DNA from: Hyphochytrium catenoides
Taxonomy: Eukaryota > Protista > Hyphochytriomycota
Length of the DNA: 64,000 bases
Assembly (NCBI GenBank): GCA_900088475.1
Contig: FLMG01001160.1
Span: 103,436 to 167,435, forward strand
Direction of reading: 5' to 3'
Part shown: positions 1-64,000 of the stretch, one piece after another
Position numbering within the stretch: the stretch's first letter is position 1
Layout of the letters: each line of letters opens with the position of its first letter
Made by a program: the position numbers and the translations under genes
Notes under the pieces: model-generated
The model's input: only the letters and a program-made list of their open reading frames with translations
What the model was told of the DNA's origin: nothing
Databases searched by the model: none

Positions 1-917
1 GAAGCTTTGCCCATCGATACGACCTAAAGGACTTTTTGAGGCGGGTCATGCCCTACAAAGGTTTTTTGCCGTCACTTCTTGTCGAGTATTGGCAACGATC
101 AGATTGGAAGAAAGTCATTGAGGTTGCCAAGGTCATGGATAACCAAGGCATAAGCCATACCAGATTATCAAAGCTCCTCGCTGCAGGGTCGCATGCCGTG
201 GTAGGGAGTAGTTCAACAGCCAAGGATCTGATATTAAGCTACCTTGCTGAGGGTGGCAAGCAAGTCAAGGCAACTACCTGCACCAAAATACTGCGTGCCG
301 TGGGGTCCGCGTTTGGCAGCCATGAGGCTATTACGCTTTACAGACGGCTGCAAGAGAAAGGCCTGAAGCCTGACATTGTTCTCTTTACCGCCCTTATTCA
401 CATAACTACAAAGGAAAAGAACGTCATGGCGGCAGAGGAGGTACTTGCGGCAATGGTAGCCCAGAATATGAAGCCAGACTTTCGTGTTCTTACCAGTCTG
501 CAAAAGCTCTATTGCGAAGCGGCCGAGGTCTCAAAAGCAGAGCAAGTATTTGACGGGTTCTACTCAATTCAAAAGAGGCCTCCATCCTCAGTGTTCGTCC
601 ACTTAATCGTGATGTATCGAAGACTGCAGCGCTTCGATGAAGCCTTAAAGGTTTTTCAGAGATTGCGAAGCACAGGATACAAGCCAAATCCCGAGATTTA
701 TTCCTTTTTGCTCTTCGGAGGGGTGCCAGATGATAAGGAGGCTATTCAAGCGGAGATTGCTTCAGGTCCGAGCTGGGCACAACGAGAGGCAGAGCTCCAG
801 TCTACCTGCAAGGTTTGGCTAGATAGAGCACACATCGCAATGGCTGGCGACGGCATCAGCATTGATGAAGTCTGCGATGCTAGAAGAAAAGTTCTTTCTA
901 GGGGGCTTCCCAAGTGA
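1..917 (+). CDS. Pentatricopeptide repeat (PPR) protein, 5'-partial
   Basis: Frame is open from position 3 to TGA 915-917. Tandem ~35-aa PPR-like units (AITLYRRLQEKGLKPDIVLFTALI; AEEVLAAMVAQNMKPDFRVLTSL; ALKVFQRLRSTGYKPNPEIYSFLL). No intron seen. Confidence 0.85.
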   Translation, partial: SFAHRYDLKDFLRRVMPYKGFLPSLLVEYWQRSDWKKVIEVAKVMDNQGISHTRLSKLLAAGSHAVVGSSSTAKDLILSYLAEGGKQVKATTCTKILRAVGSAFGSHEAITLYRRLQEKGLKPDIVLFTALIHITTKEKNVMAAEEVLAAMVAQNMKPDFRVLTSLQKLYCEAAEVSKAEQVFDGFYSIQKRPPSSVFVHLIVMYRRLQRFDEALKVFQRLRSTGYKPNPEIYSFLLFGGVPDDKEAIQAEIASGPSWAQREAELQSTCKVWLDRAHIAMAGDGISIDEVCDARRKVLSRGLPK

Positions 918-1018
918 GGATTTCTGTCTGTACCATACTCTATAAATCATGCGAGCTTCGTTTGCTTTTTCCAGATTTGTCTCCTTCATCCAAGTCTTCG
1001 GGCTTGCAGTTTGGATCA

Positions 1019-1560
1019 TCATGATGCTTTCAACTTCCGTGATTGACGGAGCTCCATTCGCTTAACTTTAATCAGCATGTCTGCCATGTTCCTAATCATT
1101 AAGAGCTAGAAAGCATGGTCAACGTAACGCCCCCAAATTAGCAAAGCGTTTGAAAGGATCCTGACGTAATGCTTGGTGGCCGTACCAGATGTATAAGTCC
1201 TATAAAAAGCAGAGGTCCAGCGTAGAGAGCTCCCATAAAAATACCATGGGAGTCAAAGTATTGCTGTGTGGCAAACGTCCTCCAATGGCTCACGCCCAGG
1301 TCATTTAAAGGCTTGGTCAGAGCTAGAAGCCCAACGAGGAGGAAGAAGAGGAGGGTCTGTGTATTCGTGCTTTTCCGGCCTATGATCACGGCTAAGAGAA
1401 TAACGATCTCGGCCGCAAATAGAGCGAAGATCCATTTGTCTTCTCTGCAGTTGACAGCATGGTAGAAGGCTAGAAGAGACTGGGTGAAGGAGTACTCAGG
1501 ACGCGGGACTTTGCGAATCTCGCTCTTGATCACCTGCTCAATAACTCCATTCCACTCCAT
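1019..1560 (-). CDS. TMEM18: Transmembrane protein 18 homologue (2 exons)
   Basis: TMEM18 signature LNDLG...WRTFATQQYFDSHGIF. Intron after LIHL (gtacgg...ttctag) gives the basic C-terminus LLMIRNMADMLIKVKRMELRQSRKLKAS*. ATG at 1560 assumed. Confidence 0.85.
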
Positions 1561-2207
1561 AATCGACAAGAAGAGGCCAGGAGCCCGACGAGAGGACAAG
1601 ACCTCCAAGCTCTTCCCGTTGGCGGTTGCTGCTAATCAAGTCAATGTTATGACGCTGTTTATCACGATGCGCTTCTTTGAGTCATGTTGGCTCCATTGAT
1701 GCCATCCAAACTCTATGTCAGATCGCGATGAAGCTGTCGCTGAAGCTCAGACGTGGGAGGCAATTGACAGATGGCAATCGACCATCATCTGTAGAGTAGG
1801 CTCTCTTCTGAAACTTTATGGTTGCTTTCAGTTTGTAAGAAATAAACGCTAGACTCTATCTATTTGAACTGATCTAGAGTCAAAAGAACTTTCAATGGTT
1901 GAAGCTTTCAGTGCTGCGGGATAATCTTCTGTACTCGTAACCTGGCCAAGAAACATGAGCCTGACAGCAGCAGCGGGGCAGCTTCTCATGGGCTCATGAT
2001 GAGGACCAAGAACGGGAGAGAACGAAAGTCTTACCCACTAGAGACGACGCCCTTGGTGGGCTTCTCTTTCTCATACTCTTCTGCCTACAGACAAAGCAGC
2101 ATTACTATTCGTCCTAGGCGGTAACTGGCCGTGGCAATCATCAAGCTCCGGCCTCGTGGTCACCTTGCCATTTTGGTAGTCCGTGTTTAACATAGTTGGC
2201 GTAGAGC

Positions 2208-3021
2208 ATGGCAAGCAGAGCTGTTGAGGAGCTTCTATGGAACCCACAGCCTTTGCCTTCGACATCCCGTATCCACAGAGTTCTTCAATTACAACTGGTA
2301 GGTCAAGATAATAACTGATGAGACTATGTGTGCACTGTATATAACTGACAAAGACGGCGAAGCTAGCTTTATGGCATCGTGTCCAGTGTTCAATGCACCA
2401 TCAACGTTGCTCAAGGATGTATCATTGGCACGGATCGAACCTTGCAGTGTACTCTCCAACCTCATAAAAGCAAGGAAGCAGCTGAGCTAATGCTTCTGCT
2501 GTGCTACACTGGAAGCGTACTTATCGCCTACCGTAGCCTTAAGCTGGTAAGAACTCCCTCCACGACTTGATGCCGAGATGCTTGACAGAACTTTTTACTA
2601 TTATCAGTACTTCAGAATCATGCTGGTATGGACTCTCATTCTCTGCTTTCGGATGGTCTTTGTCAGAGGCCTCCTGCTAGTGGCGCCGAGCGCACTCAGC
2701 TCTGCCTGGAAGAGCAGCAATGGAGGGTGGGACAGATATGCGAGGATTCTAGGGTTGTTCATACATACAGCGGGTGCAGTACTGAACGTAAGCTATGCTT
2801 CTTGGCCTCACTACAGTTAGTTATCTTCTTTTAACCCGCGCTTACTGGTTTGTCTGTAGGTAATTTCTCTTGGTTATGCTTTTTACTTGGTCAAGACACT
2901 AGGACGAGGAGTGGTACGAGGGGCACCATTTAAGTTTAACAGGAGGAGGAACTTTAGAGCTAGAGACGATCGCGGGATCCCAAAGACGTCTGCCTCACTG
3001 TACAGAACAAAGTTAGAGTAG
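2208..3021 (+). CDS. Uncharacterised ~4-TM membrane protein (4 exons)
   Basis: Three phase-0 GT-AG introns join MASRAVEELL...LQL | LYGIVSS...SLKL | YFRIMLVW...AVLN | VISLGYAFYLV...TKLE* into one reading frame with four hydrophobic segments. Family not recognised. Confidence 0.55.
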
Positions 3022-3701
3022 AGAGGGTAGCAGTGCCACTATCCTGGTTTCAACGGCAACTGCTACAGGGATGCTGTGCCTGCCAGCTCAAGGCAAATGG
3101 TCCAGTTAGATGGGCCACTCGATCCTGCACACTCACGAACCAAGTCTGCACTGCTTCATCAGCAGCAATGGTGTCAGGAAGAGCCAAAGCACAGCCTCTT
3201 GCTCCTCCTTTGTACAATATCAAGTAGCAAATATCTTCAGATCGCCACCCTCTCTTCGCCTACGACGCCGTTGACGAGCATCCCTTTGAAGACAAGAGGC
3301 CTCTCACCTCTGTGGCAGGTTCATGGTGATCTCGGTGATCTCATGATCTCTTATGTCATCGAAGGTCTCTCGAGTTCTAACAACTCGTCATTTTTCTACG
3401 CAAGGCGATGACCGCAAACTGCACAATAACGCCCTTCCTTATTTGACACGCAAACACTTAATCTTTACATCATAATTCACTCTTGATGGAGCCAAATCGA
3501 CACTACCATGTGAATTCCACACAAAGTGCAAGCTAGAAATGCACTCAATGCTGACAATCTTGACAGCAAGAGACAGGATTGACAGAAGAGGGTTGAGAGT
3601 CAGAGAAAAGACACAGAAACAATCAGCTAAGCCATGCCTAAGACAGAGCTTAACTAAACCTAGGAGATGAGGAGAGAGAGAGACGTCCGAACGCTGCGCA
3701 G

Positions 3702-6700
3702 ATGTGGGTGTGGGAGGATCGATCAGAAGCAACACTGAGCAGAAGCAGAACAGCCGCAGCTTCAACCTTCAATGCTCATCATCAATCATCTGCATCTTCC
3801 AGCTGCTGGCTCCACAACTCTGGAACATCACGCGACCATCAGGAATCTCAAGTCTGGCCCTATTTAGAGTGTCAAGGAGAGGGGCCTGCTGGAAAGTGGC
3901 TCCTAGAAGAAAGAAACAAGGCAATACCTTCGCAAGGGTGGACCACGAGCACTATTCCTGCCATCGTGCCGCGCTTACCAAGCCTGATGGAAACACTGTT
4001 GACCTCGTTGAAGGTTTGGTCCTTTGGTCTTTGGACTATTTATTTGTCGGCCCTTACTGACGTAGCAAACATCTGTAAAGAATCGTCAGCATGCAGTTGA
4101 GGGAATGCTTGAAGCCGTTCAGGGCTTTGAAAGCTCTTTCAAGGTTCCTCCTGTTGCGTACTTGCCCCTTGGGCTACCCTGATATTCTAGCTGACAAAGC
4201 CTGTCCTTTTGGGCCTCTTCAATACCCTTCACGTACAGGGCCTTTCTCAGGCATGCCTTTCGCTAACAATGGCTGCAGAGAAATTAACTTCCAGGTGAGT
4301 GTCCTATCTCCCTCAAGCCCCCTGCTGATCTGATCCTAGACCCTATGGCAGTCATTCGATATCGTCGGAAGCCCCTCCCAATCTTTTGCTGGTCGGAGAT
4401 CTCCATGAGCTGCTTCTTTCTCCCTTTGCAAGACTGGTGGAACATGACTTGATGTCACCCTTAAGGCGGCTTCTGAAAAGTTATCTGCGTTTGGAGGTGG
4501 GTTGAAGTTTCTGAATGGCGCTCGTCCTCTGTTCCTTTCTCTCTCGTCTTTCTTATCACGACGGCCATATGTCCTTCTTCTGGTTTCATGATGTCGGGAT
4601 GATAGCTCATTGTGGGTCCTCAGACGGACGAACTCGAGCCACGGACCTTCCACTGTCTTACCTGCCGCCATGAGACTTCACCCTCAAGCTTTCCTCTTCC
4701 CTTGCTGTCCGGGTAAGAAGTCAAATGGGTGGGGTCCTGGAATTTGCAGCCCAACCCTGACTGCCGTCTCCTCTGGTTGGCTATCTTGCGCGATACCCTT
4801 GCGAAACTTCTTTCCTTCTGTCCTCCCGATATACCCTTTTGCACAGGAAGCAGCTCCAGGCAATGGGTGGTTCACAATCCCCTAGAAGGAGCCCATCACT
4901 TGCATCCCAGCAATGCCGTACGTTAGCTTCTCACCGAGTCGACGAAAGAACGCAGCTCACTGCATGCGGACTGTTCTATTCCAGGCACTGCCTTCAGAAC
5001 CGGCGATGATGTCGTACAGCAGCTCTGTAAGGATGTGGTACGGCAACTCTCTTTCTGCGTCCAGTCCGAGCGGACCTGCACTGCAGAAGATTCATCTTGC
5101 GCTGCTTCGACGCTTTCGGTCATTAGGTTTCTGTATTTCCCAAACTCATCTGGCGGCCAATGCTTCTGATGCCTCCGCAAGATGATCATTATGTTGCTTA
5201 TTCTGACCCTTGTTATATTACTGATTCAGGCTAAGATACAAGCTGAGTGCCTCCACGACCTCCTGTCTCTTGTAAGCCGTGATGGTGTTACCCATCCGCT
5301 TCTGCAGCTTCATGAGCGTGATAGCTGGTCTCTGCTTGAGGACGCTGATCTAATAAGCCCCACACTCAGTCCCATGCAAGAGAACGGACCCCCAGCTAAT
5401 ACTAAGAGAGGCCTACATGAGGATGGGGTCAACTTCAGGGGAGGGCGGAATGACGAGGTATGTTCCGACACGTCTGAATAGCCACACAGGCTCCGTCTCC
5501 CTACTTTCTAAGATTGGATCAAAACCTTTCCTTGTTGAATTAGGAGCTTCCACAACCCTATTGGTGCCGTAATGCTGATAAAAGCTACGCTAAGGCCGGG
5601 GACAGTGCAGGAAATGGCCTGGACAGAGCCATTCCACGTAGTCGAAAAAGAGGGCTAACAGGACTCCCTATCAATCGTCTGTGCATTTATCTCGACCTAA
5701 GGGACTTCTCCACTCTGTTCAAGGTAAGAATGGATCTTTGTTAGTCAAGTCTGACTTTGAGGTCGAAATACAGGTCCCTGGGCTAACCGCAGATTACAGG
5801 TCTCTAATGGCATCCGAAAGGTTCTACGAGGCCACCTCTGTCTTTGGCGACTTATCATTAAACAGGGGGGTGTCCCTGACAAGGTAGGCTTCACCTTGCT
5901 GTGTGAACAGAGAGAAAGATGGGGGCAAAGGTAGAGGGGTCGTCAGAGTGGCAATGGTCACGCATTCTTCCTGTACCAGATTGGCTTAAAGGCAGGACTA
6001 CGCTGGCCTAGAAGCCTTCCTCTTCCAGGATCTTCGACGAGGGAGGGACGCCAGCATTGATGCCTCTTTATCTCTTTCCGTAGGTTCGCCCACACTTCTG
6101 GTTGCAAGTGTGTACTAGGCAAGCCCCGTGGCTGCAGGGTCAGAGCCGTCTTCCTAGATCGGCAAGCTTTATTATTGGTCAACGATGGGGAGGAGAGTCC
6201 ACAACAAGGAAGGGGGTGTCTTACTATGCAAATCTGCTGAAAGAGGTTGAGATCCTTTCCCAATCTATGAAACTCGGGGGTATGAGCGCTTCAACAAGAC
6301 AGAGCTAAAAGTGGCTGGATGAGATCGACATTGATGTTGGAAGGAGTTCTCCTCTATGCGCTAGCCTTGATGATCAGGTTCAGCCCGCTCCTTGTTCGTA
6401 GCAGTTTTTGGTCCCTGGAACTCTCCTACTTCCCTTGGGTTTCAGTCTTGCCCAAAAGGAATAAACCCGACACTTAAGTTTGGCACCTCTTCTTTCTATG
6501 GTTGCTAACTCTGGCGTAAGTGCAGGAGCTTCTTCTTTTCCGCGATGGGCTCAGAAGGGTGCTTAGTGCCTTTGCTGTCCAACAGCCAGAGGTGCGCTAT
6601 GTGCAAGGGATGAACTATACTGCGGCTATGCTATTGGAGGTGAGCCCATGTCCCCTCTGCGCTTCACAAAACTGCAGTGTCAATTAGAGCTTCTGTTATC

Positions 6701-7913
6701 CTTAGTTGACGTCTATGTTCCCTGTGGGGAGATTAACACCCCTTTTTTCGATTGAGCGTCAGTCAACCATCAGTTCAGTTACATCCTCTATTCCTTGCTC
6801 TCTCTCCGGGTACTGCCTGCATTCGTGTGGCTTTAGCCTTCAATCGATCCCTTACGGGTTATACACATGTTTCAAACTCTTAAATCTTCAATTGTGCTTC
6901 ACATCCTTATGTCTGTTTAGCTCATCAAGGATGAAGAGAGGACTTTTCAGATCATCTGCGGGCTGTTCTCAAGCCTAAATCTGATTAGGATATTCACACC
7001 CGGCTTTCCGTTGTTAGATGAGACGTTCCGTCAGGTTAGGGGACACTCTTTCCATGTCAACCCCATCCTTCTCTTCGTATGAGATTGTTGTTCATCTCTA
7101 GCTAACGTCAATTTCAGCGCCCAGCTCGGGCTTGAATGTCTTCATATACTTTTTTTCATTCTGTCTGTCCTTTCCCGGACAGGCTCCTGCCCGTCGTACG
7201 CAGTACTCATAAAGCTCTTGTCTCGTTTTCATTCGACCAACCTGGCCCCCAACCTCCATCAACATCCCCTTCTCCTCCCCCCTTNNNNNNNNNNNNNNNN
7301 NNNNNNNNNNNNNNNNNNNNTGCCCAGCACTAGTCCAGCATTTCCATCACCTGGGTCTTTCGTTGTCGATGTTTGCTCCTCGGTGGCTTCTGACGCTCTT
7401 CACGTCATTGAAAAGATATCCTTCATGTTGACCACTATCCGACTCTGTGCAGGCTGGCATCATCTATCTCTTGCGTCTGTTGCTGCTTCCCCGGGTGTAA
7501 CTAATTATCGCTGTATGGGACATCAGAGCCTTTACTGCTATCCGCCTGTCGGCATTTGATTGCTTAATCGCCACATTAGCTGCGAGGTTTCTCTTAACTG
7601 TTGACTACCCTGCCTGCAGAGTTTATTTACAGAACCTGGGATGTGCTGCTGGTAGAAGGTTGGAGAACGATGGTTAGTGCGTCTCTGGCATTGCTAATGG
7701 AAATGGCGCCTAGCTTGCTGGAGGAGGACTCGCTGGAGGGGTGTCTCACGTTATTGCGGCATCCTAGGTACAAGATGAACCACTGTAAAATTGGTCGTGG
7801 AACTGGGCTCACTCTTTCATATACCTAGGCTACGGGCTGGCGCAACGCCCCAAGACCTTATCGGCAGAATGCACTCCATATTAGTCAGTCCACTTCTAGT
7901 GGACTTGGTGTAG
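3702..7913 (+). CDS. TBC-domain Rab GTPase-activating protein with long N-terminal helical region (multi-exon)
   Basis: TBC motifs GVPDK|VRPHFW, EIDIDVGRS (Arg finger), YVQGMNY (Gln finger), FTPGFPLL and LPAEFIYRTWDVLLVEGW. Upstream exons 3702-5723 join in phase through GT-AG introns. An in-frame TAA at 6306 and an N gap at 7285-7320 make the model uncertain. Confidence 0.75.
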
Positions 7914-8453
7914 AGATGACGATACGGAAGGACTAAGTGTAGCGATGACAATACGAAAGACGCTTAGACGTCTTCTCAACCGCCAGTGCTCATCCCAACC
8001 CCGCTGGTGGCTTACAGTATTCTATTCCTTCGTTAGTTCTTAGCGCTAACCGGCAGCGAGCTTCGAAAGTGCTTCACTTGTTGCCCGCAACATTTGACAG
8101 GAAATGTGAGCCTGGCTTTATTTATGTATGGATATCAGAGAGTAGACGCGTTCAACTTCAGCTTCCAAATGCACCCAATCTGAAGTCACGGGACCTCCTC
8201 GCCTCACACTGCTTGAATCCGCTTAATGAGCCAGAACTACGGGGAAAGTACGGACCACCTAGACCCTTAGCAATATTTAAGCTCTATACAAACCCTTCTC
8301 AATAAGGAGACGTTTCTTTGACAACCCTGCGCAAATCTCTCTCTGCCTTATTCATTGGGAGAAGCGCTTTTAATGACTTTCCTGGGCACTTATCTAGCTT
8401 TCCTGGTGCGCTTGATGTCTTCATAGGTCAACGGTACCGTGGACAACCTCTCT

Positions 8454-11400
8454 TTACTCGTCTTCCGACTCTGGAGGCTTATCCAGGCCCAAAATTTCCT
8501 CCAATTTGTTCTGGAAACGGAGGCGGTATTGCTCTGGAGGAGCAGCACTGAGCCCATCGGCATCCTTTCGGAGAAAAGTAACCTTGGAGAACCGCTCCAG
8601 ACGCTTCTGAAGTGTCCTACGGACGCAAATTGAATAAGTGAGGAGTTTAAAGAACATGACATAGAGGAAGACAACACAAACGAAGAGTACAGCGGGACCA
8701 CTTTGTAGCTGCCTTACCACTGCTGAAGGATGTCGATGAGTCCGAAATAATAGTACGCAGGCCCCACGACAGTGCTGGCCTTCTTCATATGCTCGTTCAA
8801 GGACCCAGGCTCCTGTCGCAGACACAGCCAATTACCATTTTAGCACGGGCAACGCGGGACCAGCTTGGCAGAGGCAAGAGGGAAAACGCCTCAAAATAGG
8901 GTATAGATCTCCGCCCTCCCCCGCCCCCGCCCTTCCTCTGGGGCGACTTAACCGAGAGACACAGCACAAAGATGAGTGTGAAGGGCTAATGGAAGAACCT
9001 TGTTCATGTCATTGGGGGATCCTTGGACAGAAGAGGCTTGGCCCGCGAGTGAGATTGAGGTGCCCTTTTGCTGATTCATCTGTAAACAGAAGGCGGAAGC
9101 CGTGTTTCAGATGGGCCATACGCTAAGATTCCATGACCGTCCTGTCTACCATAACATGCGGTCTTACCTCTGCAACATGATCTGCATTGACGTTGTATGT
9201 CATGTTATGGACACCGATGAGAAGGGAGTAGTCCATGATTCGACGCCGAGCCAGAAAGTTGGAGTCCTTGACAATGATATGGTTCAACTCTTCCGCCTCT
9301 CTACGGTTCATCCGCACCTGAACATTGAACAATCAGCAGTGACGCTGTGGTCTCTAGCTTCTCGTTTACTTGTCTCTCTCCCTGTTACCAAGAAACTTCC
9401 TATCCTATACTGCTTAAAGCTTCTCTCCAACCTCTCTTAAGTAATCATGTGCCTTTCGAGTTCTCACGCCCTTGTTTCGCATCCTAAGACCACTACGATC
9501 GTTCATCCTCCTTTCAAGACATCAAGGCACGAGAGCGCGCTGTCCTTCAATCGACTTTGTAGGCCCTTACCTTCTTTGTCAGGTCATTATCCTTGAGTAC
9601 GGTGTCAGGTTCATGCGAGCCGCCTCTAGCTTCACAATTGAGATCCTTCGATTGCGGCCCATACCTATTGCAGGAAGATATGGGTTCAGGTCAGACGACA
9701 TGGCGACAACCACAGGCAAGGAGGACGGGACGAGTTCCTTTGCTTGATGATGAGGTGATTTCCAGTCCAAGAGAGGCAGTCATAACTCAAGGGGTGATCT
9801 CGTAGAGAATATAATGGGAAGGAATGCGACTATGGTGGAGGACAAGCAAAACCAAAAACTACGCTAGAGCCATTCCCAGAGAGCCTTCTGACCTGTACTT
9901 CGCGTTGCAGTTCCGGCAGGTAACCAGTGACCCGTCCTTCGGCTTCTTGTGGGTGCGGTTAACCCAAGAACCCTTGATGTCATACCTTGGCAGTAGCAAG
10001 CGTGGTGTAAGAATAGGCTCAGCCATCACACCTCACAAAGAGAGGGGCAAGATCCACAGATTTGAAGATTGAGAAGGGCAGCCGATATGTGGCGATAAAT
10101 CAAGCGGGACTAGTGCTGGGAGAGAGGAGCCAATAAGGTACGCCCTCCCAAGTCAGAAGTAATATACTGCGTCACTAAGAAGATCTGGTTTTGTCTATAC
10201 CTCGCATGTATAACCATAGCTGTGTCAAAAACATTGGCCATGACAAAGAAGTAGAAAGTCTTCTTGTACATCTTGAAGTGAACAGCATGGCAGCCATAGA
10301 ACCTAAAATAACCAGATCAGCGTGGCACTGTAAGAAGACTGATGATGAAGAGGGGAGACAGGTCTCGTGCTAGAAGTCAGTTGAGACTACGTGTAGAAAG
10401 ACAGAAAGCAGGGTAAGCCGCAGGCAATCGGACAAAAGCGCGAAGGAAGATCTCAAGGGATGGATTAGAAGCATCATCTGCCAATGCCAACGAAACCAAG
10501 TAGGGCGACGGCCCTAATAACAAGTAAAGACCAGTAAAGAAGGGTAAGGCATCTGTCGCCCTTGGTGTTGCAAGGCAAGATTCTAGGAGTCATGGAGCTA
10601 GCAACAGTGCCAACACGGTTCAATTGAGAGAAGACCTTGAAGGTCCTAACCTTATTAGCAAGCTCTTGGGGTTGTTCTTGAGGTGCTCGCAGTAGTGCTC
10701 GGCAATTCTCCTTAAAAAGGTGCTTTCCTCTGGACTCATACTCTTAACGATATACTTCTGGTCACTTGAGAAGTACATGAAAGCGCCGCTAGCACCTTCA
10801 CTAATCCGCTCCTTCGTAATCTTTGATAAGGAGCTGCAGTAGTCCTCGGTCGAGACTCCAGAGAACTCCCTGGTCGTGAAAGAGTCAAGGTTAATAACCG
10901 AGCAAAAGGTAGTCTGGTGCTAAAAGTACAACGACCATGATGACTCCAACGACACCTTGTGGAAGCTAAGTATAGTAAGCAAGGAAATTCTGAAGATCGA
11001 CGAAACTCTAAGAACCGGAGAGTTTATGGAAGTAGCGACAAATAAGGGCTGTGGCATCGGACCTGATCTGCCGGAAGATATGCGGGTAATAGTCGGTGAA
11101 CTCATTCTTAGCACTTTGCTTCATCTCTACCCCTTGAGGCGGTTCCAAAATCTTCGTCACCTCAGGGGTATTTGCCCCAACCTCAGAAAGACTCCGCACT
11201 GCCTGTAAAGAAGTACAGAAGCGTTACGTGATTGGCAACGCTCCAAAGCACGGAAGGAGCCAAACCTGCATGATGCCCCGGGTAGTATAATAACGAATCT
11301 CACTCCTGAGAGCAGTGTTTAACTGTGGATGTAAGTCCACATCCACGTCTGCTCCACTCTTGGTTCCCTTCACTCGGTCCTTGGGGGAAAGATAGGGCAC

Positions 11401-13296
11401 GCCGGGTCAGCCGCTTCCGCGCATTGTTCACACCCCTTATTGCTGTTGAGCTCACCTCTGATCTAAACTCGTTGATGCTGAACCAGACCACAAAGTCAAC
11501 ATATCCCTTCGCAGTGATGAGGAAGGGCACCAGCTGCAAGGCGAGAGGATTTGGGGTTAATTAGAAGATGATCGGAGGCGTTCGAGCTACTGAAAGTTAC
11601 CCAAGAGACTAGTCAGCACTCTAGTTGAGACTAGCACAAGTTGAACCGTAAGGTTCCAAACAAAAGAGTCACGCTATTGCTGTGACCGCAATCGTAGGCA
11701 GTGACCAAAGAGAGGCTGAGGCAGAAGGGACAATGTGCACCCAGACTATAGCTTGCTACCGCCTCCATTCCTCACCTGCTTCAACCAAATGTCATTTCTC
11801 GATTTTAAGCCATCGATTTCACCAGTTTCATCGTCATATCGATAGAAGTCTGAACCAAAGGTGAAGAGGAAAGGTATGTAGAAGCAGAAGACAATAGACC
11901 AGTAGAGAAGAATCGCCAAAACGTAGAGAGTGACCGAGCGAAGCACCCTCATGCGTAAGTCCAATGTCTTGAGCAGCCCTTGACGAAGACGGTTCCAGGC
12001 GAAGAGTGTAACATAGACTCCGAAACTACAATTTAGATGGAAGTAAAAGAGGAAGGAAGGTCAGCCATTGTCTCTGCTCGACGGTATAGCCGTTTTCTGA
12101 GCACACCTGTAGAAGATGATAAGCCAAGCATAGAAAAACACCCACGAGCGCCAATTTGCTGCCGTCGGGTTCGTGCTTCTCATCTGGACATTGGTCCAGC
12201 AAAAATCGCCCACATCCGACTGACCAGAGAAGCTCTCTTCGGACGCTAAGATGATGGCGGCAATCGCCGAGGAACCCCAGACTATTAGATGATAGAAGCG
12301 AACATTCCGCTTATAGTCCGTGAAGGGATTGGTGAGTGATTGGCGAAGGTCGATGGTCATCATAAAGAACCAGGCCTCGGCTGCGAAGATTGTAAACTCA
12401 ATAATTCCCGCCTAGGTAAAGAGAGCCAGAGAAGACAGCAATCAGGAAAACGTCTAGTCCAACGGCGCAGCAATAGAGCGACACATAATACATTAAGAGC
12501 CGGCCGGGTTTAAGAGCATATAGCCCTCAATCTAGTCAGATAAGGGAGAGGTAGCAAGAGGAAAGCGCCGGAAAGAGAGGACAAATGCGGCTAATGGAGA
12601 GCCAGAGCTTTAAAGTGCTAAGGTGACTCTAGAGCGGAAAATGGGACACGGCAGACGCTGACAAGACAGAAACAGAGAGGCATAGAGGGTACGTTTAGAT
12701 TATTTCCTCCTACCGTGACTCGACAAGCAGTCTTATTAGATATTTCCAGGTTGCTCCCACAGGAATCAAAGCCGTCGGAGCACTTCACCACCGAGGTGAT
12801 GAGCACCACCAGGCTGAACACAAGATCGCAACAGGAGCGGTAATAAATCAATGGATTTGGATGCTTCTTCCATGTGCGTCGCGTGGAGTAGGTAAAGACC
12901 ACCGAAAGACAGGAAATAACGGAGATGACACTGCCTGTGATGGTGCCTATAGGAAAAATTGGCCACTCACTACCAACGAACGAAGGGAAAACACGAGTGC
13001 TTAGTGTAAGCCAAATGAGTTCCATGTCCAGCGAGCAATAAAAATGAACGTGCGACGAACATTATAGTTGGACTACATAGCAGAGGTTCAAGCAGTATAT
13101 CCCGCCCTAGAGAACTTAAAGTCAAAGGTACTGAGAGTATCACAGCCAGACCAGAAGATCAAAATGATGCAGTAGCAGCAGATATGAGAGAGCCAAGCGT
13201 GTGGCTAGCAGCATTTGACGAGGATCACCTTCCAGGAGGATCAAAGTCGGCGAAGATCAAGCTTGTCACAAGGCCAATTAAGAAGAGGAGGAACAT
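8454..13296 (-). CDS. GPCR-PIPK: cAMP-receptor-like 7TM domain fused to a PI4P 5-kinase domain (multi-exon)
   Basis: 7TM segments (HPNPLIYYRSCCDLVFS, AWFFMMTIDLRQSLTNPF, YHLIVWG, FCW, KGYVDFVVWF). Linker LRSEIRYYTTRGI matches LR(x)9GI. Kinase motifs EGASGAFMYFSSDQKYIVKS, YDIKGS, KDND, MDYSLLIGVH, YFGLIDILQQW and KRLERF. The 5' end may extend further upstream. Confidence 0.92.
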
Positions 13297-13613
13297 CGTC
13301 AACTGCTGCCTCCAGTTCTTTCTCAGAAGGGCTGAGCTCGCAGACAAACATCCTTTTCCCTCGTCTCCACCAATGGTGCGGTCAGAAGGGTGCATGCTTT
13401 GGATGTTTCTGGCTGAGTCTAGTGGGACCTCATTGTCGCCCGGCTTTCGTCTTCGTCCCTCTGCCCGTTTCGGCTCTCGGTCTTCCTGCAAGTCCTCACT
13501 GCGGTAGCTGAGCAACATGAGCCTATATGAAGCAAGATACTATACATACTTCCCCAATCTTCTGTCTCCCACGCTCTCTACCTCTGAGCTCGTCTATTCC
13601 TGGCATAACTCTT

Positions 13614-14277
13614 TTACCATTCCCAATCTAGACGTTTATCCCTGTAACCTACGTACCCGAAGGCTCGGAAGTCTGGTTCATACTTCGGGGAGCGGTCAAT
13701 GTACGAAGACCGAGAGCTGGTAGGTTGGTTCGGAGGAAATCTCTGCTCGTCAACCTCAATATCCACCTAGCAAGGGTATGAGAAACTCCACGTTAGCCAT
13801 AAGACAATAAGTGACTTCCCCGCAAGGATACACTCTTACAGCAGGAAGTGGATCCGGAAGCTGTCTTCCACTTGCTGGTAGACCAGACGGGTCTACTCTT
13901 CCGCCTGCCGGACGTGAAGGTGCTGGCTGTAAGACGTTTGCCGCGTAGCCTCCCGCCACCATGCGAGTGCCCGGAGTGTAATAGCCGCCAGCAGCATAAC
14001 CCGCACCGTCAGGACCATTTCCTGCAGCAGCTGCAGCATACCCTCCGGGCCCTCCTGCAGCAGCAGCGTAACCTCCTCGGCCTCCAGCTGCCCCATACTG
14101 TCCATACGTAGCAGCATAGGATCGACCCCCGCCAGGTCCTAGGTAGCCTCCTGCAGCTGTTGTTTGTCCGGCATAAGCTCCCGTTGGGCCATTGCCATAC
14201 ATCCCTGCTGCTTGGTAGCGGTAAGGGTTGCCATTTCTTGCCCGGCCATTCTCTTCCTGCCCCGTAGAGTTATCCAT
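13614..14277 (-). CDS. Gly/Ala/Tyr-rich low-complexity protein, or 5' exons of the GPCR-PIPK
   Basis: ORF with repeated GGYAAAA units. A well-formed intron (GCT|gtaaga...gctaac...ttgctag|GTG) leads to exon VDIEVDEQRFPPNQ...DFRAFG. 3' end is ambiguous. Confidence 0.55.
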
Positions 14278-14789
14278 CCTGGTGTCGAGAGAATGGAGCT
14301 CACCGAAGCACTTGAAAGTCCTCTTGGGTTAGAGTGGCAGTCCAGCTTCACTTGTTGGGCTCGTTGCAAGCATGTGCTTGGGTCATTGTGTTCGCAACCT
14401 GTCAGATGTATTGGACTTCAGAGGGTATGAAAGGAGTGCATTGGGAACGTTGCATATCATCACCTGCACCAGATGCAGATCATCCAACTCCTGCTCCGGA
14501 GCTTCTTAAAGCTTGTTGGAGGTTTGCAGACAACTTGGAGACGTGGTCACTCGTGATAGCAGGCAACCGCTAGCAGAGAGGCCACTGATGATGAAGGTTC
14601 ATCTTGACTTTGGTGATGGGGTAAGGAGACATGAAAGAGGCTGGTAGTTGAGGAAGGTGCAGTTCAAGAGGAAGAGACAGCGGGAAAGGTGTCAAAGAGC
14701 GAGCTGAGTGCGATGAGTGAGAAAGAGACCGGAACGGAAGAAAGAGACTGAAAAGGGTTGTGGGGAAAAAAGTGCGAGGAGGACATAGA

Positions 14790-14990
14790 GAATGAGAGAG
14801 AGAGAAACAGAGAGCGACAGAGACAGAGTCAGAGAAAGTGGGCAGTGGAGGAAGAGGAAGAGAAAGAGAGGGGAACGAGATAAGGAGAGAGAGAGAGAGA
14901 GAGAGAAGGGCAATGAGAAAGAGAGAGGGGTGGGAGACAGAGGAAAACATACAGACAGAGAGAGAAAGAGATAGAGACAGGGAAACAAAG
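14790..14990. repeat. (GA)n-rich microsatellite tract
   Basis: Runs of gagagaga interspersed with purine-rich sequence. Confidence 0.85.
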
Positions 14991-17900
14991 GTGGGGGATG
15001 TAAGAAGTGCAGTTGGTGATGCTGTTGCTCTGGCTCCTTCATCTGATCGAGCCCACAATCGCCAAGGGAGACAGCTTACCCGCGAGACAGAGTGGGATAC
15101 AGAGCAACCGAGAGGCATGGATTGAGACACTCAATTCCTGGTATAAAGCATCGCTTAGGGAGCCAAACGTGCAAGACAGAGAGAGACAAGAAAGGCAAGA
15201 GAATTAGGAGTGGACTAATGCGGGCTGCATTATTCCCTTTCCTCGCGGCCATAAAATGCCAAAGCATGAGGCTTTACAGGTCTTATTACTGCATTGTGAA
15301 TATGATAAAAGCCTTCCTAGGAAAGATGAATGATAACTACACATCACTGATTGAAGGGAGTAGTAATGTCATAACACTAGGATCTAAACTCTCATCTGGT
15401 CATACTACTTCCACACAAAACATTGATCAGAACCCAAATACACACACTGCTTGCGCTGTAAACATGACCAACAGCGGACTACAAACTTCATTGCTCTTCT
15501 GGAAGAGAAGCCTGATGGTGATGGACATTGTTCTTGGTGGTTCACCTCCTCCTTCTTCTCCTTCTCCCCTTATTATTGCTGCTGAGGAAGTCAACTCCTG
15601 ATTCTTCGTTTACTGATGATGAGCGTGGGAGCAGATTGAGCTGAAGCCGAGATTACGGCGGTATCTTCTTTAAAAAAATTCTTGTTTCTTCTTCCTCTTC
15701 TTCTTCTGCCTTTCTTATTCCTTTCATCGTCTCCTTCTTCTTCTCTCTCCTTTTTCTTCTCTTCCCCTCTTCTTTATAGTAGTAGCAGTAATGAGTTCTA
15801 TAAAGTAGTAGTGATCATGGAATTAAAAAAAGACGATAAATCTCTACCAAGAACAATAATTTTTGTTCGATGAGACTAATATTTTTTATTATAATAGAGT
15901 AGACAGTGGCAGCTCATCATTCTCTACCATGAGCAGCAGCTCATCATTTTCTTCCATTATAAAAGAGTATCAGCATCTTTCTTTGTTACCTGTTTTGGTC
16001 CCCTGCGCATGCGTCCTGCTCCTGCCACCACCTTTTATCATCATCAAGTGGCCTCCTTCTTGCATTTGGTTGCTCGTCAGCCGTCAGCCGCCTCCTCCTC
16101 CGTCGTTTTCACTCGTTGATGAAGCACGACGTATTATTCTCATTCTTGACCCATAGTTTCATGGCGGTCGTGTTCGGTACAGAAGAGGATATCACGGATA
16201 AGGGAGAGGAGGAGATGGTCCGCCAGTATAGCGTTGTCGTATCATCTGGCTGCTGGTTGATTGCCGAGTATTGTCCCCTGGCCTATTATCACGTCATTTG
16301 CTATTCCTGTCCTTTCCGTGTGGTTGAAGTGGAAAGAAGCTCTTCTTCTGGCATTATTAAACATTAAGATTCCAGCCAGCAACAAGTGGATAGTAATGCC
16401 TCTCGCGAGGAAAAGGAAATAGCGTAGCAAGAAGGTCACTAAAGTATCGGGCATAGCCCGGGCTAGTTCTTCTTCCGATAATGACGATTGCTGGAAAAAA
16501 TCCTGTGGGATGGAGGGGGCTAGAGATTTATGATGCGACAGTGGATATAATGTACCTACTTAGCGACGAGGAAGGACTATTAGCACTTTCTCAGATATTT
16601 TCAGTAACTTGTCATTGCTACGTCGTCCTGTGATTCTCGATAGTCAATATGGTGCGATTATTTCAATAGCTCCGCCGGCCATACCAGTTCCTGGGTGAAC
16701 TGCGGCTAGTTCGCTTGCAATAATGATGAACATTAGGAGAAAGGAATGCCGTTCTGTCCAATAATAAGCAGCAAGGAAGTGTAGTAGTAGTCGCGCACTG
16801 ATGCAGTGACGTTTAGCCCCCTCACTCCTTATGGCAGTTAGAGTTTATTCGTTAGTTGCTGAAGTCACCCTTTCTGGGTATCCCTGAACGAACAGTTGTA
16901 GGTGGATGTCCCACGTCTGCCATACAGCACAGGAGGGCGGGGATGCTTCTGCGTCGCCTCCCCCACTAATAATAATCCTACGCCAAAGTACTCCAAGAAT
17001 TTTTGCCGCCTCTTTACATCCTTCACGCAACTTTCATCATACTATATATAGACTTCAGTGATGATGGTAAGTTGTGTGCACCTAGCAGGTTCTTGGAGGC
17101 TTTTGGGGGGGAGTTGGCTCTTTCTGCAACATATCTCCCATGGCAGTATTCCCGGCTGCTGGTGTCTTCAAGGCATCTGGAGGATCTTATTATTGATTAT
17201 TAACTTTATAGTTATTGCCCATTTGTTGTCGGACAACAAGAAGTAATGGTAGAAAGATGCTTTCTTCAACCTTTCTTGCTTTAATGTTTTTTGTTGTTAT
17301 CATATAATAGTGGCCCCTACGTTTGGAGGGCTTCTTTCTAAAGATGCTTCCACCACCAGTAAGTGACAGACAAAAGAAAGAGATGAGTACATCATACATA
17401 GTGCCTTCTGATTGTCTGGGCTAAGTCAGTTTTAAAGTAATAATATTTCGTCTATTTGGGGGTAGATAGTAGCTGGACAAATGCACGAACCGCAGCCCCT
17501 TTCAAACAATAGCGAAATGCAAATAGAAGTCCTCCACTACTCTTCTAGGCCAACAATAGAACTACATGATACGCTGTTTCATTTTGCTTGGGGAAAAACA
17601 GAGGAGGGCAGTACATCATCATCAGGGCGATGATGGAGGCATGATGCGAGCCACCACTACTTCAGTGAAGAGCAAAATGTAGTTCTACTGGCTATCCACG
17701 TCATGGGCGGGCGGTGGTGATCAAGAATTTTATGGCCGCTTTTGCTGTAATAAGGATGCCCAACTGCGGGACACTTGTTGGCTGGACAAGGAGAAAGAGT
17801 GGGTTAGAGACGAAGAAATTTCGTGGCGGCAAGACTCAGGTTGACAGACCAAGGTGTGCTTCTGAGAAGTAGTTCCCCTTTCTTAGTGTCAATTCGATGG

Positions 17901-20112
17901 AAGTGGACCCATAGAGTAACTTTTGCCGAAGCTGTCACGGCAACAGATCGCTATAAAATGTCATCATCATCATCCTCATTAGATTAGGTCACCTCCTCCT
18001 GAGCATCTTACGTGATAGGTACGTACAAGTGCAATTCTTGCTGTGAGAGCTGCAGCTCGAGGTGCATCAACCAGTTGATTCAGATTGGGCGTTCCCATCA
18101 GAACTACAGGGGTAAGTAGTTCATGGTCTCGCTGCGATGATGAAGTGGAAGGTGTGACACAAAGGTGACTTTTATCTGGAGGAAGAAAGGCATCTCGCAG
18201 CTAATAAGTGCAGCTGTTGTAGTTCTACCTGCAGCCTCACACCTTTCATTCCCGTGGATCTTTTTTTCTGTTCCTATCTCCCATTCCCTGCAAAATTGTC
18301 GTCATGGTCTTGTCTCGTTTCTCATTGACATCAATGATCGACAGAACTCAAAGATGCAAGGAGACTAATCTGGCTCTTCAGCAAAGGACATGTGGATGGA
18401 TGGTGGGCAGTCCAACATAAGCCAAAACGTGGCAGATACCGTGGTTCAGAAGCGCTGAGTAATGCGTAGTAATTTGGACAGAGACGAAGCTTTCGAAAAT
18501 AGTAGACACTGTGGGGGTGTTCTTTGACCAAGAATTAGCAATAAAATCAACCGTCATAGTAATAGTAATAGCCATATTAAGATATCTTTCCGAATCTTTC
18601 AAACTTTGCTGTTAAGGGTTAGGGAGCCTTGTTAGCTAAGAGCAGGTGTAGAAAATAACCGTATATTTTCCTGGTAGGCCGTCAGGGTGGTGATGTCTCT
18701 CTGGTAGTTCTATCTTAAAGGAGGGAGCTTTACTCTGTGGAAAGAAAGGTGTAGAATTAATGTAGGAAGCAGCACTCTCTGAGGGTACTTCTTTCTTCTG
18801 CTATTCATCAGAGTGGAAGTAGAGCGGAAGCAGGATGGCTCTCTTTTTTTTCAACTTTATGTAAAAAGGTTCCATGAATTTCCCGCATAGCTTGGGATCC
18901 GAAAATGCTATTCCTTATTGCTGCGGGCTTCATCCATTCGCAAAATAGCGGGTAGGTTGAGTACGACATCATACTAGATTGGGCTCTGTTGCACGGAAAT
19001 AAAGAAGATTATTTTCTCACCAATAGCTTCTTTTATTTTTGGAGCGGGAAAAAACACGTTACCTTTAGTTCTTTGGACACAAGCCATACTTTTCTTCACT
19101 TTACAGTTACCTAGTCCTTTTTTGGTCCTGCCTTACCGGCGCTTGTAAATCAGAGCTGTTTAAGTGTACAACTACAACGAACTTTTTTCAGACCCACCCA
19201 CTCTTTCCCATGAAAAAGGGCCAATGATTTGGACTTTTAGCCCGCTGAAATTCGAGGGAGTCCAAGTAGCTGTCCAAGTAGTTCCTCCATAATTGATTCA
19301 AGCCCACCCGTCCTCTCTGATCCTCACACTTATATCCCGCCCTTGACCCTTCTGACTAGGCTAACTTGTTCACTTCCACTTGTGGGTTAGCAAGGCGGGT
19401 GGGATCGTAACCATATCATCCCTTTTATTAGCTATTTGGCCCTGGAAGATGGGTGGTCGCTTTGGTCAAGAATTATTTCAGCGATGAGCTGTGTGGCACT
19501 TTTTCTCCCTCATCCGTCCGTCCCCTCTTAATCACAGTCCCAAGTACAGAAATCCTGCAATGATGCCCAAGATATTCATTACACACAATTTAGGTCACAG
19601 CCCAGGCGAACGTTTGAAGGAAATGAGCGGATCCTTTACCTCATCGCCTTGCAAGGCTGGGGGAGCTGAGGGGTCAAGAAAGTGGGTGGGAAAAGGGGAA
19701 ACGCAGGCAGGGACGGGGAGGCCAGTGTCGACTAGACAGAGTGGGGGGAGGTGGGAAGCAGCACCGTTAGTTTACGGGACTGTGAGATACAGAGGATCGG
19801 ATATAGATAAGATACTGCTGTCAGATCAGAACGGCCTGTGTACATACAGAGAGAGAAGGGAGAGGAGGGGAAAGGGTGAAAGATGTACAGTACAGTCTCA
19901 GAGGGCGGAGAAGGATTAGGCTGGAGTACTTTCTCAGTTCTGGTTCTTGGCCTTCTTCGGAGGCCATTTTAGGAGCGGGGCAAAAATGTGAAGCGGCGTA
20001 GGATTGAGGAGGGGATCTTTGTCAGAAGGGTAGGTACGGGCCCGCTCGATGAGAGGACAACAGGCAGCAGAACCTTATGGCGAAAGAGCGGGTAGGAAGC
20101 CATCTCACCAGT

Positions 20113-20113
20113 C

Positions 20114-20150
<37 letters not shown>

Positions 20151-20540
20151 CCCTCCTCTCTCTCTCTCTCTCTTTCTCTCTCTTTCTTTCTTTCTCTTCT
20201 CCTCTCTCTATAGCTCTCTTTCTCTCTCTTCCTCTTCCTCTCCATGTCTCTGTCGTTGGCTTGCCTCTTCCCCAGATATGCCTTCACTGTCAAAGGTTCT
20301 AACGCTTTTTGCTCTCTCTGTCTCTCCCTCTCTCCTCCTCTCTTTCTCTCACTCCCTCTCTCTCTGCTCTCTCTTTCTCTCTCTCTCACATTGCTCTTGG
20401 TCATCACGAAAGGGAGAGGAGAGAACAGTCTCTGGGTAGGTGACAGGAGAGCCGACACCTCATCAAACATGTGGCCTTCTTCCTGTTCCTCTCTCTCTCT
20501 CTTCTACTCTCTTTCTCCTCTTTCTCCCTCTCTCTTCTCA
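20113..20540. repeat. (CT)n-rich microsatellite tract upstream of PMA1
   Basis: Long ctctctct runs. Confidence 0.9.
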
Positions 20541-20736
20541 GGCTAGCCGCAGAGTCTCTCTTCGGCTGCTCGCCGCTCATTCTTCATTTTCGGCAGCCGG
20601 TGCTTCGCCGCCAACCACTGGTCAATCTCAGAGATCACAGTCTCGCCTGGTCTCTTCTCTCGATACAAGGGAAGACAAGTTTTGTCTTGCTTCTCCCTTC
20701 GTAGGCAGACGAAACTCTAAAGAAAGGACCAAAGCT

Positions 20737-23700
20737 ATGGCTGCTGGGGGCGCCGAGACTTCCCAGAACTATCAGTCGATGAAGACTCCTGATGAATATA
20801 CCAATGCTGCTGGGCAGGTGGAATGGGGAAATGTTCCCCTTGAGGCAGCTCTTGAGAGGCTGCGCGCATCTAGAGAAGGTCTTTCAAGCGGCGAGGCCGA
20901 CAAAAGATTTGCAGAGTTCGGACCCAACAAGCTTCCTGAGGAAAAGGTCAACCCGCTGATGGTCTTCCTTGGATTTATGTGGAACCCCCTCTCCTGGGCT
21001 ATGGAAGTAGCTGCGATTCTCGCCATCATCCTTCTTGACTACCCAGACTTCATCCTGATCTTCTGTCTACTTCTGCTTAATGCGTGCATCGGGTTCTTTG
21101 AGGAGATGCAGGCTGGCAATGCAGTTGCGGCTTTGATGGACCAGCTGGCGCCTGAAAGCAAGGTTCTCCGCGACGGAGCTTGGACCAACCTTCCCGCTGA
21201 CCGCCTGGTGCCAGGAGACGTCATCCGTATTCGTCTCGGAGATGTCGTCCCTGCTGATCTTAAGCTCCTCGAGGGTGATCATGTTAAGATTGATCAGTCT
21301 TCTCTTACCGGCGAATCTCTTCCTGTCACCAAGACCACGGGCGATGAGGCGTACTCTGGTTCCGTTGTAAAGCAGGGTGAAATCGAGGCCGTCGTAACAG
21401 AGACCGGTGTGAACACTTTCCTTGGCAGAGCTGCCTCGTTGATGAACGATGCGGAGACTCACGGCAGATTGCAGCAGGTTCTGACTACGGTCGGTAACTT
21501 CTGTCTCATCTCTATCGTGCTTTGGTGCATCATTGAGATCGTCGTACAGTTTGCAGTCCGCAAGGACCAGAACTCATGCCGCCTTGTTGAGAATGGCTGC
21601 GAGGCTCTGCAGAACATCCTGGTTCCCATTGTCGGTGGTATCCCTGTTGCTATGCCCACGGTTCTTTCCGTCACTATGGCTATTGGTTCTACAAAGCTTG
21701 CCAAGCAGAGTGCCATTGTCACTCGCCTGACCGCCATTGAGGAAATGGCTAGCATGGAAATTCTCTGCTCTGACAAGACTGGAACTCTGACCCTGAACCA
21801 ACTCACTGTGGACCAGGACAACTTGATTCCTTACAACGGATTTTCCACCTCCCAAATTCTGTATGATGGTGCTCTAGCTGCACGTACGGAGAACAACGAG
21901 CCTATTGATGTGTGCATCCACGAGACTTGCCCTGAGAAAGATGAGCTGTGGAAGAAGCACACTCTGCTGCACTACACACCGTTCGATCCTACTACCAAGC
22001 GCACCATCGCCAAGATCAAGAACAACGAGACTGGCGTCGTCTTTAGGACTTCCAAGGGTGCTCCTCAGGTCATTCTTAACATGGACGTTAACGCTGACAA
22101 GCTGCGAGCAGACGTAGAAGACAAGATTGACGAGTTTGCTAGCCGTGGATACCGTGCGCTTGGTGTGGGCCGTGATGACTCTGGAGATGTCCCTCTTGAG
22201 GAGTGCAAGTGGAAGATGGTCGGTCTGCTCCCTCTCTTTGACCCTCCTCGCCATGACACCGCTGACACCATCAAGAGAGCTATTGATCTTGGAGTTATGG
22301 TGAAGATGGTTACGGGCGACCAGAAGGCCATTGCAGTTGAGACATGCCGCCAGCTTGGTATGCCAACCAACATCCTGGACACTTCCTTCTTCAATCAGGC
22401 GCCTCCTCCTGGAATTAGTCTGCCTGACCTTATCTACAACACCGATGGCTTTGCTCAAGTGTTCCCTGAGCACAAGTTTGAGATTGTGAAGCAGCTGCAG
22501 CTCCGTGGCCATGTGGTCGGTATGACTGGTGATGGTGTCAACGATGCACCAGCTCTCTCTCAGGCGAACATTGGTATTGCCGTCGATGACTCCACCGATG
22601 CTGCTCGTGCTGCGGCAGACATTGTCTTGGTATCTCCTGGTCTCAGCGTGATCATCGAGGCTATTCGTGGTAGCAGAGAGATCTTCCAGCGTATGAAGAA
22701 CTATGCAATGTATAGCATTGCCATGACCGTGCGTATTGTCTTCACATTCGGTCTCCTCACCGTCATCTGGAACTGGTACTTCCCCACCATCCTCATTGTG
22801 GTCCTCGCGATCCTCAATGACGGAACAATTATGACCATCGCTAAGGACAACGTGAAGGCAAGCCCCAACCCTGACTCATGGAAACTTAATGAGGTCTTCT
22901 TTGCGTCCATTAATTATGGGCTCTTCCTCATGCTCTCCACTGTTGTTCTCTTCTACATGGTGCATGATACCCAGTTCTTCTTTGACACCTCTTCCAACCT
23001 TGAGAATCTGTGCGTGGACTGCAACCTAAACAAGTGCAAGCAGTATCCTCTGCTGGCCAATGCACCCATAAAGCTGGGCATCGGAAGGGGGGAGTGCTGC
23101 TATAAAGATAGCGGCATTCTTAAGACTGAGGACTGTACTGTAGATCTTTGCAGAGCACGCATCAAGGCTCAGATAGCTGACTATACCACTCGTGAGTTCG
23201 CAAAGATCAATAAGCAGTCGTTCGATGACCTGATCGAGGAGGCTGCAGACTGGCCCGAGGAGCTTACGGATATGGATAGAGATATTAGTGGAGAGGATCA
23301 GTACAAGCTTTTCACCGCTCTCTATCTTGGCGACGCTAGCGACAAGGATGCTGCCACCGTCGTTGACCCTGCCCAGCCTATTGACGAAAGAAACACGAAC
23401 GGCGTCTCGTACTGCCAGTATCTCTGGGGCTATAGCAACTGGTACGAGCCAATGACTCGTAACAAGGAGATCATTGGTCCAGGCATTGAAGTAAAGGAAG
23501 GGTACATGCGTGGCCTTATCTACATGCAGGTCTCCATTTCTGGACAGGCGTTGATCTTTGTCACCCGTACTTCCGGTGCCAACACGTGGTTCTTCGCTGA
23601 CAAGCCATGCAACCTTCTTCTGATTGCCTTCGTTATCGCCCAGGCTGTGGCAACCGTCATTGGCTGGATTGGGTTTGGCGGTTATCCTAGCCCCAGGTTG

Positions 23701-23937
23701 TCGACTCTGGGTGCTGGCGGCCACTACACCGTTGTAGTCTGGCTCTGGGTCATCATCTGGCACTTCCCGCTTGATCTGATCAAGTTTATCTCGAACTATA
23801 TCCTTCGCAACGGCTCAAAGACTTATGTTAACCGCACTGCTTTCAACTCAAGAATCACTAGCGGCCACCCCAGCATGTCTCACCGCAGCATCTCCAACCG
23901 CGAGAGAGCTATTCGCGCTAGTCGCACCGTACAATAA
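20737..23937 (+). CDS. PMA1: Plasma-membrane H+-ATPase (P3A), intronless, 1066 aa from ATG 20737
   Basis: FMWNPLSW, LTGES, GGIPVAMPTVLSVTMAIG, DKTGTLT, KGAPQ, DPPRHD, MVTGD, GDGVNDAPAL, ILNDGT (proton-acceptor Asp) and QVSISGQALIFVTR. Confidence 0.97.
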   Translation: MAAGGAETSQNYQSMKTPDEYTNAAGQVEWGNVPLEAALERLRASREGLSSGEADKRFAEFGPNKLPEEKVNPLMVFLGFMWNPLSWAMEVAAILAIILLDYPDFILIFCLLLLNACIGFFEEMQAGNAVAALMDQLAPESKVLRDGAWTNLPADRLVPGDVIRIRLGDVVPADLKLLEGDHVKIDQSSLTGESLPVTKTTGDEAYSGSVVKQGEIEAVVTETGVNTFLGRAASLMNDAETHGRLQQVLTTVGNFCLISIVLWCIIEIVVQFAVRKDQNSCRLVENGCEALQNILVPIVGGIPVAMPTVLSVTMAIGSTKLAKQSAIVTRLTAIEEMASMEILCSDKTGTLTLNQLTVDQDNLIPYNGFSTSQILYDGALAARTENNEPIDVCIHETCPEKDELWKKHTLLHYTPFDPTTKRTIAKIKNNETGVVFRTSKGAPQVILNMDVNADKLRADVEDKIDEFASRGYRALGVGRDDSGDVPLEECKWKMVGLLPLFDPPRHDTADTIKRAIDLGVMVKMVTGDQKAIAVETCRQLGMPTNILDTSFFNQAPPPGISLPDLIYNTDGFAQVFPEHKFEIVKQLQLRGHVVGMTGDGVNDAPALSQANIGIAVDDSTDAARAAADIVLVSPGLSVIIEAIRGSREIFQRMKNYAMYSIAMTVRIVFTFGLLTVIWNWYFPTILIVVLAILNDGTIMTIAKDNVKASPNPDSWKLNEVFFASINYGLFLMLSTVVLFYMVHDTQFFFDTSSNLENLCVDCNLNKCKQYPLLANAPIKLGIGRGECCYKDSGILKTEDCTVDLCRARIKAQIADYTTREFAKINKQSFDDLIEEAADWPEELTDMDRDISGEDQYKLFTALYLGDASDKDAATVVDPAQPIDERNTNGVSYCQYLWGYSNWYEPMTRNKEIIGPGIEVKEGYMRGLIYMQVSISGQALIFVTRTSGANTWFFADKPCNLLLIAFVIAQAVATVIGWIGFGGYPSPRLSTLGAGGHYTVVVWLWVIIWHFPLDLIKFISNYILRNGSKTYVNRTAFNSRITSGHPSMSHRSISNRERAIRASRTVQ

Positions 23938-24447
23938 GCTCGCACCTCTCATCAGGCGAGATGTACCTGTTAGCACGCGGAGATAAGCGCTGAGCAGTAT
24001 GTAGTAATACAGACTTGCGCAAAGTAAATTTATAGGAACTAATATATATCGGCCCAGCCCTGCGCCACTGAGATTAAGTCGTCATCTCTTAACCATCGTA
24101 TCCTTCTCATAGTATTGGTCTCGATGTAGATGGTTCCTAACGCCTCTGCCTTCCTGCTTCATTCACAACCTGAACATCTTAGCTATCGCTCGGCCTGCTG
24201 TCCTAATCGATCATTATAGCAATGTTAATGGGGGCAGTTCTCTCCTCGACTGGCACTTCCATTCTATTATCTCTTGTCCTCGTTGAGGGGCCATTTCTGC
24301 TCATGTATCATGTATCAGGAGGCAAACATTCTCATGGTATGTTGAATTTATATTTGATGCACAACTTATAAAAATAACTTAATAGTGTTCATAGGCTCAG
24401 GACCACCTGAGCAAGATATCTATAGTCTTGTCTGGGAGCAACAAATG

Positions 24448-25677
24448 CTAGAGACTTAAAGGCGATACGCTGTGGAAAATGAAGGATGTCACCGCCTTGT
24501 CTATGCTGGCACTCTTGATCATCTCCATACACACCTCAAAGTTCAGTGTCCGAGCTTCGTGATTGTTGATGGTGACCAAGATGTCTCCAGGACGCACCAG
24601 ATCGCGGCCGATATGACTTTGACAAGAGTCAGACACCTTTTTTACCATTGGAGCACCTTGTGGACCGGGAGTGAAGACGAGGCCTAGTTTCTCTGCCTTG
24701 TCCTGCCATAACACCGCGTAATATGTCGGACGCTGGGTTTGATCAGTTGTTCCCGAGGGCTTGACAGGCTCTAGTTCCGAGCGATTGACGTCCTCTGTTT
24801 CTGAGTCTATAGCTGGCATAGCTCGTAATAGCTTGCCTCCTGCCGTACGTCCGGGAGGCCGGGTAAATGTAAGAACAGCAGGTAGTGGGATGGTGGCCAG
24901 AGTTCGAGCTGTTGCCTCGAAATTGAAGAAAGTGGTGCTAACTCTATTTATGGCAGTGAGAATATCCCCAAGCTGTACACCAAGGTCCTCTGGGTGCCCG
25001 TTCTCTGTCAACTTGCTGACGTATGGTCGGTGGAGCTCCTCACTGTAGGTCAGCATGATACCTAACGGGCCACGAGTCCATTTGGCGTCGTAGGTCTCGC
25101 CTTCGGGCTCATTGTCAACGACTGTGAGCGCAACAGGCGCCCCAGGTACTGCTTGAGAAAGTTCCGTTGCAATGCTGTTCCGGGGCCGTTCAAGCTCAAC
25201 ATCCGGAGTTGTAGACACAAGCGACGACCGAGATTGGAGTTTGGTAGGAGAAGACTTTCCTCTACTTCGCACCATGGAAGCCCGAGGGCCTAGGTTGTCC
25301 ATAGAAAACTCTCCGGGGCCATTGGAGACTCTGCTTCGGAGTGAAGCCAATCTGTCATAGAGCTGATCACTGCTAGGTGCTCCTGCTTCCCGGGCCACGG
25401 TGGGAGGCAACCCCATCGTCGGAGGATAGAATGCCTGCAGACTACTCTCATCGGTTGACGAGGGCGATGACGTATTGCTTGAGGCTGTGGATGATGCATT
25501 CGAAGAAGCCGTTCTCTTGAAAAAGGCCTTGAAGCTCTTATTCCTGCGGTGAAAAGCTTCTTGCACTGCGCTAAGACTTGGCTCCGTGACTTGGTCAGCT
25601 GTCTCGGAGCCGCCTTCAGCTAGGGCCTCTTCATGCAGAGCCATGGGTACATTACTTGTAGTTGATGTTTCGGACAT
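24448..25677 (-). CDS. Protein with Ser-rich N-terminus and two PDZ-like domains, intronless
   Basis: GPLGIML...YVSKL...VQLGDILTAINRVS...LPAVLTFTRP and KLGLVF...PMVKKV...VRPGDILVTINNHE. 409-aa ORF. Confidence 0.8.
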   Translation of the reverse strand: MSETSTTSNVPMALHEEALAEGGSETADQVTEPSLSAVQEAFHRRNKSFKAFFKRTASSNASSTASSNTSSPSSTDESSLQAFYPPTMGLPPTVAREAGAPSSDQLYDRLASLRSRVSNGPGEFSMDNLGPRASMVRSRGKSSPTKLQSRSSLVSTTPDVELERPRNSIATELSQAVPGAPVALTVVDNEPEGETYDAKWTRGPLGIMLTYSEELHRPYVSKLTENGHPEDLGVQLGDILTAINRVSTTFFNFEATARTLATIPLPAVLTFTRPPGRTAGGKLLRAMPAIDSETEDVNRSELEPVKPSGTTDQTQRPTYYAVLWQDKAEKLGLVFTPGPQGAPMVKKVSDSCQSHIGRDLVRPGDILVTINNHEARTLNFEVCMEMIKSASIDKAVTSFIFHSVSPLSL

Positions 25678-28600
25678 GACGACTGGTCTCTCTGGTCAAG
25701 ACTGGGCAACCGGATATCTGAGGTGAGTCCAGGAGGGAACCGCTTGCGTCCGTTTGGTTTAGAATCTCTCTTTTGCTCTCTTTTTCTCTGTCTCAGTCTC
25801 TCTAGTTTTTGCCACTGCAGGTAGCAGCGCATCCAATCGACCCCCACTGGCATTCATGCTCATTGTCTTCTCCCTGCCGCGGTCTTACTTCGCCTGGCAC
25901 GGGTTCTAATCCCTAACAGAAGACCAGCTCTGTTGACGTCAACTCAGCTTAGTTTCACTTCATTCCTGCCTTCCCTCTGTCTCTCTCTCCACAGTCCCTC
26001 TCTCTCGCTACTTCCTGTCTTTCCTTCACTTTCCTCCTTGTCGGCACCTCCTCTCCACCTCCATCCTCCCCCACTCTGTCCCACGTCTGCCTTCACTTTC
26101 CTCCTGCCCCTCCCTCTTTCCTATCATCTCAGAAGAGCTGGACCTCTACCACGTCCGTTGCTGCCCTCTCATCGTGTCCTTTACCCTGCAAATGATAGCA
26201 CGCGTCTGAAGAGAGAGACTTCGTCAGGAGAGAGACAGAACGGTTACTCTGGGGCTATCGGGCATGAGGTCATGGCAAAAGAGTTGATGGGGCTTCTTCC
26301 TCCTCTTCTGTGATGTGCTGTCATCCTTCCTGATGGTGCTTCGACACTATATCTCTCTTCTTTCTTCCTTCCTCTTTCCCTCTCTCGTTATTCCTCTTCT
26401 TCTTTCTCTATGGTCCATTACCTATAGTAATGCTTTCCATCTCGCTGCCTCGCGTCTCTCTGTCTCACTACATACATACCTCTCAAGGGCTCTGTCTAAA
26501 ACGCTTCCCGAAGAGACACAAAGACGCGTGTTCAAGGAGACGTAAGAGGAAAGGAGGGAGGAGGACTTTACATCCAGGTCAAACCACACCACAGATGGAG
26601 AGAGGCTCGTATTACCACTCCAGAGATTAAGCCATAATAATAGGAGTTTATAATAGTAATGCCGTAGGACGTTAACTCACCTTCTCAGGGCTTTGATTGT
26701 GGATGGGGCTGCCGTAAATCTTGCATGAAAGTAACGTAAAGCTTCGTGTCATGCTAACTATATAGATTGGTGAAATGTTTCCACAAGTAGAGGTCCTGTT
26801 TGTTTCGTTTCAAAGTGGTGGTTGACCACCTGTAGGCCCTCTTGACCTATTTTGCCTAATATTTGTACAGTAGTAGTTCTACCATTCTAACTTTCTAGAT
26901 TCTCCAACAAGATCGCAAAGCTTTTTTAGGATCCCTTTTCTGTAGCCCAAAAAACTTGAAATCTATACAATGAGTTTGGGGGTTTATATTTGCTTACGGC
27001 ACAAAATCAACCATATCAACGTTAGTTTGACGAGAAAAGACCTTCTTCTCGGTAACCTGGGGTTACTATCGTCCTATATCGGACCCTCATGTTGTTATCA
27101 TTTATACAAGAGTAAACTTCAGATATCTCTTTCTTTGTACAGGTGAGGTGGCCTTTATTACTCGAAAAAATTTTTAAGGAGTGACTAGTAGTTTCTTTGT
27201 TTTATAGAGGCCTTATTATTGGTCGGAGGGTGGCTCTTTGAGGAAAAGAAAGGGACGAAGAAGTGATCTGATGCCCTTCGCAGAGTCACAAGTTGCATGA
27301 CAGGAACGCAGCACTGTTGATGGAGGCGGCATGATGATGTTGAGTGATGCTACGCCCACGCTCCTCATACAATGGTATCTGGTTCAGAGTCCACGGAGCC
27401 GGGTAACCCATCTTCAACTTTGGTGCACAAGGAGCTCAAGTGCAAACAGCATTCTATACTTTCCAAATAGCACTGTGGACCGTCGACGAGGGATCTCACA
27501 TCCAGTGTAAAGACTGCACTACCAGGAAGGGCCGCCGACTCACTCGATAAGCATTCCAAGAGGGTCATGCGCCATGGAGAAAGGGTGACCTTTGTAGACC
27601 GATGGTGCAGCATGAGCAGTGACTGTCTGCTTTTCCCACCCGTCCAACGCTTTTGATGCTATGCTTCCTGTTACCGCCTACTACCTCCAGTGAGTGTTGT
27701 GGTACGTTTAGAGCTTGGTTGTTGCCCTTACGTGGCCCTTGCATGTGGGTCAAGATATGCATTCTTTATATCTTCTTCCTATCCTTTCTCTCCCTTCAAA
27801 CCTTGGGAGAGTATATTGCTTGGGGCGGTGGCACGTTGATTGACAGATGCCTTTGAAGGTAACCAGGAAGTACTTTATTGAATAGTTGTCTAGCAGTGGT
27901 ATCAGGATCTACATTATGGAAGTACCTGATTGGCATCGATGAAGCCGATGAGCACACCTTCAGGAAAAAGAACTGATCCTTTCTGATCATGAAGATCATT
28001 AGTGGCCTCGATATCTGATCCTTTTTAAGGAAATCTACGCTTCCTGATGGCTGCGGAGCGCCATGCTCTTCATACACTCCCTCCCTTTTTGCCTGGCCAG
28101 TGCTTGTTCAGACTCAATTCAAACTTCTCGTTAGGGCAAAATATGCTGGTTTGGACTGCGAGAACTTTCTTCTAATTGTTTCATCCGTCGCTGATCAGTC
28201 TGGAAAGAATGAAGACCCGATCTTCTCTCAATGACATATATACTGGCACAGACTGCCATGGTGATAAGTCGTGTTCGTTAGGAGCCTCATTAAGAGTGAA
28301 ATAGATTAGTCCTTATAGGAAGGTGCTGACGGGCTTCTTTAGACGAACATCAGCAGTTTTGGACTGCGAGGAGGTTTCCTTCCTGTGGTTACCTTCACCA
28401 CTCCTTCCACTACATAAATCCACCTGCAGGTAGGCAAAGATGTGAAGAACAGAAGACCTTCCCTTGGTAAGAAGTGTAGTAGAGACTAACAACGGCGATG
28501 ATGAGCCGCGTTCCTCAGAAGTCTAAATAGTGAACTAGGAAGAAGCAAGCAATGGTGTGCGATGATCACCAATCAGTTGCTGGCCCAAGAGTTAGCTCAT

Positions 28601-28990
28601 ACATATATGCCGCTCATTGTCAGCCGCACACCATCGCGAACCGACACATTGGTTCCAAACTCCAGACGATGTCTATAGCGGCTAACGTGCGAGCGGGTTG
28701 TAACGCCCCATTCTGATGGTTATGGGAGATGATCAGTGTGGCGATGTAAGGATGATGATCAGAAAGTGGAACCTGAACATCTACTATTGCCGCGTGTTCT
28801 CTTCCACGCGCCTTATACCTACTGTGTCCTGCTTCATGCTGCATCTCTCTACCGTTCCCTAGTTCTAGCCCGTAGGCAACATCACATAGACCTCCACGCA
28901 GCATTCGCCTATTGGCTTTCTTTCACTTCATTGTTTCCCATCACGTCGCCGACTTGGACATACCGCAACAACAGCCCCTTAAAGAAAGTG

Positions 28991-30867
28991 ATGTCGCTAT
29001 CCGTAGCAATACCACCACCTCCCCCTCGGCACGTTGGAGCCCCTCCTAGGGAGTCGATGACAGATGCGGAGCTTCTGAAGCTCATCTTGAACGCTAGAGT
29101 CTACGATGTTGCAATAGAGACCCCGCTTACCTTCGCCAAGAATTTGAGCGCTAAGCTTAATAACAAGATTTACTTGAAACGGGAGGACCTCCAGCCCGTC
29201 TTTAGCTTCAAGTGTCGTGGAGCCTTCAATAAACTAGTGAGCTTAACTTCTGAGGAACGAGCACGAGGCGTCATTTGTGCCAGTGCAGGTCAGTGGGACG
29301 TAGGCCCCAGCATTGAGTTATCGATGGTGACCTTCTTGTTTCTTCCTTATATCAGGCAACCATGCGCAGGGAGTGGCCCTGGCAGGAAAGACCTTGGGCA
29401 TAAGGGCAATCATAGTTATGCCAAAGGGAACACCAGCTATCAAGGTTAACGGAGTTCTGATGCACGGGGGAGAGGTCATTCTGCACGGCAATGATTTCGA
29501 TGAGGCCAAAGCTGAGTGCCTTCGTCTTGCGAAGGAGGGAAACTTCACCTTCATTCCGCCCTTCGACGATCCCCTAGTTATTGCCGGACAAGGCACATGT
29601 GGAATTGAGATTCTGAAGCAGATCAAGCATGATAGACTTGACGGGGTCTTTGCTCCGGTCGGAGGCGGGGGCCTCCTGGCTGGTGTAGCTGCCTACATTA
29701 AGCAAGTCAAGCCCGATGTACGATTAATGGGAGTAAACACTGTGGATTCTGATGGGATGGNNNNNNNNNNNNNNNNNNNNNNNNNNNNNNNNNNNNNNNN
29801 NNNNNNNNNNNNNNTCTGCGCTGCTATAAAGGATGTCTTCAACGACACACGGAGTATACTAGAGCCTGCTGGAGCCCTTAGTGTGGCTGGACTAAAGAGG
29901 TACGACTCCCTATAGACCGTTCTTGATCTCTTTAACCTGAGCGCCCTTGATCTCTATCAAGAACGATGCTTGATGCACTCGCTCAGTTAGTCTATCACCA
30001 ATTTTGAAGGGTGCTTTACTGGGAAACTGCATGCTAAGTGCCGCTAATAATCCTAGGTATCTGGCGTCCAATCCGCACATCAAGGACAGTGTCTTCGTGG
30101 CTATCACTAGCGGGGCCAACATGAACTTTGATCGTCTCAGATTCGTCGCCGATCGAGCTAGAATAGGGGAAGGATGCGAGGGACTTATCGTTGCGTCTAT
30201 TCCGGAAAGACGGGGAAGGTGAGCATGTTTCCTGTCCAGCCGAAATGTGAGCTGTCTCTTGTATAAACTGAGCTGACGGTCTTCCTCCAGCTTCTTTTCC
30301 AATCTCTACTCCGTAGTCTATCCTAGGAACATTACAGAGATCTCGTATCGATCCTCAAACCAGGATAAGGCATACGTCTGCATTGGCTTCGAGGTTACCC
30401 AGGGCAGAGCCGAGGTGCAGGAAGTGGTTCAGCAGCTTGAGCAGAAGCAGAGCATCAAGGCACTTGACATCACAGAGAATGAGATGGCAAAGACTCACAT
30501 ACGGTTCTTAGGGGGAGGACGAGCTCTGGTAAGCGACTATTTGCGCTAGGTTCCTGGCACAGAGCGTACGGCCTGACCTTCATCTCCTCTGGAACGACAG
30601 ATAAAAAATGAGCATTTGGTTCGTTTCACCTTTCCAGAGAGACCAGGCGCATTGGGAGACTTTCTTAAGAAGATTCCCAAGGAATGGTCCATAACACTCA
30701 TTCACTATCGAAACCAGGGCGGAGACGTCGGCCGCGTACTTATGGGCTTCCAGTTGGAGGACGGTGATGAAGGAAGACTATCTACTTTTCTAGAGACTAT
30801 CAAGCTTCCTTATGTCGATGAGACAAACAATGAGGTGAACGATTTCTTTCTTAGGAGCAAGCTATGA
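28991..30867 (+). CDS. ilvA: Biosynthetic threonine dehydratase with C-terminal ACT-like regulatory domains (multi-exon)
   Basis: [16 protein letters not shown] (PLP Lys), ASAG|[49 protein letters not shown] and HYRNQG. N gap at 29761-29814 removes part of the CDS. Confidence 0.95.
29761..29814. other. Assembly gap (N) inside the ilvA CDS; other gaps at 7285-7320, 31407-31471, 42118-42175, 44479-44486 and 56385-56425
   Basis: Runs of n in the sequence. Confidence 0.99.
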
Positions 30868-31858
30868 AGCCAACCAGGCGCAGCAGCCAGTGAACTCTCA
30901 GATATTTGCTTCCCATGTGTTGTCTTTTTCCGTGGCCTGGACTGACAGGAGTGATGGCCTGGTCTCTTCTAGAGGCTAAAGTGGTGTCAGCCCAAGATGA
31001 GAGATATTTTTAATGAGAGCACCTCATGCGGTCCTGCAGTCTGGACTTTCCCAACAGGGAATTGTCTAAGGCTTTCTGAACGTCTGAGGTTTCCTGCCCA
31101 GTTTTAAGGTCTTCATGCAGACCATGTGTTCTCAGAGTAAGATGAGCCGAGGGCGGATTATGCTTTGTACGGCAACCATCTGAAGCTGCACTACATCGCT
31201 AACGATCTATCGCGGGAGGAGGAGTAGGACTAGAGCCTGATGACATGGCTTCTTATACTAGTTCCTTATGTGTTAGCTATCTCCACTAGCAGTTAACCAC
31301 ATGACCAGGACTGTCTTTCATCGTTGAACTAGTTTGCTGCCTGGGGTAGAGATCAATCTCATGCAAGGAGACAGGCAAGATTGACTGTGTGTTGGACGTC
31401 GTAAGCNNNNNNNNNNNNNNNNNNNNNNNNNNNNNNNNNNNNNNNNNNNNNNNNNNNNNNNNNNNNNNNNNAAACAAGGAAATGTATGATGAGGGTGACA
31501 ATCACTCCTTGTCGCACACTCTGACTTTTGACAATAACTCTCTTCTCGTTCTGTCATCTCTCCTTCTCTCTGTCTCTCCGTTTTGTCCGTCTTTAACGGT
31601 CTAGAGTTACCTCTCTCTCGCGCTCGCTCTCGCAACCTGATCTCTCCTGCTATATCTTTGTAGTTTCCATTCTCAGCATAGAGAGAAGCTTGTAACATCT
31701 TTCACGGGCAAACCTCAGCTCCTCCTTCTCATCTCCTGAGCTGTTCTTGCCTTCTTATCACGATCACACTTCTCTTTTTATAACATAGAGCACGCATGGA
31801 CTGAATGAGCAGAGAGAGCGTTAGCTCCTAGTATCAGTCACTAACAGGTTGAGGCGAG

Positions 31859-32530
31859 ATGAAGGCGAAGACGTGGAGTACCTCAGCACCGAAGTCGCTT
31901 GAGACTCTTAGGCGTCAAACAATAGAGCGTCTTCAGAGAGCAGGAGCCGCGGGAGAGCTGCATGATGTGATAGTGGTGGACAGAATTAAGCTTGCAAGCT
32001 CCGCGACATCAGCCGAGCAGCTTGAGTTTCTTATTCATGACCTCCATGATAATGGACAAGGAGATATGCACAGGGCCGTGACGGCTGTCCCGGTTGACGA
32101 AGAGGATGCTTCGACCGCGACTGCAACCTACGCCGCAGCCATTCCTATCTCGGCACCTAGCCAGAACTCCATACGGGAGCAAACCCACGCTAGAGATAAC
32201 GCTACGGCTCAGGTGCACTTCTCACTAATGGGAGGAGTAACAAGAAGTGGCAGGTTCCTGTTGCCTAGGAAGATGGTAGTATGCTCTCTCATCGGTGAGA
32301 CGAAGCTTGACTTACGGGACGCAACTTTTCATTCCGGAGTTTCCGAGCTTGTCGTGTGCACGATCATTGGCAGCACAACGGTACGGCTGCCGCCTTATGT
32401 GAAGGTAGTCACCTCGGGCTTCACGGTGCTTGGCGGCACAAAGTGTCTGAAGGATGATGCCCCTGATGAGGCTGAGTACGTGCTGAAGGTGGTGAAGGTG
32501 GGGTTACTAGGCGATTTCAACATCACGTGA
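31859..32530 (+). CDS. DUF1707 (SHOCT-like) plus LiaF-C/DUF2154-like beta-rich domain protein, intronless
   Basis: N-terminal RRQTIERLQRAGAAGEL...DRIKLASSATSAEQLEFLIHDL resembles DUF1707. C-terminal FSLMGGVTRSGRF...GETKLDLRDATF...GSTTVRLPPYVKV...LGG...GLLGDFNI resembles the C-terminal domain of bacterial DUF1707 proteins. Recognised from memory of the family, not by search. Confidence 0.8.
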   Translation: MKAKTWSTSAPKSLETLRRQTIERLQRAGAAGELHDVIVVDRIKLASSATSAEQLEFLIHDLHDNGQGDMHRAVTAVPVDEEDASTATATYAAAIPISAPSQNSIREQTHARDNATAQVHFSLMGGVTRSGRFLLPRKMVVCSLIGETKLDLRDATFHSGVSELVVCTIIGSTTVRLPPYVKVVTSGFTVLGGTKCLKDDAPDEAEYVLKVVKVGLLGDFNIT

Positions 32531-33093
32531 CAAGCAAGGAAAAGCTGGACGTCAGGGCGATAGAGACTCTAGACCAAAGTGAGAGGAGAGCTCCCTTATA
32601 TATAGAGTGTGCAATAGACTGCAATCTGACTACAGGTTCAATCTATCATTGAAGCTCCAAGCTTGCGTCATCTCATGGGGTCTCTTTATCCTCCCTCCTT
32701 TCTTAGATCATTATCACTCTTTCTACTTCTTCTGTCGCGATGTGCAAATCTCTTAAACCCAGCTCACAGTGAATAAGGGGCATGAACCTCTCTCTCTCTC
32801 TCTCTACCTCCTCTCTCTATCTCTAGCACATTCTCTCCGTTCTCTGTCCTTCTCATTGTACAAGGGTTACCCAGCGAACATGTATGACAGAGCTTCAGGA
32901 AGTCTCTACAGGTTTCTGCATTATCAAAAGCTGGGAGAGTTCTCGGAGTTGCCCTTGGTGTCTTGCTCTCATTGGCCCCCTCAACTCTTTCGAGTCTCTA
33001 GGATTTCCTAACTCTTACGGAGCAATATGATACATAGTGGGGAGGGCCATCCCCTCAACGATTTGTGCGTCGCCTTGTTCTAACTCTCAAACG

Positions 33094-36000
33094 TTATGCA
33101 TCAGATTCTTCGTAGCTTTTCTCTTTAGCTGCTCTCTCGCGGGACAAGGAAGATATCCGGCTCTTGACTTTGCCCAACCAACTAACAGTGGACGAGCTAT
33201 TCTCTTCAGATACACATATTCTTGCTTCTGCTTCTACGGTGGGCATATCTGCTGATATTGCGTAGCCGTAATCACTTTCTTCTGGGCCATACTGCTCCTG
33301 TGGCAAGAGAAGCAGGGTTTAAAGTTCATTCGACTGTTCCTTTGCCTCATGACGGCTACCTGCACGATCTCCGCCAAAGGAGCTCCTTTCACAGAGCTGG
33401 CTCCCGTAATCATCGGATCTAAGCAAGAATGGGCTGGATCTTTGACTGCCTGTAACAGCCGAAGCCCGCAGTGTTAGTCACGCCAGACTTCACTAGGAAA
33501 GACGGTCAAGGAGGAGTAATTCACAAGTCCGATGCCCAAAAATTAGGGCTAAGGAACAGCATCTAAGAGACGGATCACACTCCAAGGAGATCGACTGCAA
33601 AGATGTACCTCTTGAATAATATGATGGAGCTTCGGTTGGAACTCTCTAACAGCGCATTTGTAGGCGTAATCCTTCAATAGGGTGAGGAAAGGAACCAAGA
33701 CGAGCGCCATCCAGAAAGTGGGAGACATCACAAGCAAGGGAAAGATGTTGAACCTGAAAGGAGGTTCACGCCTTAGCAAGTTACGGAGAGCGCTTGACCA
33801 GCTGCCCAAAACTGACTTCCTTCAGTCCGATTTAAGGGTAATCACCCTACCCCACTTGCTCTCATCAACTCAACTCCATTACTCCCTCTAGTCTTTCTTC
33901 TGCTCAAAGCTCCCTTCTCGCTCTTTAAAAGTCTGCTCAATCTCTTGCTCTTCTACTTCTTACCAGTCCAGATCCCAAGCCGGTGTATTGCTGAGAATGA
34001 AGGCTGTGCCGAACCAAAGCAAGACCGACATAATGATAAGGGAAATCTCCATAATGGTCCAGCGGTGCTGGTACAGAGCAATCTGGACAGAGACAGAGGA
34101 AAAGCCACTCAGATGTGCCGGACGCGAAAGGCCCATAAAAGAAAGAAGAAGAACATTGGTTAACAGAGCCCTTGTGGATAAACGTGAATAGATTGGCGAA
34201 AGGACTGGCCTCGAGGGGTTTTTGGTCACGCCCGAGGAGTCATGGCCAAGAAAGGGCATGAGTACCCGATAAGAAGCGCAGACGACCAGTCATCGAGCGC
34301 GCGGCGCATAAGATCGGGATCCGTTTTGCAGGAAGCGGAATGTATGGCTTTAGCAGAGGAAATCTATGAAAGTGGAAATTCACCTTGCAATTGACTACAA
34401 TGATCACCATGGTGAAGGCCAAAGCTCCGTACTCCCACATGCCCAGCAGATGTCCATCACCCAGGCTTGCCCTTAGGGCAAACACTGCAACCATAAGAAC
34501 AAGGGCGGACTCAAAGAGAGCACCGCTGATCCATCCCCAGAACACCCTACGTTTTGAGAGCACGAGGAGTAAAGATAATGATTGAGATTAGGGGTTCGAA
34601 CCTAAAACACTCAGGTTTCGGCCCGGTCATGCAAAGGAGACAGGACCAGAGTTCAGACTAACAGAAAGCAGATGTAGAAGGTTAGAGTAAGCAGCCAAAG
34701 TATTTTGAGGACAGAAGGCTTAGATATATTGAGTTGTGACAAAGTCTATTGTATGAGAGGTCTGAAGCGCGCTCTTACCAGCGCGTGAAGAACTCATTCC
34801 GTATCCCTGGGGTGTAGAGCTTTGGAAACAGCTCGCAGGCAAAGGCAGGAAGGTCCTGAGAAGTGGCGACGGAGATTGAAGAGGTAGGGCAAACCAGTTT
34901 AAGAGACCAACGAAAGGACGGATGAATGTCACCAAAGGGGCAAAGAGGCTATTAGTCTCCAATTGTACTTGTGGCAAAGTGCTTCTCAGGCGGTACTCAC
35001 CTCATCTAGCACTCCGAGTGTAAGGATGGGCAGGGCCGTGTAAAGAGTGTTATAGAGATTCACCGCTGTCTCGTTGTAGAATTTCTGTCCCGACATCCCA
35101 TTGTACCAGGAGTACCAAAACTGTGTCATCACCTGAGAAATAGTGCCCGTCGACACAAAGAAAAAGCGGGCATGATCACCATTAGCATCTAGCTGCACGA
35201 CGCGATCATTGAACTTTATAACTAGAGCCATGGCAGACTCCCTTGCGGCTAGTGGTGGTACACTGGGGCCCAGACTCTGATCAAAGGAAGCAAAGGAAGT
35301 TTGAAGCTTTCAAGCGTTTCCACTTTCACAGGTGGACGTAAAGAGATAGGGGATGAGTAGGGCACCTGTCTTCAAGAAGACGACTACCAAAGCCGATATC
35401 CCTACCAGTAAGATGTTCTTATAAAAGATGTACGGGACCAACGTAGCAAGTCGGCGATAGTTCCATCGCCCGTGCACGAGTAACAGGCGACGGAGGAAAC
35501 GAAATTGTGCGACAGAGAAGTCACTAGAGTTCGCCGCCTGGGCAAACAAAGTCAGCCACCGGGGTGTACCGTTGCCCGTCGAAGACAAAGGGAAGTGGAG
35601 AAACAGAAATGAAGGAAAGTAAGGAATACAGGAGCTACGGCTCTAATAATCTGGAGCTTCTAGGGTAGCAAGAAAGGGAATAAGGACAGGAACGCTACGG
35701 CATCATGGCAAGAGCTCGTCCCACCTGCAGCCCTTCATGGCCGCTTATCCCTACGCCAATGTGGGCCACTTGAATCATAGGGACATCATTTGCCCCGTCT
35801 CCAACGGCAAGAGTGCGACCTGGGCCCTTCTTACTCAACTGAGCCAAGTGAAACGCGAAGAGAATTGAGCGAGATGCAGAGGGAGCGTTGCTGCAGGGCA
35901 CCGAGAAAACACTCCGGGGAGCAAGACACGAAGAAAGTTTGAAAAAGTACCCTAGAACAGTATTAGGGAGACAAGAGCTAGATAGAGGACAGTGAACTGA

Positions 36001-39000
36001 AAGCTAAGCTCTCCTCCCATTTGGTTGCCCTCTCTCCATTGACTGCTTCATACTCTCCGTCCTGCCTGTGTGACATCTCTGCAGTGAAGTATGTCATTCT
36101 TAAAGCTATGGAGTCTACTAGCTCACCTTTATCATTTGTACAATGTTTGACTTCTGGGCTGGGCTGAGCCTGCAAGCAATAACGACATCTACTGCCTCTG
36201 TCAGGAGAAAGAATTTGGGCATTATCCACGGTTGCAAGGCGTAGTCAACAAAGTCTCCGTCTAGCACAATGGCCACAGGGCTACAGCCTGATCGAAGAGT
36301 TAGTCAAACAGCAAAAGATGAGAGACAAAGAGAGCAGAAAGATTGCCTAGCAGTAAAGCTAAGCACATAGAATATATAGTGCAAGAGAGAAAGACAGATA
36401 AGAGACCCAAGCATTATATACATGGCAACAAGCAAGAGTGGAAGAGAGCGAACACGGATTCGAGAGCTCCCACTATACTCAGCATCAATCTTAGGGTTGA
36501 TGAGAGCGGGCGGAGCCGTCAAGGTCAACAAGATGGGGTCGAGGTCAACAAGATGGGGCCAAGGCCAACGTTGGAGGAGAAGATGGCTACCTCTCTCGTC
36601 TCCGATCAGCGAGAGTGCGGTGAAACTCTTCCGATGGTGCAGCTTGGTTAGATGCTGGCAGATGTCACTGAAAGCGTCCTCAGCCTGCCGATATCGTGAA
36701 CCCAGCAGATCTACGCGTCCAGTGTTGCTATCCAGCAACTAGAAGTGAGGGAAAAAGGCAAGTCAGATTGACGGGAAAGATAATAGAGGAAATAAAGTAT
36801 CTTAGTTAAGAAAGCTTTCACAGAGACTGTCACACTCCATTGGATGGTAGAGCCTAATCCTCCATCTTCCTCTCCGTCTGGAGGCTCTCCTTTACTCTCT
36901 ACCTTCTTTGCGCCTTGCGAACTGTTCCTTCCCCCATCTCCTCCCCTACAGATCTACATACAAAGCTTTACCTTGCTGAGTGTTGCAATGTTGACGGCAG
37001 TATCTGAGTGGTCGCCAGTAAGCATCCATATCTTGATTCCGGCAGCCTTGAAATCCCTTATGGTCTCTGGTACTCCATCCTAAGATGAGAATTTAAAAGA
37101 GCCAGTAAGTTAAGAGCTCCAAAATGGACGAAAGAAGGGTCGAGGGAAGGAGGAAAGGCTAAAAGAGGAGCCCGGCTACGGATGCCCACCTGGAGGCTGT
37201 CTTCTATCGCTGTCAAGCCCACTAGCATGAGGTCAGACTCCAGCTCGTCCATTAGCCTATCAATGCTATAAGAGAAAGTGAGTAGACGAATCCCAGATAC
37301 AGGATGGCGTCTACACGGCACAAGAGGGTAGGCCAACAGCCACTGCTAGAACAGCAAAAAATGGAAAGCAATCTTATATCCTAGCACATTTCTCCTCTTC
37401 TTCTATCGTTGTTTCCCCCCATTCTCTCTGTCGGAAGAACTTCAGCACTCAAGAAGAAAGGAAAGTGATGGCGCAAGTAGGATGACGCAACGGGCTCGTT
37501 TTTTGTCCCAGTGGGTGAGTCTTACTCGTTGGGCTGTCCACTATTCTTCTTTTGAATTTGCTGCATACTGGTGCTTGCGACTCTGTATCGCTGTCGCCAG
37601 TCTTCAAAGACTCTCTCCTCAATCTCGCGCTGCGCAAAGATGAGCTGGGGAAGAGAGAACCAAGAACGGAAGCAGAAAATGTCAACATCTGACTATTTGA
37701 AGTGGAACAGCAGGAGAGCATACTGGACACAGGACAGAAAGCAAGGAGGACAATGATAATGAGATCCCTTTCTCCTGTTTCTAGCCTACGACTTTTATCC
37801 TCTACCTCCCTAATATCCTGTCCACATACCGTTCGAAGACCGTCCTTGGCGAAGGTGTGCAGATGTCCCATGGTCTTGCTGCGAAGCTCTTCATTTTCTG
37901 GTGATGGCACCAGTCTAGGGACTATCACACTCTCTGCTCCCTTGCATATAAGCTCAATCTTTCTTGTGTGAGGATGCCTGATGACTACTGACATCTTCTT
38001 TCTGCCGCTTGTGAACTCCAAAACCTCCAACACTTCCAGCTGAATAAGTTCCCGATCCTCTTCCTTGACGTCTTCCCTCCGTCCATCTGGGAGACCCTCG
38101 CTCAACCTGTCTCTTCTTTTCTCGATAGTGATTATCCCAGGCCGTCTGTCAATGAACTCGACTCCCATATGCTTGGCTGCGGCTACTAGGGCTTGCTCAT
38201 CCGGAGAAGAGGCAGAAAGACTGATCGCTCCATTCTCAAGCTATAAAGAGGTGTGAAGACGCAAGGCAGTGAATATATAAGCAAGAAGTTGTGGGATAGC
38301 GAGATGGAGCCTTGGTTTAGGATAAGACAGGAGAGTGTGTAGACAAATGAAGATGGCTACCTGCTCCGAGATGACTGTGTGACAAATACTGAGGTAAAGA
38401 AGGAAATCTCTTATCTTCTTGCCATGGTCCTCCCCGGATGCTCCCTGAAGCATCAAGAGACAAGGTAAGGGAATATGAACAGAACTAAAGCCTCGATGGT
38501 CTAACATTAACACCAACACTGATTAGGTGCGATAGGTGCAGACTGGTAAAAAAAGAGTGAAGCACTCATGTACCTGTGCGTCAGCCAAGATGCTAGGGTC
38601 AGAGAACTTGACATATCGACTGCCCGATCTCCATCTTAGATCCTCTTGGTCTCCATAACATTTCCCTAGAAGAATATAATAGTCAAAGGAGTGAAGAATG
38701 GCACTGAGTAAGTAGTGCGACTTCGGCGCCTCCTTCTCCATCTTCATGTCTATTTCTACCTATTCCTCGTCAGACGAACTCTCTCCATCCCGCCCTTGCA
38801 CCCACTTTGTCTTAATAGGAGGTCAGAAGCGAAGGGTTACCATTTACAGAACATTTGCGGAACTGCATAAGGTTACATGTCAGGGTTCCGGTCTTGTCGG
38901 TGAAAATGTGAGATACCTGCAAGCAGGGAGAAGGGCGAGTGGAGATGAAAAGAGAAGAAGAAGTGTTAGGCGCCTTGGAACTTCTGTCATCGACGCCAGT

Positions 39001-41611
39001 AGCACATAGGCCACTATTCTGTACTTCAGCTCCCTGTCTTTTCATTTTAAGTCTGTCATAAAGTCAGGTGCTCCTTGCTTTGCTCCAAGCACTGACCACT
39101 CCCCGCTCCCGCCCTTTGTCTACCTGTCCCAAGTCTTCGTTCAAGTTCAGGGTCCGGACCACGCAGTGTGCCTTACTAGGTGCATGATACATCCTAGAGT
39201 CCTTCATCATGATATAGGCTTGTGCATACTATTCATGGAGACCGAGAACGTGACGGAAGAAGCACGAGAAACCAAGATATGGGGTACAGAGTTTACAGGG
39301 CCCAGCAACGAGAGATAACAACCGTGTTAGACTTGGCAACGAACCGGTCACCAATCCGGGAGCTTCCCCACCTTAACCAAATGGACCGAGACATACAGGG
39401 AAACAGGCACCAGGTTGCTCATCAGGAGAAAGAATCGGAAAAAGGTGATGCCCCCAATGCTCAAGGCGTCCGGCTGCCAGTTAGAGAGGTATCAGTATGG
39501 AGTCTTGAAGCACGTCAAAGAGACCCAAAACGAGGAGCAGTAAAATAGCAGATCAACGGCGGGACAGTGACTGCGATAGAGAGGGGAGGCAAGGAAGGAA
39601 TTTGAATCATTGATACGGAAGTAAGAGGCGATTGCGGGCCTCGTTACAGCGGCTAAAGAGTTTGGGGATGGTTTGACTTACCGTCCAGGACAGGAACCAG
39701 GCATCATCCAGAACATAATCGTCATACATTGCGGCAGCCACTGCCGCCACCGAGCAGAGGATGACCAGCATCACAATGAGAAGGACCACCTGCAAAGGAA
39801 GAAGGATCAGAGTGCAATTAATAACAGTCCCTAAAGACGGCAAGGGAACCAAGGTCAAGGTTCAGGGGGGGCTCCCTACATCAGCATTGAACTGGTTCTC
39901 CATGAAACTGCGCTTATGTGGGCATTGCTACGTTAAAAAGACCATTGAGTTAGCAAGATGACAGTGGAGTGAGCTCCCTTGCAACTTTGACTTACTAGTG
40001 CCGCCTGCATGACCTTAGTATCGTGGCCAGTGTTGATCACCACTGCGTACAGACAGTTGGTATTGCGGATGACGCTTCCCCTAAGTATGACGTTGGTTGC
40101 ATTGATCTGCTCCTCCACCCCCACTCGAAGCTGTAAAACACCCTCAAACTAGGTATGAAGGGGTTAGTCGGCCGACCTTCACTCTCTCCTTTAAGAAATG
40201 TGAACCTACCTTGTTAATTGCTGGATTCGGTGTTTCACAAGTCACCAGACCCCGAAGCTGCTGCAGATCAGATTCACGCTTCACATACTCAGACGTGCAG
40301 CGCATTGGCTGTCAGAAGTGATACCTTAGCTCCATTTCTTGAATATCAAAACACTTCGACGTCAGTCGGACCCTTCCTGGTGCTGTGTCTTTGCAATTAC
40401 GCCTTCAATTATCCTCCTATCCTGGCAGGCGTTCCTCTGCACTCCTTCTACCTTCACTCTCAGCCTCAAGCACCGCAAACCCATCACAACCTCTTCGCTA
40501 CTGACCTCCCTCATTTTCAGATTGGTCTCTCCATCGAGACTTCGTGTGTCGACGTAGCAGTAACCTCTCTTCCTGGTTCCCATAAGATGGTTCACTTCGA
40601 GCAGCATGATGTCTGCCGGCACTTGTTGACCGTTGTGAAGCCTAGACCAGGATTCTCAGCACGCCAGAATAGATACTTTATTTTTGAAAGCTTGACAACG
40701 ATTGTGGACAAGAAGAAAGGTAACAGCCATTCCAAGACGATCAGGGCTAGATAAAACCAGATGGAGGAGTAGACGACCAAGGTCACGACAGCTTGGGGGA
40801 AAAGAAAAGAGAGAGGAGAAAAGAGAGATAAACAGAGGCAAGGGGGTGAGAAGAGACGCAGCCAAAAAGTAGGGGAGCCTACCTGACGAGATCTCCAACC
40901 TTTAGTTGCTCCCATCTGACGGCTGCGAAGGAGAATAAGCTTGGGTCGAAGGCTTCTGTCAGTCTTCCGTTTGCCTCTTTGTCGGCCCGGTGGCGTCTGA
41001 CATCCTCAATGACCTGAACAATCCCATCCACAAAGAGTACGAAGGCTAGAGGTATGAGCGTTGTAGGGATGCCCTGCGTGCTCGATATACCTAAGTAGGT
41101 GACTAGTTAGTCTTAACCTGAAGAGGCAGCCAAAAGCCACTGCTTTAAAAGGCAAAGAAGTAGGTGTACAACGGGACGCATTCAGGCATAAACAGGGAAA
41201 CAGTGAAAGTAGGAAGGATGCAACCTTCTTTGCCATGATGGCCCCAATGGGTAGCATAGAGAGAACAGCAAAACCTGTCTAATATCGAACAATAAAGGAC
41301 AACTATAAGGTTGAGAAAACCTCACCGGGCACCAGCTGGAGGACTGACACGAAGAGGAAATACGCGTTGACTGGCTGACGGAATGAGCTGAAGAGAAACC
41401 TTGGGAGGAAATTGTAGGGAGTATACTTTGACGTGATGACGTGATTGCTGCAGAACTTGCGGAGTTTGTTCCTGGCCTCATCGTTAAGGTGGACGTGCCG
41501 ATGGATGGCAGACTTCCCATTGCCATTGCCGCTTTCTATGGAACCCAAGTCCGGCTGAGAGGAGGCAGCCAAGAGAGGCTCCTTAAGGGAGACGGCCTCT
41601 GCTTCCATCAT
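33094..41611 (-). CDS. P4-type ATPase (phospholipid flippase), many introns
   Basis: [97 protein letters not shown] and C-terminal GYAIS (GFAFS-like). Confidence 0.95.
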
Positions 41612-43093
41612 ACCCTCCCAGCGCTCGAGCGGGAATATGCGGAGATAGTCAAGCTGACGTTAAGGGCCACACTTGAAGTTCCATTAGGCAGTACTCCGTG
41701 GGTTCCATCAACCCAATATAACTCTCAATAAGGCAACAGCAGTGCTGACCCCTCCATCCAAACGCTGTTCTGGAGAACCTTCAGCTTAACGAAGAGGAGG
41801 AAACGGTCCAGCCCAAGAGCGAGCGTCGGAGAGACGAGTCTCTTTACTTGACCATGAGCAACGCTCCCGCCCTGCGTCTGTAGGTTGGTATTTGGTGACT
41901 AAGTTCCGGAGCTAGCGTACCGCTGTCAGGCGAAGGAAGCAAGGGAAAGAAGCTGCAGAGTCTGATGGGAAGAAAGCCTTCCTTGTAGGACTATACAGTA
42001 CAGCCAGGAGGTCTATTGTGCATGAAGAGAAACCCAGACATCAAGAAGCAGACAAAAAAATAAGAGGAAACAGTTAAGAGTCAGAGGAGCAACCAGAGAG
42101 GAGTGACACCGTGCGACNNNNNNNNNNNNNNNNNNNNNNNNNNNNNNNNNNNNNNNNNNNNNNNNNNNNNNNNNNGAGATTGACCTTTCAGAGTTTGGGG
42201 GAAGACGCTGGCCCATCACTACACATTACGCATATAGAAAGAATAAATACGAAATAATGGCACAATAAAAGCACAGGGTTAGGAATCAGTACGCGTCTCT
42301 GTTCCTCTGTACTGTACCCTATGTTCCTCTCAGAAGGACATGTAATCCCTGTTTTGGCTCTCTCCGAAAGTTGATCTCTATGAATTTGAGTATTGCCTAC
42401 GATAGCTAACAATTTCTTTTGGGTCTTTCCAAGCAAGGTGGCCGTTAACGTGATCTTACTGGAGTACATTAATATAATCAGGAGGCTCTGTCTCGCAAGT
42501 CGTATTCATTTGTTGGGTCTCTCTCTCTCTCCTCCTCTCCTTCAGTGTGTCTCCTCTTGATAGCACGCTAATGTCTATCTCTTGAGACACTCTGTCTCTT
42601 TGATCGCCTCTCTTGGGTTCTCTCTCTTGGGTCAGCACAAAGTTACAAGGTTGCTCTACCTCTTTTCCTTTTTGAGCTTCCTGTTTATCGGCCTCGCTTA
42701 GAGTCTTGCTCTCTCTGCAGCCTGCAGGCGGTGTAGACAGACACATGGACTGCTTCTTGAGTCTCTGCTCTCCTCCCCGTGCATCACGGCCGTGGTCACT
42801 CCTTCCCCATCTGGGTCTCGTGACGCTCTTTAACCAGTAGTAAACTACTGTTCTACTGCAAGCCAGAGTGAGTGCAAAGTCACGGGCGTCAGGCGGTCGT
42901 CAACTCCCCAGGCGTTAGGCGGTCGGCAAATTGTCCAACGAGGGAGTAGCTTTTTTTACATGGCTTGTATAGGGAGTGCGCAGATGTACTAGCACGGCCA
43001 GGGCGATAGGGATACTTTAGACAAAGAGGAAGCTCAGGTCAGGATGGGTAGAGGATAGTGTATCTGCCAGTTCGGACTGTCCTGCCCCGAAGG

Positions 43094-45577
43094 ATGCGTT
43101 CCAGATTTGGCCAGCACCTCTTCGCGCTCCGTACGGCAGCCGCGGGATATAGACATGGCAGGGCAAGAATGCTTTCGGCTCAATTCCGCTCAGCATCGAA
43201 TCAGGTAGGGAGTGGAAGCAGTTGGCCTTTCACAGATCATGTCTTTTAACCGTTACCGTGGTGATGGTGACTTTTCTAGTACGCAAAAGCTGGTACCGGC
43301 AGCAGCAGTGAGGCGAAACGATGGTCTCTTGCTTATGGTAGCCTTATAGTGGGCAGCATGGGAGCTCTTGCAACAGCCTGGGCCGCTTCTCAAGCTACTT
43401 GTGAGCTGCAAATGTTAGAGAAACAATGGGCAACAGTGACAGAAGTGCTCTACACGCCAGTGGACACAGACCTGCCTCTAAAGAATGAGCGCGTCGAGCA
43501 TTGCAAAGCAAAATCTTCGGTCGTAGATTTCTACGTAACGTCTACGTACCTCGCTAACCATCCCATTGAGGTAAGAATACGAAGGAACTGGTTTCTTCTG
43601 TGTGGATCACCCTGAAAAAGTGACTCACATATTCGACGCCCACGGCTCAACTGTAGGATCGACATGATGTGCTCCTTACACCGGGGGGTAGTGCCTACAT
43701 GGCGGTGTTTGATGGCCATGGTGAGCTAACTCCCACCGTTTGCTGCCCCATATTTGGTATCTCTTACCTGCCCAGCTGTCTTAGTAGAAGTCCTGGTTAC
43801 GCTTGGGCACTGCCTCTCAGATCTTCTACTTGGCACTTGCCTCTTTCTTTCGCCGTTGGCCGTTTACTTCCCTTTACCGATACGCCACCCCTGCACCTAT
43901 TAAACCTGCGTCCCTTACAGATATGGGTCCTGGCAGGTTTGCTGTGCTGAGTCCCAGGCTAGTTGATCTAACTCCTTATCCTTGTCCTCTTTGCCCCGGG
44001 TTCTGATGAAGGTGGCTGGCAGGTCGCAGAATTCGCCCAGAAGACCATGATACCAATGATTGCCAAGAAGTTAGAGGGGACCACCGACGCCAATGAGGAT
44101 AAGATGCTAGGCGAGGTAAAGGCTTCGCACTGTCGTTGCAAATTGTCATGGTGTACTGGCGTGAATGGAAGCTGACAATAATCAATGACAGATGACTTCT
44201 GCTTTAAAAAGCACGTTTCTTCAAACTGAAGAGGAGCTCCGCAAGATGGTCCAACCTGCTTTCAAGCTGGGCTTTGGGGAACTAGGCAAAGTGGGGGCCT
44301 GCGCGCTAATGGCCTTATGTGTAAAGGACGTAGTCATGGTGGCCAACGGTGCGTAGCAATCTTCAGTCAACCTCTCTCCCTCCCTGCTGCTGCGAAAGGC
44401 TCGTATTGTGTCGCTATAAGTCTTTATCAAGTCCACGTTCCTTCTCGCCCCTTGAGTTGATGGAGAGTACTCCAATGCNNNNNNNNCCTCTCTTGAACCA
44501 GCTGGAGATGTTCGTGCAGTGATTGGCCGGCGAGGCGAGACAAACGTGGAATACGAGGGCTATGAGTCCATTGCCCTCACTACCGACCATAACGCACGCG
44601 TTGCTTCGGAGCAAAAGCGTCTAGCAGCAGACCATCCAGGAGAAGAAGACATTATCCGGTGCAAAAATGCGGATGCTTGCTATGTCAAGGGCAGACTGCA
44701 GCCCACCAGGTAGGCGTCTCATACAACTATTCTGTGTGATTGTCACTTTCAAGGCCGATTACAAGCCCTAGCCTGAACCAGTGTTAGACTTCACGGCGTA
44801 AATTCTGCAAGCTTGCTCCTCCTCATCCTTGACTTTCTTTCTCACCGGATCCAGTTGAAGTACTCATTAAGGCTAAGAAACGGAGTACTCGGCATTCAGA
44901 TATCTCACCCCTTCGCATTTTCCCACAGATCCTTGGGCGACTTCTACCTGAAGTACCCCGAGTTCAATGGGCCACCATACGTAAACGGCGATCGCTCCAG
45001 AGGGCGACATATCCCGATGCCTTATACTCCTCCTTACATTACCGCAGATCCCGAAATATCTCTCCACAAGCTTCACCAGAATGATGAGTTTCTCGTTATA
45101 GGTGAGATTTTTAGGAGGTGATAATATATGTACCCTTCTCTTCCTCCACACGCTAACGCTTCCACACTCATTGCGTATGTGTGTCTCACGGCTGTAGCGA
45201 CAGACGGTCTATGGGACTTTATGAGTAACGAAGAGGTAAGACTGGGCGAGGGAGAGTTAAGCGATTGAAAGGGTTGGGTTCACCGCTAAGAAGTAGCAAT
45301 GCATCCAATTCTGTGCTCTTACAACGTGACCTATGACCATATTGCTATGGAGCAGGTAGTCGAAGTAGTCCGCCATCAAGCTGCTATAGGCGCGGCACAG
45401 AATGCTGCGATCAAACTTATCGAATGTGCCATCACCCGGTCCGCCAAGAAATACGGATTAACTATAGAGGAAGTGCTCGATACGCCTCCAGGGAAGACAA
45501 GGCGAAAGAGGCACGACGACATTAGCATTGTAGTGCTGTTTTTCAACAAGAACAGGACATCCGCCCCTGCTCCGTAA
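43094..45577 (+). CDS. PP2C-family phosphatase, pyruvate dehydrogenase phosphatase-like, probable mitochondrial presequence
   Basis: Arg-rich, acid-free N-terminus. ANHPIE|DR, VFDGHG|G, ANAGDVRAV, DHNA, VKGRLQPTRSLGD, ATDGLWD and HDDISIVV. Confidence 0.9.
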
Positions 45578-45774
45578 TAAGCACTAATGTCCCAAGCCTT
45601 CTTTTGCGACGTCTTTACTTTACCCTCCCGTGTCTCCCATAGTTCTTGTCTGGCTGAAGGGATGCAAAGCCCTTTCTTTTGTCATGCAGGATGCCAGCTG
45701 TGGATACCTCTTCCTCCGGAGCGTGCCCCAAAGACTTCTGCCTTGATATAGATGGGCAGTCGAGTGTCTTACAG

Positions 45775-48199
45775 TCACCGCCTATACCTTCCATCTCTGC
45801 TCTGCACCTCATTTCTTGGTCGCTTACTGCTGCGATCGTAGCTGCTATCTATAGTTTTATAGAAACTCGTGAGGACGAGAAATAAGGACCCGCGTTGGAG
45901 AAAAGTTAAACCTTGATAGCGCTTGTTATGGCCAGATGGATTAGCAGGACCGCCGGTAATCCCGCTTATGCTCTCAGGTATTGGAATAGGCTGGTTAACC
46001 GGAAAGGCGATTGGCGCGGCACCGGGTTCATCAAAAGCACTTAACCGGGGCTTTGGCTCCTGCCACCAAGACGCAGAGTGGTTCATTTGTTAATGTCAAA
46101 GAGAGAGCAAGAATCTGTGCTCGAGCGCTCCACGTATTTCAGAGTCAAACTATTTCTGTCATATGGCGTGTTGGGATGTGTCCTTCTCTCAAGAGAAACC
46201 AAAGCTATGCTAAACCCGCGTTATACCTATACGTCTGGCCTACCTGCTCAGTAAAATAAGGATGTTGCAGGGCCTCGGCTGCTGTTATACGCTTTTCAGG
46301 GTCTAATGAACCAGGAAAAGCGAGGTGACGACAGATAGGATGAAGCATGAACGATCACGAAGGCACTAACCCAATTCTAGCATCTTGGATAGTAGGTCCA
46401 GCAACCTCTCGTCATTTCTTTGTCCTGTATAAATATGCTGAGGAGAGAGTTCAGAGCCAAAGAAGACATGGAGAGGATTACAAAGAGAGTGCGATGTTAC
46501 GGAACCGTCGGGAAAGACCATCACAAGAAGCATATCGAACATACATCCTTAAGGATGGAGACGCTAGGGTAAGAGCGATCCTCCGCCCATTTCTCGATGT
46601 GCTTATACTCTGGAAGCTTTTCAACCCCTGGCCACCTTTCTTTGGTTGGTAAACCGAGCACTCTAAAAATTTTATCACATTGCTCCTTCTGGAAGGGTGC
46701 TTCTCTGCCTTCGACTTCCTTCCCGTTGAACAGTTCTCTTTGGTTCAGAATCTGCGACACAGAATACGAGAAAGATAAGCATAAAGACGTAGGTATACGC
46801 GAGCGACTATGGGGACTGACGAGGTTAGCTAGACGAAGTATACCTAGCCACATACGTAAGTCTTAGAGGAGGGGCGAGAGGCGAGCCCTCACAATGTGGC
46901 AACGCATTTGAAGGTTCGTTAAAGGACCCACTCTCCAAAAAGAAGCCCCACCTCTGCAAAGATGCAACCCACAGCCCACATATCTACTGCCTTCGTGTAG
47001 TGCTTAGCTCCGAGAAGTAGCTCTGGGGCACGATACCACAGTGTTACGACCACTCTCTCGACGTCGGATAGTGCTTTGAACGGTGACTGGTATATCCGGG
47101 CCAAACCGAAGTCTACCCCGGACAAAAAAGTTTGGTAAAAAAGGATAGAGCTTGAGTCAGAGGGGAAGGGACGTCCTCACCTGCAACCTTAACGTATCCA
47201 CGGCGACGGCCGTGCCCAATGACCAGTATGTTCTGTGGTTTCATATCCCTACAAAGCTTACGTGAGCCTTTGTCCGTCTCATTTCGCTTTCACTTCTCCT
47301 CGCCATCCTCGTACGTAATTCAGCTCTCTTCCCTTTCCACACCTTCACTTGTTACGACTGATGTCAAGGTCTAGTCCGGGCAAAGGTCACTGCTTGCCAC
47401 AACGTCCGGACATTTTGTTCCAAGCCTCTTTTCTTAATAGCTTAGCGGCGGTGACAATCTACCTGTGCAATATCCAGCAGTCATGCATATACTTTGTGCC
47501 ACGGGTAATTTGCCAGATGATTGACTTAACAGTATACTCTGATAACCTAGAGTGTTCGAGGGGTGAGGATATCACCCAAAGTGGTAGACGGACCGAGGAA
47601 CTTACCGTTGTGCACTGTTCTTTGTATGCTGAATAATCTGTCTCAAGTCGTGCTCGGCTAATCAAGGCAGAAGTTAGCGGCTTGGACAGAATGGCAGACA
47701 GAGAGTCGTATAGAATTCTAGGCAATGAGAAAAAGAGCGATAGGTCCAAAGCGTAAAGCGTTCAATAGATTGATCACCATATTCGAAAACCAGCGCCAAT
47801 GATTTCTCTTTGGGGTCCACGTGCACATCGTGCAGAAGAACTATATTCTCATGACGGAGCTCTCTCAGCAGCTTTATCTCTCTCAACGTTGCCATTGAAA
47901 GAACGACATTATTGTTGCCCTAGTTCACTGTTAGAACATGCGTCTGTGGTAAGGCGGAAGAGAACGGACCTCTTTATGTGACTTGACTATCTTCACAGCT
48001 AGCTGAGGGATGTCTTCATCCACTGCCGATTTTGGCTCTGCCTTGTACACATTGCCATAGGTTCCCTCACCAATTTTTCCTTCAACCAGGAAGACTTCAG
48101 CAAAAGGTGCCTCACACAGTGCAACCTACTGGCCTACATACCGATCAAGCGGTATCGATTCTGGAGTTTTACTTCACGTTCAATGGCAGACCTCCTCAT
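45775..48199 (-). CDS. CDK8: Cyclin-dependent kinase 8 (Mediator kinase), multi-exon
   Basis: MRRSAIERE...[32 protein letters not shown]|DMKPQNIL, and [44 protein letters not shown] (CDK8-type activation segment). Confidence 0.88.
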
Positions 48200-49183
48200 T
48201 TTCCTGGCACTGAGTTATTGCGGGGTATATTCCACCTAAATTATGCCGTCAAATGCCATCTCGAATACAAAGATTGGAATGCTTGCAGCGCTGAATGCTA
48301 TAACCTGAAGGTTGAACCCTCACTGTCCTCAATTCTTCAGCTACATGTACCCTAGCACATGTGCAAACATGCACAACTCTGCCTCCTTGGCTGACACTTG
48401 CCATGAGGAAAGCTCTGATGGCTTGTCACAACCCGCCCCCGATATCGCGGCCTCCATGAAGCTTGGAGATGGCCCTCCATTCAGATTTCTGAATCTCTAT
48501 TTCCAGGCAGAGCCTTTTTCTGCAGTCGCCCTTTTGACGCCCTGAAAATTTATACGCTTGTAAGGAATATGTGAATATTGTGAGTGTTCATAACCTAATT
48601 CAGTATTATCCGGGATGTAGGCCAAAGAGCGCATGATATTCAAAATCTCTGGTACAGGATCAACAGATTGACAGACAAACTTGACAAATCTTGGAAAATA
48701 CTCAAACCAATATGATTATAGGGAAAGGAGGCTGCAGGTAATCTTCAACAGCTGCGCGCCGCTCTTGTACATGCATCGTCGGCGTCCCGCTCATGATTCT
48801 TCAATGATCTCCGTCCAGATCTTTGAAGAGTACCAGACAGTTCGATGATGTGCGCCGTCCCCTCTCTTCGAGCTGACTAGCAGAAAGAGGACAAATTCAT
48901 TAGGTCAAACTCGTAGGTTCTCTTGTCTAGATCTTAGGTACCAGAAAGGAAGCTGGCGGTTCGGCGACAGTATTGGCTTCTTTGACCGGAGAAGATACTC
49001 GTCTCTTGTAAGCGCTCAGGCGCCGATGGCATGAATCCAGATAGACGACGCCAACTTCGCGGCGGGCGAGGCTATTTGCAATACGTCCTTCCTCACTGTT
49101 CCCTACACTAAGCCACCGAGGATCTTCTGCCCATTTTTCTTCGTTTGAGTGGAGGCTGGAGCCCGGGAGGATCTGGGGCAAAA

Positions 49184-50452
49184 ATGGGGTCATCTCGCAC
49201 TGCAAACAAAATAATACTCTTCTTTACCCTTTTGGCGACCCTAACCCCTTCATGGGCGCATCAAGGCGATTTTGGAAGAAGCCACGATCATCACACCATA
49301 GCGAGAGACCACAGAGGACGAAGCACCTTCGACGCAAACACGGAGCAGAATAAGGTTATTAGTAGTCAACTGGAGATGGTGCGCCGGTCACCAAAGACTT
49401 GCCCCTATGATAGCATGGGAGTTAACCAGAATGAGTACTTTGAGTTCAAAGGGAATCAGCGTATCTATTTCTGCCCTATGAACCACTTGCCAAGCTTTGC
49501 AAAGGATCCTGCCAAGACGTTCAAGTCCATCGAACCCTTCAATCCGTCTGGGGGGGAAGAGCTGCCTAACGATATCAGGTGCCCCATTTGCGACATGACC
49601 TTGGACAGCCAATCTACCTACGATATACATTTCCATAATGGCAATCAAGCGGTGCACTTTTGCAGCGAGTCCTGTGCCAAGCAATTCTGGGATGATCCAT
49701 TGAAGTTCGCAGCGGATGACCCCATGCCTCACGCATCAACGGACCAGTCTTCTGAGGGCTTCTGCAACGGGTTGCCGAGCATCATGTTCTTGGGGTTCAC
49801 ATGGGTTGCTCCGGACACGGACTGCGTGTTGCTGTGGTTGCCTGGCTGGATCCTGGATTCGAGAGTCAAGATGCTCCTTGGACTGCTCACTGTCTTCACA
49901 TTGGCATTTATGAGTGAGGGACTGACCAGCTACCAGAGGTACTTAAATTGGCTTCGAAGAAATGCAGAGGCCGATATGTTAAAGGACGAAATAGTATGCA
50001 ACCCTGGCGTATCTCAGTCGCTGCAGCAGAGCTTACAGGTGTCGGAGCGCACTAACCTTCTCATCTCTTCCACAAGGTCTGGCACCTCCAAGATCAACGC
50101 CGAGTCGGTCGGAAGGCATAGGATACTTATTTCCGAGTGGAGGGTCTTCAAACGACTGAACTTCCAGCAGCGACTTGCGCTCTTGCGCCTCTCTCTGCTG
50201 CACGGCTTACGGATTCTTATGGCGTATCTCTTGATGCTTGCAGCGATGACCTACAGCATCTCAATGAACGCGGCTATCGTCTCTGGCTTCATCGTAGGAC
50301 ATTACTTCTTTAGCGACGCAGGCATCACTACCGAGATAGAGGACAAAGATCTGGAGGATCCCTCTGGGAGCAGCAGCAAGCGGTATCGTGGAGCGAGCTT
50401 CAACTATGATGAAGTGGCTGACTTTGCTGATCCTTGTTGCAGCAATGCCTAA
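49184..50452 (+). CDS. Ctr/SLC31 copper transporter with signal peptide, His-rich segment and two TRASH/YHS-like domains, intronless
   Basis: Ctr motifs MFLGF...LLWLPGW, MSEGL, YLLMLAAMTYS (MxxxM), GFIVG (GxxxG) and C-terminal DPCC. N-terminal CPYDSM...IYFCPMNH...FAKDP and CPICDM...VHFCSESCAKQFWDDP. Confidence 0.88.
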   Translation: MGSSRTANKIILFFTLLATLTPSWAHQGDFGRSHDHHTIARDHRGRSTFDANTEQNKVISSQLEMVRRSPKTCPYDSMGVNQNEYFEFKGNQRIYFCPMNHLPSFAKDPAKTFKSIEPFNPSGGEELPNDIRCPICDMTLDSQSTYDIHFHNGNQAVHFCSESCAKQFWDDPLKFAADDPMPHASTDQSSEGFCNGLPSIMFLGFTWVAPDTDCVLLWLPGWILDSRVKMLLGLLTVFTLAFMSEGLTSYQRYLNWLRRNAEADMLKDEIVCNPGVSQSLQQSLQVSERTNLLISSTRSGTSKINAESVGRHRILISEWRVFKRLNFQQRLALLRLSLLHGLRILMAYLLMLAAMTYSISMNAAIVSGFIVGHYFFSDAGITTEIEDKDLEDPSGSSSKRYRGASFNYDEVADFADPCCSNA

Positions 50453-50866
50453 ATTGACAACAATTCTGTCAAAGCTACAAATTAGGTCAAAGCTTACACT
50501 TACAGCTGTACCACTACTGCTTATTTTATTATTAGGCTGTGGATGTCAACTATTATGTAAAGTTAGCGAGAATCGACAGTAGTTCCAGGAAAACACAAGC
50601 TAGTGGTATATTAACAATCCTTTAGTGAAAGGACATAACCCCAACATCATGCCAAGGTGCAACTTCTGAGCATGCTGAACTTCTCAATGGCCCCGGGGAG
50701 GGTCTGCAGAGGTCGCTCAGCTCTCAATCTCCTTCCGAATGCGCGTGGCACAGGTGGATCTCCGTGCGAGAGAGTCTACAGAGGACACTGTCCTTCAAAG
50801 GTCGGAGCGTCGCACACTTTGAGTTTGAAGAGAGGAATCCAAGACCTTTGGCCATTGTCAGCGAAG

Positions 50867-52280
50867 ATGAGGGCCCAGCAATTAGGAGCTCTGCTGTTGT
50901 ACCTCTACGTCTCCATAAGATCCTTCCTTTCTCTTCAATGGCTTCGCTTTGTGAACTGGCTGTCAGAGATTGTAAATCCGGTGCAACCTCAGTCTATCTC
51001 CTACCATAAGATCGTCGTCATAGGTTAAGTGAAATCCTGGATGGCGTTTGGTTTGTAGCATCTCACCCGTTCCTTCACAGGTGACGGCTTCGCGCATGGC
51101 TTTGGGGATTGGATTGTCATCGGTAATCAGAGCGGCGGAGGCCTGGCAGCATATCTGCAGCGTCTGTTACGTAGTACGGACAATGGCAACGTGCGTACGA
51201 CGTGGCGAGTAGTCAACCGTGGCCGGACTGGTTCTACATCCGTTGACTGGCTCCCCGTTGGGAGAAACCAGAAAGTAAGTATATGTAAGCCCAAGACGAC
51301 GCAAGCCAGGACTGGTGCCTGGTTACTGTGGGTTACTAAAGGATGGGGCTTCTGTCTCTCGCTGTTCTTCTTTGCCTTCCCTCAGGACGATGGAACTTCG
51401 TTATTCTCCACGACTTTTAGCCATCCTTCAGTCGCTGACGCGGAAGTAGCCATTATCATAGTGGGCTCAAGGGATCGCAGGTAAGAGCAATTTGTCCTGG
51501 AGTCTGTGACAATCTTATAGAATGCCGTCTCATCCTCGCTTGAATATGTTTCTGTTATGTAAGGAACAAGGATATCCGCCCCGAAGAGTCAGTGAACAAC
51601 ATAATGGCGCTAAGCGAAGAGCTGTTGAGACGAAGAATGAGAGTCCTGGTGGCAGCACTACCTAGTGGATCACCTACAGACAAAGGACACGTCGATAAAA
51701 TCAATCAGATGCTAACCCAGCGCATTCAGAAGTCAGTAATTTTATGCATGTCGTCCCATAAGGAACCGCTGCTTTAACCGGCTTTGTTCTTCTTCCAAAT
51801 ACCATTCTTCGACACTCCAAATCTCCCCTAAATTCTTACGTAGGAGGGGGACTAAGCGTCTGACCCTGGGTCCAGGTCTCAGCTCTCCAAAGTACATGCG
51901 GGATGCTTATCGCTCCTTTGACGGTTTCCACTTTAACTCGACGGTAAGGAGCGAACTTGAGAGAAGCGGCTGAGGCCTTCGGAGGAAAGGTGTAGAACTA
52001 ACACCCTAATCACCTTCCATCTACTAGGGCTACGAAATGGCAGCCAAAGAAACGTTTGATCTCATCCGTAACACTCTGACAGCAGTAGAATGGGAGGTAA
52101 GGAAGCGCCAGTACAACCTGTTAATGCAAGAGCTGACCCAAAGCGTCCGGCAATCAGAGCTTCAAGAAAGTCCTCACCGCCTCCGCACCAGAGAAGCATC
52201 AGGACCGGGACCGCGAGAGAGAAGAAGTGCCGCAGGGCCTGAGGAAGAGGCAGAGCACAGGAGCTCCTTCGACGGCATGA
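50867..52280 (+). CDS. SGNH/GDSL-hydrolase-fold protein with N-terminal hydrophobic anchor, probably catalytically inactive (multi-exon)
   Basis: Spliced blocks KIVVIG|DGFAHG (block I), VVNRGRTGSTS (II), IIIVGSRD (III) and SFDGFHFNST|GY (V). Last intron gtaagg...gctgac...atcag gives VEWE|SFKKVL...STA*. Confidence 0.7.
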
Positions 52281-52293
52281 GCACTTCATATTC

Positions 52294-53502
52294 CTATGCT
52301 GCCGTAAAATCACCCCAGTCTTCCTCTTCTGCCTCAACTTTGTCAGCGGAGTGAGCCGGGCTGTCCTTCTCTTTCTGTGCTTCAGCAATACCCCCTTCTC
52401 CGAGATCTTCACTTCCCTTTGGTTGAGGACGAAGAACTTTCGGAGCTTGCGAGGGACATGGCCTTAGAGCGTCTTGCTGCTTGTTCTCTCTTGCTGGAGG
52501 AGGCGGAGGCGGAGGGAGAAAGCTAGGCAAGAGGCCGATGATAAGTGACAAGCATAGCACTGTGCAATCAAAAATCAATGATCAACTGACCTGCCTGTAG
52601 CAGCCGTCAGGCTGGAGTCCGCTTCTAAAGCTTTCTCTTTCCTCCTGGTGGACTGGTCCTGGGCTCGCCCTCCTTTAAGTTTAATGCTAATAGTTTCCCC
52701 CTCTTTCAGCTTGAATCGGCTTTCAGCCTCTTCGCCTTCATTTTCCTCTTTATCTCCTTGCGGACAATAGAGACTCATTCCGAATGCCAAGTCTTATTGA
52801 GACTTTCATCTGTCTTACCTGTTGCGACCCCCTGCTTCTGTTCCTCCATAAGTTTGGGTAGCTGCAGCCGCTTAGCATAGCGCTCATAGTCTTGCAGGCT
52901 TGCCTTAAAGTCGAAGGCGGTTTGGCGGTCGCGAAAACCTAGATGGTCATGTCATTGCACTCCGTTTCAAATCCAGCTTTTCCAATACGCGATCTCTTAC
53001 CAATGCCAATGAGTGCATGTCGCCTTGTCTTAGCATCCTGCGAACGGGCTTTGATAAGCCATACCTTTTCACGCAGCCAGATAACTTTTCGACCAATGGC
53101 CTACGTACCTCTATCCTTAGAGCAAAGTACCGTGAAGAGTCTATCACTGAAGCTGCGTACGACTCAACCGTCAGGGCTCCTTGGATCCTTATCGGAGCTT
53201 CAGCAAACAGAATCTACACGTGTCAGACCCCTTTTGTGAGTGTTGCAACAGAACGAGAAGGAAGCATGAGCAGCGCCCTATGACAGCCCACGCACCGAAT
53301 GGCCGTCTGCCGTCTTCTTTCCTCTCTCGTACAAGCGGACAAAGCAAAGATCTCCTTTCTGTATCACCTTAAGGCTGCATGTAGTGAGAGGAGTCTCTAT
53401 ACCCCAGCTGTCTGCCCGATGGCCGTGCGAGGTGGTCAATGGTGGAATCTTATGTATAAACACCTCGTTCGACGACATCGTCACTTGCTCAATCTCGGTC
53501 AT
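52294..53502 (-). CDS. NECAP: NECAP (adaptin ear-binding coat-associated protein), multi-exon
   Basis: EVFIHKIPPLTTSHGHRADSW, VIDSSRYFALRIE, GFRDRQTAFDFKASLQDY, LKEGETISIKL, PPPPP and C-terminal DWGDF (WxxF) motif. Confidence 0.92.
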
Positions 53503-53910
53503 TGTTAGGACACTTCAGTTCAACTCCAAGACGTTGGCCTTCAAGGTCTGATTAGGCCTTTCAGTTTTGGCTCTGGATGGGGACGTGGTACGAGGGATTG
53601 AGCTCTGAGCTCTGGTCAGCACTTGACATCGCCGATTGACGAGAGAAGCAAGAAGTCATCACCAAGATCAAGAGCTCTGCCTCGCATTCTGATTGACATC
53701 TGAATCAATGTGAGAGCCGTTGCCGGCCAGACTTTCGCCTCTGTTACAACTTCTGAAGATCTGAAGATTCATCAATGCAAAGTCCAATTCTCTTTGACCT
53801 TTCATGGCTCCGTCCGCCGACAGCGCCATCATTCCTGTGACACAGCCTCGTTGCAGAGATCCAACCTGCCAACTCGAAGAAAGAAGCATACCCTTAACAC
53901 CCTTCGGGAA

Positions 53911-56900
53911 ATGAACAGAAAGCAGAAGCACCTCTCTGCCGGCCTCAAACGGCCCTTGCAGTTCACGACCGATGTTTTTCCAGAGACAGGTAGCTTTTAG
54001 CTCAGCCCCACCTGTCCTCTCTGGCGACTCACGCTTCCACCTCTACCCTAACAAGCTGCCGTCAAGGACCGAAGTGGTTTGCCCTGGGGCTGTGTGGTGC
54101 AGCCCTTTTGCCGCCAGGGAGACGACCACACTGAAGAGGAGATCTATTCCGGCATACCGGTCCCGGACATTGCCCGATGCGCGGCTTGTGGTGGCTATAT
54201 AAACCCGTTCTGCAGCGTGTCTCTCCATAGGTCTACTGTCTCTGCACGCCGCTTTCATTCCGTCTGCTATATCCCTCCTATACCGTAACAGCGCTGACCA
54301 ATCTGCTAGATGTAGCAGCGCTGATCTCTCAATGCTTTCTGCAGATGGCACTGCTGCCTCTGCAGGCACGTCAACGAGTTCAAAGCTCTCACAACGGACC
54401 GTTATCTACGGGAGCGATCTCCACTAGAGCTTCGACGAGACTTTATAGAGTTTGCAGTTGAGCCTCAAAAGACGAAAACGTAGCTCCTTCCTTCGAAACA
54501 CCCTTCTTTCGCAGCCCTTGCTCACTTTTGGTCACGCTCTTATTTGCAGGGCTAGAACCTCGTGTGCTGAAGGAGTGACGTTGCCCTGTCTGTTTGTGAT
54601 TGACACCGCCGGAAACAGAGATTATCTGGAAAAGCTGGGAGCAGCCATCGTAAAGGCAATATCATCGCTTGATGACTGCTATGCTGTGGGTAGGAGCATG
54701 TCAAGGCTTGATGCTTTCTATAGACCAATACTTCTCTCGCCCGACCGGCACGACCTTGCGCCACCATCAACTAAGTCCGCTAATGTGCGTTCGATCTTAG
54801 GCATTGTCACCTATGGGGATCGCTTGGGATTCTGCCGTCTTCAGGGGGAAGTTCCTGTCATAGAGGTAAGTCTACATCTTTCCAACGCTGATTAACATTC
54901 ACTTATCCCACTTTCACCTGCGGTCTCCTAGAGTATTCCATAGAGCATTCTCCCCCCAGTGCTGTTGTTCGATTGCTTTCCCTGGCTTGGCATGTCCCCC
55001 AGTCCTCGTTCTCCTTGTCTAAATAGTCACTTTCCTACTGCTACCTGATTAGCACTATAGCCCTCTAAAAGGCACTAGGTTTGCCCCGAGTCCAAATGAC
55101 GAGGAGGCAGGTCTATTTGCTGACACCTTAGAGGAGGTCACGGACATCTCCGAACTCGTATCCTTCTCTGAATTATTGGTGCCTCTCAGCACTTTCCGAG
55201 AGAAAGTACAAGCAGCAGTCCCCTTTATTCTCGGTTATTATGCTGACCGCCTCACAGAGAAAACCAGATCACCAGTTAGGTAAGGGCCATGCATTGTCTT
55301 CGCTTCCAGCTTCTGAAGGCTGGTGCCAATTGGACTTGAACCTGCATTCAGGGCATTCGGTCCGGCAATGGAGGCTCTCGTTCAGCTATTTAGGGTTGCT
55401 TTGAAGGGAGAGTTAGAAGAAACTGGGATTCACCCCATTGCACCGCGTCTCTATTGTATAAGCCACGGAATACCAAATTACGGCTCCGGAGCCTTAGACG
55501 GTGAGGCTTCCTACCCCTGCCTTTTAATGCTCGATAGTTGGCCTTCTCTTACCCTCTGCGTTTGGGGGTAGCCTCTAGGTATGATTCTGTCACTTTCCAG
55601 TCGTCAGTGACTATGATCCGTCCACAATCATCGTTCTACGAAAGATTAGGTAGGGCAAGTAAGGAAAAGGCTGGTAATTATAGCAAAGCAAGTCATATGA
55701 GTAATTGATTGGCGAAAAGTGTAGAGCAACGAAGCCTGCAGATAGCCCTTCATTGCAGGTGGAAGGGATTGGGCTGACTAGTTCTCTAAGGTCAGGAGTG
55801 CGCTGCATTGGGGATCTGCTGCAACCTCTTTTTGGTCTCTGACCTGCAGTACATGGACTTGGCGTCATTACAGCCTTTGGCCTCTCTCACTGGAGGAGAA
55901 GTCTTCTACTACCATTCCCTCGAAAAGGGCGATTTTGACATGGTATCTGCTTTTTCTCTTCTGTTATCCATCGCTATGGAAGAGCTCGGCTACTGCGCCT
56001 TTATCAGGCACTATGTGTAATTGTTCTATTCCCAGGATCTCCAACGTAACCTAGAGACAACTTATGCTCATCAGGTAAACCCAGGGTTCGCCATTCCTGT
56101 TGCGGTTCTGGAGGAAGTAACCGTGGCCTTTCCTTGTCCGTTGAGGTAGTGTCTTTTACGCATTCGCTGCAGTTACGGCTTTGAGCCGCGAGATAACGGG
56201 GTGTACGGCCACCTTAAACAAGACCTAGACTATGGCCAGCTGTGGGCGATATCGGGCTGCATCCCCAGCAGGACCTTTGCTTTTGATTTTCAGTTCACCA
56301 ATGCTAATGGTAAGCCTCCTGGGCACATTTGTCAAGCATGGATTAACCGCTCTAATAAACGGAAGGCGATGTGAGAGGACAGCANNNNNNNNNNNNNNNN
56401 NNNNNNNNNNNNNNNNNNNNNNNNNAGGGGAGCACATACTTCAAGCATTGTAGTCCTCCCCAACACCTACCGCGCTAATCTCCATGAGGGCAAGATTCTG
56501 CTTCCGCTGTAGTGGTTTACATGCTCATCATGCTAACCTGGACCGTTTGTCAAATGACAGGTATAGCTGGCTATCCAGGACTCCAGCCAACCATACAAAT
56601 GGCTTTTCAGTACCATAAGTTGCTGAAAGATAAAGGGAGCGACTCATCCCGGTCATCGAGACTCTCTCCTAACTGGGAAACCAGGCTGAGAGTCTTCACC
56701 ACACAAGTGTCCTCTTCATCTTCCGTTCCCGACATCCTGCACTCGGCAAACCTGGGTCCCATTATGCTTCTGCTCTCACACAAGGTAGCTCAGTATTTTC
56801 TCGTCAATACTTAGATAGTACGCTCAACACTAAAGCACCTTCTTTTTTTTTCTAAGGCTCGGGAGAAGGCTATCACATATGGTTTGCAAAAAGCTCGAAG

Positions 56901-58017
56901 TCTGCTGAAGGATTGGCTCGTGAACGTCGGAGTTCGCTATAATGAAGAGATAGTAGGAAGGAGGTACTCCGTTTAAGTACTTCTTCTATGTCTAGCTCTG
57001 TAGGATATTCATGTCACTGATAGCTCCGTTGTGCATGTCATACAGGGACGTCCCAGACGTCTCTTTCAAGCGATTACGAAGCCTTGAACGTCTACCCCAA
57101 CAGGTAAAGGCCAAAAGGATACCTTGTACGGAAAAAAGAGTGGAACACAGATGGGACCGGACTGAGCGACAAGGAACGCTTACCAATAAGGTTATCATCA
57201 GACCTCCGCTGTAGCTTATGATACGCTGCTGTCTCCTGTTTCCAGGTCTTTGGTCTCCTAAGCTCTGCAATCCTGACGAGGGCACCCCTTCACCCGGATC
57301 TGCGTGTCTTCCACCTGCATTACCTGAGGTTAGTCGCGTGCATGTGAAAGGGCCGAAAAGAGGACAAAAAGATGCCGAAAATTTGCTAATAAATCTCTGC
57401 GCAGTGGGATCAGTCCCAACCTCATTACCCAGGCATTCTATCCTGTCCTAGTGCCCTATGACTCGGCATTGGCTCCTCAGAGTCCCTTCACTTTCCTTCC
57501 TCTGACTTGGCGGGAGGTTCAGAAGAGGTGGGTTCTCCTTCCCTTCAAGAAAAAAACCTTAAGATTGGGGATCTTTTGACTTTACCCTTGTCACAGTCCA
57601 GCTTCGGTACTGGTGTTAGATGCAGTCATTGTCATTATCGTTTATAGCAAGACTGGCGGCGCCTTCTCAATAACAAAAGACTGTGAGTGACGTCTTTTAG
57701 CAATCTACCCTATTCTGCTGACCTGAGCCTCACATCCCCAGCAAAGCTCAGCAAGTATCTCAGGAAGAGATCAATAAACAGTGACCATTCTCCTCGGGTC
57801 ATGGTCGCAGGCCCTGATAGCCCGGAAGAAAGGCATTTCAAGGCATTTGTACGTCACCTCTCACTCTTCTCTTGTCCGGCTGTATTTAGAAAAGTTTCCT
57901 AATTCCTGTATCAATCTACAGCTGATTGAAGACAATGACAGAGGTGGAGAAGGCCAGGATTATCCAAACTTTGTAGAACAAATTCGGGCGGCTGTTAGCA
58001 AGGAGCTGATGTACTAA
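53911..58017 (+). CDS. Divergent Sec23/Sec24-family COPII protein, many introns
   Basis: PLQFTTDVFPET, SGLPWGCVVQPF, zinc finger RCAACGGYINPFC...WHCCLCRHVN, vWA-like LFVIDT, AFGPAMEA, PNYGSGAL, DLASLQPLASLTGG, RLRVFT, and C-terminal LIED...YPNFVEQIRAAV. Confidence 0.85.
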
Positions 58018-58563
58018 GGTGTCCCATATGACATGCGCATGATGCCAGACGCTGCCAGATACACTAAGTTGTAAGAGCAAGTGAGGACTCGGGGGAGGAG
58101 GTAATCATCAATCAACATAAGTTTGACGGGAGACAAAGGGCTCTGGGGCGGCGCACTCCATGACCTGAAGGCGACCGTTGAAAAAGGGTTGCTATTTTGG
58201 CAATCACGAGAGTATCTTAGGCGGTCCCCTTCGCTATCCCGCCTTGACTATGCCATATTTTACTCTAATAGCCACAGCATATTCACTCTCAGGCATAAGG
58301 AGCTCATGGCCACATGAAGGAGCCGGCAGCAGACTGATAGGCTTGTCATTGACATCTGGCTTGCGTCGTTATAGTCATAGTAGGTAGGTAGGTATCCTCT
58401 CATTTTAAGCACTTTGGAGGAGAGGAAGCTACTCTGTTTCCAAATAAGAGTAGATAGATGTACAGCCTCCTTGTTATGTCGAGGTGCTAGCTATAGTACG
58501 AAGTATCGCAAACTTATATACCTAGCGGGAAGCGCTTCAATCGTACACAAATGTCTATGTCTA

Positions 58564-60898
58564 TCATGTCTCCGCAAGATGGGCTTTCAAGTTAGCAATA
58601 CGCTGACGAATCTGATGGATAGAGACCCATTGCAAGAGGCACTTTTCTGAGTTGGGGCACTTGCAGGAGATGTCATAATGTCGGAGACAGGAGATTGCAT
58701 CTGGATCACATCTGCAGATGACTCCCGAAAGGAAGCAGGAGTGTTTACAGCGCGTGCATTGACGCCAGTCATCTTCTCGCATAGCATCCTCATCCATTTT
58801 CCACTGACCCATAGGCATGATGGCCATGTTCTTCACCCCATCAGCAATCACTTGCCTCCGGTAGTAATTCTCCTCTCTCTCCATACTTTCTAGCTCCTCG
58901 AGCAATGTCCGAACGGAATCTGCAGGGTACTCATCAATAGAAGAAAGGATAGTGAAAAGCAGCCTCTCTTGGCTGAAGACACTTCCTCGTCCAAAGGCTC
59001 GATATTTTTCATCGCACACTCGGCCAAACTCCACCCAGTCCATTGGCGCGAAATTGACTGCCTCCGCACAGTTGAAGCCCGTGTTGAGACCAGCGTGGTA
59101 GGCCCTGGGAAACGTGATAACAAAGCAACCTTCCTCTTGCACCGCACGATAGACTTTTACCTGAGGATCAATACCGGAAGTCATTAGACTTGCACGTATC
59201 AGGTAGAGGTAGGGATTCTCTTGCTCTACTTTCCCCTTTTGCTCTGGTCTCCCATCGTCCTCTCTATGGCTATGTCACCTGCTACGCCGTACTATTTGCG
59301 ACGGAGCTTGAAGCTTGACTCAGACCTTACCTTATGTTTTGTGAGGTCGGTCGGGTGGATCATGGTTGTTAAGTGGAACATCAAGTCCGGATCCTCCTTG
59401 AACCTTTCTGGCACCGTCCGTCTTAGCGATCTTTCAAAACTCTCCGCATTGTCCGCTGGGATGCCATACCAAATCTTCGGAGCTCCACTGTGCATATAAT
59501 TGATCGAGTAGAGAAAGTTGTCTTCGGTGTGCCAGCAGAAGGCAGAGAATATCATCCCGATATATAGCCAAGGTACAGTTACCCCGTTGATGCGGCTCTC
59601 GATGTGCTTCAGCAATGAACCTCGCCACTTTGAGATATTGTTAAGGTTCCAACCAGACTCGTGATAGTAATCTGATTGTTGAAAGAGGCCCTCGACCACA
59701 GTCCTTGGAGAGCATGGCTGCTTTCGATCCATTGGGGAGGCTTTTCGGGGAAAACCACTACCTAAGCTAGAAGTGCTGATATCGTTCCCATAGTCAACCT
59801 GATAGCACGAAGAATATGAGTGAACCGTCAATGTTTGGCGCAGTAGAACAATTTTCTGAATAATTGAATGCAAAGTGGCTACTCAATAGCGAAACGATGC
59901 TTTATCCCATGGCCGAACATGTCGGTTCTTACTCTTCTCTGCCTCGAGCTCTTTCACCTACCTGGATTTCCTCGCAACCAGTCTGCACGATTTTCCAGAA
60001 GCTGTCTTCAATCTTTTCTGTGGTGAGCTCGTTCAACTTAAGATTATTCTTCCTGGCCCAGCTCTGCAAAAAAGTGTCTGCCATCTCCTTGTACTCCTTG
60101 AAGCTGTACACTTTGCCGTCTTCAAAGCTAATGCCTTCTTGGAGCCTATGAACCTGAAACGATATCAGAACCGTGATAGTCAGGATCCAAAATTACTAGC
60201 TGGGATACTCCGTCTGACTCCAGAACCTTCCTTTCTCTAGCTCAATGTTTAGTTCCCTCATATTATATACCTCTAACTCTACTCTTGACTCGTACCATTT
60301 GCTGCTTGGTCTCAAACTTTGCTTTACTTTGCGTGTCCAAAGCCAGCTTTGGGGCCCAGCCCGCAGGAGGGACTATGATGCAGATACCGAATTTTTCTCC
60401 TTCACCCTTGATGCTATGGATGTACTTTAGGGGATCTGCAAACTCTTCGATGGTGGGCCTATGAATTAAGGAGTCGGTCAGTACTGTTGAGGCAGTGGCA
60501 TCCTTTTATGAAGAAAGACCAGAGTAGAAGAAAAGCGGCGGACAATAACGGTACAGGTAAGTCTAGCGCAACGTGAAACGTAGGATCAGAGGACGCAGTT
60601 TCTAAGCATGTTACCTAAAGGTTGGGGCGGTGGGTATGTCTACTTTTTCTCTCTGCGTAACAATCTTTGAGTTGGCTAGCGCCATTTGTAGCATCCTCTC
60701 CTCTCGCCTGTCTAGTACCACGGAGTCCCAATAGTTGGCTGCCGGTCTGCATCTTGTCCGTTTGGGCCTTGGCGCCGAGGTGTCCACTGGCGGAATTGTC
60801 TCTTGTTGTTTCTTGCGTCTTCGGTTCCCTGGAGTCTCTTCCGCTCCTGCCACAGGCTTCTGCCCCATAGCAACATTTGTTTCTCGTCCTGATGCCAT
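58564..60898 (-). CDS. KDM5/JARID1-like histone demethylase (JmjN + JmjC + C5HC2 zinc finger)
   Basis: JmjN APTFR|PTIEEFADPLKYI...GICIIVPP. JmjC WLYIGMIFSAFCWHTEDNFLYSINYMH, PKIWYGIP, FPRAYHAGLNTGFNCAEAVNFA. C5HC2 QCTRCKHSCFLS...CRC...CLRH...CKC. Confidence 0.92.
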
Positions 60899-61399
60899 TT
60901 GAGAAAATTGATGGTTGGGTTTCCTTTCTTCTCAAGTCTTGATCGAGCTGGAGCAGTAGTACTCTGGCTGCCTGGAATCTAATCTTTAGCCGCGGCTCTT
61001 AAGGGTAGTAGTAACAGTGAAGGTATCTACTCTGTGGCTATTATAATAATGGTGTTGCCTCGGAGGAGAAGCTTCGAAGAAGCAGCCAAGACACGCGGAA
61101 GAAAACCTAGAGATTCATTGATGACGAGAAGCATCAAAACAACTTCTCTTCTAGAATCAATGGAGTACGTAGAGAGGGAGGAGATGATCAATTATTGGTG
61201 GAGGATAGAACGGTAGTGTGATGGGGTGAGGAGTAGATGCACAAGCAGGACCAAGAAGAACAGAAGGGTACAGGCGTTGGTAAGGCTGTGTAAACAATGA
61301 ACAGTAACCCAAAAGACAGCAGCAGTGATGTTGTCTCCTATAAAGATAGCAATAAAATAAAGAAAAGAAAAAGTAGGAACTAGTAGGAAGCGGTGATGA

Positions 61400-61895
61400 G
61401 GATGGTGATGAGGAGTAAGAGATGCTTGAATAGAGTAGAAGAGGAGGAAGAGGAATAGCGATGATGATGAGGAACAAGGAAAGCTTCGATCTTCCCTGGT
61501 TGTTGAAAACAGAGGAAAAAGGAAAATGGCTGAGGAGAGAAGGAGGAGACAGGTAACTAGGAAGAAAAACCAAGTAGTAGAGAAGAGGGAAGATCCAAGA
61601 ATGACGGATGACGGACCATGACCGAATGGAGAATAAGGAAGGGAAAGAGGAGGAGGGAAGAAGAGTGGAGAAGAGAAAGAGATGTAAGTAGGGAGGAGAA
61701 ACCAGGGGAGGGAAGGAACAGAGAGAAGCCAGGCTGACGCCGGCAGAGAGGAAGCCAGAGGAGAGAGGAGAGAGAGGAGAGGAAGGTCCGACAACAGGTA
61801 AGCAGGTGGCCAGCTATTTGCCATAAGAGGGGAGAGGAGGGACAGGTCGGAGAGACAGAGAGGAAGATGAGGAGAGAAGAAGAGAGGAGGCTCCA
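61400..61895. repeat. Purine (GA/GGA)-rich low-complexity tract upstream of the JmjC gene
   Basis: Runs of gagaggaga/gaagagga. Confidence 0.75.
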
Positions 61896-64000
61896 GCTGT
61901 TGATGAGAGCTGACCTCCACCTGCCTTCCTGTCCTTTATTTGATGCTAATAAAAAGGAGGCAAGGCCTCACAGACAGAGAGGTAGAGGTATATAGCACAT
62001 GTGCTGAGAGATGTCCCACGGCACCATTCTCCAGGCTTAAACCTAGAGTATCTAGTGCAGGAGCAAGACAGAGCAGCTAGAGAGCAAGATAGAGTTGCTT
62101 TGAGATGCCAGGAAACACAGAAAGTGGCACAAAGATGAGGTGATGGTTTTATTACACTCTAACGGCTAGGGGGGCCTCTGCCAAGAGTAGTAATACAATG
62201 TCAGATTACGTAAACCCAGAAAGCTCTTGCTTCCGCCCTCCCATTCCTCGTAATGTAAAATAGTATGCCGGAGGCCATCTGATGAGAAGGGTTACAACAG
62301 TGCTTTTATTCATTTATTTGCTTTTATTGATTTATTTATGATTTATTGTGAGTCTAGTTGAGTCAACAAGACTCTGTTGTTACAAAAAGCTTTGAAACGG
62401 AAGAGTAGGAGGTGTTTTCTCATCTTTTTCTTTAGAAAACGAAACTCCTCCTTTCTTTTATCATCATGATTATTGATCCTGTAGCAGGAGTGATGATTGA
62501 GGGCCTTGCTGCCTTCCGTGTTGTTGCTGTTCGTCTGGCTCCTTCTCTGATTGATGATGTTATTCACTGCTGATTATTGAGGACTTCACTATGATTGTCC
62601 CTGGCAATATGCTGCGCTGCTGACAGCGGAGGGGAAGAAGGAGATAAAGGCCTCAAGACTAGGTAGTAGCGCTCCTTGTTGCCTCGTCCTCTTCTTTTTC
62701 TTCTTCATCTCCTTCTCCTTCTTCCTCCGAGTCTACTAGTAGATGGATAGTTCAACGAAATGGCACTTATAAAGAGAACGGGATCCTCCTCCTCCTGCTC
62801 CTCATCTTCATCAGAAGTTGATTGCTTTTCCTCAGCGAGCTTCTATATATCATGATGGAAGAAGAAAAGGAGCAGGAGATGACGACGAGGATATCCTTGT
62901 ACAAAGATCGTTGCTCCTCCCCTCATCCGCAAAGAAAAGGAGAATGATATGACCCCGGAGAAGGATTGATAAGCTGGCTTCTTTATTAGGATCTTCTATT
63001 CAATAAAGACCAATTCTCTACTCTCTGTCATCGATCATCACCACCCGCATGTTCCGCCGAGTATTATGCGGAGGAAGAAGACGTCGTAGAGCCATAAATA
63101 ACAGCAGGTAATAAGAATAAGCTGGTCCCCAACAAAGCCTATGATGAAAAACACAAGATATCCATTGCAGCAATTCTTTGTTGTGTGCATTGATGAGCTC
63201 TAGCAGTGCCCTGCAAGAAAGCCGTTCACATTAGAATGAAGAAGATTTGCCCAGCCGCAGAAGAACAACGGCGACGCCCCCAGAAGAAGATTAGCGGAGG
63301 AGAAAATAGTTCAGTCCGCCTAGAGCACCCAGCGTGCTTCACACGTCACCTTTGCTTTTTTTGATATCATAAGAAGGGTCTGGGTAAGGTAGCTCCTTGT
63401 ACTTTACAAGAAAGAAAGTGGTTTTTCTTCCTCTGGATTCATGTCCCGGTGCTATTAGTAGTAGAAGCGCCGACCACCATTTACAAAAGAAGAGGGATAG
63501 AGCGGTGTTACTCCACCACCACCACCAGTAATAGCAGGGCGGGGACCACCACCACCTACATATTTTTATAAAAACTGGATGGAGGAGTCTCTAGTCGGTA
63601 CCCAGAAAAGGAGGGGACAGAAGAGGTTTCTTATGATGATGACTACTATTGATTGTCGGACCACGGTCCAGGACGGGAGCCAAGTAATAAGCAAAGCATG
63701 GATGATGATGGCCGCCGCGCGCCCTACTTCCTCTGCATTATTATTAGTTAGTTTGCTGCTGTGTAGATGAATAATGATGAAGGCGGCGGCGGCGATCGGC
63801 ACCACGAACCCCACAGCCTACTGCCATTGATGGCGGTGATGTCGCTTTTTTGTTGTGTAGTGATGATGATAGCGTCCGTGGTTCTCACTCTATCATTTTC
63901 CTTTTCAGTTCTTTCCATCACGATGATGATCATGCTCCTGCATCAAGCCGCTGTAAGTACTAGTAATTTATAATAATTAATCGAAGGAACTCCTGTTCTT

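Follow-up and report, generated by a model that had tools for sequence, protein, structure and literature searches.

A bacterial-type DUF1707 and LiaF-C/Toastrack-like gene in the genome of Hyphochytrium catenoides, a candidate for old horizontal transfer

A small single-exon open reading frame (ORF) in the genome of the stramenopile Hyphochytrium catenoides encodes a protein of a family that we otherwise encountered in bacteria, in which a DUF1707 SHOCT-like domain is followed by a LiaF-C/Toastrack domain. We consider it likely that this ORF is a real and intact nuclear gene and that it came, by horizontal transfer into an ancestor of this stramenopile, from a bacterium that carried the actinobacterial-type subfamily of these small proteins. 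The ORF lies in the middle of a stretch of 64,000 nucleotides of contig FLMG01001160.1, hereafter the window, whose relevant features are listed in Table 1. A sequence-only reading of the window had proposed the gene as a candidate for horizontal transfer, and this proposal is now supported by, among other evidence, the bacterial kinship of the protein, the gap-free linkage of the gene to a eukaryotic neighbour and its host-like composition.

Table 1. Features of the window that bear on the origin of the ORF (positions are those of the window; aa, residues of the ORF product).
Feature	Position	Strand	Evidence
Threonine dehydratase (ilvA-type) gene, intron-containing, extent partly mapped	28736..30867	+	PALP and Thr_dehydrat_C matches, separate exon ORFs
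Scaffold gap (65 N) that separates the ORF from the ilvA side	31407..31471	.	N map
Upstream region of high pyrimidine content, putative 5' leader and promoter	31472..31858	+	Base composition, sequence inspection
Complete single-exon CDS, DUF1707/SHOCT-like and Toastrack-like protein	31859..32530	+	ORF list, collinear alignment, profile score
SHOCT-like (DUF1707) helical domain, aa 14-65	31898..32053	+	PF08044 match, AlphaFold helices
Flexible linker with many Ala, Thr and acidic residues, aa 66-117	32054..32209	+	AlphaFold, alignment
C-terminal beta-rich domain (LiaF-like_C, half-size Toastrack beta-helix), aa 118-222	32210..32524	+	PF09922, AlphaFold, Foldseek
P4-type phospholipid ATPase gene, intron-rich, convergent, mapped part	33549..38168	-	Exon-ORF domain matches

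The ORF begins with ATG and runs without a break for 223 codons to a TGA stop, and inspection of the sequence places another TGA in frame three codons before the start codon. Its extent as one exon of 223 codons, as first read from the sequence, is confirmed by the ORF list and by the alignment with bacterial homologues, in which the product and 35 bacterial relatives are collinear all the way between the first helix and the final strand. The window holds no second copy (paralogue) of the ORF that we could find.

The product matches the Pfam model DUF1707 (PF08044) at residues 18-62 (E 2.6e-4, 21.4 bits against a gathering score of 27.6) and the model LiaF-like_C (PF09922) at residues 139-201 (E 6.1e-6, 26.5 bits against a gathering score of 29). 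The two matches stand in the expected order and both fall under the gathering scores, and therefore we base family membership on a profile of the family and on the fold rather than on Pfam alone. The precomputed C-terminal Pfam matches of bacterial family members are likewise labelled 'weak' or 'faint', and all 14 of the 14 nearest-clade members matched both Pfam models (E of 0.01 or better). Scored against a profile built from the 35 bacterial relatives, with the ORF itself left out, the product reached 147.7 bits in a single alignment spanning residues 10-222, while 500 shuffled versions scored at most 7.2 bits against the same profile. In the alignment of the ORF with these relatives, every invariant and near-invariant position of the family is kept in the ORF, including R18, L25, R42 and D61 in the DUF1707 region and G131, G146, D151, G171, P178, G187 and G192 in the C-terminal domain. 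The C-terminal motifs of the family are a repeated G-G...(L)D(L)R, VPP and LGG; several glycine positions, which are GG in most relatives, are altered in the repeat motifs of the ORF (GE, GS, GD). On this evidence the product belongs to the bacterial family of small DUF1707 SHOCT-like and LiaF-C/Toastrack proteins. The order of domains given by the sequence-only reading, DUF1707 and then LiaF-C, thus holds by profile and fold, although neither domain reaches its Pfam gathering score.

The AlphaFold model, computed with an alignment as input, places three helices at residues 14-30, 36-47 and 52-65 (block pLDDT 93-97) and five long strands in residues 118-222 (most blocks with pLDDT of 95 or higher). 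The linker between these domains has no secondary structure in the model (block pLDDT 49-62), and both its length and its sequence vary among relatives. When the C-terminal domain was modelled by itself, it was predicted with a pLDDT of 93.2 and a pTM of 0.84. Foldseek found one significant match for this model in the PDB, 4QRK (E 3e-4, probability 1.0; TM 0.54 on the query and 0.31 on the target), and the other, weak matches are beta-solenoids. Since only about half of 4QRK is covered, we take the C-terminal domain to be a short beta-helix, roughly half as large as a Toastrack domain. Searches of PDB sequences with the single sequence and with a profile returned nothing useful. 4QRK is named as an exemplar of Toastrack (DUF2154/DUF4097/DUF2807) in a comparative-genomics paper on the PSP system, which also describes fusions of SHOCT-like (DUF1707) and Toastrack domains in Actinobacteria (PMC11237479). 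No hydrophobic segment was detected in the protein, whose highest 19-residue Kyte-Doolittle mean is 1.2, and as modelled the product is a soluble protein of two domains with no transmembrane segment. In one bacterial relative (P0002, encoded at L001 654-1505), a single DUF1707 domain is followed by the C-terminal beta-rich domain twice in tandem, indicating that this domain is modular.

The relatives of the ORF are distant. A word-indexed protein search with the whole ORF gave no match, because the relatives share too few exact 5-mers with it. When 1.84 billion proteins were searched exhaustively, 714 relatives emerged at E 1e-3 or better, 16 of them at 1e-10 or better and none at 1e-30 or better. 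The best match (E 1.4e-15) is 48% identical over 90 residues and no match exceeds 48%; many matches cover about residues 10 to 220 of the query, and full-length identity to relatives is 25-35%. We inspected the best 150 of these 714 matches and the best 120 of the 953 matches of a profile search, most of which are unnamed metagenomic proteins. Named relatives in the inspected part of the exhaustive search come from metagenome-assembled genomes (MAGs) of Mycobacteriales, Myxococcota and Kofleriaceae, and those in the inspected part of the profile search with the nearest clade come from Acidimicrobiales, two Streptosporangiaceae and Actinopolymorpha cephalotaxi. All relatives that have a name or an inspected genomic context are bacterial. 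The 13 homologue contexts that we fetched are all compact and bacterial in style, with a GC content of 68-73% in the five that were measured. When one genome for each bacterial or archaeal species was scanned for a motif, 478 loci were recovered, the best 80 of which belong mostly to Gemmatimonadota, with Polyangia, Kofleriaceae and one member of Akkermansiaceae, a spread that is biased by the motif-selected bacterial query.

In a maximum-likelihood tree of 72 rows, the family splits in two with a support of 97/95. One side has 27 rows and includes the ORF as its basal branch, and its named members are all Actinomycetota; the other side, with 45 rows, is made up of Gemmatimonadota, Myxococcota and Verrucomicrobiota among its named members. 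The grouping recurred, with a support of 97, in a quick tree of 104 rows. The tree, a check that had been suggested together with the proposal of transfer, therefore places the ORF with the actinobacterial-type subgroup, and the accompanying statement that the family is typical of bacteria and notably of Actinobacteria agrees both with this position and with the bacterial identity of the named and contextualised relatives. The terminal branch of the ORF is about three times as long as the median (2.0 compared to 0.59), and so its exact placement is uncertain.

These results bear on an alternative in which the gene was inherited vertically, with the family being either ancient in the lineage or acquired far earlier, by an ancestor of Pseudofungi or of stramenopiles, and with eukaryotic relatives that escaped the searches through divergence, lack of annotation or absence from the collections. 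There is some room for this alternative: the proteins of the host itself are outside the collection, in which neither the ORF product nor two single-exon proteins encoded nearby have an exact record, so that close relatives of the host may be missing as well; a divergent eukaryotic relative could be present among the matches ranked 151-714, which lie outside the inspected set; and the ORF branches basal to the actinobacterial-type group and not within it. However, the collection includes oomycete, EukProt and many other eukaryotic proteomes, and broadly distributed eukaryotic homologues, which the sequence-only reading had named as evidence against transfer, did not appear: there was no eukaryotic relative among the best 150 of the 714 exhaustive matches, and neither a eukaryotic name nor a EukProt source among the best 120 of the 953 profile matches. 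Moreover, a bacterial or metagenomic source was found for the ten matches with the most eukaryote-like amino-acid composition, and compact bacterial contexts for three of these. Scans of metagenome contigs and viral contigs yielded no close relative of the ORF, and the family motif was not found in viral contigs; these scans therefore lend no support to a viral vector and reveal no environmental orthologue. We conclude that vertical inheritance is quite improbable and that acquisition from a bacterium describes the relatives better.

The bacterial contexts also show how the family is organised. Across the 13 contexts, of which three were added from actinobacteria, we found no conserved operon partner; a histidine kinase adjoins the family gene in none of them (0/13), and response-regulator genes occur only in L003, several kb away. 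The bacterial members are thus stand-alone genes, which means that the transfer of a single gene could be functional. A hemerythrin gene adjoins the family member in two unrelated loci (L003 6597-7094 and L008 1822-2223), overlapping the stop codon of the family member in L003, and in L092, a single case, the neighbours are the lipid genes PAP2 and LPG_synthase_TM. The sample is too small to call either of these an association.

In its composition, the ORF resembles the other genes in the window. Its GC content is 0.538, its GC3 0.574 and its codon adaptation to those genes 0.73, and the latter two lie within the ranges of the neighbouring genes (0.50-0.63 and 0.69-0.82, respectively). We infer both the direction of the transfer and its age; the transfer would be old, because the gene now fully matches the host in composition and codon use, the leader is in the host style and the branch is long. 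That the ORF is intact after complete amelioration argues for purifying selection.

The same observations weigh on the possibility that the ORF is integrated in the genome but is a non-functional relic, unexpressed and drifting. The long terminal branch, which could mean relaxed constraint, and the changes at several positions that are GG in relatives would both be expected of such a relic. On the other hand, full amelioration implies a long residence, and yet the frame of 223 codons is intact, the family-invariant residues are all kept, the profile score is high and both domains are modelled with a pLDDT of 93 or more. The retention of frame, invariant residues, profile score and fold is not expected of a sequence that has drifted over that time, and we regard the relic as quite unlikely and the ORF as probably a gene maintained in its new genome.

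On its 3' side, the gene runs on without a gap to an intron-rich eukaryotic neighbour. The window contains six runs of N, of which the nearest to the ORF ends 388 bp upstream of its ATG; the next downstream begins at 42118, and the sequence from the ORF stop to that point is free of N. This leaves the ORF on an unbroken stretch of 10.6 kb, which also carries the exons of the P4-ATPase; in this gene, at least 5 exon ORFs (33549-35585) make up the PhoLip_ATPase_C domain and a Cation_ATPase exon lies at 37449-38168. This agrees with what had been noted at the outset, a gap about 390 bp upstream and a contiguous 3' side. The threonine dehydratase gene upstream is on the same strand as the ORF, and its link to the ORF spans the scaffold gap, the one weak point in the case for integration. 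It has PALP exons in 28736-29915 and a Thr_dehydrat_C exon at 30616-30867, with a canonical GT..AG intron (29290-29356) that splits a conserved motif between SAG and NHAQG. The exons of these neighbours were searched singly. The exon ORFs and the intron bear out the position between an intron-containing ilvA gene and a P4-ATPase gene that was originally described for the ORF.

The upstream region of the ORF is also of host type. On the sense strand, C+T makes up 62.7% of the 330 nt before the ATG, compared to 50.2% of the whole window, and the region upstream of a single-exon H+-ATPase gene in the same window is 59.4% pyrimidine, with TC/CT runs and long TC arrays. The leader of the ORF is thus in the host style and resembles that of the H+-ATPase gene, as the description of a host-style CT-rich leader had it. 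It should be noted that in this leader (31689-31847) an AG comes after a branch-point-like CTAAC, the motif closing 11 nt short of the ATG, and that there is a GTAAC about 155 nt upstream; judging from these letters, the motif could end a putative intron in the 5'-UTR, gained after transfer.

The remainder of the window is eukaryotic in its gene content, with PPR and PDZ genes and genes for a Ctr copper transporter, a plasma-membrane H+-ATPase and a JmjC demethylase of the KDM5 type. The PPR gene (36-917) and the KDM5-type JmjC/zf-C5HC2 histone demethylase gene, which is divided into exons on the minus strand (58564-59873), lead us to assign the scaffold to a eukaryotic nucleus. The small N gaps of the window and its exons of about 200-300 bp agree with the published assembly of Hyphochytrium catenoides, which consists of Platanus scaffolds with 3.64 introns per gene (PMC5795050), and agree less well with the HiFi contig assembly of Pirsonia. 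The H+-ATPase gene is a single exon of 1066 codons (20737-23937) amid this intron-rich region and is preceded by a TC/CT microsatellite of about 400 bp (20115-20502). In Peronosporales, Albuginales, Pythiales and Saprolegniales alike, the orthologues share 62-66% identity with its product, whose only closer matches are two environmental proteins (84% for P0165 and 82%). Since this product is equally distant from the oomycete orders, the host is a stramenopile near, and outside, the sampled oomycetes. The Ctr copper-transporter gene (49184-50452) also appears to be a single exon; its N-terminal extension of about 200 aa has repeated Cys/His motifs (FCP...CPICDM..., HFCSESC) that resemble metal-binding modules, and in Pfam this extension has only a weak zf-met match. 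Towards the end of the window (61001-62000), the plus strand has a strong excess of purines (GC skew +0.45, AT skew +0.41), and an ORF of 242 aa on the minus strand of this region has no Pfam match and looks like low-complexity noise.

An assembly artefact, in which reads of a bacterial contaminant were joined to a eukaryotic scaffold, could account for the proximity of the 65-N gap and for the lack of introns in the ORF, but it is very improbable indeed, given that the ORF has 54% GC with host-like GC3 and codon use whereas the measured bacterial homologue loci are far richer in GC, that with no match above 48% identity no known bacterium could have supplied the sequence, that the 3' side runs gap-free into P4-ATPase exons with spliceosomal introns, and that both flanks of the ORF are in the CT-rich intergenic style of the host.

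With the ORF taken as a resident, transferred gene, its function can be approached through its domains, and here our confidence is much lower than for the transfer. We propose that the product would act as a stand-alone, membrane-proximal adaptor or scaffold. The SHOCT-like module of three helices would provide anchoring close to the membrane or self-assembly, a disordered linker of about 50 residues would join it to the beta-helix, and the short right-handed beta-helix would offer flat sheets as a surface for protein docking. Such a role would be non-enzymatic, would need no partners of the LiaS/LiaR type and might plausibly lie in membrane or cell-envelope homeostasis, as appears to be the case for the bacterial relatives. 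Expression of the gene and the location of its product close to a membrane are likewise inferred, and a role in the sensing of stress or antibiotics in the protist is speculation.

The proposal draws on suggestions made for the individual domains and on two phenotypes from transposon screens of a mycobacterial DUF1707 protein. It has been suggested in the literature that SHOCT-like modules serve to tether or assemble proteins on the inner side of a membrane. The flat sheets of Toastrack domains have been proposed to dock proteins (PMC11237479). Rv0966c of Mycobacterium tuberculosis is a DUF1707 protein with published phenotypes, which we liken to the ORF product by its DUF1707 domain alone: rv0966c mutants import less fatty acid (PMC6368401), and a mutant of the M. 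avium homologue is hypertolerant to three antibiotics (PMC8557931). These phenotypes, which are the only experimental hints on DUF1707 proteins that we found, may point, loosely, to envelope or membrane physiology.

On a bolder reading, the DUF1707-Toastrack family would have in the ORF product its first member from a eukaryote, and a stramenopile with a cell wall and an osmotrophic way of life would have domesticated it as an adaptor for membrane or cell-wall stress. We found no earlier mention of the DUF1707 family in a eukaryote in the consulted papers that mention DUF1707, and the supplements of the Hyphochytrium genome paper make no mention of DUF1707, LiaF or PF08044. We consider this reading in its entirety rather unlikely; if it were true, a piece of the bacterial envelope-stress toolkit would have been re-used in a 'pseudofungal' lifestyle without its bacterial signalling partners. 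The preferred interpretation, an old acquisition of an intact gene, matters in other ways. The locus provides a clean, well-linked and fully ameliorated example of transfer in a poorly sampled lineage near the oomycetes, and it places a very abundant and functionally obscure bacterial family in a eukaryotic cell without partners of the LiaSR type, where it could help to show how these proteins act by themselves. Should related taxa prove to have orthologues, the gene would give the lineage a datable marker.

Among known systems, the closest to the ORF product are the bacterial proteins with DUF1707 and LiaF-like_C domains, which have the same length (~200-270 aa), domain order, motifs and predicted fold, have no transmembrane segment and are encoded by stand-alone genes. 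Examples are two proteins from MAGs, P0001 (Mycobacteriales) and P0016 (Acidimicrobiales), and P0382 of Actinopolymorpha cephalotaxi. The ORF differs from these in its place in a eukaryotic nuclear genome, its host codon use and its long branch, and its product lacks the basic C-terminal tail of many bacterial relatives.

LiaF (also VraT or YvqF) of Firmicutes is an inhibitor of the LiaS/VraS kinase in the response to cell-envelope stress. It has in common with the ORF product the C-terminal beta-helix family (PF09922; Toastrack in PMC11237479), although the domain in the ORF product has only about half the length of 4QRK. The N-terminal LiaI-LiaF region of four transmembrane segments is absent from the ORF product, and while LiaF has LiaSR as its partner, the neighbours of the ORF are ilvA and a P4-ATPase. 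The label LiaF-C used by the sequence-only reading is therefore apt for the C-terminal beta-helix but does not extend to the transmembrane half or the two-component partners of LiaF. Having neither, the ORF product is not LiaF. A true LiaF is also excluded by the NCBIfam model LiaF_C_term, against which the product scores 23.1 bits where the cut-off is 57.

The movement of a Toastrack-family domain from bacteria to eukaryotes has a precedent in human FAM185A and other eukaryotic Toastrack proteins, which have been described as bacteria-to-eukaryote transfers (PMC11237479). FAM185A is absent among the matches listed for the ORF, whose architecture of a SHOCT-like module and a short beta-helix is that of the DUF1707 family. 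Gene transfers from prokaryotes to Pseudofungi are reported in parts of the oomycete literature on horizontal transfer (PMC5795050), and these represent the same kind of event in the same recipient lineage, with a different gene family. A bacterial gene in a protist is thus an event of a kind that is already well documented and not surprising.

What the first reader, a model, noticed from the sequence alone, without database searches (positions are those of the whole stretch)
49184..50452. Ctr copper importer carrying two extracellular TRASH/YHS-like metal-binding domains
Seen: an intronless 422-aa ORF with a signal peptide, a His-rich stretch (HQGDFGRSHDHH), two tandem modules at about 49400-49705 (CPYDSM...YFCPMNH...FAKDP and CPICDM...HFCSESC...FWDDP), and then an intact Ctr core (MLAAM, GFIVG, C-terminal CC). 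Established: characterised Ctr/SLC31 proteins capture Cu(I) with unstructured Met/His motifs, whereas TRASH/YHS domains (CPVCGM...YFCS..C...F..DP) are mostly known from prokaryotic Cu-ATPases, chaperones and regulators, usually on the cytosolic side. Inference: a folded, tethered extracellular or lumenal copper-scavenging or sensing module on a trimeric channel. Repeat 1 is degenerate (second Cys lost, last Cys replaced by His), suggesting a graded hand-off. Similar proteins may exist in oomycetes, but I know of no functional characterisation.
Basis: partly seen in the sequence, partly recalled or inferred. Interest (0 to 1): 0.78.

Follow-up and report, generated by a model that had tools for sequence, protein, structure and literature searches.

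The report
Copper channel with YHS-type outer domains
This gene encodes a copper-uptake channel (Ctr family) whose outside-facing end carries two small folded metal-binding modules of the YHS/TRASH type; the same build is found in many protists, has been noted in the literature only as an "unannotated" domain, and has never been tested.

Summary
The C-terminal half is a Ctr copper transporter (Pfam Ctr 64 bits, E 2e-17).

The two N-terminal modules fall below Pfam's YHS cut-off (16 against 30.3 bits), but they are true YHS/TRASH homologues:
- The protein alone hits bona fide tandem YHS proteins in a search of 1.84 billion proteins (E 1e-18 to 1e-9).
- Eukaryote-only profiles of each module match bacterial YHS units at 99% probability.
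- A confident AlphaFold model (pLDDT 86.6) retrieves only YHS/TRASH clusters, plus ribosomal L24e, NosL and monooxygenase YHS regions.

The architecture is not unique. 30 of 134 related Ctr clusters carry such modules, always N-terminal, in oomycetes, Fonticula, ichthyosporeans, Corallochytrium, Syssomonas, Rhodelphis and Diphylleia. Albugo candida Ctr has it too, so this is probably the "unannotated N-terminal domain" of Strenkert et al. 2023.

The His in place of the fourth Cys in repeat 1 is the family norm, not decay. Only the Cys-to-Asp change is private to this protein.

Copper capture and hand-off to the pore is the likeliest role but was not tested. I rate this a new member of a barely described, uncharacterised subfamily. 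This scan holds no other note on it on other DNA.

The parts
49184..50452 (+). Complete coding sequence (422 aa plus stop) of the YHS-YHS-Ctr protein
   Evidence: ORF list and translation. Colinear with 28 relatives from signal peptide to C-terminal DPCC.
49184..49258 (+). Predicted signal peptide (residues 1-25; hydrophobic core IILFFTLLATL, S-W-A before the likely cut)
   Evidence: Read from the sequence. Relatives also start with a hydrophobic leader. No signal-peptide predictor was available.
49259..49312 (+). His-rich stretch HQGDFGRSHDHHTIARDH (residues 26-43)
   Evidence: Similar His-rich stretches follow the leader in several relatives (P0005, P0007, P0025, P0096, P0150).
49391..49525 (+). 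YHS/TRASH-like module A (residues 70-114): C73-P-Y-D76-S-M78 ... Q92 ... C97-P-M99-N-H101 ... DP
   Evidence: The eukaryote-only type-A profile matches bacterial YHS units with hhalign probability 99.0%, E 6e-18. Model pLDDT is 88-97.
49571..49714 (+). YHS/TRASH-like module B (residues 130-177): C133-P-I-C136-D-M138 ... Q155 ... C160-S-E-S-C164 ... DP
   Evidence: The type-B profile matches YHS units at probability 98.8%, E 6e-17. Pfam YHS gives only 16.2 bits, E 0.011. The fold matches eL24/Rlp24, the ToMO hydroxylase YHS region and NosL at Z 2.7-3.2.
49760..49849 (+). Conserved pre-TM1 motif F-C194-x-G ... M201-x2-G-F ... C214 ... W222
   Evidence: C194 is kept in 28/28, M201 in 29/29 and C214 in 28/29 aligned sequences. 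The motif is also present in relatives without YHS modules (P0001, P0002).
49868..49930 (+). TM1 (about residues 229-249)
   Evidence: Hydropathy segment 223-249, inside the Pfam Ctr match 216-376.
49931..50188 (+). Cytosolic TM1-TM2 loop (residues 250-335). It is rich in Arg/Lys and longer than in relatives.
   Evidence: The side of the membrane follows from Ctr topology (inference).
50189..50257 (+). TM2 with the M351-x3-M355 selectivity motif (MLAAMTY)
   Evidence: M351 and M355 are each kept in 27/29 aligned sequences. Pfam Ctr.
50264..50314 (+). TM3 with G368-x3-G372 (GFIVG)
   Evidence: G368 is kept in 27/29 and G372 in 28/29 aligned sequences.
50315..50449 (+). Cytosolic tail ending in D-P-C418-C419
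   Evidence: Among aligned relatives, P417 is kept in 23, C418 in 25 and C419 in 23 of 29 rows, with gaps counted.

Best explanation
The gene encodes a three-helix Ctr (SLC31-type) copper(I) channel subunit. Its ectodomain replaces the usual unstructured Met-rich tail with a signal peptide, a His-rich stretch and two folded YHS/TRASH-type modules.
- Module A carries the ligands Cys73, Asp76, Met78, Cys97, Met99 and His101.
- Module B carries Cys133, Cys136, Met138, Cys160 and Cys164.

The modules most likely bind copper on the outer (or lumenal) face. They would pass it to the invariant Cys194/Met201/Cys214 cluster at the pore mouth, then through the MxxxM filter of TM2 to the cytosolic C-terminal Cys-Cys pair.

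Shown here: Ctr membership, YHS/TRASH homology and fold of both modules, their position N-terminal of TM1, and conservation of the architecture across distant eukaryotes.

Inferred: the side of the membrane (from the signal peptide and the known Ctr topology), trimer formation, copper as the metal, and the relay itself.
For: - Pfam Ctr scores 64.4 bits, E 2.3e-17, over residues 216-376. MxxxM, GxxxG, the Met about 22 residues before TM1 and the C-terminal CC are all present and near-invariant in relatives.
- In an exhaustive HMMER search, the query alone hits proteins that Pfam scores as YHS far above cut-off: P0013 at E 1.4e-18, P0029 at 5e-11, P0045 at 1e-9.
- hhalign of eukaryote-only module profiles against bacterial YHS units gives 99.0% and 98.8% probability.
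- The AlphaFold model built with 28 sequences has pLDDT 86.6 and pTM 0.70.
- The ESM-Atlas shape search returned ten rows, nine of them clusters annotated YHS/TRASH and one without a common family.
- In an unbiased search of 48,161 PDB chains, the top hits are eL24/Rlp24, the TRASH prototype, followed by NosL and monooxygenase YHS regions.
- The ligand columns argue for metal sites, not disulfides. The fourth position is His in 16 and Cys in 5 of 29 sequences for type B, and His in 18 of 23 for type A. Met after CxxC is kept in 21 of 23 (type A) and 21 of 29 (type B).
- 30 of 134 related Ctr clusters carry one or more modules, always N-terminal of the pore. They come from Phytophthora, Saprolegnia, Aphanomyces, Albugo, Fonticula, Sphaeroforma, Pirum, Corallochytrium, Syssomonas, Rhodelphis and Diphylleia.
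- Literature: the stand-alone form of the Albugo-type N-terminal domain in Chlamydomonas (Cre05.g236039) is a target of the copper regulator CRR1 and is proposed to act in Cu acquisition (doi 10.1101/2023.10.19.563170).
- A YHS domain acts as a copper sensor in a Mycobacterium phlei adenylyl cyclase (PMC4626032).
Against: - Pfam's own YHS model does not reach its cut-off on this protein (16.2 against 30.3 bits).
- Structural Z-scores are low (about 3), as expected for 45-residue domains, and would not stand alone.
- TRASH-fold domains in L24e bind a structural metal, and the YHS domain of toluene monooxygenase shows no bound metal (PMC4626032). Fold membership therefore does not prove copper binding.
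- Free thiols outside the cell are easily oxidised.
- Module A of this protein has lost one of the family's Cys ligands.
- No expression data were obtained.
- That the Albugo domain of the paper equals this module is inferred from the species and from Pfam's blindness to it. It was not read from the paper's figure, and Cre05.g236039 could not be fetched.
Confidence: 0.62

Rival explanations
1. The modules are copper sensors, not scavengers. Metal binding to the ectodomain at high copper closes the channel or triggers its removal from the membrane, as copper-induced endocytosis and degradation do for yeast and human Ctr1.
For: The one biochemically studied YHS domain acts as a Cu switch on an enzyme (PMC4626032). 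Ctr proteins are down-regulated by copper (review PMC9502191). The fusion is always covalent and N-terminal.
Against: The stand-alone secreted form is induced in copper deficiency via CRR1, according to Strenkert et al.. That fits acquisition better than shut-off. The module number varies from 1 to 5, which is more typical of capture arrays than of a defined switch.
Confidence: 0.15
2. The modules are structural zinc ribbons (or disulfide-stapled knots) with no exchangeable metal. They would serve as a rigid spacer or as a docking surface for a partner such as a cupric reductase or an extracellular copper carrier.
For: The best structural matches are eL24/Rlp24 and TFIIH p44 zinc fingers, where the metal is structural. 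Pfam gives faint matches to zinc-finger families. Several relatives, including the first module of Albugo, Peronospora and P0006, have lost all Cys yet keep the fold signature.
Against: A conserved Met follows CxxC, a C-x-M-x-H signature is present, and Cys/His interchange at one position. This soft-ligand mix is typical of Cu(I) sites. Disulfide pairs would not tolerate single Cys-to-His swaps. Zinc ribbons are rare in secreted domains (general knowledge).
Confidence: 0.13
3. The protein sits in an internal membrane (vacuole or endolysosome), like yeast Ctr2 or plant COPT5. The modules would face the lumen, and the protein would mobilise stored copper instead of importing it.
For: The Ctr family has both plasma-membrane and vacuolar members (PMC9502191). 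The genome holds a second Ctr with a Cys-Met type ectodomain that could be the surface importer.
Against: Nothing in the sequence points to a vacuolar address. This is a question of location and is compatible with the main mechanism.
Confidence: 0.1

Closest known systems
Ctr/SLC31 high-affinity Cu(I) transporters (yeast Ctr1/Ctr3, human CTR1; salmon Ctr1 crystal structures, PMC6437178)
   Same: Pfam Ctr above cut-off. Three helices, MxxxM in TM2, GxxxG in TM3, a Met about 20 residues before TM1, and a Cys motif at the cytosolic C-terminus.
   Different: There are no MxM or MxxM 'Mets' motifs in the ectodomain. Two folded YHS-type modules and an invariant Cys/Met/Cys cluster before TM1 take their place.
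'Protist cluster' Ctr proteins with an unannotated N-terminal domain, represented by Albugo candida Ctr, and the stand-alone secreted Chlamydomonas protein Cre05.g236039 (Strenkert et al., bioRxiv 10.1101/2023.10.19.563170; cited as Metallomics 16, mfae013, 2024)
   Same: Albugo candida A0A024G4U5 (P0219) falls in the 90%-identity cluster of hit P0011. It carries the same type-B module and pre-TM1 motif, and Pfam sees only Ctr in it. It is the same subfamily as the window protein.
   Different: The paper leaves the domain unnamed and untested. Here it is shown to be a divergent YHS/TRASH domain in two subtypes. Identity with Cre05.g236039 could not be checked, because its sequence was not retrievable.
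CTRA-CTR proteins (Chlamydomonas CTR1/CTR2, Dictyostelium p80) with Cys-Met CTRA ectodomains
   Same: Same idea: a folded, Cys-rich, extracellular domain fused N-terminally to a Ctr pore, with stand-alone secreted copies.
   Different: The fold is unrelated. The paper states the Albugo-type domain is not related to CTRA. The other Ctr gene of this genome (L001) has the Cys-Met motif type.
YHS domain (Pfam PF04945) / TRASH domain (Ettema et al. 2003), e.g. the Mycobacterium phlei adenylyl cyclase Cu sensor and the N-termini of Cu-ATPases; secreted tandem YHS proteins of Planctomycetota and other bacteria
   Same: The CP[VI]C-x-M ... G-x-Q-x-[IV]-[YH]-[FT]-C-S-x2-[CH] ... F-x2-DP-x2-[YF] signature, the fold, and the tandem arrangement with a similar linker.
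   Different: The modules are fused to a eukaryotic Ctr pore. The fourth ligand is mostly His, and type A adds C-x-M. Most members score below Pfam's cut-off.
Ribosomal protein eL24/L24e and Rlp24 (TRASH-fold prototype); copper chaperone NosL (7og7)
   Same: Best structural matches to module B: Z 2.7-3.2 over 50-53 aligned residues.
   Different: No detectable sequence relationship beyond the Cys pattern (L24e E 0.9), and different biological roles.

Membership tests
Ctr copper transporter family (Pfam PF04145 / SLC31) | Profile match above the curated cut-off | tested here: met
   64.4 bits against a cut-off of 25.3, E 2.3e-17, residues 216-376.
Ctr copper transporter family (Pfam PF04145 / SLC31) | MxxxM in TM2 followed by GxxxG in TM3 (signature MxxxM-x12-GxxxG, PMC9502191) | tested here: met
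   M351-LAA-M355, then 12 residues, then G368-FIV-G372. The columns are near-invariant in relatives.
Ctr copper transporter family (Pfam PF04145 / SLC31) | Three transmembrane helices with the N-terminus outside and the C-terminus inside | tested here: inconclusive
   Hydropathy gives 223-249 and a double-length segment 331-371. A signal-like leader and an Arg-rich loop after TM1 fit N-out. No topology predictor or experiment was available.
Ctr copper transporter family (Pfam PF04145 / SLC31) | Met-rich (MxM/MxxM) motifs in the ectodomain | tested here: not met
   Ectodomain Met residues are at 65, 78, 99, 138, 181 and 201, and none forms MxM or MxxM. Some accepted Ctr members also lack this feature, e.g. 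Chlamydomonas COPT1, so it does not exclude membership.
Ctr copper transporter family (Pfam PF04145 / SLC31) | Cys/His motif in the cytosolic C-terminus | tested here: met
   D-P-C418-C419, conserved in 23-25 of 29 aligned sequences.
Ctr copper transporter family (Pfam PF04145 / SLC31) | Homotrimer that conducts Cu(I) | not tested
   No complex prediction or assay was run. Inferred from family membership.
YHS domain (Pfam PF04945) / TRASH | Pfam YHS profile above its gathering score | tested here: not met
   16.2 bits against 30.3, E 0.011, and only on residues 158-176. One relative with the same architecture passes: P0150 from Diphylleia, at 55 bits.
YHS domain (Pfam PF04945) / TRASH | Significant sequence homology to accepted YHS domains by other means | tested here: met
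   phmmer of the query against 1.84 billion proteins hits tandem YHS proteins at E 1.4e-18 to 1e-9. hhalign of module profiles against YHS units gives 99.0% and 98.8%.
YHS domain (Pfam PF04945) / TRASH | Four metal ligands in the pattern C/D-x2-C ... C-x3-C (PMC4626032; the spacing of about 19-22 is quoted from memory of Ettema et al. 2003) | tested here: inconclusive
   Module B has C133-x2-C136-x23-C160-x3-C164, so all four are present with a slightly longer spacer. Module A has C73-x2-D76 ... C97-x3-H101, so two of four are Cys.
YHS domain (Pfam PF04945) / TRASH | TRASH/YHS fold | tested here: met
   The model has pLDDT 86.6. The Atlas shape search returned ten rows, nine of them YHS/TRASH clusters and one without a common family. 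The top PDB hits are eL24/Rlp24, monooxygenase YHS regions and NosL, but only at Z about 3.
YHS domain (Pfam PF04945) / TRASH | Binds a transition metal | not testable with these tools
   Needs metal-binding assays on the ectodomain.

The most novel reading that the evidence does not exclude
YHS-type modules would be an ancient, pan-eukaryotic extracellular Cu(I)-capture device. They occur fused to Ctr pores in holozoans, nucleariids, stramenopiles, Rhodelphis and CRuMs, and also as free secreted proteins. Their mixed Cys/Met/His sites would replace the Mets motifs, and the free forms would act as extracellular copper chaperones that dock on and load Ctr. That would be a second, unrecognised kind of copper-acquisition ectodomain beside CTRA, derived from secreted bacterial tandem YHS proteins.
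Probability: 0.3. Interest if true: 0.65.

Novelty: new member of a known kind. Interest (0 to 1): 0.45.

Why it matters
Textbook Ctr transporters catch copper with floppy Met/His tails. Folded capture domains are only now being recognised, the CTRA domains of Chlamydomonas being the first.

This work gives a name and a fold, YHS/TRASH, to a second kind of fused ectodomain that standard annotation misses. It defines two subtypes and their candidate ligands. It also shows that the architecture spans several eukaryotic supergroups, including close unicellular relatives of animals and plant-pathogenic oomycetes.

That makes a concrete question testable: how do cells pull copper from very dilute or strongly complexed sources? 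It also offers a eukaryotic, extracytosolic setting in which to study the poorly understood YHS domain.

For this particular gene the result is modest. It is one more uncharacterised member of that subfamily.

Tried and rejected
- The word-index protein search found only two weak Ctr relatives for the whole protein and none for the ectodomain alone. That was a sensitivity limit, not true absence, because the exhaustive HMMER search found 496 relatives.
- NCBIfam gave no match.
- The ESM-Atlas feature search on the ectodomain gave no usable hit.
- A single-sequence AlphaFold run was useless (pLDDT 40.5). It was replaced by the alignment-based model.
- Foldseek against PDB gave no significant match. 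The best was E 0.29, although the top rows were YHS-bearing monooxygenases.
- A single-sequence PDB search gave only chance-level zinc-finger hits.
- The own genome was searched for further copies of the module and for Pfam YHS. No other convincing copy was found.
- For expression, only one 225-nt contig of a possibly-RNA run touches 48965-49189, upstream of and just into the start codon. It shows nothing about transcription of the gene.
- The profile search with alignment A1 is not counted as independent evidence, because A1 already contained six bacterial YHS proteins.
- A bacterial origin of the whole gene (HGT) was considered and rejected. All full-length relatives are eukaryotic Ctr proteins.
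- I did not run complex prediction. Trimer formation is a family property, and a pass would not have changed my odds.

Full report
**Observation.** Window 49145-50452 (+) is one open frame. Its first ATG is at 49184, in the context aaaATGg, and gives a 422-aa protein.
- a hydrophobic leader (residues 1-25)
- HQGDFGRSHDHH (26-37)
- CPYDSM...YFCPMNH...FAKDP (from C73)
- CPICDM...HFCSESC...FWDDP (from C133)
- MLAAM (351-355), GFIVG (368-372) and the C-terminal CC (418-419).

Neighbouring genes have few long ORFs, so they are intron-rich. This gene is colinear with its relatives from leader to C-terminus without a break.

**The pore half.** Pfam Ctr matches residues 216-376 at 64.4 bits (cut-off 25.3). 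The signature MxxxM-x12-GxxxG, the Met about 22 residues before TM1 (M201) and a C-terminal Cys pair are present. All are near-invariant in 28 aligned relatives. The ectodomain has no MxM or MxxM motif. The genome (61 Mb, 4,759 contigs) holds only one other Ctr gene, and that gene has a different, Cys-Met type ectodomain.

**Are the repeats YHS/TRASH?** Pfam itself says 'not quite': YHS scores 16.2 bits against a cut-off of 30.3, and faint TRASH and zinc-finger rows follow. Four other lines of evidence settle the question.
- An exhaustive HMMER search of 1.84 billion representatives with the whole protein found 496 relatives. Among them are proteins without any Ctr part that consist of tandem YHS domains (P0013 at E 1.4e-18; P0029, P0031, P0045, P0061, P0129 and others at 1e-11 to 1e-6). 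Pfam scores these as YHS at 45-224 bits.
- I built profiles from the eukaryotic Ctr-fused modules only and compared them with 66 bacterial YHS units. The first module type gave 99.0% probability (E 6e-18) and the second type 98.8% (E 6e-17). The two types match each other at 99.5%.
- An AlphaFold model of residues 66-222, built on a 28-sequence alignment, is confident: pLDDT 86.6, pTM 0.70, and both modules at 88-98.
- The ESM-Atlas shape search returned ten rows, nine of them bacterial clusters annotated YHS/TRASH and one without a common family. An unbiased alignment against 48,161 PDB representatives put eL24/Rlp24, the TRASH prototype, on top, followed by NosL and the YHS region of diiron monooxygenase hydroxylases.

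The Z-scores are only about 3, as expected for 45-50 residue domains. I treat the structural evidence as consistent, not decisive. The sequence evidence carries the claim.

**Two module subtypes, and what is and is not degenerate.** Across the Ctr-fused family the modules fall into two types.
- Type A reads C-P-x-C-x-M ... G-N-Q-x-[IV]-Y-x-C-x-M-(x)-H.
- Type B reads C-P-V-C-G-M ... G-x-Q-x-I-H-T-C-S-x2-[H/C]-A.

The fourth 'Cys' of the classical TRASH pattern is His in 18 of 23 type-A sequences and in 16 of 29 type-B sequences. What is private to this protein is Asp76 in place of the second Cys; it is the only Asp in that column among 23 aligned sequences. Asp is a usual first ligand in bacterial YHS domains (DPVCGM; PMC4626032). 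Module B of this protein is one of the minority with all four Cys.

Cys/His interchange at one position, together with conserved Met next to the Cys pairs, is what one expects of metal ligands. It is not what one expects of disulfide partners. This reading is inference from the alignment.

**The architecture is a family.**
- Among the 151 best cluster representatives, 134 have the Ctr core. Thirty of these carry one to five YHS-type modules, always N-terminal of the pore. The commonest order is A-B-Ctr, as here.
- Named members come from Phytophthora ramorum and P. boehmeriae, Peronospora belbahrii, Albugo candida, Saprolegnia, Aphanomyces and Lagenidium (oomycetes). Others come from Fonticula alba, Sphaeroforma arctica, Pirum gemmata, Corallochytrium limacisporum, Syssomonas multiformis, Rhodelphis marinus and Diphylleia rotans, plus MMETSP and metagenome sequences.
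- The best identities to the window protein are only 30-39%, so the window organism has no close sequenced relative in the database.
- Earlier notes of this scan call it an oomycete-related stramenopile. I did not test that.

**Bacterial relatives.** The closest bacterial relatives begin with signal peptides or lipoprotein leaders. Extracytoplasmic YHS domains are therefore not unusual in that branch.

**Literature.** Strenkert et al. (bioRxiv 10.1101/2023.10.19.563170) surveyed Ctr fusions. They named the CTRA domain of Chlamydomonas CTR1/2. [quoted passage not shown] That domain also occurs as a stand-alone secreted protein (Cre05.g236039), which is a CRR1 target and a proposed copper-acquisition factor.

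The Albugo candida Ctr A0A024G4U5 (P0219) sits in the 90% cluster of my hit P0011. It has a Cys-less YHS-like module, a type-B module and the same pre-TM1 motif, and Pfam reports only Ctr for it. This is very probably the same domain. I could not view the paper's figure or fetch Cre05.g236039, so that link stays an inference.

I found no paper that links YHS or TRASH to Ctr proteins, and no functional study of any member.

**Mechanism.** Shown: a Ctr pore, two YHS-fold modules, a His-rich stretch, and an invariant Cys194/Met201/Cys214 cluster just before TM1. All of these lie between a leader peptide and TM1.

Inferred from the established Ctr topology (N-terminus outside, C-terminus in the cytosol, trimeric pore): the modules face the medium or an organelle lumen.

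The most likely working model has four steps:
1. The His-rich stretch and the two modules capture copper, probably Cu(I) after surface reduction.
2. They pass it to the Cys/Met/Cys cluster at the pore mouth.
3. It moves through the Met rings of TM2.
4. It reaches the C-terminal Cys-Cys pair for transfer to chaperones.

I put about 0.6 on this. The rest is split among a copper-sensing or regulatory role, purely structural zinc ribbons, and a lumenal (vacuolar) location. The last would not change the chemistry.

**Caveats.**
- No RNA evidence was obtained. The one possibly-RNA contig covers only 48965-49189.
- The TM1-TM2 loop is longer than in relatives, and a short in-frame intron there cannot be excluded. 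It would not touch any feature discussed.
- DNA contigs of the same organism show G>T at 49551 (Gly123Val, in the linker) and a synonymous C>T at 49768.

**Verdict.** The gene is a new member of a widespread but barely described and uncharacterised Ctr subfamily. The useful addition here is the identification of its ectodomain as a divergent YHS/TRASH domain in two subtypes.

Noticed in passing
G000:C1458, locus L001 688-1977 (+): The only other Ctr gene of this genome (Pfam Ctr 98 bits) has a long ectodomain with three Cys-Met motifs (CTSMPFMIGC-x5-C, CSQMNMDGC, CQSMWMDEC). It resembles the Chlamydomonas CTR1/2 Cys-Met/CTRA type, so the organism seems to carry both kinds of folded-ectodomain Ctr.
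   Followed up: partly
window 49994-50076: The cytosolic TM1-TM2 loop is longer than in relatives. It contains an ACTAAC-like branch site followed by a pyrimidine run and AG (50050-50076). A short in-frame intron (for example 50017-50076, with a poor donor) cannot be excluded, and there is no RNA evidence.
   Followed up: no
window 49551 and 49768: Public DNA contigs of the same organism differ from the window. G>T at 49551 changes Gly123 to Val in the linker between the modules. C>T at 49768 is synonymous at Asn195. These are probably allelic.
   Followed up: no
PDB chains 9d2f_A and 9fqr_Xf: The ectodomain profile matches Cys-poor YHS-like repeats (CPV...YYFSS..AKEKF...PE.Y) inside axonemal adenylate kinase 9 chains at E about 4e-7. 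YHS-like modules without metal ligands therefore seem to be used as repeats in a ciliary protein.
   Followed up: no
proteins P0001, P0009, P0060, P0096: Several relatives combine the same Ctr core with a C-terminal cytosolic HMA (heavy-metal-associated) domain, and some also carry N-terminal YHS-type modules. That puts metal-binding domains on both sides of the pore. P0009 from Lagenidium appears to hold several Ctr cores in one 1150-aa model.
   Followed up: no
proteins P0006, P0008, P0219: In peronosporalean and Albugo Ctr proteins the first module keeps the YHS signature (DPV.GE...NGQ...F.S) but has lost every Cys, while the second module keeps its ligands.
   Followed up: partly
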